From: Vulcanimicrobiota bacterium
GTDB lineage: Bacteria; Vulcanimicrobiota; Xenobia; Xenobiales; JADMJV01
Reading direction: 5' to 3'
Length of the DNA stretch: 40,731 nt
NCBI GenBank assembly: GCA_022842865.1
Contig: JALHOV010000004.1
Span: forward strand, 1 to 40,731
Shown: positions 1 through 40,731 of the stretch, in pieces
Position numbering within the stretch: the first letter of the stretch is position 1
Layout of the letters: each line of letters starts with the position of its first letter
Position numbers and translations under genes: made by a program
Notes under the pieces: model-generated
Told to the model about the DNA's origin: nothing
The model's input: only the letters and a program-made list of their open reading frames with translations
Database searches by the model: none

Positions 1-250
1 TGTAACCCCGCCGCTCGGCCTCAACGACACCAAAGACTGAGCGAATCTGACGGCTTCGCACCCGGCCGCGCTCAAGCGTGAGAACATTTCCTTCTTTCTG
101 GACATCCAACTTTGGCCGCAGCTGGGGACAGCAGGCTACGGCCCAGGCCTGGTTTTGGACATCCCGCCTATTTTTTCTTCTCCCTGCGAAACCTTAGTCG
201 GACCGGCCGGTTAAATCGGACCTATTAGAAAACTGGGGAGGAACAAACCC

Positions 251-1066
251 ATGAATCAAGCGATAAGCGGTCTTCTACTGGTCGCGGCTTTGGCCGGCAC
301 GCTCACCGAAATTGCGGAGGCCCGCGGCGGCCGCGCAGGCGGAGGTAGAGCAAGAGCAAACTCGGGCAGCTTTCAGCGACAGGGCACTCGCACGGGCGCC
401 CAAGGGAACACCAGCACTCACGCTGGTCAAGGCACCTGGAGCCGCGGCAACGGCAGCTACGCCAGAAACTATGATGGCACGCGTACCGGTCCCAACGGCC
501 AGAGCCAGCAGGTCAATCGCAATCAGAACGTGACCAAAACGGGCGACAACAGCTATCAGCGGGACGGCTCTCACACCGTAACCGGCGCCAACGGAGAGTC
601 GCGCACCCGGACTACGTCCGGACAGGGAACTGTGCAAAAAACCGACAGCGGATACACCAAGAGTTATGACGGAACCATCACCACCGACAAAGGCAAAGTG
701 ATCAATGTGGACCGTAGCACCGAGGCGACACGCAACGCCGACGGCACGGTCAGCAAAGACCGTTCGGTGGAATACACCGACTCCAGTGGAAACGCCTTGG
801 GGACGGGTCAATCGAACTCCGTGCGCACCCCGGGTCAAGGCACCACCACCACCGGTAGCTACACCAACGCCAAGAACGGCAACACTTCTACCTACCAGGG
901 GTCGACTACGCCCAGCGGCGAGGGAGGCTATGGCCATACAAGCACCTGGACAGGTGCCCAGGGGAACAGCCGAACCACCAATGCAAACGCACGTTGGCAG
1001 TATATAGACGGCAAATGGGTAAAATCGGTGCAAAGCACCACCGCCCCTGTTACACCCGCGCCTTAA
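251..1066 (+). CDS. Secreted low-complexity Thr/Gly/Asn/Gln-rich protein, paralog A of 8323..9237
   Basis: 271-aa ORF with a GGGGAGG Shine-Dalgarno-like motif upstream of the ATG. Has an N-terminal hydrophobic signal-like segment (LLLVAALAGTLTEIAEA). Shares the C-terminal block NARWQYIDGKWVK and the internal TRTPGQGT block with 8323..9237. Confidence 0.7.
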   Translation: MNQAISGLLLVAALAGTLTEIAEARGGRAGGGRARANSGSFQRQGTRTGAQGNTSTHAGQGTWSRGNGSYARNYDGTRTGPNGQSQQVNRNQNVTKTGDNSYQRDGSHTVTGANGESRTRTTSGQGTVQKTDSGYTKSYDGTITTDKGKVINVDRSTEATRNADGTVSKDRSVEYTDSSGNALGTGQSNSVRTPGQGTTTTGSYTNAKNGNTSTYQGSTTPSGEGGYGHTSTWTGAQGNSRTTNANARWQYIDGKWVKSVQSTTAPVTPAP

Positions 1067-1310
1067 GCCCTGGGAGCTCAACTCCGTCGAGTGCTGGATG
1101 ATGTCTGTTGGGCAGCCTGCAGTCCGAAACCGAGACGCAGATGGTGATCCCGGCCTGGCCCGCGCCGACTTTCAGGGCCCGGGGCCGATGCCTTGATCGC
1201 CGCTCGGAAGGCCTTCGGATCAGCTTCCCTACGACCTCGAGGCCGCAGGCGAAAGGCTTTTTGGAACCCCCCAGGGAAATCGGCTTCGTGAGCATCCGAC
1301 CCCTTCTTCG

Positions 1311-3107
1311 ATGACTCTGAAACCCAAAGAGTTAGAGCAACAGGTCCGTCAGGTCTTGGACAGCCGCTCGTCCGATCGCGACTGCCTGACTGCTCTGGAG
1401 ACCGGACCCGCCAGTCATTTCGGCTTTCCCGGCCTGACCTGGTTGTGGGGGCCGGAGCTTTACCAACGCGACCGGGTCCTTTTTCGTGCTCTACTGCTGG
1501 CCAAGTTTTCCCACCAAACCTGGGCGGGCGGCTGGCGCTGGAGCAATACTCCCTGGTCGGCTCGCTTGCAAAGCTGGTTGGAGCAAGCCGACCAGGATCA
1601 GGACGTCGAGTTATGCCAGCGCCTGATCACCTGGAAGTTGCTGGCCCAGGCCGGGTTCACTTACTCCAAACTGTCACCACTGGTCCGTGCGGAACTGCTA
1701 CGCCGCACCAAGCACAAACCAACTAGCGCCCAACGTCGTCTGGAGGAGCGCAAGCTCGATTTCTGGTTCCAGCTCGACCACATCACCGCCCTGCAACTCT
1801 ATCGCCAGGACCCGGCATGCTCGGCCTACCTTTTGCGGCACCTGCCCCGCCCGGAGAAAGTGTTCTGGAAAGAGCTTTTTCAGCTGGCGCTGGGCCAGGA
1901 CGAAGCGTTCGCCTACAAAATCTACCGTGCCTTGATTCCCTTGTCGCAGTGGGAATCGGAGGTGAAAGAGCTGTGCCGGTCTCCCTTGAAGGCCTCAGAG
2001 CTCCTCAAGGAACTGGAGCGCCGCTCACCAACCTACGGCTACGGGGAGGCCTTTGCCAGGGTTCTCTACCAGATTTTGCAGGAGCGCGGCCGGGACGCTT
2101 TTGCCTATGTCATCCCCCAGCTCAAACGAGTCTGGAAGCCGCTGCTGGGCCGCGGAAACTATGGCAAGATGCTGGAGTTGGCCGACGCCAAGGGTTGGGA
2201 TGACCTGTGGTGCGCCATTCTGCGCACCTGCGCGTCTTCTAAGGAGTTTAACACCAGCCTGCGCAAACTGGCGGCCCAACCGGGCAGCCCCAGGCTGCCT
2301 GGCCTGAGCGGCGTTTCCAGCGAATGGAACTTTGGCGCGGTGGGTCTGGCCCGCGTGCAGATTCTGGACAACGACACCGCCCTGGCGCTCTACAGGGCCA
2401 ATCCGGATTGGTTAAGGGGCCCCTTCAAACTGAACCTGCAGGTGCACCCGTCGCAAAAAGGCTACACCGGCTTGCTGCAACAGCTGATGGACCGGGGGGA
2501 AGAGGAACTGGTCGACCTGCTGGCCAGCCGCTACATCCTCAGTTATCAACCTCTTCCCGAAGTCCAACTGTTGACCGATTACTACGCTGCTCTGGGCGAT
2601 TCGCGCGCCCGCCGCGGGGCCAACGTGCTGGGCAAGCTGCCCGCCTATTGCATCTGGAACTATCCCGAACTGATCCGTAAGAACCGGCTGGCACGCGCCC
2701 TCTACGAACGCTCCATAGCCGACTATGCCCAGGACCCGCTGGCCTTGTCGGACCTGGTGGAAGCTTCGGAAATACACGTCATGGCGCTGGGTTACCGGGC
2801 CCTGAGCCAGGCCGCCCCGGACGAGGCGGCGCGCCATCTGGTGCTGCTGCTGGGCTGCCTGTTTCGGCCTATGCAGCGCCTCACCCGCGGCTACGCTCTG
2901 GCCGCCCTGGAGCGGGCCTCCCAGACCAACCAGGGAACGGCCGCGCGCATCCTGGCGGCCGCTCGCGAAGCCCAGCGCCTGCCAGATGAGCGTTACCCGA
3001 AAGAAGCCCTACTCTCCCTGCTGGGTTCTTTGCTGAATCGCTGGCCCGAGCTACGTGGTCCCCGAGAACAACCGGTGGTTTACCGCCGCGAGGTCAGTCG
3101 TGTTTAG
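1311..3107 (+). CDS. Hypothetical 598-aa protein, apparently all-alpha/helical-repeat, with no catalytic motif recognised
   Basis: Long ORF with non-repetitive, protein-like composition. Its stop codon (3105-3107) overlaps the GTG (3100) of the next gene, which suggests translational coupling. Confidence 0.65.
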   Translation: MTLKPKELEQQVRQVLDSRSSDRDCLTALETGPASHFGFPGLTWLWGPELYQRDRVLFRALLLAKFSHQTWAGGWRWSNTPWSARLQSWLEQADQDQDVELCQRLITWKLLAQAGFTYSKLSPLVRAELLRRTKHKPTSAQRRLEERKLDFWFQLDHITALQLYRQDPACSAYLLRHLPRPEKVFWKELFQLALGQDEAFAYKIYRALIPLSQWESEVKELCRSPLKASELLKELERRSPTYGYGEAFARVLYQILQERGRDAFAYVIPQLKRVWKPLLGRGNYGKMLELADAKGWDDLWCAILRTCASSKEFNTSLRKLAAQPGSPRLPGLSGVSSEWNFGAVGLARVQILDNDTALALYRANPDWLRGPFKLNLQVHPSQKGYTGLLQQLMDRGEEELVDLLASRYILSYQPLPEVQLLTDYYAALGDSRARRGANVLGKLPAYCIWNYPELIRKNRLARALYERSIADYAQDPLALSDLVEASEIHVMALGYRALSQAAPDEAARHLVLLLGCLFRPMQRLTRGYALAALERASQTNQGTAARILAAAREAQRLPDERYPKEALLSLLGSLLNRWPELRGPREQPVVYRREVSRV

Positions 3108-4575
3108 TTATGCCACCCCCAGCCTCTTCCAAAGCGACCTGAACCAGGCCCGCCTGGGCCTGTGTTGCGACCAGGACCGTCCGGTCGAATGGGAAGCTCG
3201 CCTGATCGAGCACATCCCCCTGGTACGCTTCGCTCTGCGCGCCCTGGGCGAACTGATCTGGTCCGGCGACGAAGACGGTCGCGCCCGACTGGATCCCATC
3301 CTTACGGCTCACCCCGATGGTTTGCTGGCCGAAGCCTTCTCCTCCGATCTGGCCGCCTATGGCCGCCTGTGGCTGAGTCCGCAACTTTACGAAGTGCGCG
3401 GCACCCCGCTGTGGGGTACTACCAACGTCGATTTTTCGAGCTGGCTGTGGGGCGCACTGGGCGAGATGCGCAGCAGTCGGGAAACCTGGCTGCGCCTGAA
3501 TCCTCAGGGGTTTGCTTTGGAGACCCTGGGCGCGGGCGGGCGCTTCCAACCCAAAGTAGACATCCCCAACGATTGGTTCCGTGCTTTCCTGGAGTTGCAG
3601 GGAGCTCTGACCCGCCCCTGCACCAGGCTACGCGTCCCCCCGATGGATTTGTTGGCCCCGATTCGCTTCCTACGCCACTCCAAAGGTCGCCTGAGCCCAC
3701 GTGCGCTCCGCTATGAGTGCCATCCAGAGGGCTGGAGCATCGTGCTGGAGCCTTGGGAAAAGCGCTTTGCCCTGCGCGCCGACCAGGGCGGCGAGCCGCG
3801 AATCCTGCGCACCTGGGGGCGTCAGAGGCTGCGCCTGATCGAGCCCCTGCTGCCCTTCGCCGAATCGGTAGAAATCCGCCTGCTGGGCCGCGCCATGCCT
3901 CACTTTTATCGAGTTCAGCTGCCGGGGATGAGCTTTCTGTTGGGGCTGACCGGCTGGGGGCGGCAGAGCTTTGCGGCCGAATCCGGCTACTCGCTGTTGC
4001 GCGGGCTGCCGCAGGCACAGTCTGAAGAGGCCCTGTCCACTCGCGAGCATGAGCTGCGCCAGAAGCTGCTCTCCCCCTACCACCCGCTCGATGAGGAATT
4101 GGTGCGACGCGGACTGGCCCTTACCGATTTAGATCGAGGCCAGACCCGCTATCGTCCGCTCACCCTCCAGCCGCTGGATCCCAAGGTCCTCTATCCCCCT
4201 GACCTGAGGGCCGAGGAAGCAGCCACTCTAAAAGCCTCGGTGCAGGCCTGCTGGGTCCAGGAACAGCGCAAGCTCAAGAGTCTGATCACGCCCCAGGGCA
4301 AGGTCCAGCGAGAGCTGATCTTTCGCGACTGGAAAATACAGGGCGAGTGCCAGGGCCACCCTCTCGAACTGGTGGTCAGCGAGCGCGAGCAAATCCTCTT
4401 TGGGCGCTGCGACTGCGCCTTTTTCCAGAAGCATTTGCTCAGCCAGGGACCGTGCTCGCATCTGCTGGCGCTCTTCGAATCCAGCCGAGATTTGCGCGCT
4501 CAGAACCTGCCCAGCTCGCTGGAGGTCCGAGAGGTCCCGTCGCGGCAGGAAGTAGGCGAAGATGGCGAAGAGTAG
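3100..4575 (+). CDS. SWIM zinc-finger domain protein (C-terminal SWIM, N-terminal region unknown)
   Basis: The C-x-C-x12-C-x-H signature (CDCAFFQKHLLSQGPCSH) is encoded at 4408..4461. I chose the GTG at 3100, preceded by GAGG at 6-nt spacing, over the ORF-track start at 3055, which overlaps the upstream gene by 53 nt. Confidence 0.8.
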   Translation: MFSYATPSLFQSDLNQARLGLCCDQDRPVEWEARLIEHIPLVRFALRALGELIWSGDEDGRARLDPILTAHPDGLLAEAFSSDLAAYGRLWLSPQLYEVRGTPLWGTTNVDFSSWLWGALGEMRSSRETWLRLNPQGFALETLGAGGRFQPKVDIPNDWFRAFLELQGALTRPCTRLRVPPMDLLAPIRFLRHSKGRLSPRALRYECHPEGWSIVLEPWEKRFALRADQGGEPRILRTWGRQRLRLIEPLLPFAESVEIRLLGRAMPHFYRVQLPGMSFLLGLTGWGRQSFAAESGYSLLRGLPQAQSEEALSTREHELRQKLLSPYHPLDEELVRRGLALTDLDRGQTRYRPLTLQPLDPKVLYPPDLRAEEAATLKASVQACWVQEQRKLKSLITPQGKVQRELIFRDWKIQGECQGHPLELVVSEREQILFGRCDCAFFQKHLLSQGPCSHLLALFESSRDLRAQNLPSSLEVREVPSRQEVGEDGEE

Positions 4576-4579
4576 CCGG

Positions 4580-4594
4580 GCCTCAAGGAAAGTG
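4580..4594 (+). repeat. Left arm of a long-range inverted repeat (candidate retron a1)
   Basis: GCCTCAAGGAAAGTG is complementary to 4723..4737 (CACTTTCCCTGAGGC) at 14 of 15 positions, with one A-C mismatch. Two further G-U pairs are possible outside the arms. Confidence 0.6.
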
Positions 4595-4722
4595 TGCACC
4601 AAAGTTAGCCGTTTATGCTGCGGTGTTTCGCCGCAGCGGCGAATTGTCGCCATAACACCGCCAAGGTCCCCATCGTACGCAACGAAGGGGAGCCCTGAGT
4701 CCAGAGCCTCGTTAGTAACGGC

Positions 4723-4737
4723 CACTTTCCCTGAGGC
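4723..4737 (+). repeat. Right arm of the long-range inverted repeat (candidate retron a2)
   Basis: Complement of 4580..4594. Contains the GAGG (4733-4736) that sits 7 nt upstream of the RT ATG. Confidence 0.6.
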
Positions 4738-4743
4738 TTTGTT

Positions 4744-5985
4744 ATGAGTCTGTGGGATTGGATAAAACAGAAGCTGCTGGGTATCCCACCGCAGCGCGAC
4801 ACCTCTCGTCTGGAACCGGACCGAGAAGGCGTGTCCGAAAAAGTAGACGTGAGTGGCGCCCCACTCAAACCATCGCATCGCCGTCGCGCTCTGCGCGACC
4901 GGCGCCTGCTGCCCAAAGCCCGAGCTCCCGTCGGCAAGCGGCCCCAGGTGATGTCGCTGGCGGAAGCGGAGCGCCTCTTTTCAGCCAGTCAGCGCAGTCG
5001 CAATCGCCGGCAGCGCGATCTGCTGGCCGATCCCGAACAATTGCAACGTTTGGGCCTGCCGCTTTGGTCACGCGAAGATCAAGTGGCCGCCGCGCTGGGC
5101 CTGACTCTGCCCCAACTCTGGCACTTTGCCATGCATCGCCAGGGCGAGGCCCATCCTCACTATGTGGCTTTCGCAGTTCCCAAGCGTAGCGGGGGGGACC
5201 GGATCATTCTCGCTCCCAAGCGCCGCCTGAAGGCAATGCAGCGCAAGTTGCTGCAAATGCTGGCCGAAAAACTTCCGGTTAGCCAGGCCGCCCACGGCTT
5301 TCGCAGCGGTCACAGCACGCTCACCAACGCCCTCCCCCATTTGAAGCAAAAAGTAGTCCTTCGATTCGACCTGAAAGACTTCTTCCCCAGCTGCAACTGG
5401 GCGCGCGTGCGTGGACTGCTGATCGCCTACGGTTACAGCTTCCCGGTGGCCACCACCCTGGCCCTGCTGATGACCGAAGCGGAACGACAACCGGTGGAAA
5501 CTCCCGACGGCCTGGTCTTTGTTCCGGTGCGCACGCGCTACTGTGTGCAAGGAGCCCCGACCAGCCCGGCCCTGGCCAATGCGCTGACCCTGAAATTGGA
5601 CCGCCGCCTGCTGGGGTTGGCGCGCAAATTGGGCTGGCAGTATACGCGTTACGCCGATGACCTCACCTTCTCCGGCCAGACACCTGAACAGGTCGGCCTG
5701 CTGAAAAAAGCCGTCGAAGGTATCGTGGAAAGCGAAGGCTTCGCCCTGAATGGCGCCAAAACGAAAGTCATGCGCAGTGGACGCTGCCAGAGCGTAACGG
5801 GAGTGGTGGTCAACCAGGTGGCCGGCCTCTCCCGTCAGGAACGCCGCCGCCTGCGGGCCGCCCTGCACCAGGCCGGTGGCCAACCCGATGCCCAGCTGAG
5901 CGGCAAACTGGCTTATCTCCAGGGACTCAACCGCGGGCAAGCAGAAAGACTGCGGCGGCCCCGCGGAGGCCAGGTTCTGGACTGA
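4744..5985 (+). CDS. Retron-type reverse transcriptase with a basic N-terminal extension of about 100 aa
   Basis: RT motifs are present in order: KRSGGDRIILAP, HGFRSGHS, RFDLKDFFPS, QGAPTSPALAN, YTRYADDLTF (YADD at 5650..5661) and NGAKTKV. The retron-typical SVTGVVVN (VTG at 5794..5802) follows. An alternative internal start exists at the ATG at 4951. Confidence 0.9.
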   Translation: MSLWDWIKQKLLGIPPQRDTSRLEPDREGVSEKVDVSGAPLKPSHRRRALRDRRLLPKARAPVGKRPQVMSLAEAERLFSASQRSRNRRQRDLLADPEQLQRLGLPLWSREDQVAAALGLTLPQLWHFAMHRQGEAHPHYVAFAVPKRSGGDRIILAPKRRLKAMQRKLLQMLAEKLPVSQAAHGFRSGHSTLTNALPHLKQKVVLRFDLKDFFPSCNWARVRGLLIAYGYSFPVATTLALLMTEAERQPVETPDGLVFVPVRTRYCVQGAPTSPALANALTLKLDRRLLGLARKLGWQYTRYADDLTFSGQTPEQVGLLKKAVEGIVESEGFALNGAKTKVMRSGRCQSVTGVVVNQVAGLSRQERRRLRAALHQAGGQPDAQLSGKLAYLQGLNRGQAERLRRPRGGQVLD

Positions 5986-6026
5986 CGGATCCCGAACTCT
6001 CGTCCCCAAATCACGCAGGAGGCAAG

Positions 6027-7436
6027 ATGAGCAAGCGGTTGGGATGGTGGAGCGGGTTTCTCTTGGCCTGCCAGTTGAGCGGTTGCGGAGTCTCCTCTCA
6101 GACCAACCCGGTGCCCCCTCCCGCCTCCCCTCCCCCTGGTTGGAATTGGCTGGCCCAGACGCGTTGGGCGGTGCCGCCTCAGGACTTGCGCGCCTACCTG
6201 CTGCGCCAGGGCACTTCCGAGCCAATTCCCCTGACGGAACAGATGGTGTTGCAGATTGAGCGTGTCGAGGACGGCCTGTTAACCGGCCAGGCTCGTGTGC
6301 AAACCTCCATCCCCACGCCCCTGTCGGACGGAGCAGTCACCTCCGCCGACCTGGCGGGCAGCATGACCCCGGAAGGACGGCTGGATCTTTCTCTGACCAA
6401 CCCAGATGGCCGGAGGACCCGTATCTCCGGCGCACTCTTGCAGACCTCCTCGGGCTGGAAGTTACAGATCCAGAGTGTCGCCGGGTCGACGGACCGCCTG
6501 GTTCAAAACGCCGGCCTCGTCTTACTGGCAGCCGATCAGACTGCCGCCGAATTGACTGAAACCTCGAAAGAATCCGAGCCAGACCCTTGGAGCTGGCTGC
6601 CCGGGACTTCCTGGTACGTGCCAGTAGACTATCTGTTGGCCTATGTCGTCGGCCCCCCTGGACGGGCGCCTTTGCCCATTAGCGATCAAACCCTCTACAC
6701 TCTCCAGGGCTATGACCACGGTTATTTCTGGGGACCGACCACCACCACCATGACCCCCGACAGCGGAGTGGGCAAGTTCGGAACGCGCAGCAGTCACCTG
6801 AATCTGCTGGGCTGCGTCAGTCCTCAGGGATCCATCTTGCTCTCCTTCAGCCCCTCCGACCCCGACAACCCGGCCATCACAGGCTATGGGGTGATGCAGA
6901 GACTGGACGGCGAGTGGACCATGGAAAATCAGATGGCCTCCGAGAGCGCCGTCACCGTGACTCACTGGGCCTACATGAAACAGGTCTTTCCAGGCGTCGT
7001 TCCCAGTCCGCCACTGCCCGTGAACGAACTTCCCGGGCAATTGGCCGCTACCCAACGTTGGGCTTTCCTGAAAAACTCCAGCTGGCAAAACAGCTCCGCC
7101 ACCCAAAAAGGCTTACTCTCCAACGGCTTCGCCAGCCATCCGGCAACCGTCCTGGAGGAAGTGACCTATGCCATCCGAGACTTCCGCAGCGGATACTTTA
7201 GCGGGACCACCCGACTGCGCCTCCAAGGTCAGACGGAAGATTTCAACTTGGCCGGCAGCGTCACTCCCGAGGGAGCTCTTTACCTGTTTTTCATCCCCAC
7301 TTCCGCAGCCGGCGCCACCAGTACGGTCGGGCTCGGTTCCATGCGGGCCATTCCGAATGGCTATACCATGCAAACGCAAACCCTCAGTCCTGGCGAGGTC
7401 CAACTCGTTCACTGGTCGGACATGCTGCGCAACTGA
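6027..7436 (+). CDS. Lipoprotein with three tandem divergent domains of about 140 aa
   Basis: AGGAGG lies 4 nt upstream of the ATG. Signal sequence with lipobox LSGC. Each third of the protein repeats the pattern W-x-W-L..W.VP...L.AY and G(S/C)(M/V)(T/S)P(E/Q)G.L.L(S/F). Confidence 0.75.
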   Translation: MSKRLGWWSGFLLACQLSGCGVSSQTNPVPPPASPPPGWNWLAQTRWAVPPQDLRAYLLRQGTSEPIPLTEQMVLQIERVEDGLLTGQARVQTSIPTPLSDGAVTSADLAGSMTPEGRLDLSLTNPDGRRTRISGALLQTSSGWKLQIQSVAGSTDRLVQNAGLVLLAADQTAAELTETSKESEPDPWSWLPGTSWYVPVDYLLAYVVGPPGRAPLPISDQTLYTLQGYDHGYFWGPTTTTMTPDSGVGKFGTRSSHLNLLGCVSPQGSILLSFSPSDPDNPAITGYGVMQRLDGEWTMENQMASESAVTVTHWAYMKQVFPGVVPSPPLPVNELPGQLAATQRWAFLKNSSWQNSSATQKGLLSNGFASHPATVLEEVTYAIRDFRSGYFSGTTRLRLQGQTEDFNLAGSVTPEGALYLFFIPTSAAGATSTVGLGSMRAIPNGYTMQTQTLSPGEVQLVHWSDMLRN

Positions 7437-7466
7437 CCGTCCCACTTTACAACAGGGCCTGAGCCT

Positions 7467-8240
7467 ATGTCCTGCGAAACCTCCGACATGACCTTACGCG
7501 CCCCACAACCAGGCAAGCGCCCGCTTCGCGATAGTGACATCCTCCCATATGACGATGGAGTCCCCATGGAAACGACCCAGCATCGGATTCAGATGAATCT
7601 TCTCATTGAAACCCTGCAGACTTATCTGCGCAAACGGGAGATTAACGCCTACGTGGCCGGCAATAACTTTCTCTACTATCAGAAAGGAAAACCGCCCAAG
7701 TTTTGCGGTCCCGACTTTTATGTGGTGCTGGGTCGCCAGGAAACAGACCAGAAATCCTATGTGGTCTGGGAGGAAGACAACCGCTTTCCGGACGTGATTG
7801 TGGAACTCTTGTCGGCCACCACCGAGGCGACCGACCGGGGAGCTAAATTCATTCGCTATCGCGACCTGTTTCGCACCCCGGAGTACTACCTCTATGACCC
7901 CATCAGTCAGGTTTTCGAAGGCTACCGGCTCACAGAGGGACAGTATGTGGCCATTGCGCCCTCACGGAAATCACTGGCTTGTAAATCCCTGGGGCTGAGT
8001 CTGGCGGTGCGGGGCAAATGGCTACGCTGGCTAGACTCGGATGGAGTCGTATTGCTAACCGGAGAGGAACTAGCCGAGCAGGAGCGCGAGCGAGCCGAGC
8101 AGGAGCGGGAGCGAGCCGAGCAGGAGCGCGAGCGAGCCGAGCAGGAGCGCGGGCGAGCCGAGTATGAGCGCGGGCGAGCCGAGCGGCTAGAAGCCGAGTT
8201 GGCCAGACTGCGTGCTCTTCTGCCCCCGGAACTCGCCTGA
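7467..8240 (+). CDS. Uma2-family (DUF820) restriction-endonuclease-like protein with a C-terminal charged heptad-repeat tail
   Basis: Shows a typical Uma2-like pattern: PYDDGVPMETTQH, GPDFYVV, PDVIVELLS, then YRDLFRTPEYYLYDP. The start is uncertain (ATG 7467 or ATG 7488). Confidence 0.75.
   Translation: MSCETSDMTLRAPQPGKRPLRDSDILPYDDGVPMETTQHRIQMNLLIETLQTYLRKREINAYVAGNNFLYYQKGKPPKFCGPDFYVVLGRQETDQKSYVVWEEDNRFPDVIVELLSATTEATDRGAKFIRYRDLFRTPEYYLYDPISQVFEGYRLTEGQYVAIAPSRKSLACKSLGLSLAVRGKWLRWLDSDGVVLLTGEELAEQERERAEQERERAEQERERAEQERGRAEYERGRAERLEAELARLRALLPPELA
8073..8186. repeat. Tandem 21-bp in-frame repeat, about 5.4 copies, encoding AEQERER heptads
   Basis: GCCGAGCAGGAGCGCGAGCGA repeats at 8073, 8094, 8115, 8136 and 8157 with 0-4 substitutions each, plus a partial copy from 8178. 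Confidence 0.9.
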
Positions 8241-8322
8241 AGTTTTTTTAGCAAGACCGCAACCCGAGACCGTTCTATCGGTTCTATGCACCATCTGACG
8301 GGTTGAGCAAAGAGGAGGTTTT

Positions 8323-9237
8323 ATGAAAAATTCGAGCACTGTGGCCGGAGCGTTAATGCTTGCCGGGGTCCTGCTTCTGTCTCCGGTGGCTGAGGCACAG
8401 GGCCGGGGGGGCACCCGGCAGGGAACTTCCACCGGCACTCGAGGAAACAGGAGCTACCAGGGCACTCGCACCGGCACCGGAGGCCAGACTTCCACCGTCA
8501 ACCGAACCAATCAGGTGAATCGGACCGGGGAGAACACCTGGCACCGCGACACCAACCAGACGGTCACTCAACCCAACGGAAAGACGCGCTCCTGGCAGGC
8601 CAGCGGCGATGGCAGCGTCAACAAGACCGAAAATGGAGCCAATCGCCAGTACAACGGCACCATCACCAACGACAAAGGGCAGTCGGCCACGGTCAATAAG
8701 TCGGCGGACGTGACCCGGAGCGGCGATGGAACAGTCACCCGCGACAAACAATCCACCATCACCGGCCCGAACGGACAGACGACCACCAGGGAGAGCACGC
8801 ACACCGCCACCAAGAATGAGGATGGCAGTGTCACCCGCACCATCGACTCCACTTCAACAGGTCCCAATGGCCAGAGTGTCAACCGTGACGGAACCAGCAC
8901 GACGGTAAAGAATGAGGACGGCACCTATACCACCGATCGGCAATCCACGGTGACCAATGGACAGGGGGACGTCATGGGAACCGGCCAATCGACCACCACG
9001 CGAACCCCGGGCCAGGGCACCCAGACCAGCGGAAACTATACCAATTCGCAAGGCAACACCTGGCAATACGAGGGCTCTACCACTCACCCCGAGCCCGGAA
9101 CGACCCAATATTCGGGAAGTGTAACCAATCCCAACGGAGCCACTGGCACCCGCACTAGCAACGCCCGTTGGCAGTATATCGACGGCAAATGGGTCAAGAC
9201 CGTAGAGGGTTCAGCGACAAGCACCTCCGCCCCCTGA
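8323..9237 (+). CDS. Secreted low-complexity Thr/Gly/Asn/Gln-rich protein, paralog B of 251..1066
   Basis: AGAGGAGG lies upstream of the ATG. Signal-like N-terminus ending in the probable cleavage motif AEA-QG. Same architecture and conserved C-terminal NARWQYIDGKWVK as 251..1066. Confidence 0.75.
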   Translation: MKNSSTVAGALMLAGVLLLSPVAEAQGRGGTRQGTSTGTRGNRSYQGTRTGTGGQTSTVNRTNQVNRTGENTWHRDTNQTVTQPNGKTRSWQASGDGSVNKTENGANRQYNGTITNDKGQSATVNKSADVTRSGDGTVTRDKQSTITGPNGQTTTRESTHTATKNEDGSVTRTIDSTSTGPNGQSVNRDGTSTTVKNEDGTYTTDRQSTVTNGQGDVMGTGQSTTTRTPGQGTQTSGNYTNSQGNTWQYEGSTTHPEPGTTQYSGSVTNPNGATGTRTSNARWQYIDGKWVKTVEGSATSTSAP

Positions 9238-9289
9238 GAGGCCTGAAACCAAGGTAGGGATGGTGGGTTTCGTGAGCGTATAGAAGCCC

Positions 9290-9688
9290 ATGCGAAAACT
9301 CTTTACTCTGGCCTTACTTCTGGGCTGGTTGGCTCCGTGCGTCGGCGCCGACCCCACCGACAAACAAGTTCTGGAACTCCACCAGCGTTGGAATTCTGCC
9401 CTGGCGGGCGCCAACGACTTCAATGCGCTGGCACCTCTCATGTCCACCAGCTCCCTTGAGGAAATTTCTGGCTTGGATGTGAAGCAACAACAGGCTACCT
9501 TTGGCATGCTCAAGATGGCTGCGATGATGGGTGGAGCCAGGCAATGGAAAGTCGAGGGCCATCAAAAGGTCAAGAACTTCTTCGTTTACAAACTCGTACA
9601 TCAAGAACAGAACAGCCGGGGGTCCACCGAGTTTCCGGTAGCCGAGGAAGCGGGAGTGCTCAAAGTCGACTTTCGCCGCAAGAAATGA
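9290..9688 (+). CDS. Small secreted protein, function unknown
   Basis: 132-aa ORF with an N-terminal signal peptide (LFTLALLLGWLAPCVGA). No overlapping competing gene. Confidence 0.55.
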   Translation: MRKLFTLALLLGWLAPCVGADPTDKQVLELHQRWNSALAGANDFNALAPLMSTSSLEEISGLDVKQQQATFGMLKMAAMMGGARQWKVEGHQKVKNFFVYKLVHQEQNSRGSTEFPVAEEAGVLKVDFRRKK

Positions 9689-9703
9689 CCTCCCTCAGCG
9701 TCA

Positions 9704-10123
9704 TTACGGCTTCGGTTGGGCCGCTCGAACCTTGGCCTGGATCGTTTTCCATTTCTCGCGCTGATCCGCGGTCATCGTGCCGGTAATCTTTCGCGAGATC
9801 TCCAGGTCCTTGAGTCGCATCGTAACGGTTGCATCTGCGATCTCCTCCAGCTTGGTTTTGGCCTGGGCGGTGGTGGTGCTTTCTTTGGCGATCAGCGCCC
9901 GGTAGTCATTCTCCAACTTGGTCAATAACTCACGGCTGGTTTTGACGGAATTGTTCAGTTCGGTTAATTGGGCTTTCATGTTGTTAATCTGCTCATCGCT
10001 CAGGCTAAGCTCTTGCTTGTAATCAAAAATCGTCTTCACCTTGGGCGATTCTTTGGTTGGCTCGGCCCAGGCGGGCATGCACACAGCGGCCAGCAGGCTG
10101 GCCGCGACAAGAAACTTCTTCAC
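9704..10123 (-). CDS. Periplasmic helical protein, Spy/CpxP-like (LTxxQ-type motifs)
   Basis: I chose the GTG at 10123, preceded by AAGGAG, over the ORF-track start at 10435. Signal peptide KKFLVAASLLAAVCMPAWA. Motifs LSLSDEQ and MTADQ sit in a helical, charged protein. Confidence 0.5.
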   Translation of the reverse strand: MKKFLVAASLLAAVCMPAWAEPTKESPKVKTIFDYKQELSLSDEQINNMKAQLTELNNSVKTSRELLTKLENDYRALIAKESTTTAQAKTKLEEIADATVTMRLKDLEISRKITGTMTADQREKWKTIQAKVRAAQPKP

Positions 10124-10307
10124 TTGCTTTTGCTCCTTTTGACTGTTTGGATTTGCCTGTCCAAAATCTTTGTTCGCACCGGAACTTCGGGAAAAAGCCG
10201 GCGCAGATCCTTGTCCGAATAGAACCGAGGCAGCAGGCTTTGAGCGAGCGAGTGGGAAACTAGTCGGTGGACGGGGAGTCCTAAAGGCTTTGGGGAGGGT
10301 TGACCAC

Positions 10308-12239
10308 TTGCGGCTGCACCATATCCGGCGCCGAGGCCTCAGCTTGTTGGAGATCGTCGTATCGATGGGGCTGGTCGTGCTCTTCGTGGCGATGTCCGTT
10401 ATGAACCCTGCGCCGGCACGCGAGCGGGCCGGCACGGATGCGCTCGCACAGGTGGTGGCCGCGGAACTGCTGCGCTGTCGCCAGATCGCCCTGGCCCGTC
10501 ACATCCCCGTGGCACTCGGCTTCCCCAGTCAGGGCGCCACCACTCCCATCACCCAGCAAGCCTACCGACTGGAGGGCTTCGAGCCCCTTCTCACTCAGGT
10601 GGTCGACTTTGCGCCCGAAACCCCCAACAGCTACGTAGTCTCAGGTCACTATCCGCTCGTGGGAGGCTTTACATGGAAGCCAGCCGGAGTCGCCTTAGGT
10701 CAAAGCCTGGCCGGATTTGACCTGGCGACCTGGCCGGACCCCTACCCCAGTGACCCCAAGCTGGTCTTCACTCCGGCCGGAACGGTGGTCTCCAACCTGC
10801 CCAAACTTCAGGGGAATTACCAGTTGCAGGTCGGGGCCGGAGTAAGCAGCGCGCCCAGTCCCCTCTTCGGCCAACCGCTGCATCAACTGAACCAGGTTCA
10901 GTTGCCTCACACCGTAAAGATTTCCGCCTTGGGAAGCGTGTCCGTCGAGGCCGGTCTCCCCCAGGCTCAGCCGGGCGTGCAGGTGACCCAACCCATTGGC
11001 ATCAGCGCCGCGCCCGCCAGCGGACCTGCCGCGCCCCAGCCGGGGCCGCCTCCCGGGGACGTGGCGCCGGAGGTTTTCGACTATCGTGTTTCCCCGCCGC
11101 CCCTGGCCGCCACCCTGCCGCCCGGCATCAACGCCACGGTGCCCCAGGGTAGCAGTCTGGGTATGACCATGATCGCGCGGGAGCCTAACGGGGAAGCCAT
11201 CACCGGCAAGTTCTGGATCACCCGGGTCCCTCAGAACACGGGCGTTTTTTCGCAGCAAAGGGTGATGACCTTCGACCCCCGGCTGGGAGGCCAGGTCCTG
11301 CACGTCGAATTTGTGCCTCCCCCTGAGGATGCGGTGGGCCAAATCTATGATGTTCAGTGCAAAGCTTTTGATCCGCAGGGGAATTTTGCTACTTTTTTGA
11401 TCCCCGGCGGTGGCAAAGTGGCTCTCACCGAGCCCAACCGGGTCCTTTTCGAGTCGAACCGGAGCGGAAATCACGAAGTCTACAGCTGCAAGTCAGACGG
11501 CAGCGGCATTGTTCAGCTGACCAGCGACCCAGCCAACGATTTCGCCCCCCGCTGGTCGCCCGACGGGCGCAAGTTTCTCTTTCATTCCAACCGAAACTTC
11601 GGCATCTTTGGGCTTTTCTCGGCCAACGCCGACGGTAGTAACGTAAAGCCCGTGGTCACGGCCGGAATTTTGGGGGGCAATAAGCCGGCCGATCACGGCG
11701 CCTGCTGGTCCCCGGACGGTACTCAGATCGCCGTCGTCAACACGGTCGGAGGATGGTGGAAGGTGAAGGCGGACGGGTCAAACCCGGTGGAGCTATTTGC
11801 CGGAACCGGCCCGAGCCGACTTGCCTGGCATCCCGGCGGGCGGTGGGTGGTTGGCATAGACGCCGACTCCATCTGGCTGGTAGATTCCACCCTGGTGGAT
11901 GCGCCCCAGAGGTTGCTGACCGACATCACCTTGTTTGCCGACTCGCAGGTGGCTTTTTCACCCGACGGCAGCAAGCTTTTATTCAATCGCAATCGCGACA
12001 TCGAGGTCGCCGACTTCGCTCCCATCGCGAATGGCCTGAGCAATTTCCTGAACCTTACCAATAGTGCCGACCTGGAGGCCCAGGCCTGCTGGTCACCCGA
12101 CGGGCTCTCGGTGCTGGTTGACGCTTACAGTCCTGACTGCACCATTTACCAGTATTTCTTAAGTGCGCCCGGCGTGCGCAAAGACTTCCTGGTGCGCCCT
12201 CTCTGTGACAACGACCCTTCTTGGGGGCGCGCGTTTTGA
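10308..12239 (+). CDS. Prepilin-type N-terminal domain protein fused to PD40/TolB-like beta-propeller repeats
   Basis: Likely TTG start at 10308, 8 nt after GGGGAGGG. Leader RRRG-LSLLEIVVSMGLVVLFV resembles a prepilin cleavage/methylation motif. C-terminal repeats of the form SNRSGNHEVY, FAPRWSPDGRKFLFHSNR, CWSPDGTQIA, AFSPDGSKLLF and CWSPDGLSV. Confidence 0.7.
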   Translation: MRLHHIRRRGLSLLEIVVSMGLVVLFVAMSVMNPAPARERAGTDALAQVVAAELLRCRQIALARHIPVALGFPSQGATTPITQQAYRLEGFEPLLTQVVDFAPETPNSYVVSGHYPLVGGFTWKPAGVALGQSLAGFDLATWPDPYPSDPKLVFTPAGTVVSNLPKLQGNYQLQVGAGVSSAPSPLFGQPLHQLNQVQLPHTVKISALGSVSVEAGLPQAQPGVQVTQPIGISAAPASGPAAPQPGPPPGDVAPEVFDYRVSPPPLAATLPPGINATVPQGSSLGMTMIAREPNGEAITGKFWITRVPQNTGVFSQQRVMTFDPRLGGQVLHVEFVPPPEDAVGQIYDVQCKAFDPQGNFATFLIPGGGKVALTEPNRVLFESNRSGNHEVYSCKSDGSGIVQLTSDPANDFAPRWSPDGRKFLFHSNRNFGIFGLFSANADGSNVKPVVTAGILGGNKPADHGACWSPDGTQIAVVNTVGGWWKVKADGSNPVELFAGTGPSRLAWHPGGRWVVGIDADSIWLVDSTLVDAPQRLLTDITLFADSQVAFSPDGSKLLFNRNRDIEVADFAPIANGLSNFLNLTNSADLEAQACWSPDGLSVLVDAYSPDCTIYQYFLSAPGVRKDFLVRPLCDNDPSWGRAF

Positions 12240-13021
12240 GGACTGCTCGGGGCTTGTCCCTGTTGGAGTGCATCATCTCCTTTTTTCTGCTGGCCTCCGG
12301 GGCCGTTGTGATGGTCAATCTCTTTGACGCTTCTATGCGCCACACGCTCTCGGTGGAGAAGCGCAACCAGGTCACTCAGATGGCCGAAAACGTGCTCGAT
12401 TCGGTCCGCGAATGGGCGGTCGACTCCAATAATTTTACCTCTAGCTGGGCCCCCTACGCCAATACCTCAGTGACCGACCCGCGCTACCCTGGGATCACGG
12501 CCAGCGTTCGCGCGGAGCCGGCGGGTCGCGATTTGTTCTCGCCGTTTGCCGACATTGCTCAGGCGCGGCGGATTTCGCAGTCGGTGGTGCCGGTTCGGGT
12601 AGAGGCAAGTTGGCAAGGTCGCCCCGATACCCGGGTTTTGCTCTTTACCTACATCGGAGAGCCGCCTCGACCCGGATTGGAAACAGGAGTCACGCCTCCG
12701 GCGCTAGCCGTTCAGCTGACCAGCGGTCTGGACCCGCTGCCCATCAACGGAACCATGGATTTTGAGGCCCGACTCACCGACAACAATGGAGAAGTCATAC
12801 CCGGGCTCATTTTTTCCTGGTCGGTTGAGCCCGATCCCGCCACCAGTGGCAACGCTCTGGTGGAGCGAATCACCTACGAGGGCGATCGGGCTCGCCTGAT
12901 CCACCAGTTCCCCGGGAACCCCGGCGTGACGCACGTGAGCGGCGCCATCAAGGTCAAGGCCCGCGTTCGCTACAGCGGCAAAGATTTTGAGGGCGAAAGC
13001 GCGGTGATTCAACTGCAATGA
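12221..13021 (+). CDS. Prepilin-type N-terminal domain protein (pseudopilin-like)
   Basis: ARG-LSLLECIISFFLLASGAVVMV motif. The start is TTG 12221 or TTG 12236; the latter overlaps the upstream TGA. The stop overlaps the next ATG (ATGA at 13018). Confidence 0.65.
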   Translation: MGARVLRTARGLSLLECIISFFLLASGAVVMVNLFDASMRHTLSVEKRNQVTQMAENVLDSVREWAVDSNNFTSSWAPYANTSVTDPRYPGITASVRAEPAGRDLFSPFADIAQARRISQSVVPVRVEASWQGRPDTRVLLFTYIGEPPRPGLETGVTPPALAVQLTSGLDPLPINGTMDFEARLTDNNGEVIPGLIFSWSVEPDPATSGNALVERITYEGDRARLIHQFPGNPGVTHVSGAIKVKARVRYSGKDFEGESAVIQLQ

Positions 13022-13566
13022 AAAGGTCCGGATTTACTCTGTTGGAGGGTCTGGTGGTCAGCTTCCTGGTTTTGCTGCTACTGGGCGTGGTCGGGGGCTT
13101 GGTTCAACGCTACCTGGCGGCCAACCGCATGCTGAAGGAAAAAGACAAGGGCCTGGATTCCCTTCAGCACGCGCTCCAGTCTCTGCGCAACGACTGTCAG
13201 GGGGCCGTCCGTTTTCTGAGCCCCCTGCCCAGCGATCCCCTGGCGGTCTCGGTGCTGGAGCTGGAACGGCCCGATCCCGGCTCGGTGCGTCTGCCCTTTC
13301 CCGTTCCCACCCCCGTTCCCGCGACCTGGGAGCCGCTGGAACCGACTCGTCTTCTGCGTATCGAGTATCGCGTCGACCTGGACCAGCGCCTGGTGCGCAC
13401 CAGCACTCTGAGCGGCAGCGACACCCAGGAACTCGCCCGCAACTGCTCCGGGTTTTCCGTGCGTCATTTCGGCGCTCGTCAGTTGGAGCTGAACTTTTCG
13501 CTAGAAGACCGAGGACGAGTGGTGGCACTCAGCAGCCGCGTTTTCCTGCCCATGGGCCGCCGATGA
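13018..13566 (+). CDS. Prepilin-type N-terminal domain protein (pseudopilin-like)
   Basis: Canonical MKRSG-FTLLEGLVVSFLVLLLLGVV leader and hydrophobic helix. ATGA overlaps at both ends. Confidence 0.75.
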   Translation: MKRSGFTLLEGLVVSFLVLLLLGVVGGLVQRYLAANRMLKEKDKGLDSLQHALQSLRNDCQGAVRFLSPLPSDPLAVSVLELERPDPGSVRLPFPVPTPVPATWEPLEPTRLLRIEYRVDLDQRLVRTSTLSGSDTQELARNCSGFSVRHFGARQLELNFSLEDRGRVVALSSRVFLPMGRR

Positions 13567-14066
13567 CAAAGCGACGCCAGGGCTTCTTATTGGTGGCATG
13601 CTTGCTCTTACTCAGCGTGATGATGGTCATGGGCTTGGGTTTGATGAGCAGCAGGGCCTCCCGCTACGAAGCCGCCGCTTTGACGGCTCAATCAGCCCGG
13701 GCCCGGGCGCTGGCCTGGGCGGGCCTGGAGGCCACACGGATCAAGCTGTGCAAAGACCTCGATTTTCCTCCGCCTCACACGGAAGGCTCACTGCCTTTTC
13801 AGTTCACCGAGCAGGTGATGGACCTGGACGGAAGCACCCGGCTGGGCAGCTACACCATCACCATCGACTCGTCCTGGAAACACATCCCGTATCAGGTGTT
13901 GCGAGTGAGCAGCCTGGGAACCCTGGGCCCGTCCGAGGGCCTGCGCAATCCGCAGGTCAAAATTGTAGCCGAGCTGGACCTCAGCCCCCGCCTGCGCAGC
14001 GACGCGAGTCTGGTCAACCCCAATTACTTTCAGTGGATTGTCTGGTCCGAAGAGGGTAGCGACTGA
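13563..14066 (+). CDS. PilX-N/GspK-like minor pseudopilin-like protein
   Basis: N-terminal RRQGFLLVACLLLLSVMMVMGLGLM followed by ...AQSARARALAWAGLEA, the pattern seen in PilX N-terminal/GspK-like proteins. Last gene of the coupled operon. Confidence 0.55.
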   Translation: MTKRRQGFLLVACLLLLSVMMVMGLGLMSSRASRYEAAALTAQSARARALAWAGLEATRIKLCKDLDFPPPHTEGSLPFQFTEQVMDLDGSTRLGSYTITIDSSWKHIPYQVLRVSSLGTLGPSEGLRNPQVKIVAELDLSPRLRSDASLVNPNYFQWIVWSEEGSD

Positions 14067-14631
14067 GCTGTTTTCCGCTGGCAGTCACATCCAGACAGGC
14101 TCGAGCAGCTCTAAGCGTAGAATAGAATGGATGGTTTTGATTACCGTTCACATTCAGAGGTGGCTGCATCCGCTCCAGGACGGCCCTTTCCACGGTCCAT
14201 GGTTCAGGATAGGCCAGCCAGGCCACCCGCAAATTCTGCTCGATCCAATGCTTCAGCTCCTGGTTGTGCTCGGAGCGGAGCAAAGCGCGGTCGCTGGCCC
14301 AGTAGGGTTGCCAACCAAGCTCCTCCCAGAGCAGCGCCGCCAGGCTGCGCCGCAAAGTGCTGTTGCCGATAAGGCCGCGAATATGCTTGCCCAATACTCG
14401 TGAGCGCAGCGTCTGGGCCGAGTTGACCCGCGAGCGGGCCATGCCCACGTAAATCAGGCTGAGACCGTCCGGGCCTGGGACCAGAGGCACCCCGGGAAGC
14501 AGGCTGGGATGGACAATCCACCAGGCATAAAGACCCGGACTCTCTGGTAATCCGTTCGTAAGCGAAGCTTCGGCCACCGTCTTCGGCGCCGACAGAATGC
14601 CGACCATCTCCGGCAACGTGAGTCTGTTCAT
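14014..14631 (-). CDS. GIY-YIG-like nuclease superfamily protein (tentative)
   Basis: Spacing of PGLYAWW (GIY-like), LIYVGMA (YIG-like), LRSRVLGKH (conserved Arg) and STLRRSLAALL. Called by eye only. Confidence 0.4.
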   Translation of the reverse strand: MNRLTLPEMVGILSAPKTVAEASLTNGLPESPGLYAWWIVHPSLLPGVPLVPGPDGLSLIYVGMARSRVNSAQTLRSRVLGKHIRGLIGNSTLRRSLAALLWEELGWQPYWASDRALLRSEHNQELKHWIEQNLRVAWLAYPEPWTVERAVLERMQPPLNVNGNQNHPFYSTLRAARACLDVTASGKQLSRYPLRTRQSTESNWG

Positions 14632-14698
14632 ATTCAGCCTTTCGCCACTTTGGTGCTCACCTCCGTTTCAGGGCAGCTAAGAAAGAATCACGCGAACG

Positions 14699-15007
14699 CT
14701 ACTTTGCCAAAAACTCAATCGAGGTGGCTTCATCGATCTTCATCTTGCCTCCAGCTTCGGGAATGTCTTTCTCGACGCTGTGCCATTGAACGCGAACTTT
14801 CTTGCCCTTGTAGGCAGTCGGCTTGGCGACCAGGGGGTCGAAGCTCTTGTGATCGCCGACAAAGAGGTTGTGCTCCTTGCCCTTGGCATCCTTGATGATC
14901 AGGTGGTAATAGTCGCCCACTTCCACCTTTTGTATCACACCGGTCAACTTCGAATCGGCAAAGGCCCACTGGGAGCAGAGAAGGAACAATACTAAAAGCT
15001 TTTTCAT
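14699..15007 (-). CDS. Small secreted protein, function unknown
   Basis: ATG at 15007 gives MKKLLVLFLLCSQWAFA as a signal peptide. The ORF-track start at 15055 adds 16 non-signal residues. Confidence 0.6.
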   Translation of the reverse strand: MKKLLVLFLLCSQWAFADSKLTGVIQKVEVGDYYHLIIKDAKGKEHNLFVGDHKSFDPLVAKPTAYKGKKVRVQWHSVEKDIPEAGGKMKIDEATSIEFLAK

Positions 15008-15078
15008 GGGTCGGCCTTCGCCGGCGGGGTAGTCAGGTCCCACCGCAAGACTCAAGGAACGTAGTTGCCCTCAGAGTA

Positions 15079-16419
15079 TCAGCCTGGAAGCCCTGCGCCA
15101 GTCGGTGACGACATTACCGTGGCTGGTGGAGACGGGTGATGCTGAACATCGTCGATCAGGCGGACGTTCCATTTCCATCCCAAGTAGGCCCAGGCCCAAC
15201 GGAACATCACCACCAGGCGGTTCTGGACGTCGACCAGGAAGGCCAGGTGGACCGCCAACCAGCCCAGCCAGGCGGTCCAACCGCTGAGCACGATGCCACC
15301 CGGCAAGACCGCCACGGCTGACTTCCTTCCAATGGTGGCCATCGAGCCTTTGTCAAAGTAACGGAAGGGTTTGGGCCTCTTGCCATCGATCAGGCGCCCG
15401 ATGTTGCGGGCTGCATGTTTTCCTTGCTGGGCGGCCACCGGAGCCACTCCAGGCAAGGGCTTTCCGTGTCGGTTCTCCAGGCTGGTCATGTCTCCCAGGC
15501 AAAAGACGCGCTCATCGTGAGGAAGGTGGAGTTCGGGAGCGATCTTCACCCGGCCGGCACGATCGAGCGGGGCCTCTAGCAGCGAGCCCAGAGGGTGACC
15601 CTGGACGCCGGCGGCCCAGATGACGTTTTCGGCGGAAAGGCTGCGACGGTTGGTGCGCACGGAATCGGTCCCGATGTCCTCAACGGTTTCGCCCAACAAG
15701 ACCTCCACACCCAACCGACCGAGTTCCGAAAGGGCTGTCGCCGAGGCTTTTTCGGGGAAGCCGCTGAGCAAGCGCGGGCCGGCCTCCAGGAGCAGAACCC
15801 TCGCATCTTCTGGCCGGATTCGCTTGAACTCCCGACTTAAGACGTGGGTCCGCAACTCGGCCAGGGCGCCGGCCATCTCCACGCCGGTCGGTCCACCTCC
15901 AATGACCGCCACCGTCATCAGCCGGCGGCGAATCTCGGGATCCTCCTCCATTTCGGCTCGCTCGAAGGCGAGCAGGACACCCTGCCGGATGTTCCGTGCG
16001 TCGTCGAGAGTTTTCAGTCCGGGAGCACGACTTTCCCACTCTGGGTGACCGAAGTACGAGGTTCGTCCGCCCACAGCCACGATCAGGTAGTCGTAGGGCA
16101 AAGTCGATCCGCTGTCGTCGATCTGAATCGTTCGCTTGCGGCGATCGATGCCGGTCATGGATCCAAGCATCACGGTGGCTCGGGGTGAGTCGCGAAAGAG
16201 AGAACGGATTGGACTGGCTATTTCCGATGGGTTAAGACCCCCGGTGGCAACCTGGTAGAGAAGAGGCTGGAAAAGGTGATGGTTACTGCGATCAAGCACG
16301 GTCAATTCGACATCGCGTCGTTTCTCCAGTTCGCGGGCCGCACTGAGCCCGGCAAATCCGGCCCCGACAACGATCACGCGCCAGGGCCGGGTCTCGGATT
16401 TCCATAAAAACTCAAGCAC
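15079..16419 (-). CDS. ndh: Type II NADH dehydrogenase (NDH-2), FAD-dependent pyridine nucleotide-disulfide oxidoreductase
   Basis: RVIVVGAGFAGLSAAREL dinucleotide fold followed by NHHLFQPLLYQVATGGL, then a second GGGPTGVEMAG fold, then GDMT. I chose the GTG at 16419, 10 nt after AAGGAG, because a promoter-like element overlaps the ORF-track start at 16452. Confidence 0.9.
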   Translation of the reverse strand: MLEFLWKSETRPWRVIVVGAGFAGLSAARELEKRRDVELTVLDRSNHHLFQPLLYQVATGGLNPSEIASPIRSLFRDSPRATVMLGSMTGIDRRKRTIQIDDSGSTLPYDYLIVAVGGRTSYFGHPEWESRAPGLKTLDDARNIRQGVLLAFERAEMEEDPEIRRRLMTVAVIGGGPTGVEMAGALAELRTHVLSREFKRIRPEDARVLLLEAGPRLLSGFPEKASATALSELGRLGVEVLLGETVEDIGTDSVRTNRRSLSAENVIWAAGVQGHPLGSLLEAPLDRAGRVKIAPELHLPHDERVFCLGDMTSLENRHGKPLPGVAPVAAQQGKHAARNIGRLIDGKRPKPFRYFDKGSMATIGRKSAVAVLPGGIVLSGWTAWLGWLAVHLAFLVDVQNRLVVMFRWAWAYLGWKWNVRLIDDVQHHPSPPATVMSSPTGAGLPG

Positions 16420-16448
16420 TCTCGCCAGGCTCCTTTTCTTGTCACCTG

Positions 16449-16477
16449 ACACTATGCCTCACGTAGCGAATTGTCAA
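16449..16477 (-). promoter_or_regulatory. Sigma70-like promoter candidate for ndh
   Basis: On the minus strand: TTGACA (16477..16472), a 17-nt spacer, then TAGTGT (16454..16449). Confidence 0.4.
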
Positions 16478-16526
16478 TGCTTTTGTATCTATTTTGCACC
16501 GAAACCCGCCAGACTACTCACCCTGC

Positions 16527-16910
16527 TCAAGAAGCCGCCTGCGAACCAGGTCCCAAGGCCTGAATGACCCGGTCCAGGTCGCTTTGCTGGAGAGGCTTGC
16601 GCAGACAAGAGAGGGCCCCCGCAGCCAAACAGCGAGACTCATCCTGGTCGTTCAGCACCAGCGCCACCAGGGGAGTCTGCCCGGCGATCTGAGGGATGGC
16701 TTCCCAGCCAGCCATTTCCGGCATTTCTGAGTCAATCAAGAGCACGTCGAAGCTTTGCGTCTCGACAGCGGCCAGAGCCTCCCAGCCGGTGGTTGCAAGG
16801 TGAACGGAGCAACCCAACTTCTGGAGCTGCAGGGTGAAGCGGCGTTGGTTGAGTGGCAGATCTTCGGCTAACAGAACGCGCAGGCTGGTCATACCCTCGT
16901 TATCGGTCAA
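16527..16910 (-). CDS. Single-domain response regulator (CheY-like receiver)
   Basis: LRVLLAEDLPLNQ ... DVLLIDSEMPEMAG ... LVALV pattern. The TTG at 16910 overlaps the upstream stop (TTGA). Alternative ATG at 16892. Confidence 0.8.
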   Translation of the reverse strand: MTDNEGMTSLRVLLAEDLPLNQRRFTLQLQKLGCSVHLATTGWEALAAVETQSFDVLLIDSEMPEMAGWEAIPQIAGQTPLVALVLNDQDESRCLAAGALSCLRKPLQQSDLDRVIQALGPGSQAAS

Positions 16911-18751
16911 GGGCGCTGCAAGTTAAGGCTCCTTTCCAGTTGGTCGACGGGCGCCCCGGCGGCCAGCACTTCGCTGGCTCCCTTTTCCAAGACCTTGAGC
17001 GCCGTTCCCTCGTCGGGAGGATGGATGACGACCAGCGGGCAGCGCAGTCGCTCCACGGCCGTCCAAATCTCGGCCGTGTCGATCTTGGGAAGGCTCAAAT
17101 CAAGCAAGAGCCGTTCTGGCTTCCAGTCGGTCTGGGCCAGGTTGTCGCAAAACTCGGAAACCTCACGGATGACTTCGACGCGATGCTGCAGAGCGCGCAG
17201 CCGCTGAACCAACTGAGTGACTTCCGGGGTTTCGCCGGAAACAACCGCAATATGAAGCTGCCGGGGACGACGGCCAACTTCCATGACGGTGCCGTCCGGG
17301 CAGGTTTGCAGGCACTCTTGGAGGGGAGCCAGCAAGGCCACAAAATCGGCCCCATCAGCAGGACAAGAGGCGACCGAAGCAGCCCCTGAGACGCCGCTTT
17401 GCAGCAGGCGCTCGAGCAGATTCTTGCACGCCTCGCGACGAGTATCGTAGAGGCCGAGCAAAAGCGTGTCCTGGTCCCAACTCCCCAAGATATCTCCGGG
17501 TCTTCGCAGGATCTGACGGATCTCTTGGGCTGTCTGACTGAGCTGCTCCGGTTGCGAATTGCCGGGGCCGCGAAGCTGGAAAAGTGCCAGGCTGGCTGAA
17601 AGCTGCTGGCGGCGGGCCAGCTTGGTTAAAAGCGAGAGCATTTGCAAAGTTGCCTGTCGGCCAGGCAGTTGACTGCGCGGATCGACATCTCCCTGCAAAC
17701 GGAGTTCTCGGGAGCGCAAGAGCCGGTTGCGAAGGCGCCCCAAAAGTTCCACGGCATCGACGGGTTTGGCCAGGAAGTCGTCCGCCCCGGCCGCAAAGAC
17801 TTTGGATACGGTGTCGGCATCGCGGGAAGCGGTTAAAAATAAAACTGGAAGAGAATTCCAGCGGGAGTCACTGCGTAGGGCCAGGCACAAGTCTGTACCC
17901 GGACCTTCGGGCAGCACATAGTCGAGAATAACCAGCTCGGGACGGAATTCTTCCAAACTGGCGCCGAAATTTTGTTGCCCTTCCAACGTTCGAACCAGGA
18001 ACCCACCTTGAACTAGAATTCGCTCCAGAACCCGGCGGGTCACCCGATCATCCTCTACCAGCAAGATTCGGCTCCCCCTGGCCGCGCCGCGGGCGCGCTT
18101 GCGAACCATCAGTTCCAACACCTGATCGGGGGCAGTGGCCTGAGTCAGGATCAAGTCGGCGCCGGCCAGACTGAGGGCCACCCGGTCCTCAAAGGGAACG
18201 CGATGGATGACCGCCAGCAAAAAAGCCGATGGCAGCCTCTCGCGCAGTTGCTCGAGCAAGTGCAAACAGGTGGTAAAGTCTTGCTGCACGATGACCATTT
18301 CGAAACCCTGGGGAATCTCTTCTAGCAGCGACGGTTGCAAGGTCAGCACTCGCAATCCGTGGCGTCGAGCGGCTAACGTCATGGCATCGGCATAGGCCGT
18401 CTGTCCGGCGCACAACCAGAGCTGGCTGAGGGCCGGTTGGGACAGGGCGGAAGCATCGGCCTGACGGGTAAATTCTCGGCGTAACCAGAGCAACCAGGGG
18501 GCCAACTCCTCGGGACGAACCTCGGGATAGGCCAACAGCTCTGCCACCTTCTCCGCGTAGCGACTGGCTTCCGACAGCCCGACACCGCGAAACCGGTCGC
18601 CCAAGGCCAGAGCATTGCTGAGGGCGTACTCGCGCATCGTGGCGTCTCCGCTGCCCCGCAGAGAGGCCTGCAGGTACACTTGAATCGGTTGCAAGTGCTC
18701 TAAAGAAACCTCCACAAAGCGATTCCAAGTGCTTTCTAAGGAGGCATCCAT
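16907..18751 (-). CDS. Multi-domain regulator: one canonical receiver, degenerate receiver-like modules and a degenerate GGDEF-like domain
   Basis: Canonical REC (RILLVEDDRVTRRVL ... LVILDYVLPEGPG ... LFLTA ... KPV) is followed by DPRSQLPGRQ and ...DILGSWDQDTLLL where GGDEF would sit. I chose the ATG at 18751 over 18820, which would lie 3 nt from the divergent gene. Confidence 0.65.
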   Translation of the reverse strand: MDASLESTWNRFVEVSLEHLQPIQVYLQASLRGSGDATMREYALSNALALGDRFRGVGLSEASRYAEKVAELLAYPEVRPEELAPWLLWLRREFTRQADASALSQPALSQLWLCAGQTAYADAMTLAARRHGLRVLTLQPSLLEEIPQGFEMVIVQQDFTTCLHLLEQLRERLPSAFLLAVIHRVPFEDRVALSLAGADLILTQATAPDQVLELMVRKRARGAARGSRILLVEDDRVTRRVLERILVQGGFLVRTLEGQQNFGASLEEFRPELVILDYVLPEGPGTDLCLALRSDSRWNSLPVLFLTASRDADTVSKVFAAGADDFLAKPVDAVELLGRLRNRLLRSRELRLQGDVDPRSQLPGRQATLQMLSLLTKLARRQQLSASLALFQLRGPGNSQPEQLSQTAQEIRQILRRPGDILGSWDQDTLLLGLYDTRREACKNLLERLLQSGVSGAASVASCPADGADFVALLAPLQECLQTCPDGTVMEVGRRPRQLHIAVVSGETPEVTQLVQRLRALQHRVEVIREVSEFCDNLAQTDWKPERLLLDLSLPKIDTAEIWTAVERLRCPLVVIHPPDEGTALKVLEKGASEVLAAGAPVDQLERSLNLQRP

Positions 18752-18823
18752 GGGGCCCTGGTTTGACGCGGGCTGTCCGGCTCCTCGAAGGGAAGCCCCG
18801 CAGAAGCTGCGAAACGCCACAGC

Positions 18824-19798
18824 TTGCCTGCGCTTTTCCTGATAGCAGCCGTGTTCTGCCAGCTTTACTCCCTCTCGGCTCTAGCCGGTCAAGAGGAGTT
18901 GCTCTTCCTGGCGACTCACCTGAGCGGAGCCGGCTTAAGCTGGCTTGGTCTGCGCCACCGAGCCGCTTTGAAAGGATTGGGGCTACTCTTGACTGGATTC
19001 CTACCGGGTCTGAGTGCTCTTTGTCTGCTTTGCTGGAGTCTAATGCACAACCCTGAGGAATGTGAGGGCATTCTCTCCTTGGATCCCAAGCAGGCCCGCG
19101 AACGCTCGGTTTTAGGACGCGAGGCTTTGCGGCTGGAATGCTTGAGACTGGAAGCCAGCCTGGACGCCTCCAAACACGATGTAGCCAGCCTTCGTGGACT
19201 GGATGACTCGATTCACCTGAGCGCTAAGGTCAAACGGCTACGCGATGTGCTGAACAATCCTCAATCGCGGGCCTACCATTTGGCCAAATCGCAATGGGCC
19301 AAACTGCAAGAAAATTATACCCGCCGCTTGAGTCAACTGACCGACAGCCTGCGCAGCCTGCGCGAGGATGATCGTCTACCCGTGCTGCAGGAATTGGCCC
19401 GGTTGGAATGGGACTTCGCCAGTAGCGGTTTGCTCGAGCAAGGGATGGCCTCGTTTTACCAGGAGCAGGCGCTGGCTCGTCTGGCTGAACTGATTGGCCG
19501 CGACCCCGGCAATTCCAAGTGGGTCTTAAATCGAATTGACATCTTCCTGGCCCGTGGCCAATACGCCGAAGCCTGGGAGGAGGTCCATCAATCCTTGCTC
19601 GCCTTTCCGGATCAGGCGGATCTTCAATTGCGTCGTCTGATGATTCGTTATCAGGCCTGTCAGAGAGTCACGCCTGCGCCTGTTCAGGAGCTATTGAATA
19701 CCGCTTGGGAACTTCGCCAAAGGCCGGACTTGATCGCCAGTTTAGAACCGAAGCTGCGAGAAAGCGCTATGTACTGGTTGGATGTGCAGCTGTGCTAG
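18824..19798 (+). CDS. PelE-like inner-membrane/TPR-like helical protein (tentative)
   Basis: About 320 aa with N-terminal hydrophobic helices and a helical C-terminal region. Lies immediately upstream of and overlapping pelF. Called from position and architecture only. The start codon is uncertain. Confidence 0.45.
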   Translation: MPALFLIAAVFCQLYSLSALAGQEELLFLATHLSGAGLSWLGLRHRAALKGLGLLLTGFLPGLSALCLLCWSLMHNPEECEGILSLDPKQARERSVLGREALRLECLRLEASLDASKHDVASLRGLDDSIHLSAKVKRLRDVLNNPQSRAYHLAKSQWAKLQENYTRRLSQLTDSLRSLREDDRLPVLQELARLEWDFASSGLLEQGMASFYQEQALARLAELIGRDPGNSKWVLNRIDIFLARGQYAEAWEEVHQSLLAFPDQADLQLRRLMIRYQACQRVTPAPVQELLNTAWELRQRPDLIASLEPKLRESAMYWLDVQLC

Positions 19799-21246
19799 AT
19801 GTCGTTCTTTTTTGCGAAGGTACCTACCCCTATGTTTCGGGCGGCGTCAGCAGCTGGATTCACGGGCTCGTCGAGGGGATGCCGGACTTGAAATTTGGCC
19901 TGGTCTACCTGCTGCCGTCCCGATCCACCGAGCGCCGCCCCAAGTTTGAAGTGCCGGACTCCGTCCAAGAAATCCTCGAAGTTTATCTCTACGACGTGGT
20001 GCCGGTGCCTCAAAGCCGGCGGAAAGCCCCCGATGCCAGGGCCTGGGAGGCAACCGAGCAGTTTTTTCGGGGTATCCTGAAGGGAAAGATCGAAAATTTC
20101 CCGGCCATTTTTCCCCATTTGTCAGGATTAAGCATTCACCAACTGGCCTACTCACGCCAAAGCTGGGACATTCTTACAAAAATTTACCAGGAAATTGCAC
20201 CCGACTTTCCCTTTTCAGATTTTTTCTGGAACTGGCGATTCATGTGCTTTCCCGTGCTGCAATTACTGCAAGTTCCCATTCCCGAGGCCCGTTGTTACCA
20301 CACCGTTACCACTGGTTGGTCCGGGCTCTTGGGAGTATTAGCCAAGCTGCGCAGCGGCCGTCCTTTGCTGCTCACCGAACACGGAATTTATACCAATGAA
20401 CGTCGTATCGAAATTGTCCAGGCGGACTGGATCTACGTGGAGAGGGGGGGAGACCTGCGCAGCGACAGCTTTGGCATCTTGAAGTCGATGTGGATCCATC
20501 TCTTTCAATCGCTGGGACAGCTCTGTTATGACAACTCGGACCGAATCTACACCCTCTTTGAGGGAAATCGGCGGCTTCAAATCGAGTCCGGGGCGGACCC
20601 GGAGAAGATCGAAATCTTGCCCAACGGAGTGCATCTGGATCGCTTTTGCCCCCCCAGTCAACCTACCCCCAAGCAGGAATTTAGCCTGGGTTTTGTGGGC
20701 CGCGTGGTTCCCATCAAAGATGTGCGCAGTTTTGTGGAGGCCTGTCGCTTGCTGCTTGACCAGGGAGTCCAGGCGACAGCCTACATTATCGGTCCAACCG
20801 AAGAAGACCCGGAATACTTTCACGGCTGTCAGACCTTGTCGGAAATGTTGGGAATCCAGCATTCCATTCGCTTTCTGGGTCCGCAAAACGTCCGCGATTG
20901 GTATCCCCAACTCGATGTGCTGGTTTTGACCTCGGTCAGCGAAGGCCAGCCTCTGGTGATTCTGGAGGGCTTTTGCTATGGATTGCCTTGCGTGGCCACC
21001 GATGTTGGGGCCTGCTCGGAATTGATTTACGGGCGTGAGGGAGAAGATCGAGATCTCGGTTCAGCAGGTTTTGTGACCCGGGTCGGAGCTCCAGCAGAGA
21101 CGGCCCAGGCTCTGCTGCAACTGGCCGAAGACAAAGAACTCCGTCAACGTATGGGCCGCAGTGGTCAAGAACGGGTCCGCCGCTACTACGATTTTGCCGA
21201 CCTTCGGCTTCGGTATCATCAGATCTACAAAGAAAAGGGGGCCTGA
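19792..21246 (+). CDS. pelF: PelF-type GT4 glycosyltransferase
   Basis: N-terminal VVLFCEGTYPYVSGGVSSWIHGLVEGMP matches the characteristic PelF/DUF3492 N-terminus. The C-terminal GT4 region includes LVLTSVSEGQPLVILEG. The GTG at 19792 overlaps the upstream stop. Confidence 0.85.
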   Translation: MLDVVLFCEGTYPYVSGGVSSWIHGLVEGMPDLKFGLVYLLPSRSTERRPKFEVPDSVQEILEVYLYDVVPVPQSRRKAPDARAWEATEQFFRGILKGKIENFPAIFPHLSGLSIHQLAYSRQSWDILTKIYQEIAPDFPFSDFFWNWRFMCFPVLQLLQVPIPEARCYHTVTTGWSGLLGVLAKLRSGRPLLLTEHGIYTNERRIEIVQADWIYVERGGDLRSDSFGILKSMWIHLFQSLGQLCYDNSDRIYTLFEGNRRLQIESGADPEKIEILPNGVHLDRFCPPSQPTPKQEFSLGFVGRVVPIKDVRSFVEACRLLLDQGVQATAYIIGPTEEDPEYFHGCQTLSEMLGIQHSIRFLGPQNVRDWYPQLDVLVLTSVSEGQPLVILEGFCYGLPCVATDVGACSELIYGREGEDRDLGSAGFVTRVGAPAETAQALLQLAEDKELRQRMGRSGQERVRRYYDFADLRLRYHQIYKEKGA

Positions 21247-21248
21247 GC

Positions 21249-22670
21249 GTGGCGGGTATCGGGTTCAAGCTACGCCAACTGTCCCGCCAGGGATTCGAAG
21301 TTCAGGGTTATCTTGGAGCGGCCGTTGTGTCATGCGGTCCATGGCTATTTACCGTGTTCTCGCTCTTATTGTCTCAGTGGATTGCCGGCGAGGATAGAGA
21401 TCTCGATCTCTACCGGGCTCTGATTACCTATGCATTTGCCTTCAGTCTGCTTTTCACTTCCCTGTTCCAGAATGTGGTCACCCGCTACCTGGCCGACCGG
21501 ATCCATCAAAATGACGCCTCCCGCCACTGGCCGGCCCTGGCTGGAGTGTCGGTTTTTGTGGTCCCTGGAGCCTGGCTCTTGGGCCTGGCCCTTTTCGGTG
21601 GTTGTCCCATGGCTTTGAGCCAGAAAATCCAGGCAATCACCCTGCTGGTGTTGATTTCTCAGAACTGGATTTACACCATCTTCGTCGGTGCCGTGCGCGC
21701 ATATCGATGGATCGTTCTGGCTTTCGCCCTGGGTGCCGGGGCCACGATTTTAGCCGCCCTTCAGGTCAATCTTTTGACGGCATTTGTGCTCGGACAGTTT
21801 CTAGTGGGCGCTCTGCTGGTCGCCTCGCTGGTTCGCGAATTTCCCATCGGGCCCAAGCAGTGGGACTTTGAATGGGTGGAGTATATTCGTCGTTTTGCGG
21901 GGCTGGGAACGGCCGGAACCTGCATGCAGCTGGCCGTCTGGGTGGGGGTGTTTACCTATTGGATTTCCCCAGAAGCGAGCAGCGTGGCCGGACTGCGTTT
22001 TTTTCCCCGGCACGACCTGTGCATGTTCATTGGGATGTTAAGCACCGTTCCCACCGTGACTCTCTTTTTTCTTCAAACCGAGACTTCGTTTTATGAAGCC
22101 TATCGCGCCTTTTTCTTCGGCATTCTGGAAGGCAAAATTCGCCTCAGCGACCTGCAGTTGCACAAAAGCCAGATGAGGCAAATTTTGCTGGGTTCTCTAA
22201 CTCGAGTGGCGCGCTTGCAATTTCTGGTTAGCCTGCCTCTCATTTTCTACAGTCACGAAGTCTTGGGTTGGCTTGGCTTGCCCCAGGAATGGAGCCTCAA
22301 TTTACAGTTCGCTGTGGGAGGCTCGTTGATGCTTGCCTTTTTCCAGTGCGCCGTCATCCTTCTCTACTACTACGAACTCTACACCCAGGCCGCCCGCGTT
22401 TGCCTGGTATTCCTCTGCATTCACACCCTGTTTGCTCATCTCAGTCTTAGTTGGGGACCAGAGAGCTACGGTATCGGGCTGCTGCTGGGCAGCCTGATTG
22501 GCTTCGTCTGGTCGACTCAGCTCTTGCGTAACCACATTCATTCCCTGGAATTTTATACTTTCACGGGACAACCAATGCCTGGGACCCTGGACACGGTCCC
22601 GCCCGGTGAAGAATTTTCTCGCCAGGTTCGAAAAGACGGGCGCTGGTTAGTCGATTGGCAAAGCCCATGA
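21249..22670 (+). CDS. pelG: PelG-type polytopic membrane protein (exopolysaccharide export)
   Basis: Characteristic MAGIGFKLRQL N-terminus and about 12 hydrophobic segments. Lies immediately after pelF. Confidence 0.85.
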   Translation: MAGIGFKLRQLSRQGFEVQGYLGAAVVSCGPWLFTVFSLLLSQWIAGEDRDLDLYRALITYAFAFSLLFTSLFQNVVTRYLADRIHQNDASRHWPALAGVSVFVVPGAWLLGLALFGGCPMALSQKIQAITLLVLISQNWIYTIFVGAVRAYRWIVLAFALGAGATILAALQVNLLTAFVLGQFLVGALLVASLVREFPIGPKQWDFEWVEYIRRFAGLGTAGTCMQLAVWVGVFTYWISPEASSVAGLRFFPRHDLCMFIGMLSTVPTVTLFFLQTETSFYEAYRAFFFGILEGKIRLSDLQLHKSQMRQILLGSLTRVARLQFLVSLPLIFYSHEVLGWLGLPQEWSLNLQFAVGGSLMLAFFQCAVILLYYYELYTQAARVCLVFLCIHTLFAHLSLSWGPESYGIGLLLGSLIGFVWSTQLLRNHIHSLEFYTFTGQPMPGTLDTVPPGEEFSRQVRKDGRWLVDWQSP

Positions 22671-23968
22671 AGACTCCTCGATTTTTGCTGAGCCTGGTCG
22701 CCAGCATGGCGACCCTGGGATGGCTGGGACAAAATTCGGCCCTGCTCGGTTATGTCAATGGGCTGGAGCTGCTGGTGGTGAACGTTCTAACGGTGGCCTA
22801 TGGCTGGCGCCAGGGGCTGGTGGCAGCAGGCGCCGGCATGCTTTTGCAGTTCAGTCTCCCCGAACCGGACGAACACCTGATGTATCAGCTCCTCTTTCAG
22901 TCGCTTCTGCTCGGGCTGGTCGCCGATTCGCTGAGGGCGTCCCCCAAGCTGAAAAGCCAGCTTTTATTGCAGGGAGCCGAGTTATTGGAGGCCCGAGAAA
23001 AGGCGGACGTTTTGAGCTCAGCCCAGCAGCTACTCAAGCAAGAGGTGGACTTGCTGGGCGACGTGCAGGGAGCGCTGGCCCGCCTCGCGGAACAAATCCT
23101 CGCCTTAACCAGCGCCGAAGAGGTGCAGGCCACCCTGGTAGCGGTGGCGGCCACTCAATTCGGAGCGGGTCGAGGGGCTCTCTGGGGCCTGGAAGGAGAA
23201 GAATTCCGAGTTCTGGCCAGCTACGGATGGCCTGATGCTCCCGAGACCGGGCCTGTCAGCGACCTGCCTTTGGTGATGCAGGCATACGATGAAAAAACGC
23301 TGCGTTCCATCCAAAATTACCCAATTTCGGGGGCGAGTGGCAATCAGCCAGCCTGGCTCTGGGCCTGCCCGCTGGTCAACCCACTCAATGGGCGCGTTCT
23401 GGGGGTGCTGACCTTGGACCGAATCCCCTTTCATCGATTTACACGTGGTTACGCCGCCACTCTGGAGGCCATCTGTGGAATGGGAGCGCGGGCGCTGGGT
23501 CAGCTGCATAGCGACCTTCACGGATCGGGTCATTCGGCAGAGGCTTGGGAATGGCTGGACCTGCTCAGTCCTTCCGACTTCTTGCGCAGACTGCGGCGAG
23601 CCTGTCTGGAATTGGCTCAAGGCGGCAGTTCCAATTTCTGTGTCTTGAGTATACGCAATCCAGGTAGTTTCCCGGTGGCGGAAAGAGCAGCTCTGGTGGT
23701 GGCCCGTTGCAACCTTCGACCGGAGGATCTCGCCGGCAAAAACCGCCGAGGAGATCTGCTCTTTATGCTGCCCAACACGCGCCTGGATGCGGCCCGCAGA
23801 TTGCTGCTCGAGATCGGCCAGCAATTGCGGGAATTCGCCCCCTGCTGGCTCAAAGGAAACCCGGACTATTGGATGGGAGTGGTGGAAGGGGACTGTCGGC
23901 CCGAGGCCGAGCAAATCCTGGTCTGCCTGGAGGAGGGACTCAAACCATGTCATCTGATGACGAATTAG
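22667..23968 (+). CDS. pelD: PelD-like c-di-GMP receptor (TM helices, GAF-like domain, degenerate GGDEF)
   Basis: The ATG at 22667 overlaps the pelG stop (ATGA). Has an N-terminal hydrophobic region and a central GAF-like region. The C-terminal degenerate GGDEF keeps RPED at the I-site position, with RRGDL replacing GGDEF (23717..23758). Confidence 0.6.
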   Translation: MKTPRFLLSLVASMATLGWLGQNSALLGYVNGLELLVVNVLTVAYGWRQGLVAAGAGMLLQFSLPEPDEHLMYQLLFQSLLLGLVADSLRASPKLKSQLLLQGAELLEAREKADVLSSAQQLLKQEVDLLGDVQGALARLAEQILALTSAEEVQATLVAVAATQFGAGRGALWGLEGEEFRVLASYGWPDAPETGPVSDLPLVMQAYDEKTLRSIQNYPISGASGNQPAWLWACPLVNPLNGRVLGVLTLDRIPFHRFTRGYAATLEAICGMGARALGQLHSDLHGSGHSAEAWEWLDLLSPSDFLRRLRRACLELAQGGSSNFCVLSIRNPGSFPVAERAALVVARCNLRPEDLAGKNRRGDLLFMLPNTRLDAARRLLLEIGQQLREFAPCWLKGNPDYWMGVVEGDCRPEAEQILVCLEEGLKPCHLMTN

Positions 23969-24114
23969 CAGAATTGCTGGCCGATCTGTCCGGCCGACCG
24001 GACGACAACGAACTTCGCCATCGCTTGATCGCTTATTGTCTAGAGAAAGGCGACCCTGTCAGTCTTCAGTTGGCCTGCCAGCATTTCAGCCTCATTCTAT
24101 TGCAACGTGATTGA
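23947..24114 (+). CDS. Possible small acidic/helical protein (55 aa)
   Basis: The ATG at 23947 overlaps the pelD-like 3' end, and the ORF ends where the STAS gene starts. No recognisable domain. Confidence 0.25.
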   Translation: MSSDDELAELLADLSGRPDDNELRHRLIAYCLEKGDPVSLQLACQHFSLILLQRD

Positions 24115-24451
24115 AGTCTGCTACCGAGGGAAAGTGGCCCACTTGCGCTGTCAGGGTCAACTGGGAGCGGAAGCTTATTCGCGCTTTTTGCAACTGGCAC
24201 TGGACTGGCCCGAGCGCAAGGCCCGCCACCTGGTGTTCGATTGCTCTCAGGTCGGTGACTGGGAGGCTTTGGCCTACCGAGGCTTGATTCAATTGGCCAA
24301 CGCCGTCCTGGTCGGCGGGGGGCAGGTGGTTCTGGTGGCTCTGGATCCACGCTTTCGGCAGCAACTGAGTCGGGCCTACATGGAAGACTGCTTTCTGTAT
24401 TGTAGCGACCAGACCCAGGCTCGCCAGATCCTGCTCCAATATAGCTGGTAG
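24107..24451 (+). CDS. STAS-domain protein (anti-sigma-factor-antagonist-like)
   Basis: About 114 aa with the pattern ...HLVFDCSQV....A.RGLIQLA......GGQVVLVALDPRFRQQL....., typical of SpoIIAA/STAS folds. Confidence 0.6.
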   Translation: MIEVCYRGKVAHLRCQGQLGAEAYSRFLQLALDWPERKARHLVFDCSQVGDWEALAYRGLIQLANAVLVGGGQVVLVALDPRFRQQLSRAYMEDCFLYCSDQTQARQILLQYSW

Positions 24452-24494
24452 AGCGAAGCCAGGAAGTTTCAGGCTTACAGGGGAAGCGCGAGGG

Positions 24495-25745
24495 ATGCTG
24501 GACGCAACGGCCATCCGTTCCTGCTGCGCGACCCTGCGCTACGTGCCCCTCAGTCCGGCCACTCCGGGACCGTGGGGAGATTCGGTGCTGACCGTGCGGC
24601 GCATTGGGGACGCTTCCGAAACCCCCCTGAGAATGCGTCTCTCCCTTTGCCAGGAGGCGGTCGACCCGAAGTCCCTTCAGGTCGACAACCTCTATCCCAC
24701 CAACCTGGTGCCTCAACAGGCAAGCCTGTTACCCGGCAACATCCTGGTAACCGTCCGAAGCTTCTGTCAGCCGACCGAGCAGATGGATGCTCTCGAGCGT
24801 TTGGCGCTGGCCCGCTTTTGTTTGCGTTGTCTAAGCGATCTGAAAGAGCAAGGTCGAAGTCACGGCAACTTCCGTCTGAGCAACCTGGCTCGCGATCCTT
24901 TCGGCCTGCTGGATCTGGGCTTCGCGGCCGCCTGCGGGCGTGCCCGCCCGGACCAAGAAGCCCTGCATGAGGTCCTTTGCCAACTGGGTTTCAAGGAACT
25001 ACTCGCGAAACCGGACTGGGAACGGTCTCTTTGTCGAGCGCTAGAGCTCCAACCGGAGCCAACTCCCCAGGCCGGAGCAGCGCCTTCCTTCCACCTGGAG
25101 GAAAAAGGCAGCCTGTGCACTTTTGACGGCGAGGTGACGGGTCTGGCCTTTTCTCCCGACAGTCGGCGGCTGGCGGCCACCGGCTACCATCCATTCATTC
25201 AGCTGGTGGACTTAGCCGAAAGGCGAGTGGTCACACTGCCCAATTCAGGCTACATCCTGTATCAGCCCGCCTTCTCCCCGGACGGCAGCTGGTTGGCCGC
25301 CCGTGACTATCAATCGGTCCATCTGTGGAATCTGGACTTACCCCAGCATCGAGAAATCCGCTGGCCTTGCCTTCTGCGCCTCGACTTCGACCCGAACGGC
25401 CGGTTGGTATTGGTCGACCAGGACGGCGCTGCGGTTCTCGACCCCGTCACCCTGGCCCCTCAAATCGAAGCCGAACCGGTCACTCTTCACGCCCCACGGT
25501 CTGGGATGCACCCGACCCTTCCCCTGCGTGCCCTGGGCGAGCAGGCTGGAATGACCGACCACGGAGGACTGCAGGCTCACTTGCAGTTGCTGGATCTGGA
25601 GGGAAACCTGCTCTGGAGCACCGGCGTCTGCCGCGATCACGTTCCCGATGTGGCCTTCTCACCGGACGGGAACTGGCTGGCGGCGGGGTCGAGTGGCGAC
25701 GATTACACCAGAGAATTCCCGGTCTTTCTGTGGCGCATGACCTGA
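24495..25745 (+). CDS. Degenerate kinase-like N-terminal region fused to WD40/beta-propeller-like repeats
   Basis: HGNFRLSNL ... LLDLGFAA resembles degenerate HRD/DFG spacing. The C-terminal half has LAFSPDSRRLAATG, AFSPDGSWLAARD and VAFSPDGNWLAAGS blades. Confidence 0.55.
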   Translation: MLDATAIRSCCATLRYVPLSPATPGPWGDSVLTVRRIGDASETPLRMRLSLCQEAVDPKSLQVDNLYPTNLVPQQASLLPGNILVTVRSFCQPTEQMDALERLALARFCLRCLSDLKEQGRSHGNFRLSNLARDPFGLLDLGFAAACGRARPDQEALHEVLCQLGFKELLAKPDWERSLCRALELQPEPTPQAGAAPSFHLEEKGSLCTFDGEVTGLAFSPDSRRLAATGYHPFIQLVDLAERRVVTLPNSGYILYQPAFSPDGSWLAARDYQSVHLWNLDLPQHREIRWPCLLRLDFDPNGRLVLVDQDGAAVLDPVTLAPQIEAEPVTLHAPRSGMHPTLPLRALGEQAGMTDHGGLQAHLQLLDLEGNLLWSTGVCRDHVPDVAFSPDGNWLAAGSSGDDYTREFPVFLWRMT

Positions 25746-25880
25746 ACTCAAGTATCGATCCGTTCCAAGACAAACCTTTTAACAAATTTTACATTTTTAG
25801 GTATTTTTCAGTTCGTCCGCAGATGCGTAAAGCGCGCTAGTCTCAACTCGAAGCGAAACTGCGAATTGAGGAAAAAACAG

Positions 25881-26939
25881 ATGGACGCGGGAAAAACCAA
25901 AGCCACAACCACCAGAACAAAATCCACCCCCCCAAAAACCATCCGCAAGAATGCGCAGCCTAAGGGAGCTCCCAAGAAAGCCCCAGCTGCCAAAGTCAAA
26001 GACAGCGTCAGGGTCAGCCAGGAAGGCAAAACTCCCACCAAAGCGACGGGCCCAACGCCGGACTTCACCAAATCGTTCGGAAGCGGGACCGCCAAAGCCG
26101 AAACCGCTGCTCCCGAGCGCTCGGCCTTGGAAGAAGGGGCCAAAGCCGCTCTGCAAACTCGCGTCATCGCCGGCCAGGGAGCAGGCGTCAAAGGGGGCCC
26201 GCTGCCCAGTCAAAGTGGCACTGTGCGCAAAATCGGAGCCCTGGGTGGCGTCGGCGCAGGGGTTCTGGCGGTACAGCAAGGCCGGGCCGCACTGGACAGC
26301 TCGCGTGGGACCGGAGAACGCGTCGTCTCGGGCTTGCAAGCGGCCGGCAACGCCGCCCACGCTACCCACGGGGCGACCCAGGCCGCGGACCTTCTGCGCA
26401 CCAACAAGCTCAATCCGGCTCCCGCAAACCCGGGCACAATTCGTGACATTCCGGGGCGCCTGGGCCAGGCCGCAGGAGCCATTCAAAACAACGCAGCCAA
26501 GATTCCCGGCGCGGCTCTCCAGGGCATCGCCCAGCCCACCACGGCGGCAGGCGTCCCGTTCGCTGGAGCTCAACGCCTGGCGGTCACCGCCGGACGCGCT
26601 GCGCCCTTGCTGGGTGGCGTCGCCCAACTGGGCCAGAGCGCGCACGATATTTCCAAGAATGGTCTGACCCTGGAGAATGCCGCTAACGGTGCCAGCGGAG
26701 CCGCCAAGCTTGTAGGGGCGGGTCTGGTGGCCAGTGGCATCGGAGCTCCTATCGGCGCTGCTCTGATCGCCGGGTCGACGGTCTACGACCTGGGTAAGCT
26801 GGCCTACGACAATCGGGAAGCGATCGGCAACGCCGCCACTCAGGCTCTCTCCGGCCTGGGCACGGCGGGGAGGGCCGCCCTGAGCGCAATTCCTGGCCTG
26901 GGGGCGCTGACCGGCGGAATAGGTCGGCTTTTCGGATAG
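25881..26939 (+). CDS. Ala/Gly-rich protein with a Lys/Thr/Pro-rich N-terminus and a C-terminal glycine-zipper segment
   Basis: I chose the ATG at 25881, 7 nt after GAGGA, over TTG 25866. No signal peptide. C-terminal GAGLVASGIGAPIGAALIAG contains a GxxxG-type zipper. An AT-rich region lies upstream. Confidence 0.55.
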   Translation: MDAGKTKATTTRTKSTPPKTIRKNAQPKGAPKKAPAAKVKDSVRVSQEGKTPTKATGPTPDFTKSFGSGTAKAETAAPERSALEEGAKAALQTRVIAGQGAGVKGGPLPSQSGTVRKIGALGGVGAGVLAVQQGRAALDSSRGTGERVVSGLQAAGNAAHATHGATQAADLLRTNKLNPAPANPGTIRDIPGRLGQAAGAIQNNAAKIPGAALQGIAQPTTAAGVPFAGAQRLAVTAGRAAPLLGGVAQLGQSAHDISKNGLTLENAANGASGAAKLVGAGLVASGIGAPIGAALIAGSTVYDLGKLAYDNREAIGNAATQALSGLGTAGRAALSAIPGLGALTGGIGRLFG

Positions 26940-27029
26940 CACTGTAGGCTAGATTGGCCCACTAACAGCACGCGGGAGCGGAGCCAGTTTGCTGGCGACC
27001 GACCGCTCGGCTGGGGCCAATCTAGGCTC

Positions 27030-27683
27030 CTAGAACTGGAAGTTTCCGCCACCCCCGACCAGCAGTCGATCGGCCGGGTTGTTTCGGGCGCTGAGCACCA
27101 CGTCGTTGAAGATCAGGCTGACGCGGCGGTTGCCGGGAGAGCCGGTGACCACTTCGGTCAGAGTGACCGAACCACTGACCGAGTCGTAAATGAGCAATTC
27201 GGTCGGAGCGTTGCGCTGTAAAAGGCTCAGTCGGGTCGCTCCTGCTCCCAACGCGTAGGTGCCGGTCTGCAGGGCGGGGCCCCGAGTGGGGTCTCCGATG
27301 CCCAGGGTAACCCGCCGATCGATCACGTTGGGAGCGCTGGCGTTGGCCAGAATCATCGCAAATCTGCGGACTTCCGCGGGTGCGCTGTTAAATCCGATCT
27401 GTTCGATGCGAGTGTCAGACGAAGTCAAAGGACTGACGTTCACCTTGTTGCCCCCGGCCAGCGTAAAGGTGAACTGAGAAGCGGAGGCGCTCGCACCGGG
27501 CGCCGCCGCGACCTCCACCTCGGGCTCAGGCCCCAGGTCGGGATCGTCGGCCACCGCCACGGCCACCGACTGCGACTGCGACGGCGCGACAGGCACAACT
27601 GGGCCCGAGGTGACCGACTCATTGCCGCATCCCAACAGGCAGGTTCCGAGAGCACAGTACGTCATTAATCTTTGCAAATTCAA
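27030..27683 (-). CDS. Lipoprotein, function unknown
   Basis: Signal sequence with lipobox LLGCG. Beta-rich composition. Ends in ...GGGGNFQF. Confidence 0.65.
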   Translation of the reverse strand: MNLQRLMTYCALGTCLLGCGNESVTSGPVVPVAPSQSQSVAVAVADDPDLGPEPEVEVAAAPGASASASQFTFTLAGGNKVNVSPLTSSDTRIEQIGFNSAPAEVRRFAMILANASAPNVIDRRVTLGIGDPTRGPALQTGTYALGAGATRLSLLQRNAPTELLIYDSVSGSVTLTEVVTGSPGNRRVSLIFNDVVLSARNNPADRLLVGGGGNFQF

Positions 27684-28180
27684 GGGAAGGACCTCATCTT
27701 TCAGGCTTTTCCCTTACAGACTGTGGCAATGCGCCGGAAAGTTCCTTCAAAACCGCGTGGAATGGACTTTATGTGAGGCAAAGGAAGGCCACATTGAGAA
27801 CAATTCAGGATGTCCGATGAGGTTACCTTAGACCAGGATGCCGAACTGCTGAGGCCGGGGTGCAGATTCTGGCAAACCCGGCCGGGAGGACCGAACCTCA
27901 TCTGCCCATCGACCAGGTTTGCCTGAACCCGACCGGAACGGCCGCCTGCCTGCAGGGTCGAGACCACCTGTTTATCCTGGATCTAAGCGAAGATCAGCCC
28001 ATCGACGTGGAAGCCTGGACCGGTTGTCACCTGGACCCCGAGGAAGGGACCATCCGGGTCAATTCGCAAGGAGCTCCATAGCCGCTTCGACCACCTGCCC
28101 GTTCAAGCCGCCTGGCTATTGCACAACATCGAATCCACCTCAGTTCGAACCAGTAGCGGCGGTGGCACGCAAATGAGCAA

Positions 28181-29098
28181 TTAGTAGCGGAAGGCTTCGG
28201 CCGCCCAGGCGTCCGTGGCCGTCTTACCCGGGTCCGTGCCCGACCGGGGAACCTCATTGAAAGCCTGCTGCGCTCCATCCCTTATCGCCCCAAAGGAGGC
28301 TCCGTGGGCGGCTGCGCCGGCCACTCCCATACCGAAAAAGTGATACCAGGGGCCCATCTTCTCGGAGCGATGCGGGTCATTGGGTTCTCGGAGATTGATC
28401 AGTCGATTTTCGATTTGAGAATCTCTTTCGCGAATCTCCGCGGAACCGGCGCCCCGCTCGCTGGCGGTAACGTCCTTCATGAGGTTGTGGGCCGTCAGGT
28501 TGGCGTTAAATGCGTCACCCTGATTGAGTTCCAAGGACTTCTTGTAAATATCGGCCGGATCCAGTTGGGCGTTATCCGGCCGCTCAAGAATCCAGTCCGC
28601 CAGTTGCCTCTGTCGATCTCTCACGCGAGTCGCAAAGTGAGAGTGGTCGTCGCGGGGGGGCTTTCCCTGATACTCTTTACCCAAAGGATCCTTGGTGGAT
28701 ATCGGGGTCTGGCGGGCAAAGTTCCTGAGCTCTTCGACTCGAAATGCATCCTGAGGGCGAAACGAATTGAGCCAACGGTTCTCGCCTTGTCGAGCCGCCT
28801 TCATTTTGGAGCGAATGCCCTCCAAGGTGGGCGATGAAGGAATGTTCGTGGCCGGGGGCGGCTTCGGTGGACCGTCTGGGCGCCGAGGTGGAGGACCTCC
28901 AAAGCCTTGCAGTAAGGCGGCTAGATGCCCAGGTTCAGCGCCCTTACCCTGCTCTCCAGAGACAGTGGTCCGATCCCGCTGAGCCGCCGGTTTGGCGGGA
29001 GGATTGCCCTGCCCGACTCTGCGGGGCGCTTTTTGATTCGCGACCGGGGCAGATTGTTTGGTGGAGCGAGGTGCGCTAGAAATGGGTTTCACAAGCAT
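28181..29098 (-). CDS. Hypothetical protein with a Pro/basic-rich N-terminal region, function unknown
   Basis: The ATG at 29098 is preceded by AGGAGG. The ORF-track extension to 29275 runs through a lower-GC, promoter-like region. No signal peptide or known motif recognised. Confidence 0.55.
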   Translation of the reverse strand: MLVKPISSAPRSTKQSAPVANQKAPRRVGQGNPPAKPAAQRDRTTVSGEQGKGAEPGHLAALLQGFGGPPPRRPDGPPKPPPATNIPSSPTLEGIRSKMKAARQGENRWLNSFRPQDAFRVEELRNFARQTPISTKDPLGKEYQGKPPRDDHSHFATRVRDRQRQLADWILERPDNAQLDPADIYKKSLELNQGDAFNANLTAHNLMKDVTASERGAGSAEIRERDSQIENRLINLREPNDPHRSEKMGPWYHFFGMGVAGAAAHGASFGAIRDGAQQAFNEVPRSGTDPGKTATDAWAAEAFRY

Positions 29099-29371
29099 TA
29101 TCCTCCTGATCTGATGGAACGAATTTGAGTCTATCGGGTGGGTGTGCGCCGATGGTTCGTGGCAGTCCCTAAGAATGAACAGGTTGTTAACTTTCTCAAG
29201 CTTAGGCGATTCCGAAGTCGAAATGATAAATTCCGGTTGGATGGTCAGAATCGAGGGGTGAGTGGCATCCATCATCTAATCGACAAAGGCTATGACCCTG
29301 AGGAGCTTCGTTCCAATGCTATCGACATCAAGTCTCCGTTTGTTGTTCCTGTGAATCGGGAAGAGGTAACC

Positions 29372-29716
29372 GTGGTGAACAGAGCTCGAGTCCTGGGCAG
29401 TTTGATGCTGATGCTAAGCGGCTTCGCACAAGCCCAGCCAATTAAAAATGCGCTGGGAAATTGGAAGATCTTCCACGGTGGAGGAGAGCCGATCTTTGTC
29501 CAGGTTCTACCCGGCGGCATCGCCCACTTTCGAGGGGACAAGGGCGCCCAAGGCTCTTGGAAGCTGATCAATGGGCGCCTGGAACTCAGTTGGCAGGACG
29601 GCTGGCAAGACGTGATCTTGAGGCGAGGAAAAAGCTACCGAAAACTCGGCTACGCACCGGGCCATTCCATTCAGGGTCGGCCGGACCACGAAACGGCGGC
29701 CTACCGACGGCCATGA
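29372..29716 (+). CDS. Small secreted protein, function unknown
   Basis: GTG at 29372, 5 nt after GAGG. Signal peptide RVLGSLMLMLSGFAQA. The stop overlaps the next ATG (ATGA at 29713). Confidence 0.5.
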   Translation: MVNRARVLGSLMLMLSGFAQAQPIKNALGNWKIFHGGGEPIFVQVLPGGIAHFRGDKGAQGSWKLINGRLELSWQDGWQDVILRRGKSYRKLGYAPGHSIQGRPDHETAAYRRP

Positions 29717-30810
29717 ACAATTGGCCTCTGCGGGTGCTGCTCTGGCTCGCTCTTGCCTGCCCCCTCCTGGCCCAGGAAACCGAAGTCCGCGCTTGCTACC
29801 TGACCCACGTAGACAGCCAGGTGCTGGATTCTCGAGAGAATCTGGCGGAGGCCCTGAGTTTCCTGAAAAACCATGGCTTCAACACCGTCTATGTGGTGGT
29901 CTGGGCTCGGGGGCTCACTCTTTATCCTAGCCGACAGATGCAAGAGGAAATCGGTTTGGAGCAGGACCCTCGGTTTTCGGGTCGAGACCCTCTGGCCGAG
30001 GCGGTCGAATTGGGCCACCAGAACCACCTGACCGTGGTCGCCTGGTTTGAATACGGGTTCGCCGAGAGTTACGCGGAGGGGCATAGCCGACTGGGTCAGC
30101 TTCACCCCGACTGGATGTGCCTGGGTGAGGACGGCAAACCGGTCCGCAAAAACGGCTTCCGCTGGTTCAATGGACTCGATCCGAGGGTTCAGCACTTTAT
30201 GCTGGGACTGATGAAGGAGGTTGTGGCCGAATATGCTGTGGACGGAGTGCAGGGGGATGACCGCTGGCCGGCCATGCCCAGTAGCGGCGGCTATCAGCAA
30301 TGGCTGCTCCGCCAGTATGGAGCCGACCAGAGGCCTGCACCGCAGGACCCCCAGTGGCTGGCCTGGAGAGCGCAAGGGCTGACTCGACATCTGCAGACGG
30401 CCCGGCGCCTGCTGCCCAAAGGCTGGCTGATCTCGGCCCCGAGCATCCAGGGCTGGGCCTATCGCGAATATCTGCAAGACTGGATCGGCTGGCTTCAAAA
30501 CGATCTGGTAGATTGGGTTCATCCCCAGGCTTACCGTCGCAGCCTGTCGGACTACCAGGCCTGCCTCAGGCCGCTCTTAAACCAGTTAACCCCGAGCCAA
30601 CTGCGTCGCGTGGCCCCGGCCATTCTCATTCAGAGTGGGTCTTACAGGGTCAAGCCGTCCTTGCTTGTCGAGATGGTTCGCTGGAACCGAGAGTGTGGGT
30701 TTGGCGGGGAAGCGCTTTTCTTTTACGAGGGTCTGCGGGCCAATCACAATGAGCTGGCCCGCGCCCTGCTGGAAGGTCCTTACAAAGACCACGTTCCAGC
30801 TCCTCGATAA
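29713..30810 (+). CDS. Glycoside-hydrolase-like family 10 (GHL10/DUF187) protein
   Basis: The ATG at 29713 gives the signal peptide MNNWPLRVLLWLALACPLLAQ. Then RACYLTHV..., HGFNTVYVVVWARGLTLYPS and VVAWFEYGF, typical of GHL10-family proteins. Confidence 0.65.
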   Translation: MNNWPLRVLLWLALACPLLAQETEVRACYLTHVDSQVLDSRENLAEALSFLKNHGFNTVYVVVWARGLTLYPSRQMQEEIGLEQDPRFSGRDPLAEAVELGHQNHLTVVAWFEYGFAESYAEGHSRLGQLHPDWMCLGEDGKPVRKNGFRWFNGLDPRVQHFMLGLMKEVVAEYAVDGVQGDDRWPAMPSSGGYQQWLLRQYGADQRPAPQDPQWLAWRAQGLTRHLQTARRLLPKGWLISAPSIQGWAYREYLQDWIGWLQNDLVDWVHPQAYRRSLSDYQACLRPLLNQLTPSQLRRVAPAILIQSGSYRVKPSLLVEMVRWNRECGFGGEALFFYEGLRANHNELARALLEGPYKDHVPAPR

Positions 30811-30909
30811 AATTTACTTTGGCCATGTTTTGGCCGCAATGGGCTGCCAGCGTAATCGCCGCGAAGAACTCGAGCAGGCACGACCGGAATCATGCCAGGC
30901 CAAGAACAG

Positions 30910-32643
30910 TTAGCCAATAAACTCCCGCAATACAGAATTCGCCGGAATGGCTGCGGAAGAAACCGGCACGAATAGGTCCAGGAACTTCAAAAGTTCATAG
31001 GCCCGCGAGCGCGAGGGATGAGTGCGGGGCACCTCCAGCAGGTAGCGCCGGGCCAGCGGCTGCAAAATGGCGGTTTCATAGACCAGGGCCGAATTGAACA
31101 TGGCGTCGCTGCAATCTTGGTAAGGAAAGATGTTGTTCTCCTCTCCCTCGCGCACGCTGGGCCAGCGAGCCAGCGTCTCGGCCGCGTCAAAACCTCGAAA
31201 GCAACGGTCGCGCACCAGACGCCGAATCAGCCTGGCGTCGGAGGTGAAGACCCGATTGTGTTCATCCAGTCGCAGTTGAGTCAAGGCGCTGATAAAGATG
31301 CGGAAACGTTGCTCCGGCCTACAGGTTGGCGCAAGGTCGGGATGGAGCGCATGGATTCCCTCGATGACCAGGAGTTGGCCGGGCAACAGCCGCAGCTTAC
31401 GCCAGCGCGAACGCCTGGCCGAAGCGAAGTCAAAAACCGGCACCGCCATTTCTCGACCTTCCAATAAGCCCAATAGGGTCGAGTCCAGCAACTCCAAGTC
31501 GAGCGCCTGCAAGCTCTCCAGATCAAGGTTGGCGGCGTCGGGCAGTTGCCTTTCTTGATAGAAGTCGTCGAGACTTAGGGCCACCGATCTCAGGCCATTG
31601 ACCTCGAGCTGCACGGACAGGCGATTCACAAAGGTGGACTTGCCCGAAGCGGAGGGGCCGGCGATACACACCATGCGAACCTGAGTGGGGCAGGTGGTGA
31701 TGCTATCGGCAATCTCGGCAATCTTCTTTTCGTGCAGGCCTTCGGCCAGCTGAACCACCCGCTCGAAACGATCTTCCAGGCTGGCGGCATTAAGATCGCC
31801 CACGGTGGAGACCCCGATCAGCAGGTTCCAATCGCGAGTTTCGCAATAAGACTGAAATAGCTTGCGATCCTCGCGACCGGGCTGAGGCAAGGGAGAAGTG
31901 AGTGCCACGGGCGGGAAGCGCAGGACTAACCCGGGGGGATAGGCCAGGATACTGGTGCCCTTCAGAACCCCACTGGCGGGGGCACAGGGACCATGCATCA
32001 GATCCCGGTAGTCGTCCAATTCGACAATCGGAACCATAGGAGTGGCCTGGGCTCTGAGCAGCTTTTGCCTGGAGCCGAAACGGTCGGCCACCCAATTGGG
32101 CACCGCTTCGATGCTCACCAGGTAGCGAAGCAACGGTAAGTTTCGTTGCACCAATTCATCGAAAGACTGCTGGAGGCGGCTGGCCATCCCCACCAGGTCG
32201 AGACCTTCCCCGGGAAGGACCTCGTAGTAATAGCCGCCCAGCAGGGACTGTCCAACCTGTAGATGGTAGTCCTGGAAAAGAGTGGAAAAGACCGCATGGA
32301 AACAGTGGGTGGCCGTTCGGCGCAGCACCGCCTGGCCATCGCGACTGCTCGGGAATACCGCTTCCACTACAGAGTCACCGTCCAGTGGGGTGGAAAGGGA
32401 AACCACATGGTGATTGAGGACGGCAGCCAGCACACCCTGGCCGACCAGGAAATCCTCACCCATCACTTCGGCCACGGTGGTATGGAGCGGCACCTGAAGC
32501 TCGTCCCCCTGGAAAAGCACCTTGACGGACCGACCGGAACGGTTTTGTGTATTCATGCAAGGGCAGCCTAGGCCATCTGCCGGCGGCATGCACTGATCAG
32601 CATCATAGCTATGCCAGTCTGGCCGCCGCCTGATGTAGGTCAT
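30910..32643 (-). CDS. Uridine-kinase/phosphoribulokinase-family nucleoside kinase with an N-terminal TGS-like extension
   Basis: Walker A IAGPSASGKSTF lies in the C-terminal half. The long-form uridine-kinase-like architecture has an N-terminal ubiquitin/TGS-like segment. The start may be the internal ATG at 32556. Confidence 0.7.
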   Translation of the reverse strand: MTYIRRRPDWHSYDADQCMPPADGLGCPCMNTQNRSGRSVKVLFQGDELQVPLHTTVAEVMGEDFLVGQGVLAAVLNHHVVSLSTPLDGDSVVEAVFPSSRDGQAVLRRTATHCFHAVFSTLFQDYHLQVGQSLLGGYYYEVLPGEGLDLVGMASRLQQSFDELVQRNLPLLRYLVSIEAVPNWVADRFGSRQKLLRAQATPMVPIVELDDYRDLMHGPCAPASGVLKGTSILAYPPGLVLRFPPVALTSPLPQPGREDRKLFQSYCETRDWNLLIGVSTVGDLNAASLEDRFERVVQLAEGLHEKKIAEIADSITTCPTQVRMVCIAGPSASGKSTFVNRLSVQLEVNGLRSVALSLDDFYQERQLPDAANLDLESLQALDLELLDSTLLGLLEGREMAVPVFDFASARRSRWRKLRLLPGQLLVIEGIHALHPDLAPTCRPEQRFRIFISALTQLRLDEHNRVFTSDARLIRRLVRDRCFRGFDAAETLARWPSVREGEENNIFPYQDCSDAMFNSALVYETAILQPLARRYLLEVPRTHPSRSRAYELLKFLDLFVPVSSAAIPANSVLREFIG

Positions 32644-32719
32644 AGTCAGGACCTCTCCTGCCGGCTAGACTGAACAATCAGGGTCCTGGAGATCATTTGA
32701 AATCAGAAAGGCCGGCTTC

Positions 32720-34450
32720 GTGAAAAAAAGTCCTCCCAAAAAAATCGCTCCGGCTCCCTGCCTTGAAAAGGTACCCACCGGCATCAAGGGCCTGGACCAA
32801 ATTCTCGACGGAGGCCTGCCCCAAGGTCGGCCGACTCTGGTGAGTGGCGGCGCCGGTTGCGGCAAAACGCTGCTGGCCATGGAATTCCTGGTGCGCGGCG
32901 CTACCGAATACGGCGAACCCGGGGTGATGATGGCCTTTGAAGAGAGAGAATCGGAGCTTTTGCAGAACACAGCGTCTCTAGGGTTCGACCTGGCCGGGCT
33001 TATCGAGCGCAAGATGTTGTTTTTTGACTCCGTCTACATCGCTCGCGAGGAGATCGAGGAGACGGGCGACTATGATCTGGAGGGCCTGTTCATTCGGCTG
33101 GGCGCCGCCATCGATGCCGTCGGGGCCAAGCGAGTGGTGCTGGACACCCTCGAGACGCTGTTCAGCGGTTTTGCCAACCTGGCCATCCTGCGCTCGGAGT
33201 TTCGCCGCCTCTTCCGTTGGCTGAAAGACAAGGGCGTCACCGCCATCATCACCGCCGAGCGCGGAGAAAACTCTCTCACCCGCAACGGTCTGGAGGAGTA
33301 TGTCTCGGACTGCGTCATCCTGCTCGACCATCGAGTGGTGAACCAGGTATCCACGCGCCGCCTGCGGGTGGTCAAATACCGCGGATCTATTCACTGCACC
33401 AACGAGTATCCTTTCCTCATCCATGAGCGCGGCATTGCGGTGATGCCGATCACTTCGCTGGGCTTGCAACACGTCGTCACCCAAGAGCGAGTGTCCAGCG
33501 GCGTGCCGGCGCTGGACGAAATGCTGACGGGGGCGGGCTACTTTCGCGGCAGCACCGTGCTGGTCTCCGGCACGGCCGGCGTGGGCAAATCTTCTCTGTC
33601 AGCGGCCTATTGCCAGGCGGCCGGACGGCGGGCGGAGCGGGTGCTCTACTTCTCATTTGAAGAGTCGCCGGGTCAGATGATCCGCAATATGGCATCGATC
33701 GGCCTGGATCTGCAGGCCATGGTGGAGAACGGTCTGCTGCAAATTCACGCCAGTCGTCCCACCGTGCAAGGCCTGGAACTGCTGCTGGCCCAGGTTTTCC
33801 GCTTAGTGGAAGAGTTCCAGCCCTCCAGCGTGATTTTTGACCCGATTAGCAGCTTCGTCAACAACAGCGAAGGCGACGCCGCCAATTTGATGGCCATTCA
33901 GCTCATCGATTATTTGAAGATGCGCGGCATCACGCTGATTTTGACCAACCTCACCCGGGGCAATCAGGCGCTGGAGAAGACCGACATCAAGATTTCCTCG
34001 CTGGTCGACACCTGGATCTTGTTGCGCGACATCGAATGCGGTGGGGAGCGCAACCGCTCGATGTGCGTGCTGAAATCCCGGGGCATGGCCCATTCCAACC
34101 AGTTGCGCGAGCTGGTTCTGAGTGGCCGCGGCATTGAGCTGCTGCCCTCCTATCTGGGTCCTGGGGGGGTGCTGACCGGTTCGGCTCGCCTCTCGCAGGA
34201 AGCTCAAGAGAAGGCCGCCAGTTTGATGCGCCAGCAGGAGCTCGAGAGCCGGCGACGAGACTTGGAGCGCAAACGCGAGGAGGTGGAGCGACAGGTGGAG
34301 TCCCTGCGGTCCGACTTTCGCGAGGAAGAAGCCGAACTGGAGCAACGGATTGAACAAGAGCAAGGTCGCGAGCAACAACTGGGGGAAGACCGCGTGCGTC
34401 TGCAGAGTTCTCGCCAGGTTCTGCCCGAACAAACGGTAGCAAGCGTATGA
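32720..34450 (+). CDS. kaiC: KaiC-family double-domain ATPase with a coiled-coil C-terminal extension of about 80 aa
   Basis: [20 protein letters not shown] and two Walker A motifs ([16 protein letters not shown]). The phosphosite-region motif [12 protein letters not shown] has its Ser-Ser at 33995..34000. The tail is rich in E/R/Q heptads. Confidence 0.9.
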
Positions 34451-34779
34451 GCGGGCGCAAAAAAGCCGAGAGCGACGCGCCGGAAACTTGGGAGCTGCGC
34501 CTCTACGTGGCCGGCGCCACCGGCAAGTCGCTGACCGCCTTTGCGAACCTCAAGGCCATTTGCGAGGAGCATCTACAAGGGCGCTACCAGATCGAAGTGA
34601 TTGACCTTCTCAAGACGCCCCAATTGGCGCGGGGCGATCAGATTCTGGCCATCCCCACGCTAGTGCGCAAACTCCCCCACCCTCTGCGCAAAATCATCGG
34701 CGATCTCTCCAATACCGAACGGGTCCTGGTCGGGCTCGATCTGCGCCCGCAGGGCGAAACTAAATCGAGTGAGCGATGA
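34447..34779 (+). CDS. kaiB: KaiB (thioredoxin-like fold), copy 1
   Basis: LRLYVAG.T..S..A..NLK.ICEEHL.GRY..EVIDL...PQLA..DQILA.PTLV pattern. ATGA overlap with the kaiC stop. Confidence 0.9.
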
Positions 34780-35117
34780 TGGGCGACTCCAATGAGGAGT
34801 TTGAGCAGGCGCTACGGGAACAAAAAGAACTCCCCTACGTTCTCACACTCTATGTCACTGGACTGACACCGGCTTCCAGCCGGGCCATCCACAACCTCAA
34901 AGAAATTTGCGAGAGGCATCTGGCGGGACGCTATCAACTGGAGGTGGTGGACATCTACCAGCATCCCCAGCTGGCCAGCGGAGAGCAAATTCTAGCCGCC
35001 CCCACCCTCATTAAGGAATTGCCGCTGCCCATGCGCCGCATCATCGGGGATCTTTCCAACACCGATCGGGTGCTGATCGGCCTGGACCTCAGCCAGAGAC
35101 CCGTCCAGGAGAGCTGA
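34776..35117 (+). CDS. kaiB: KaiB (thioredoxin-like fold), copy 2
   Basis: Same motif set ([49 protein letters not shown]). ATGA overlap with copy 1. Confidence 0.9.
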
Positions 35118-35118
35118 C

Positions 35119-38100
35119 ATGGACTCCCCGGAGCTCCAGCGCCTCCAGGATGAAAATCAGCAGCTGCGCGCCCGCCTGGAGGAGGCCGAGGAGGTGCTGG
35201 AGGCGATCCGGTCCGGCACCGTCGACGCCCTGGTGGTGTCCGGTGCGCTGGGCGAGCAGATCTTCACCATGCAGGGGGCCGAGCACCCTTACCGCATGCT
35301 GCTGGAGCAAATGAGCGAAGGGGCCCTTACGCTGGCGACTGATGGCACCATTCTGTGGGCCAACGGGAAATTTGCGGAGATGGTGCAGGCGCCGCTGGAA
35401 AAGGTCATTGGATGCTCCCTGCAAGGCTGGTTGCCGGTGGAGCAGCATAAGCGGATGCTCTCTTTAATCCAAGAGCCCGCTAGCCGCGCCAGCGAGTTCT
35501 CTCTGGACCTTGCGGAGCCGCTCCCGGTGCAGATCTCCGTCAGTCACTTAAAAGCAGGCGGCAACCCCGGCGCCTGCGGCCTGGTGGTGACCGATCTCAG
35601 CTGGCAAAAGCGAGTTCAGGCCGTCGAGCAGGCCAGCGCTCTGAGAACCCGATTTCTGGCCAACGTGAGCCACGAGCTGCGAACCCCACTCAACGCCATT
35701 CTGGGCACGGCCTATCTGACTCTTCAAACCCAATTGACGGCTCGGCAGCGCAGTTACGTTTTGCAGTTGCAGCAAAGCGGTCGGGAATTGCTCAGTCTGG
35801 TCGAAGATTTGCTGGATTTCTCCAAAATGGATGCCGGCCGTCTCGAGCTGGAACGCATCGACCTGGACCTGGAGAGGGTGATCGAGCGAGTGGTGGCCAC
35901 CTTGGGGCCGCAGCCCAAGCCAAGGGACTGCAACTGCTCGTCTCGTTGCCACCGGATGTACCCAGGCGTCTACTGGGGGACCCCCGACGCCTGGGACAGG
36001 TTCTTCTCAATCTGGTCGGAAACGCCATCAAATTCTGCCCCAGCGGCCAGGTGGAGATTGTTGTGCAAACCTGCAAATCGGACGAGAGGGTGGTTTTGCG
36101 ATTCCAGATTCGCGACAGCGGCATCGGGATGTCGCCCGAGCAAACCGAGCGTCTGTTTCAAGCCTTCTCCCAGGTCGATTCCTCGATTACCCGCCGTTTT
36201 GGAGGTACAGGTCTGGGACTGGCGCTCTCCAAGGGCCTGGTGGAGCAAATGGGCGGCACCATCGAGGTGGAGAGCAGGCTCGGCCGGGGCAGCACCTTTT
36301 CTTTTACCTGCAGCCTGGAGCCGGCCCCTGCCAACGAACGGGAGCGAGAGATCCTGGCCGGCCGCTCGGCTCTGGTGGTGGGCGAGGACGGTCCCAACCA
36401 CAACCTGATGGAAGCTCTGCTCGGGCTGGAAATGAACGTCCACGTGGAGCCCACCGCCGAGGCCGCTTTGCTTTATGTTCAGGCCCACCCGCAGGCCTGC
36501 AGCCTGGCCTTCGTGCATTTTGTCGTCCAAGGGGAATCCGGACTGGCGGCCCTGCGCGAGCTGGGCCGGTTGCCCCAACTGAGAATTGTTCTTACCGCCG
36601 ATCGGAAGGACGAAGCGGCCCTCAGCGCCCTGGACCGACTGGGTCGGTCGGTTCTCTTAAAGCCCTTTACGCGATCCAGTCTGCTCGATCTCCTATTGGA
36701 GTTGGTCGGCCCGCACCCATCCCGGGAGGCCTGCCCGCCCCAGGCCGGTGCCCGCATTCTGCTGGTGGAGGACAATCCGGCCAACCAGCGCATCACCTGC
36801 GAGCTTCTCGGCCAAGAGGGCTTCCAGGTGGATGTGGCCAGCAACGGACGCGAAGCCGTCGAGCGGGTTCTGGTCGCGCCGTGGGACTGTCCCTGGCAGC
36901 TGATTTTGATGGACCTGCAAATGCCGGAGATGGACGGCTTTGCTGCCACCAAGGCCATCCGCGCCGAGGAGCGTTTTCACAGCCTGCCCATCGTGGCCCT
37001 GACGGCCCACGTGCTGCCCGAAGAGAGAGAGCGATGTCGCCTGGTCGGCATGAACGACTTTCTGGGCAAGCCGGTCGACCCCAAGAAACTCTTCGCCACC
37101 CTGCGTCGCTGGCTGCCCGTCTCGGGGGACGCTCGAAGAGTGCTGGTAGTCGACGACAACAGCACCAACCAGTTGATCGCCCAAGGACTGCTGGAGCAGG
37201 CCGGCTTTTCGGTGGATGTGGCTAACAACGGCAAGGAGGCGGTGGAGAGAATTCTGGCCTGTTCGCAACCTTGTCCGTGGGCGGTGGTTTTGATGGACGT
37301 CGAGATGCCGGAGATGGATGGCTGTGCCGCTACCGTTCGCATCCGCCAGGAGGCCCGCTTCCGAACGCTGCCGATTGTGGCCATGACTGGCCATGTGTTC
37401 GAGGAGGAAAAAGCGCGCTGCCTGCAAGCCGGCATGGACGACTATCTGACCAAGCCCCTTGAGCCAGAACTCCTGTTCTCCAAGCTGAGGCGCTGGATTT
37501 TCCCGAATCCTCCCGCCAAACCGACCGAAACGGTGGATTTCCCCAGCCTGGAGGAGGTGGACACGGTGGACGGATTGATGCGAGTGGGCGGAAACGCCAC
37601 CCTCTATCGCTCCCTGCTGCTCGGCCTGGCGGGGCGTGGAGCCGACCTCCAAATCGCTCTGCAGGCGGCGCTGCAGGCGGGCGACCGCAAGAAACTGGAA
37701 ATTCTCTCGCATTCGCTAAAGGGGGAGGCGTCCTCGTTGGGCATGACCTCTCTGGCTCTGGCAGCGGCCGCGGTGGAGCAGGCGGTCCGACGACTGGAAG
37801 ACTGCCAGGCCACGACCGGGCCCCTTTTGGAAACCTTGGCCCGCGTCTGCCCTCGCGTTCTGGCGACGCTGCCTGCGGAGACTTGCGAAAACCTCCCCGA
37901 GGTGGCGGTGGACGCGCTGGAGGCGATACAAAACCTGCAGACCTGGTTGGAAAACAGCGACGGCAGAGCCATAGAAGCCTTACCGCCGGTCTTGCAGGCC
38001 GCTAAAGCCTGGGCGGCGCAAGGCCAGTTGGAGCGCCTGGCCGAGTTGGTCGGGCAGTTTGACTCCGAGTCGGCACTGGGGGTGCTCCAGGAAATCTCCC

Positions 38101-38126
38101 GGAGTCGGCCTGGCTCGCAGCTATAG
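35119..38126 (+). pseudogene. PAS / HisKA / HATPase_c / receiver-like x3 / HPt hybrid sensor kinase, split by a 1-nt frameshift near 35904..35907 (or a sequencing error)
   Basis: The first frame carries a coiled coil, a PAS domain and the H-box FLANVSHELRTPLNAI, then becomes nonsense after VVATLG. The -1 frame continues (L)GAAAQAKGLQLLVSLPPDVP, NLVGNAIKF, GGTGLGLA, two canonical receivers (LMDLQMPEMDG, LMDVEMPEMDG) and HPt (SHSLKGEASS). Confidence 0.8.
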
Positions 38127-38776
38127 CTAGTAGAGAAGCACTTCCCTCCCAAAACCGAGGCGGGACTGCAAATGCCTACCGGCTTTCGTCAGGCTGTTTT
38201 CGGGCAGGTGGGGGCGAGTTCGGGAATCTTCCAGACCCTGACCACTACAGCCGGCAATACCCTACGAGATTTTTGATCTTGCCAATCGAGCATCTAGCGG
38301 CACTCACAATTACACGGTAAGCTTCGGCGGGGTGGTCGGGTCTCTCGGCGTCTGATCCGGGGCAATTTGCCTACACTCCGTTTTGATTTACCCAGGTAGC
38401 GAAAAGCGCCAGTAGTGACCTGCAATTTCTCCTTCAAAAAGAGGGTCCCGCTGGCCGTGATTTTTTGTGCGATGGTCTTGCAAGCGGACCATCGCTGCCG
38501 GGTTTGCGACGGGCCACATTGGTCACCCAGTTCACCTGGCCAGACAGCGCTCAACCACCTGGCGTAAGGTTCAACGCGATGGCCAGTCCCTGGTTGATCG
38601 CCTCTAAGGTCTGCGGTGAAACGGTGCCCCAGCGGCGAAGAATCTCTCCGTCAGGGCCACAACTGATTCTGGCCACACCAGGCCGAGCCGGCGTCAGGCG
38701 GCACAGCTTCGCTGTTGGCCCGGGCCACCATGGCCAGGTCGCCAAGCCACAAGCGAGCGCAGGCGCACGACCACCT

Positions 38777-39583
38777 CTAGCGCGGCGGTCCGGATTCGAT
38801 GCGACGGCGGATGGCGGTGGGATCAAAGGTGCTCCAGTCGGCTTCGATCCACCAGGTGGCCCCGGCTTGACGCCAGGGTTCAACGTCAGTAGCGGATTGA
38901 GACGTGCCTTCCGAGACTAAATCAAATCCTTCCAAGGAACGGCGGCTCCCTATCCATTCGCGCATCTCGTGCATCAACTCGGGAGTAAGGTTGCCTTGCC
39001 CGCCGTCAGGGGCGCGGACGTTGGCCAGAAAGCCATCGTAGCGCAGAACCCTTTGCATCGATTTGTCCGAGCCCCAGAGACCGACGACCCAAATCGGAAT
39101 GCGCGGACGTTGGACCGGGGTGGGGCGGAAAGTCATGGGTTCAAATCGATACTGTTGGCCGGAAAAGCCAAACGACTCGCCGCTCCACAGCCCTTCGAGA
39201 ATGGCCAACGTCTCGTCGATGCGAACAGCGCGCAGGCGGCGATCGGTTTCCTCGCCGACGTTGCCGAAGCCCTGATCGTCGAGCACCCCCATACCTATGG
39301 GCAAAATCAGACGGCCGTTGCTCAGGCGGTCCAAGGTCATGCTTTCGCGGGCCAATTTCCAGGGGCGACGACGAGAAGGCGGCGTAATGATGGCGCCCAG
39401 TCGCAACTTCTCGGTACGCATCGCCATCGCGGCCATGATAACCCAGGGATCGTAGGTTTCCCCGTCATTGACGGCGATTCCATCCCAGGTAAAGGCGCCG
39501 TCCCAGCCTTTTTGCTCGGCCAACTCCGCCAGTTCCGCCTGAATCCGGGGCTGACCGCCAGTGATGATGATTCCGTACTTCAT
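38777..39583 (-). CDS. LLM-class (luciferase-like) flavin/F420-dependent oxidoreductase
   Basis: The pattern AELAEQKGWDGAFTWD, DPWVIMAAMAMRTEKLRLGAIITP and DRLSNGRLILPIGMG is typical of LLM-class oxidoreductases. Confidence 0.75.
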   Translation of the reverse strand: MKYGIIITGGQPRIQAELAELAEQKGWDGAFTWDGIAVNDGETYDPWVIMAAMAMRTEKLRLGAIITPPSRRRPWKLARESMTLDRLSNGRLILPIGMGVLDDQGFGNVGEETDRRLRAVRIDETLAILEGLWSGESFGFSGQQYRFEPMTFRPTPVQRPRIPIWVVGLWGSDKSMQRVLRYDGFLANVRAPDGGQGNLTPELMHEMREWIGSRRSLEGFDLVSEGTSQSATDVEPWRQAGATWWIEADWSTFDPTAIRRRIESGPPR

Positions 39584-39655
39584 GCCCGACCGCCAGCGGG
39601 AATCTCGCCCCGCTTCAACCCGGGAAGTGCTGAACCGGCTGCAAAACCTTCCACG

Positions 39656-40084
39656 CTAGGGACTTTTCACTTCGACTTCGATGTGGTGGACGGTGGTGGT
39701 GATCACCTTGAAGTCCGCCACAACCTGCGGCCCAAACTCGCCCTGATTGCGCACACGCACCAGCAGCGGATCGGCGTTGTCGGAGTCGAGATAACGGGCC
39801 GTGATCTTGTAGCGCGCCACCGGCACATCGGCGATAGCGTCCCCATCCGAAGTGCGCTGCAGCGCACCGGCAATGGTCTTGCCGGCGCTTCCATCCACCA
39901 GGTTGCCGGCGAAAACGTCGTCGCTATCAGGATGCAGCGCAAAGACGTATTTCTGCCCGTTCAGGGTCCGCTCGATCTGAGCCGTAGCGTGCCAGTCCTT
40001 GACCTGTCCCTTCAGAACATTCGGTTGCGGCGCTCCCCAAACGCTGGTGACAAGAACCAGACTTAAACAGAATTTCTTAAGCAT
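39656..40084 (-). CDS. Small secreted protein, function unknown
   Basis: Signal peptide MLKKFCLSLVLVTSVWGA. Beta-rich mature region. Confidence 0.55.
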   Translation of the reverse strand: MLKKFCLSLVLVTSVWGAPQPNVLKGQVKDWHATAQIERTLNGQKYVFALHPDSDDVFAGNLVDGSAGKTIAGALQRTSDGDAIADVPVARYKITARYLDSDNADPLLVRVRNQGEFGPQVVADFKVITTTVHHIEVEVKSP

Positions 40085-40225
40085 ACGGCGGTTTACTCGA
40101 TTCGCGGGTCACCTCCCTGCGTCGAGTCGCCGGCTCCACTTCTCTGAGCTTTAGCGCTGTTTTCTCACTCCTTGAACGGTTCTGAATTGGCCTTCTGGTC
40201 CAAGAAGCAAGCTGGTCCGCCAACG

Positions 40226-40612
40226 TTACCAGCGCCTCTCCACCCCGTACAAATCGAAGACTTTGTCACAACTTACCAAAAGCAGGCCGTCCAGAATGCT
40301 TTGTGCCGCCAGGGCTCGGTCGAATGGGTCAAAGTGGTGGAACTGCAAAGTGGACAGGTAGATAACATGATCCGGCTCCAGGTTCCAAACGGTCACGCCC
40401 GCTCCCCGAACTCGTTGAATGAACTGGTCAAGGGAGCACCCGAGGTCAAGTTTTTTCTGGCTGATTTTTATGGCAATTTCCCAGAATGACACGATGCTCA
40501 CTATCAGTTGATGGTCGGGTTGACTACCAATTCTGCGGGCTTCTGCACTCAGCTGGGGGTCATCGGCCAGCAACCAGAGCAAAGTGTGCGTGTCGAGCAA
40601 AAACCTCGTCAC
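40226..40612 (-). CDS. vapC: PIN-domain toxin (VapC family)
   Basis: FLLDTHTLLWLL...D, SIVSFWEIAIK and a C-terminal SCDKVFD, typical of VapC-like PIN domains. The GTG start overlaps the upstream stop (GTGA). Confidence 0.85.
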   Translation of the reverse strand: MTRFLLDTHTLLWLLADDPQLSAEARRIGSQPDHQLIVSIVSFWEIAIKISQKKLDLGCSLDQFIQRVRGAGVTVWNLEPDHVIYLSTLQFHHFDPFDRALAAQSILDGLLLVSCDKVFDLYGVERRW

Positions 40613-40731
40613 TGATACTCGGCGAAGTCTTCGAGGGGCTCCTCGAAATCGGCCCCTATGCGAATCTGGCCTTTCATCAATCCGAGCAGGGAAGGCTTTT
40701 CTGGAGGCAATATCGGGACCAACCGAATCAG
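40609..40731 (-). CDS. Partial antitoxin (C-terminal 40 aa, truncated by the window edge)
   Basis: My own translation of the minus strand gives ...LGLMKGQIRIGADFEEPLEDFAEYQ-stop, the C-terminal pattern of DUF2281-type/VapB-like antitoxins. It has a 4-nt overlap with vapC. Confidence 0.55.
   Translation of the reverse strand: MIRLVPILPPEKPSLLGLMKGQIRIGADFEEPLEDFAEYQ

Follow-up and report, generated by a model that had tools for sequence, protein, structure and literature searches.

The 40,731-nucleotide stretch of Vulcanimicrobiota bacterium DNA analysed here (GenBank assembly GCA_022842865.1, contig JALHOV010000004.1; hereafter the window) contains two overlapping genes directly upstream of a retron-like module, raising the question of whether this pair belongs to the retron and, if so, what it contributes. 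A sequence-only reading of the locus had proposed that the pair is the accessory or effector module of the adjacent retron and that a SWIM zinc finger partner had not been described for retrons. The first claim is supported both by co-occurrence across genomes and by the definition of retron type XIII. The second is refuted by the same definition and by the existence of the PADLOC model SWIM_XIII: what defines type XIII is a protein that has a C-terminal SWIM finger (CxCx12CxH) in addition to a winged helix and a DEDE motif, and whose gene usually follows that of a HEAT/ARM-repeat protein (Mestre et al. 2020, PMC7736814). The type corresponds to RT clade 10 and includes Retron-Mxa1 (Mx162), Mxa2 (Mx65), Sau1 (Sa163) and Nex2 (Ne144) (Mestre et al. 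2020, NAR 48:12632), and PADLOC represents it by the models SWIM_XIII, HEAT-ARM_XIII, WGR_XIII and RT_XIII. We conclude with high confidence that the cassette is a type XIII retron and that the genes at 1311–3107 and 3100–4575 encode its two-protein accessory module. The explanation as a whole, which consists mainly of this identity with a mechanism added to it, we hold to be likely.

Two overlapping genes head a four-part cassette

ORF1 (1311–3107, forward strand) encodes 598 residues, from an ATG start to a TAG stop at 3105–3107. ORF2 (3100–4575, forward strand) encodes 491 residues from an in-frame GTG at 3100 that is preceded by GAGG at 3090–3093. The longest mechanical frame begins at an alternative GTG at 3055 and would give 506 residues, but the closest ORF2 homologues have 481–491 residues at 100% coverage, which favours the start at 3100. 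In four other assemblies with the same sequence, gene calls made independently also place the ORF2 start 8 nt ahead of the ORF1 stop. With these start and stop positions, the two genes therefore overlap by 8 nt. ORF1 and the SWIM gene overlap in 41 of the 47 validly scored related loci, in 39 of them by 4 nt, and the stop/start overlap is not due to chance. These coordinates confirm those of the sequence-only reading, which had put ORF2 at about 490 residues and had also placed the end of the pair 4 nt before the ncRNA, on the strand of the RT: the ORF2 stop ends at 4575, the a1 arm of the ncRNA begins at 4580 and the RT gene lies on the same strand. Together with the ncRNA (4580–4737) and the RT (4744–5985), the two genes are expressed as one four-part cassette.

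The RT and ncRNA of the cassette

The RT gene (4744–5985, forward strand) encodes a 413-residue protein that matches Pfam RVT_1 (4e-20) and, in the PDB, retron RTs such as Ec86 (1e-33). RT_XIII was the best of 68 PADLOC RT models (5.8e-122, 406 bits), followed by RT_other at 298 bits, and these model scores assign the enzyme to clade 10. An N-terminal extension of ~95 residues is kept only in the close RT subclade, while distant RTs align from about residue 92.

The retron ncRNA (msr-msd; 4580–4737, forward strand) is bounded by an inverted repeat of 15 nt, formed by arms a1 (4580–4594) and a2 (4723–4737), which are 93% complementary. Within it are a stem extension, called H2 (4604–4607 with 4716–4719), and hairpins at 4617–4637, 4665–4694 and 4696–4711; the fold has a minimum free energy of -74.6 kcal/mol (z = -5.98). 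In an alignment of 37 sequences, compensatory changes occur in 24 of 41 pairs, and 93% are paired compared to 37–52% when the alignment was slid; none of 500 shuffles reached the observed value. The covariance model R1 scored 148 bits on the window, which belongs to its training set, and 115–163 bits on held-out loci, while no Rfam family matched the ncRNA. G4608, in an invariant AGC, directly follows H2. We infer that it is the candidate branching G and place the limits of msr and msd on the same footing. Thus, the hallmarks of a retron ncRNA are all found here: a structured RNA beside the RT, flanking a1/a2 repeats and a stem that ends in a conserved G.

The SWIM protein is predicted to contain a clamp-like fold

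SWIM_XIII matched ORF2 with an E-value of 1.3e-96 over residues 70–475 of its 506-residue form. The SWIM finger (CxCx12CxH; 4408–4461, residues 437–454, CDCAFFQKHLLSQGPCSH), with ligands C437, C439, C452 and H454, lies exactly where the sequence-only reading had located it, and the Pfam SWIM model matched over its gathering score (E = 4e-5). All four zinc ligands are kept in 128 of 128 ORF2 homologues, including those with no RT. The accompanying statement that the finger is the sole recognisable element of ORF2 is correct as far as Pfam goes, whereas PADLOC and fold prediction both recognise more. Ahead of the finger, AF2 secondary structure (helices 309–322 and 331–336, strands 340–343 and 348–351) and weak profile matches point to the winged helix-turn-helix expected of a type XIII SWIM protein, at residues ~305–355 (4012–4164). 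The family profile gave a weak MarR/AdcR match in this region (E = 0.04), and HTH_11, HTH_24, IclR and TrmB each matched in 3–4 family members.

For the first ~260 residues of ORF2, the predicted fold is that of a PCNA/sliding clamp and not that of a transposase. The call comes from one AF2 model (pLDDT 77, pTM 0.75) with patches of pLDDT 52–73 inside the domain. In this model a two-domain region spanning residues ~28–290 (3181–3969, approximate limits) superposes on the entire PCNA protomer over about 280 columns. Its top 50 Foldseek matches in the PDB were all PCNA or 9-1-1 proteins (E 1e-9 to 5e-8), with target-normalised TM-scores against PDB clamps of 0.58–0.74 and 478 matches below 1e-3, and 49 of the top 50 in the viral library were PCNAs, beta-clamps or unnamed proteins. 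The likeness to PCNA, 9-1-1 and beta-clamp proteins thus lies in the predicted fold and in invariant arginines, which sit on predicted helices of the ORF2 region. By contrast, identity in the structural alignments is 10–15%, the region continues into a winged helix and a SWIM finger, and clamps do not have the invariant acidic cluster found in ORF2. No clamp match emerged, even at E up to 10, when the family profile was compared with the PDB or 34 family members with Pfam. The predicted relationship is one of resemblance and not of membership in the clamp family.

The acidic cluster bears on a published alternative, which sees in the SWIM protein a domesticated DEDE (IS256/Mutator-like) transposase, with nuclease activity as the toxic effect that the retron exerts. 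The central motif of type XIII SWIM proteins was given as Dx7[D]x4Ex30-32Dx37E (Mestre et al. 2020, PMC7736814). ORF2 reads D65-x7-D73-x4-E78-x32-D111-x38-Q150, with the first four positions present, a glutamine at the last and a final spacing of 38 rather than 37, so that it otherwise fits the published spacing within one residue. D65, E78 and D111 are kept in at least 119 of 120 homologues and in 8 of 8 outgroups, RT-less proteins included; position 150 is glutamate in 104 of 120 and in 8 of 8, and varies among E, Q and A. Judged from this conservation, the motif is real and ancient, and the window copy may be inactive if position 150 is catalytic. Both conservation and spacing favour this alternative, as does the finger itself: SWIM domains occur in MuDR transposases (Makarova 2002, as cited by Mestre et al. 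2020). However, the predicted fold of the acidic region was PCNA-like, not RNase-H-like, in two independent structure libraries (PDB and viral), with RNase-H-like and transposase structures absent from the top 50 of each; the last acidic position is variable, and the family resides in a fixed RT operon (58 of 58 loci, see below). The spacing of the acidic residues is, moreover, unlike that of classical DDE triads. We therefore consider a domesticated transposase with a toxic nuclease unlikely. ORF2 may still be a nuclease that depends on metal and has a fold other than that of RNase H. No recognisable toxic enzymatic domain was seen, and the cassette contains no AAA+ clamp loader gene.

ORF1 is a predicted solenoid confined to one RT subclade

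ORF1 matched no model in Pfam, NCBIfam or PADLOC, bearing out the earlier impression of a protein with no recognisable motif. Its AF2 model (pLDDT 91.8) is nearly all helical, and the best Foldseek matches in the PDB were HEAT/ARM solenoids throughout, with weak statistics (E 4e-4 to 6e-3; low TM-scores of 0.15–0.3). We predict that this accessory protein folds as a HEAT/ARM-like alpha-solenoid. At the level of the fold, the window thus has the HEAT/ARM-like repeat protein ahead of the SWIM gene that is typical of type XIII. At the level of sequence models, neither HEAT-ARM_XIII nor WGR_XIII matched, and hhalign against one canonical HEAT-ARM_XIII protein returned a probability of 0.2%; this comparison covered the PADLOC models and the canonical protein, and ORF1 may correspond to one of the minor clusters 216_2, 3262_1, 259_1 and 1688_1 of Mestre et al.

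The ORF1 family comprises 423 representative clusters and is confined to one RT/ncRNA subclade, a Myxococcus locus included. It accompanies close RTs in 6 of 6 cases and distant RTs in 0 of 29, while the SWIM gene spans both (6 of 6 and 22 of 29), and two loci keep ORF1, the ncRNA and the RT with no SWIM gene. Mestre et al. (2020, PMC7736814) report co-evolution of the RT with the HEAT/ARM protein and not with the SWIM protein. Because of these three observations, we propose that ORF1 may serve as an adaptor.

Linkage and distribution of the cassette

ORF1, the SWIM gene, the ncRNA and the RT gene occur in this order on the same strand at 58 of 58 ORF1-anchored genome loci, drawn from at least 6 phyla, and the four parts follow each other in the same way at 6 of 6 RT-anchored metagenome loci with close RTs (RT identity of 51% or more; n = 6). 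The co-occurrence test suggested by the sequence-only reading was thus strongly positive, all three genes being present at every locus of both sets.

The distribution is patchy, extending across Verrucomicrobiota, Planctomycetota, Alphaproteobacteria, Myxococcota, Eremiobacterota-like lineages and Acidobacteriota. No homologues were found in 50,697 phage records, and plasmid matches were almost all on non-mobilizable megaplasmids. In the window, the cassette lies in ordinary chromosomal DNA rather than a defence island, with genes for NDH-2, PelF/PelG and a KaiC-like ATPase nearby, and none of its flanking genes recurs beside any of 155 related loci. A Uma2 endonuclease gene is located 1.5 kb downstream.

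These data can be read as signs of domestication, in which the cassette would be a vertically inherited cellular function in DNA metabolism or regulation and not an anti-phage system. The housekeeping neighbours and the phage and plasmid results fit such a role, and type XIII is moderately correlated with host 16S (0.78), for which domestication has been suggested (Mestre et al. 2020, PMC7736814). The searchable literature yielded no defence phenotype for type XIII and no experiment on any of its accessory proteins. The patchy spread, the flanking genes that do not recur and the nearby Uma2 gene argue the other way, and the retron types tested to date have all been defensive. On balance, we regard domestication as unlikely.

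Related gene pairs without an RT

Gene pairs that resemble ORF1 and ORF2 but lack an RT within 6 kb occur in Diaphorobacter, Streptomyces and Asticcacaulis. Each consists of a SWIM_XIII-like protein (~1e-51 to the PADLOC model) followed by a HEAT-repeat DUF6493/DUF7824/DUF7825 protein, and the pairs adjoin an integrase gene, toxin-antitoxin genes and methylases; we found no literature on them. The SWIM proteins are homologous to ORF2 over almost their full length and keep D65, E78, D111, the glutamate at 150 and the zinc ligands, their partner is again a large HEAT-repeat protein and the two genes overlap by 4 nt. However, these pairs have neither RT nor ncRNA, the gene order is reversed, with the SWIM gene first, and the partner, at 790–980 residues, is unrelated in sequence to ORF1, no relationship being detectable between ORF1 and DUF6493 proteins. 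A further locus, L165, has a long ORF1 homologue and a SWIM gene but no RT.

Such loci suggest an autonomous SWIM and HEAT-repeat system that needs no RT and to which the retron is a later addition or simply a neighbour. For the window this is very unlikely: RT linkage is complete in the window family, the ncRNA begins immediately after the ORF2 stop, the ORF1 family, ncRNA type and RT subclade co-vary, and the RT-less pairs differ in partner and gene order. The sequence-only reading had named a pair found mostly without an RT as the outcome that would count against it; this holds for the distant SWIM and DUF6493 relatives only, not for the window family. The type XIII module, in turn, fits an older module that was captured by a retron and afterwards became RT-dependent.

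Comparison with canonical type XIII retrons

The cassette shares with canonical type XIII retrons the order helical-repeat protein, SWIM protein, ncRNA and RT, the CxCx12CxH finger with its upstream winged helix, the first four positions of the acidic motif, an ncRNA with a1/a2 arms just upstream of the RT, and an RT that scores best against RT_XIII. It differs in that none of the three PADLOC models for accessory proteins of the type recognises ORF1, the ncRNA model built in this analysis gives 30 bits or less on canonical type XIII loci, and the final acidic residue of ORF2 is glutamine. A close counterpart is found in Myxococcus hansupus (CP012109, A176_001523), where a 621-residue ORF1 homologue (37% identity over 98% of its length) overlaps a 530-residue SWIM homologue (44% identity) by 4 nt, followed by a 165-nt spacer in which the ncRNA model scores 131 bits and by a 428-residue RT (54% identity). 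The host, from a different phylum, and the flanking genes differ, and the SWIM protein has glutamate at position 150. This locus is probably the Mx65-type retron; the Mx65 RT has 427 residues. Myxococcus retrons were the first retrons ever found, and type XIII contains them. The window cassette is part of a coherent sub-lineage, the M. hansupus locus included, whose ORF1 solenoid family varies together with the ncRNA type and the extended RT. The notion that a SWIM protein with a helical partner is an undescribed kind of retron effector, which draws on the lack of database matches for ORF1 and of profile similarity to canonical HEAT-ARM_XIII, is already refuted by a published type XIII architecture of exactly this kind (Mestre et al. 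2020), by the SWIM_XIII and RT_XIII scores and by the presence of the ORF1 family in Myxococcus, whose retrons founded the type.

A proposed mechanism

In the mechanism that we propose, the RT would make a short msDNA from a portion of the ncRNA by reverse transcription, priming from G4608. The ORF1 solenoid would act as a lineage-matched adaptor that binds the RT-msDNA particle and tethers ORF2, the generic nucleic-acid-handling component, in which a clamp-like double domain with invariant arginines and the acidic cluster would be followed by the winged helix and the SWIM finger. We assign this role to ORF2 because of its predicted clamp fold, invariant arginines, conserved D65, E78 and D111, winged helix and SWIM finger. 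The RT-msDNA would sense a perturbation, probably inflicted by phage, and set when ORF2 acts on DNA; this sensing and control step, and an anti-phage function of type XIII, are assumed by analogy with retrons of known mechanism. Taken together, these steps are plausible, at somewhat below an even chance.

Implications for type XIII retrons

That the two genes are the helper pair of a type XIII retron places them in a class catalogued in 2020 and represented in PADLOC, so that a SWIM partner had already been described. The new points are the prediction of a clamp-like fold for the SWIM protein and the existence of similar gene pairs with no RT. The PADLOC models miss the solenoid partner of this sub-lineage, across 423 representative clusters with Myxococcus among them, and annotation pipelines would therefore call such systems incomplete. 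Type XIII contains the earliest-found retrons, yet the searchable literature gave neither a mechanism nor a phenotype for its accessory proteins. The predicted clamp-like fold offers a testable lead in place of the published transposase proposal, and comparison with the RT-less SWIM and HEAT pairs offers a way to learn what the module gains from a retron. Tentatively, type XIII SWIM proteins and their RT-less relatives may represent an unrecognised family of DNA handlers with a clamp fold, a conserved and possibly catalytic acidic cluster and large solenoid partners, rather than transposase relics. In type XIII, an older two-gene system independent of any RT would then have come under msDNA control, with the solenoid as an exchangeable adaptor that fits the module to one RT/ncRNA lineage or another.

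The window cassette is a member of retron type XIII

The sequence-only reading had described overlapping genes for a helical protein and a SWIM protein beside a retron-like module, and its gene coordinates, overlap and SWIM position proved correct in every detail. ORF1, the helical partner gene (1311-3107, + strand), encodes 598 aa and ends in a TAG (3105-3107) located inside ORF2, the SWIM gene. The mechanical ORF2 spans 3055-4575 (+ strand), and GTG 3100 is its likely start, giving 491 aa, based on homologue lengths (the closest homologues have 481-491 aa, with 100% query coverage) and on gene calls in four independent assemblies, which place the start 8 nt ahead of the ORF1 stop in the same sequence. 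A GAGG (3090-3093) lies upstream of this GTG. The CxCx12CxH motif occupies ORF2 aa 437-454 (nt 4408-4461), and the reverse transcriptase (RT) gene is found at 4744-5985 (+ strand; 413 aa).

Among the PADLOC models for type XIII components, ORF2 matched SWIM_XIII (1.3e-96) and the RT matched RT_XIII (5.8e-122). Pfam detected SWIM and nothing else in ORF2, and ORF1 had no match in Pfam, NCBIfam or PADLOC. Retron type XIII corresponds to RT clade 10, with Mx162, Mx65, Sa163 and Ne144 as validated members, and its linked protein contains a DEDE motif, a winged helix and a C-terminal SWIM CxCx12CxH; in many cases a HEAT/ARM-repeat protein is encoded ahead of the SWIM protein (Mestre et al. 2020, PMC7736814). 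The window cassette is an already catalogued system, a member of this type. Given the PADLOC matches and the published type XIII definition, the earlier claim that no SWIM partner had been described for retrons was mistaken; the inference that the gene pair is an accessory module of the adjoining retron was right.

The solenoid, SWIM and RT genes are strictly linked

A genome search with an alignment of 34 ORF1 homologues retrieved 75 loci, from Verrucomicrobiota, Planctomycetota, Alphaproteobacteria, Myxococcota, Eremiobacterota-like lineages and Acidobacteriota. Linkage was scored in the 58 loci that extend at least 3.3 kb downstream, the remaining 17 stopping at a contig edge. In 58/58, ORF1 was followed on the same strand by a SWIM homologue and, after it, an RT, bearing out the proposed co-occurrence of the pair with this RT clade. 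Overlap of the ORF1 and SWIM genes was validly scored in 47 loci and present in 41, measuring 4 nt in 39 of these. In a search anchored on the RT, close type XIII RTs (at least 51% identity) had both genes upstream in all six loci of sufficient length. Among distant type XIII RTs (39-50% identity), 22 of 29 loci had a SWIM homologue and none of the 29 an ORF1 homologue. The identity of the cassette parts and their strict linkage are established. Two features of individual related loci were also observed: in L062 (13271-15508) SWIM and RT are separated by an insert of ~2.2 kb and the ncRNA motif adjoins the RT, and the RT matches in L038 and L040 are short or truncated.

Myxococcus hansupus has the same array, with proteins of 621 aa and 530 aa, a 165-nt gap and a 428-aa RT. 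The Mx65 RT is 427 aa long; the similar RT lengths provide a lead that the ORF1-linked sub-lineage is probably the Mx65 type.

ORF1 defines a distinct solenoid family

The AF2 model of ORF1 is a confident, nearly all-helical solenoid (pLDDT 91.8). Its top Foldseek matches were all HEAT/ARM proteins (SF3B1, designed armadillo proteins, karyopherins, PP2A-A and CAND1), with the weak statistics expected for flexible solenoids. The PADLOC models HEAT-ARM_XIII and WGR_XIII matched neither ORF1 nor its Myxococcus homologue, and the canonical protein of related locus L104 matched HEAT-ARM_XIII at 8e-178. In hhalign comparisons the ORF1 family showed no similarity to the canonical HEAT-ARM_XIII protein (probability 0.2%) or to two DUF6493 proteins. 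Single-sequence and profile searches of PDB sequences with ORF1 and ORF2 returned nothing or a weak wHTH match. As it lacks PADLOC and Pfam matches and profile similarity to the canonical protein, ORF1 represents a distinct solenoid family that fills the HEAT/ARM slot of type XIII, and the cassette's sub-lineage has a solenoid partner missed by current models.

An exhaustive profile search placed 423 representative clusters in the ORF1 family. These include long forms of 940-1130 aa, the C-terminal half of which is ORF1-like and which likewise stand ahead of SWIM and RT. Assignment of the long forms as WGR_XIII proteins was rejected, as they had no PADLOC or Pfam match.

The ncRNA co-varies with the RT subclade and the ORF1 family

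The ncRNA spacer is 168 nt long and contains 15-nt arms (4580-4594 and 4723-4737) that are 93% complementary. Its predicted fold has an energy of -74.6 kcal/mol (z = -5.98). In a MAFFT alignment the window a1/a2 arms were one column out of register; the arm coordinates were therefore taken from a direct repeat search. The consensus, from a 37-sequence alignment, has 41 pairs, 24 of which show compensatory changes, including all 14 of the a1/a2 stem. Alignment cells were paired in 93% of cases, as compared to 37-52% when the partners were slid, and 0/500 shuffles reached the observed value. An invariant AGC is located directly 3' of the stem extension, and G4608 is the inferred branching G.

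The covariance model, R1, which fits one type XIII sub-lineage only, gave full-length matches of 115-163 bits in held-out close-RT loci, including M. hansupus and two loci that lack SWIM, L089 and L092 (123-126 bits). One long-form locus scored 56 bits, canonical distant loci scored at most 30 bits, and RT-less loci gave nothing. These scores by locus class show that the ncRNA type varies together with the RT subclade and the ORF1 family. Rfam matched no family in 1-9000 at E up to 1. Type XIII has a distinct ncRNA structure (Mestre et al. 2020, PMC7736814), and a 2026 preprint citing that study states that its msr-msd "has not yet been identified".

ORF2 is predicted to contain a clamp-like fold

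The AF2 model of ORF2 (pLDDT 77, pTM 0.75) contains a clamp-like region, followed by a winged helix (~aa 305-355) and a β-hairpin/SWIM module. The top 50 Foldseek matches in the PDB consisted entirely of PCNA, archaeal PCNA and 9-1-1 subunits (E 1e-9 to 5e-8); PDB clamps aligned over ~280 columns with target-normalised TM scores of 0.58-0.74, and 478 matches fell below 1e-3. Of the 50 best matches in a viral library, 49 were viral PCNAs, phage β-clamps or unnamed proteins. Sequence profiles of ORF2 detect the winged helix and SWIM only, so the clamp fold stays a structure-level prediction; clamp families were also absent from a permissive Pfam scan across 34 homologues of ORF2. The origin of the SWIM protein was previously inferred as a transposase (RNase-H-like) (Mestre et al. 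2020, PMC7736814), an origin that the predicted fold does not support. Our literature search for retrons with clamps or PCNA found nothing relevant.

Residue conservation was examined in 120 ORF2 homologues and 8 outgroups (canonical, Clostridium, Myxococcus, long-form-linked and three RT-less proteins). D65, E78 and D111 are kept in at least 119 of the 120 homologues and in 8/8 outgroups, and residue 73 is D in every homologue (120/120) and D, E or H among the outgroups. Position 150 (window 3547-3549) is E in 104 homologues, Q in 15, including the window protein, and A in one; it is E in 8/8 outgroups, and E150 of the acidic motif is thus also kept in the RT-less proteins. This conservation shows that the acidic motif reported by Mestre and colleagues is real and old. 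With Q150 the site may be inactive or altered, and any catalytic activity of window ORF2 that hangs on residue 150 is uncertain, given E150Q. The four SWIM zinc ligands are invariant (128/128, homologues and outgroups), as are nine arginines among the 120 homologues, most of them on predicted helices.

The SWIM and solenoid genes also occur apart from the retron

Two metagenome loci, L089 (52-3309) and L092 (56-2344), encode an ORF1 homologue, the ncRNA and an RT without SWIM; L089 has a 102-aa ORF where the SWIM gene would be. In locus L165 (7001-14084), three unrelated genes stand between a long-form ORF1 homologue (1133 aa) and SWIM; a faint ncRNA-like remnant (37 bits) follows and there is no RT, giving the appearance of a cassette that is decaying or has been rearranged.

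Diaphorobacter, Streptomyces and Asticcacaulis encode a SWIM_XIII-like protein (~1e-51) and, downstream of it, one or two HEAT-repeat DUF6493/DUF7824/DUF7825 proteins, with no RT within 6 kb. Thus, the SWIM and solenoid pair also exists as an RT-independent module. In these pairs, located on megaplasmids of the three genera, the SWIM_XIII-like and DUF HEAT genes overlap by 4 nt (L161, 5752-12085; L162, 5776-9836; L167, 5785-10073). Neighbours of the RT-less pairs include an integrase, toxin-antitoxin genes (VapC/Phd) and methylases. The retron form is present in Clostridium butyricum and Methylobacterium. Literature searches for DUF6493, and for SWIM and HEAT with anti-phage, found nothing relevant.

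Genomic surroundings of the cassette

Ordinary chromosomal DNA makes up the remainder of the window, with genes for NDH-2, PelF/PelG, a KaiC-like ATPase and a response regulator. No flanking gene recurs between the window and 155 related loci, a phage collection contained no ORF2 homologues, matches to plasmids lie on megaplasmids, and a scan of 900-8400 found sigma-70 promoters and terminators no more often than chance. Two paralogous secreted S/T/G/N-rich proteins (251-1066 and 8323-9237; 36% identity, E=8e-43), both end in ...ARWQYIDGKWVK.... Between them lies a 7.25-kb block with the retron cassette, the gene for a putative lipoprotein of 469 aa (6027-7436) and that for a Uma2 endonuclease; this block may have been inserted into a pair of tandem genes. 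The Uma2-family putative restriction endonuclease (7467-8240; PF05685, 3.5e-20), encoded 1.5 kb downstream of the RT, has several ERERAEQ-type heptad repeats in its C-terminal tail, and its gene is the sole defence-like gene near the retron. A defensive role of the cassette is possible, as is a domesticated one.

Proposed mechanism

We found no study of type XIII function. The solenoid would act as a lineage-matched adaptor to RT-msDNA, a role suggested by its confinement to one RT/ncRNA subclade, by the ORF1-RT loci without SWIM, and by a co-evolution result that we take as support (Mestre et al. 2020, PMC7736814). The SWIM protein would provide a generic nucleic-acid-handling output, which the RT-msDNA complex may gate by analogy with retrons of known mechanism. 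The ~95-aa N-terminal extension of the RT (window 4744-5030) carries many invariant basic residues, among them R18, R47, R51, R54 and K58. It is kept only within the ORF1-linked subclade, distant type XIII RTs aligning only from ~residue 92, and may be where the solenoid docks.

Follow-up and report, generated by a model that had tools for sequence, protein, structure and literature searches.

The window, a stretch of 40,731 nt from a Vulcanimicrobiota bacterium (contig JALHOV010000004.1), carries at positions 1311-5985 what is very probably, at roughly 85%, a full type XIII retron belonging to the Mx65-like subfamily. The locus is a co-oriented operon in which a HEAT/ARM gene is followed by a gene for a clamp-like/winged-helix (wH)/SWIM protein, then by an msr-msd non-coding RNA (ncRNA) of ~165 nt and finally by the gene for the reverse transcriptase (RT), with the ncRNA occupying the entire gap between the SWIM and RT genes. 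Type XIII was defined by an RT of clade 10, a SWIM protein, a HEAT/ARM protein and a specific ncRNA, with Mx162, Mx65, Sa163 and Ne144 as members; the HEAT/ARM-like gene lies 5' of the SWIM gene in many members, though not in all, and the ncRNA consensus comes in Firmicutes, Mx162, Mx65 and Ne144 variants (Mestre 2020, PMC7736814). The matches to RT_XIII and SWIM_XIII together with the HEAT/ARM fold are these published hallmarks, and the accessory genes are therefore present, 5' of the RT. The locus is thus an ordinary member of a classified family, that of the classic Myxococcus retrons, and not a new type lacking an effector. The family assignments of the RT and SWIM proteins, the kept gene order and the covarying ncRNA structure are all observed here.

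Table 1. Coordinates of the retron's genes, RNA elements and predicted msDNA template in the window.
Feature	Position	Strand	Support or remark
HEAT/ARM-like repeat protein, 598 aa (type XIII accessory, Mestre cluster 216-like)	1311-3107	+	AF2 fold, synteny
Type XIII SWIM protein, 491 aa	3100-4575	+	PADLOC SWIM_XIII 1.3e-96; Pfam SWIM 4e-05
SWIM zinc-finger motif CxCx12CxH (CDCAFFQKHLLSQGPCSH, aa 437-454)	4408-4461	+	Motif match, homologue alignment
Outer a1 arm	4580-4594	+	Inverted repeat; G-U pairs extend to 4573
Conserved ncRNA core (msr + msd), 120 nt	4602-4721	+	Covariance model R1, 132.4 bits, E 5e-38
Inner a1 helix GUUA	4604-4607	+	Pairs with UAAC 4716-4719; ends directly 5' of priming G
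Predicted branching (priming) G in TAGC (4606-4609)	4608	+	AGC invariant in 24 loci (columns 9-11)
msr hairpin 1 (GCUGCGGUG-UUU-CGCCGCAGC), invariant GGUGYUUCGCC apex	4617-4637	+	99.1% paired; compensatory changes in 5/9 pairs
msr hairpin 2 (GGCGA-AUUG-UCGCC)	4638-4651	+	70.8% paired; compensatory changes in 3/5 pairs
Predicted msd template (msDNA = its reverse complement, ~65-67 nt, start opposite A4714)	4648-4714	-	Opposing G 4715 and L090 geometry
msd hairpin 3 (GG..CCCC.UCGU-loop-ACGA.GGGG..CC)	4665-4694	+	93.5-97.9% paired; 5 pairs with compensatory changes
msd hairpin 4 (UGAG-UCCAGAGC-CUCG)	4696-4711	+	97.9% paired
Opposing G 4715 and inner a2 helix UAAC 4716-4719	4715-4719	+	G-U at columns 118-119 nearly invariant
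Outer a2 arm	4723-4737	+	Inverted repeat; extendable to 4744; holds RT Shine-Dalgarno-like GAGG 4733-4736
Retron RT, 413 aa, clade 10 / type XIII	4744-5985	+	PADLOC RT_XIII 5.8e-122, 406 bits

The RT contains the YxDD catalytic core and both retron-specific motifs, NAxxH (region X) and VTG (region Y). NALPH is found at aa 195-199 (nt 5326-5340), QGAPTSP at aa 269-275 (nt 5548-5568), YADD at aa 303-306 (nt 5650-5661) and VTG, within SVTGVVVN, at aa 351-353 (nt 5794-5802). The ORF and its ordered motifs are as the original prediction described them, and the protein matches Pfam RVT_1 (4.4e-20). Its placement in a class rests on HMM scores from PADLOC and NCBIfam: RT_XIII is the top of 64 PADLOC RT models and spans 348 of its 469 profile positions, the runner-up reaching 298 bits, whereas the NCBIfam retron models score 193-200 bits as against sub-threshold scores of 54 for group II RT/maturase, 30 for Drt2 and 17.5 for Drt3a. 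The profile HMM check proposed for the retron-type assignment thus bears it out. An N-terminal extension of ~130 aa is kept across 20 homologues. Among the viral contigs of IMG/VR the RT has no close relative, the best match being 41% identical over the RT domain only and belonging to other retron types.

The reading frame of the SWIM protein is open from a GTG at 3055, but homologue alignments begin at residues 14-18 of that longer ORF, and we therefore place the start at GTG 3100, where it overlaps the ARM stop by 8 nt. The cluster-114 protein of type XIII was described with an acidic 'DEDE' motif, a winged helix and a C-terminal SWIM CxCx12CxH motif of identical spacing to that seen here (Mestre 2020, PMC7736814). 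In the window's protein, C437, C439, C452 and H454 are invariant across 30 homologues, as are the acidic residues D65, D73, E78 and D111 in the homologue alignment; at the last DEDE position the window and its nearest relatives have Q150, whereas most others have E. The predicted layout consists of a PCNA-like clamp fold (~aa 1-285), a winged helix (~309-351), β-hairpins and the SWIM zinc finger. In the AF2 model (pLDDT 79), the N-terminal region is built of four β-α-β3 units. The top 50 Foldseek matches in the PDB are all PCNA or clamps, and those in BFVD are PCNA or β-clamps; the N-terminal model aligns over ~280 columns with PCNA, 9-1-1, viral PCNAs, β-clamps and herpesvirus processivity factors, with probability 1.00, E-values down to 8e-9 and TM-scores of 0.55-0.68 normalised to PCNA. 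No sequence-level clamp signal was found by a PDB profile search or by an hhalign comparison with a PCNA sequence, and an internal-repeat test detected no repeat in the N-terminal region. The likeness to PCNA and other sliding clamps is thus one of predicted fold and not of family membership, and the SWIM protein adds fused wH and SWIM modules. As a modelled feature, the clamp fold would go beyond the literature that we searched.

The HEAT/ARM protein is modelled by AF2 as an all-α solenoid (pLDDT 91.4), with SF3B1, designed armadillo proteins and karyopherins as Foldseek matches in the PDB. It has no Pfam, PADLOC or NCBIfam match, even at E 5-10. In every Mx65-like locus with sufficient flank, its gene directly precedes that of the SWIM protein, the ARM proteins sharing 33-86% amino-acid identity. 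No toxin or enzyme domain was recognised in either the SWIM or the ARM protein by Pfam, PADLOC, NCBIfam and PDB profile searches.

The order ARM, SWIM, a gap of ~165-350 nt and RT is kept in the window and in L002-L013, L017, L029 and L081-L090 (about 25 loci), whose hosts span at least six phyla (Verrucomicrobiota, Planctomycetota, Myxococcota, Xenobia, Armatimonadota and Pseudomonadota) and include Myxococcus hansupus with the full ARM-SWIM-ncRNA-RT order. One relative (L015) lacks the SWIM gene. In metagenomes the homologues number more than 1000. The flanking genes are unlike between loci, even close relatives. A functional block reaching from 1311 to 7436 had been suggested, which proves too long: the lipoprotein-like ORF at 6027-7436, with its lipobox signal, and the Uma2 gene at 7467-8240 were both considered as retron parts and rejected, as L081, the nearest relative, and other loci lack both, with Uma2 following the RT elsewhere in L086 only. 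The unit is therefore 1311-5985. A scan of 900-6300 gave no sigma-70-like promoter match and no T-run terminator. The wider genomic setting is an ordinary chromosomal one that includes Pel genes, NDH-2 and a response regulator.

The gap between the SWIM and RT genes is closed by an inverted repeat of 15 nt, 14 of which (93%) are complementary; its arms lie 128 nt apart. When the 168-nt gap was shuffled 1000 times with dinucleotides preserved, 14 of 15 was never reached, and the best value, 13, turned up three times. Allowing G-U pairs lengthens the stem to 4573-4594 / 4723-4744, so that it runs from the stop codon of the SWIM gene to the start codon of the RT. The region 4576-4743 folds at -74.6 kcal/mol, whereas its shuffled versions average -52.1 (z = -5.98) and none of 200 did as well; it forms several internal hairpins. 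Both the repeat and the hairpins had been reported in the original prediction. Its further suggestion that the repeat represents a1/a2 arms enclosing msr-msd is upheld by the covariation check, as the structure is conserved and covaries in about 25 homologous loci. The arms themselves are unlike in sequence at every locus yet keep their complementarity: over 24 loci, cognate arms score 27.6 versus 15.4 for non-cognate ones, and 19 of the 24 cognate pairs lie above the 95th percentile.

Inside the arms lies the conserved core. Covariance model R1 finds it in 26 other loci at 95-129 bits, among them L001, L015 and L082, which had been left out of the building of the model. The matches are always on the RT strand and 5' of the RT, also in the loci outside the training set. 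Across phyla the core is 64-98% identical, compared with ~65% for adjoining coding DNA, and the column identity is 0.81 in msd versus 0.79 in msr. Among the invariant msd nucleotides are CGCC, CCC..ACG..GGG and GUCCA. Overall, 91.5% of cells are paired, as opposed to 35-57% when the partners are slid, and double (compensatory) changes occur in 18 of 33 pairs, a count matched by none of 500 shuffles. The inner helix of 4-5 bp is likewise covarying, with 10, 7 and 12 compensatory changes at pairs 6-122, 7-121 and 8-120 of alignment A5. Support for hairpin 4 is weaker than for the others because its changes are mostly one-sided G-C/G-U exchanges. Two alternative pairings were rejected. The minimum-free-energy pairing GCCGUU/AACGGC is found in the window only and is not kept at other loci, the conserved register being GUUA/UAAC. 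An 8-bp helix, 4620-4627 / 4654-4661, has no mismatch in the window and is 80% paired over the loci, but it was set aside because compensatory changes are absent and it competes with hairpin 1, which does covary. No Rfam family matches the ncRNA, either at gathering thresholds over the whole window or in E-value mode over 4450-4850, apart from a chance match to STnc380 of 14 bits only.

G4608, directly 3' of the inner a1 helix, is the predicted branching residue. TAGC is the usual priming context of retrons and GAGC is found in Mx65 (Simon 2019, PMC6868368); among the homologous loci, GAGC replaces TAGC in the myxobacterial L003, L011 and L090. A pair of opposing Gs has also been described for retrons (Mestre 2020, PMC7736814, Fig. 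2B legend). The predicted msDNA folds at -12.6 kcal/mol (z = -2.4). Its extent was judged from the geometry of Mx65, which comprises a 65-nt DNA, an RNA of ~49 nt branched at the fourth residue and an RT of 427 aa. Applied to the M. hansupus locus L090, these dimensions give a self-consistent 3' overlap of 6 nt, and the same register in the window gives a DNA of 67 nt. [quoted passage not shown]

By analogy with the biochemistry of Ec86, Mx162 and Mx65, the RT would bind the msr hairpins, and the 2'-OH of G4608 would prime synthesis. The template would be copied leftwards from about A4714 to about 4648, yielding a branched msDNA of ~65-67 nt. Host RNase H would presumably remove the copied RNA, leaving a short RNA-DNA hybrid at hairpin 2.

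Other identities for the locus can be weighed against this evidence. The original prediction had noted no canonical effector nearby and proposed that the retron might be of an unclassified type without a known accessory or effector gene. Indeed, OLD/HNH, NDT, 2TM, TOPRIM and DUF3800 are all absent, and the ARM gene has no HMM match. The SWIM_XIII and RT_XIII scores and the HEAT/ARM fold refute this reading nonetheless, since the two ORFs 5' of the ncRNA are the accessory genes by which type XIII is recognised, the best RT model is RT_XIII and the gene set is the published one (Mestre 2020, PMC7736814), found in the same three-gene order in about 25 loci; we regard an unclassified type as very improbable. 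The intergenic structure might instead be a terminator, attenuator or translational-control hairpin and no template for reverse transcription. The a2 arm does contain the Shine-Dalgarno-like GAGG of the RT, so that the stem could also modulate RT translation. A purely regulatory element is nevertheless scarcely credible in view of a core that is 64-98% identical across phyla beside coding DNA at about 65%, the retron-specific AGC, which puts an invariant G where the a1 stem ends, the opposing G, the lack of a T-run terminator in the region scanned and the constant company of a retron RT. Least credible of all is an RT of another class, whether group II intron, DGR or UG/Abi/DRT. The sub-threshold matches to group II, Drt2 and Drt3a models are its sole encouragement, and they are set against retron models at 193-406 bits, the presence of both NAxxH and VTG, neighbours that are type XIII genes and an Rfam search of the window that returned no group II intron RNA or other family.

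What the type XIII retron does is a separate matter. We see about even odds that, as in other retrons, the RT-msDNA complex and the two accessory proteins form an anti-phage sensor/effector assembly, in which the unusually conserved msDNA would serve as ligand of the clamp-like/wH/SWIM protein. To our knowledge, all retron types that have been tested serve in defence and do so with an effector. Abstracts on retrons describe defence of this kind. The literature searched yielded no paper on phage defence by any type XIII retron and none on the function of the type. A tentative, rather doubtful proposal concerns the signature protein: it may be a PCNA-like clamp, fused to winged-helix and SWIM zinc-finger modules and working with the HEAT/ARM scaffold, rather than a DDE-transposase-derived nuclease as first proposed. 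Type XIII retrons would then have no conventional toxin and would act through clamp-type binding of their msDNA or of invading DNA, or by assisting the RT. If so, the mode of action of type XIII would be unlike that of retrons characterised so far. Unlikely, though not far-fetched, is a type XIII retron without toxin-antitoxin-like abortive infection, in which the SWIM and ARM proteins would be cofactors that handle msDNA, as a processivity factor or clamp partner of the RT or as a scaffold presenting the msDNA; its role might then be a domesticated cellular one or a non-toxic form of defence. Consistent with such cofactors are the modelling of ~285 N-terminal residues of the SWIM protein as a PCNA-like clamp in two independent libraries, the result that no toxin or enzyme domain was found in either accessory protein, the ordinary chromosomal setting, the IMG/VR result and the fact that msd is as conserved as msr, which points to sequence-specific recognition of msDNA. 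Type XIII also correlates with host 16S, which suggests vertical inheritance, as discussed for myxobacteria, and possibly a role other than defence (Mestre 2020, PMC7736814). On the other hand, the flanking genes vary among close relatives, a pattern more in keeping with a mobile or accessory element than with a housekeeping one, and the clamp fold is a prediction without support at the sequence level. The general precedent of defence with an effector in tested retron types also speaks against such cofactors.

As an annotation, the locus is of small weight, being one further copy of a retron type classified in 2020. The founding members of that type, Mx162 and Mx65, date from the 1980s. In a recent survey, type XIII is abundant and has a wider phylogenetic spread than any other retron type. 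The region 1311-5985 and its roughly 25 relatives provide a cleanly bounded three-gene unit to work with. Its 120-nt ncRNA core is of near-fixed length and strongly conserved, and the variable a1/a2 arms are a textbook case of covariation. The predicted clamp-like fold of the SWIM protein could steer work on the mechanism of type XIII.

The closest comparison among Mx65-like loci is with that of M. hansupus (L090), which has the same order, with a 621-aa ARM-like protein, a 530-aa SWIM protein, a gap of 165 nt and a 428-aa RT, and which shares the window's ncRNA core (R1, 117.8 bits). Homology with the ncRNA of this Myxococcus locus speaks for the window's ncRNA being of the Mx65 variant; the link to Mx65 itself would run through the M. 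hansupus orthologue and the Mx65 dimensions given above. The sequence cluster of the M. hansupus RT bears generic names only. Like Mx65 (Retron-Mxa2) of Myxococcus xanthus, the window has an RT of similar size with an N-terminal extension, an ncRNA small enough for an msDNA of ~65 nt and a priming G after a1. Unlike Mx65, it has TAGC in place of GAGC, and the asparagine of NAxxH, reported as missing from the Mx65 RT, is retained in its RT (Simon 2019, PMC6868368). Nor is the host a myxobacterium: the nearest named relatives are MAGs of Xenobia, Armatimonadota, Gemmataceae and Verrucomicrobiota, and the window's RT is about 50-58% identical to the myxobacterial members.

Mx162 (Retron-Mxa1), Sa163 (Retron-Sau1) and Ne144 (Retron-Nex2) also have an RT of the RT_XIII clade, a SWIM-type gene upstream and an ncRNA between the two. 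Their ncRNAs and msDNAs (144-163 nt) are longer than those of the window, however, and Mx162-like loci (e.g. L035, L038, L039 and L065) have gaps of ~280 nt and reach no more than 15 bits under the Mx65-like model. The window's RT is about 45-50% identical to RTs of the Mx162/Sa163/Ne144 type, over the RT domain only, and its ARM-like gene has no detectable counterpart there. With Retron-Eco1 (Ec86, type II-A) the window shares the a1/a2 stem, the (T)AGC priming G after a1, the opposing G before a2, the succession of msr hairpins and msd, and an RT with NAxxH, YADD and VTG. The Eco1 RT belongs to another clade, though, and its effector is nucleoside deoxyribosyltransferase-like, whereas the partners in the window are the clamp-like/wH/SWIM and HEAT/ARM proteins; the msd sequence of Mx65-like loci, unlike that of Eco1, is highly conserved across phyla. 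The msd here forms a pair of short hairpins, not the single long stem of retrons generally.

The locus is a complete retron belonging to type XIII and, within it, to the Mx65-like subfamily. Its reverse transcriptase (RT), a 413-residue protein, carries, in order, NALPH (region X) and the three motifs of the original prediction, QGAPTSP, YADD and a VTG set inside SVTGVVVN. The protein matches Pfam RVT_1 (4.4e-20), and its best PADLOC model is RT_XIII (5.8e-122, 406 bits), well above RT_other (298 bits) and every other retron subtype. NCBIfam retron models give sub-threshold scores of 193-200 bits, whereas the same query gives 54 bits with the group II RT/maturase model and 30 bits with Drt2. 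Because RT_XIII ranks first and the retron models far outscore group II and Drt2, these profiles place the enzyme among the retron RTs of clade 10 in Mestre's scheme, which corresponds to type XIII. Homologues number more than 7000 at E 1e-20 or better, with no close relative among IMG/VR viral contigs. Some RTs of the subfamily (P0062, P0102, P0106 and P0119; ~525-530 residues, 57-60% identical) bear a C-terminal WGR domain (PF05406), located at residues 467-528 in P0062 and P0102, the two scanned. WGR is a nucleic-acid-binding module familiar from PARPs.

The two genes directly upstream of the RT are the type XIII accessory genes. The nearer matches PADLOC SWIM_XIII (1.3e-96) and also Pfam SWIM; its ORF is open from GTG 3055, and homologues favour a start at GTG 3100, overlapping the stop of the preceding gene by 8 nt. 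The encoded SWIM protein has CxCx12CxH at residues 437-454, and D65, D73, E78 and D111 are invariant. Residue 150 (nt 3547-3549), where the published DEDE motif has its last acidic position, is E in most homologues but seems to be Q in the window and in the relatives nearest to it. The preceding gene encodes a 598-residue protein (the ARM protein) with no HMM match in Pfam, PADLOC or NCBIfam; its high-confidence model is an alpha-solenoid (pLDDT 91.4) whose structural neighbours are HEAT/ARM proteins. The retron reading is supported for the RT and the upstream ncRNA, whereas two other parts of the original prediction, that no effector lies nearby and that the type is unclassified, are wrong: SWIM_XIII and a HEAT/ARM-fold gene stand next to the RT, and with RT_XIII they fit the published type.

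As had been predicted, the gap between the SWIM and RT genes is closed by an inverted repeat, 14 of its 15 positions being complementary; in 1000 dinucleotide-preserving shuffles of the gap no repeat was as good. The folding energy of the gap is -74.6 kcal/mol (z = -5.98), and the gap contains a conserved, covarying ncRNA core with retron hallmarks (118-120 nt across loci, 36 invariant columns). In an alignment of 24 sequences, the proposed structure has 91.5% of cells paired, against 35-57% with partners slid by one to three columns, and 18 of 33 pairs have changes on both sides; pairing, double-change count and covariation score were each reached by 0 of 500 shuffles. Outside the core, the a1/a2 end arms (12-31 bp) have sequences unrelated between loci, each complementary to its own partner. 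The mean best-stem score is 27.6 for cognate and 15.4 for non-cognate arms, and 19 of 24 cognate pairs lie above the 95th percentile of controls.

Features of the retron and the adjoining segment (nucleotide positions in the window)
Feature	Position	Observation
ARM gene	1311-3107
SWIM gene	3100-4575
Gap	4576-4743
Inverted repeat	4580-4594 / 4723-4737
ncRNA core	4602-4721
Inner helix, 4-5 bp	4604-4607 / 4716-4719	many compensatory changes
Hairpin 1	4617-4637	99% paired; invariant GGUGYUUCGCC apex
Candidate alternative helix	4620-4627 / 4654-4661
Hairpin 2	4638-4651	weaker
Hairpin 3	4665-4694
Hairpin 4	4696-4711	changes mostly one-sided
RT gene (+)	4744-5985
NALPH (region X)	5326-5340
QGAPTSP	5548-5568
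YADD	5650-5661
VTG	5794-5802
Segment absent from L081	5986-8245
Lipoprotein-like ORF	6027-7436	lipobox LSGC; within 5986-8245
Uma2-family putative endonuclease	7467-8240	Pfam 3.5e-20; PADLOC PDC-S03; within 5986-8245

R1, a covariance model built on the core, gives 132 bits for the window; in 26 other loci, among them three left out of model building (L001, L015 and L082), it gives 95-129 bits. In every case the match lies upstream of the RT and on its strand. No Rfam family covers the window ncRNA. Weak R1 matches (15-54 bits) occur in L016, L071, L018, L023, L014 and some 20 other type XIII loci that are more distant, on the RT strand, mostly upstream of the RT and often with large insertions; they suggest that the ncRNAs of type XIII share an ancestor. 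An alternative helix of 8 bp, perfect in the window, that would rival hairpin 1 (GCGGUGUU / AACACCGC) was rejected, with zero compensatory changes; it is 80% paired across loci and may reflect a second conformation or simply sequence conservation. Since a Shine-Dalgarno-like GAGG of the RT (4733-4736) falls within the a2 arm (4723-4744) and the extended a1/a2 stem reaches from the stop codon of the SWIM gene to the start codon of the RT, a folded ncRNA could mask the site of RT translation initiation.

Directly after the inner helix lies TAGC (4606-4609), its AGC invariant in 24 of 24 loci, and on the other strand a conserved G4715 sits just before the inner a2 helix. Retrons usually carry their priming G in a TAGC where the a1 stem ends on its inner side, Mx65 having GAGC instead (Simon et al. 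2019, PMC6868368). GAGC is also found in myxobacterial members of the subclade, namely Hyalangium (L003), Archangium (L011) and Myxococcus hansupus (L090). From TAGC at this position and the opposing G4715, we predict that branching occurs at G4608 and that templating begins with A4714. With limits taken from the L090 register, the predicted products are an RNA of ~4605-4653 and a 67-nt msDNA copied from 4714 to ~4648, which would fold modestly well (-12.6 kcal/mol, z = -2.4).

The comparison set comprised 80 genome loci and 10 loci around close homologues. In the closest subclade (RT identity 50-88%; L002-L013, L017, L029 and L081-L090), the order is always ARM-like gene, SWIM gene, a gap of ~165-350 nt and RT, on a single strand. 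Its hosts, MAGs and isolates, belong to Verrucomicrobiota, Planctomycetota, Myxococcota, Xenobia, Armatimonadota and Alpha-, Beta- and Gammaproteobacteria, and the genes beyond this block vary between loci. The nearest relative, L081, is 82% identical in nucleotides across 1317-5945. Because its RT is directly followed by a homologue of window ORF 8323-9237, the ~2.3 kb after the window RT is an insertion relative to L081 and lies outside the retron. The retron unit is 1311-5985; a functional block drawn to 7436 is too long, as it takes in an ORF from the segment missing in L081.

Several observations concern the surroundings. L086 has a Uma2 homologue (36% identity) directly 3' of its RT. The window cassette (63.0% GC against 60.2% for the window) is flanked by same-strand paralogues of unassigned function, ORF 251-1066 and ORF 8323-9237; the former is 41% identical to the L081 homologue of the latter, and over its last ~80 nt it matches that homologue's 3' end at 76%. 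A PD40/peptidase S9-type gene (657-689 aa) lies a few kb from the retron in the window (10170-12239), L081 (11062-13035) and L086 (436-2475), which hints at partly common chromosomal neighbourhoods of the closest hosts. Elsewhere the window is ordinary chromosomal DNA, with PelF/PelG-like exopolysaccharide genes, NDH-2, a response regulator and WD40/PD40 proteins. A Burkholderiales MAG locus (L015) has the ARM-like gene, ncRNA (R1, 95 bits) and RT without a SWIM gene, followed by SDR and 3-hydroxyacyl-CoA dehydrogenase genes (region 1-3000). Its composition fits the reported co-evolution of the RT with the ARM protein and not the SWIM protein (Mestre et al. 2020, PMC7736814).

By established retron biochemistry, the operon transcript would fold, and the RT would recognise the msr hairpins, prime on the 2'-OH of G4608 and copy the msd. 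RNase H would trim the template RNA, leaving a branched msDNA-RNA bound to the RT. By analogy with other retron types, this RT-msDNA complex would hold or regulate both accessory proteins and respond to phage infection, with a probability, in our estimate, of about 0.5. In the main rival reading, the ARM and SWIM proteins would be msDNA-handling cofactors and not toxins, which rests on the PCNA/clamp-like fold predicted for the SWIM N-terminal region. As modelled by AF2 (pLDDT 79, pTM 0.77), the SWIM protein comprises four beta-alpha-beta3 units (residues 1-285), a winged helix (~309-351) and long beta-hairpins with the SWIM finger. The top 50 PDB matches are all PCNA, 9-1-1 or related clamps (E 8e-9 to 2e-7, probability 1.00, ~285 columns, TM 0.55-0.68 normalised to target), and in an independent search of BFVD the matches were viral PCNAs, phage beta-clamps and processivity factors of herpesviruses. 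Similarity of this region to clamps was not found at the sequence level, so the resemblance of residues 1-285 to PCNA and sliding clamps is predicted at the fold level only. It runs counter to an earlier proposal that the 'DEDE' region is transposase-derived or transposase-like (Mestre et al. 2020, PMC7736814), and our literature search found no paper tying retron SWIM proteins to clamps. The value of the locus lies mainly in the uncharacterised type XIII mechanism and in this predicted fold.

Pfam, PADLOC, NCBIfam and profile searches recognise no toxin or enzyme domain in either accessory protein, a departure from the usual retron picture. The msd part (window 4655-4714, columns 56-117 of the 24-sequence alignment) equals the msr in conservation across at least six phyla (mean column identity 0.81 for the msd, 0.79 for the msr), whereas msd sequences in most retron families are more variable; this equal conservation departs from the usual picture and suggests sequence-specific recognition of the msDNA. 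Mx65 has a 65-nt DNA, a 49-nt RNA, a branch at the fourth residue and a 427-residue RT. The M. hansupus locus encodes a 621-residue ARM-like protein, a 530-residue SWIM protein and a 428-residue RT behind a 165-nt gap, and has the same ncRNA core as the window (R1, 117.8 bits). The Mx65 dimensions, applied to this locus, give a self-consistent 6-nt overlap of both 3' ends in the 3' strand of hairpin 2. G4608 and G4715 match the pair of opposing G residues that retrons are described as having (Mestre et al. 2020, PMC7736814). Type XIII, with described members Mx162, Mx65, Sa163 and Ne144, combines a clade-10 RT with a protein of cluster 114, which has a DEDE motif, a winged helix and a SWIM CxCx12CxH and in most cases follows a HEAT/ARM-like protein (Mestre et al. 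2020, PMC7736814), and every defining feature is found in the window locus.
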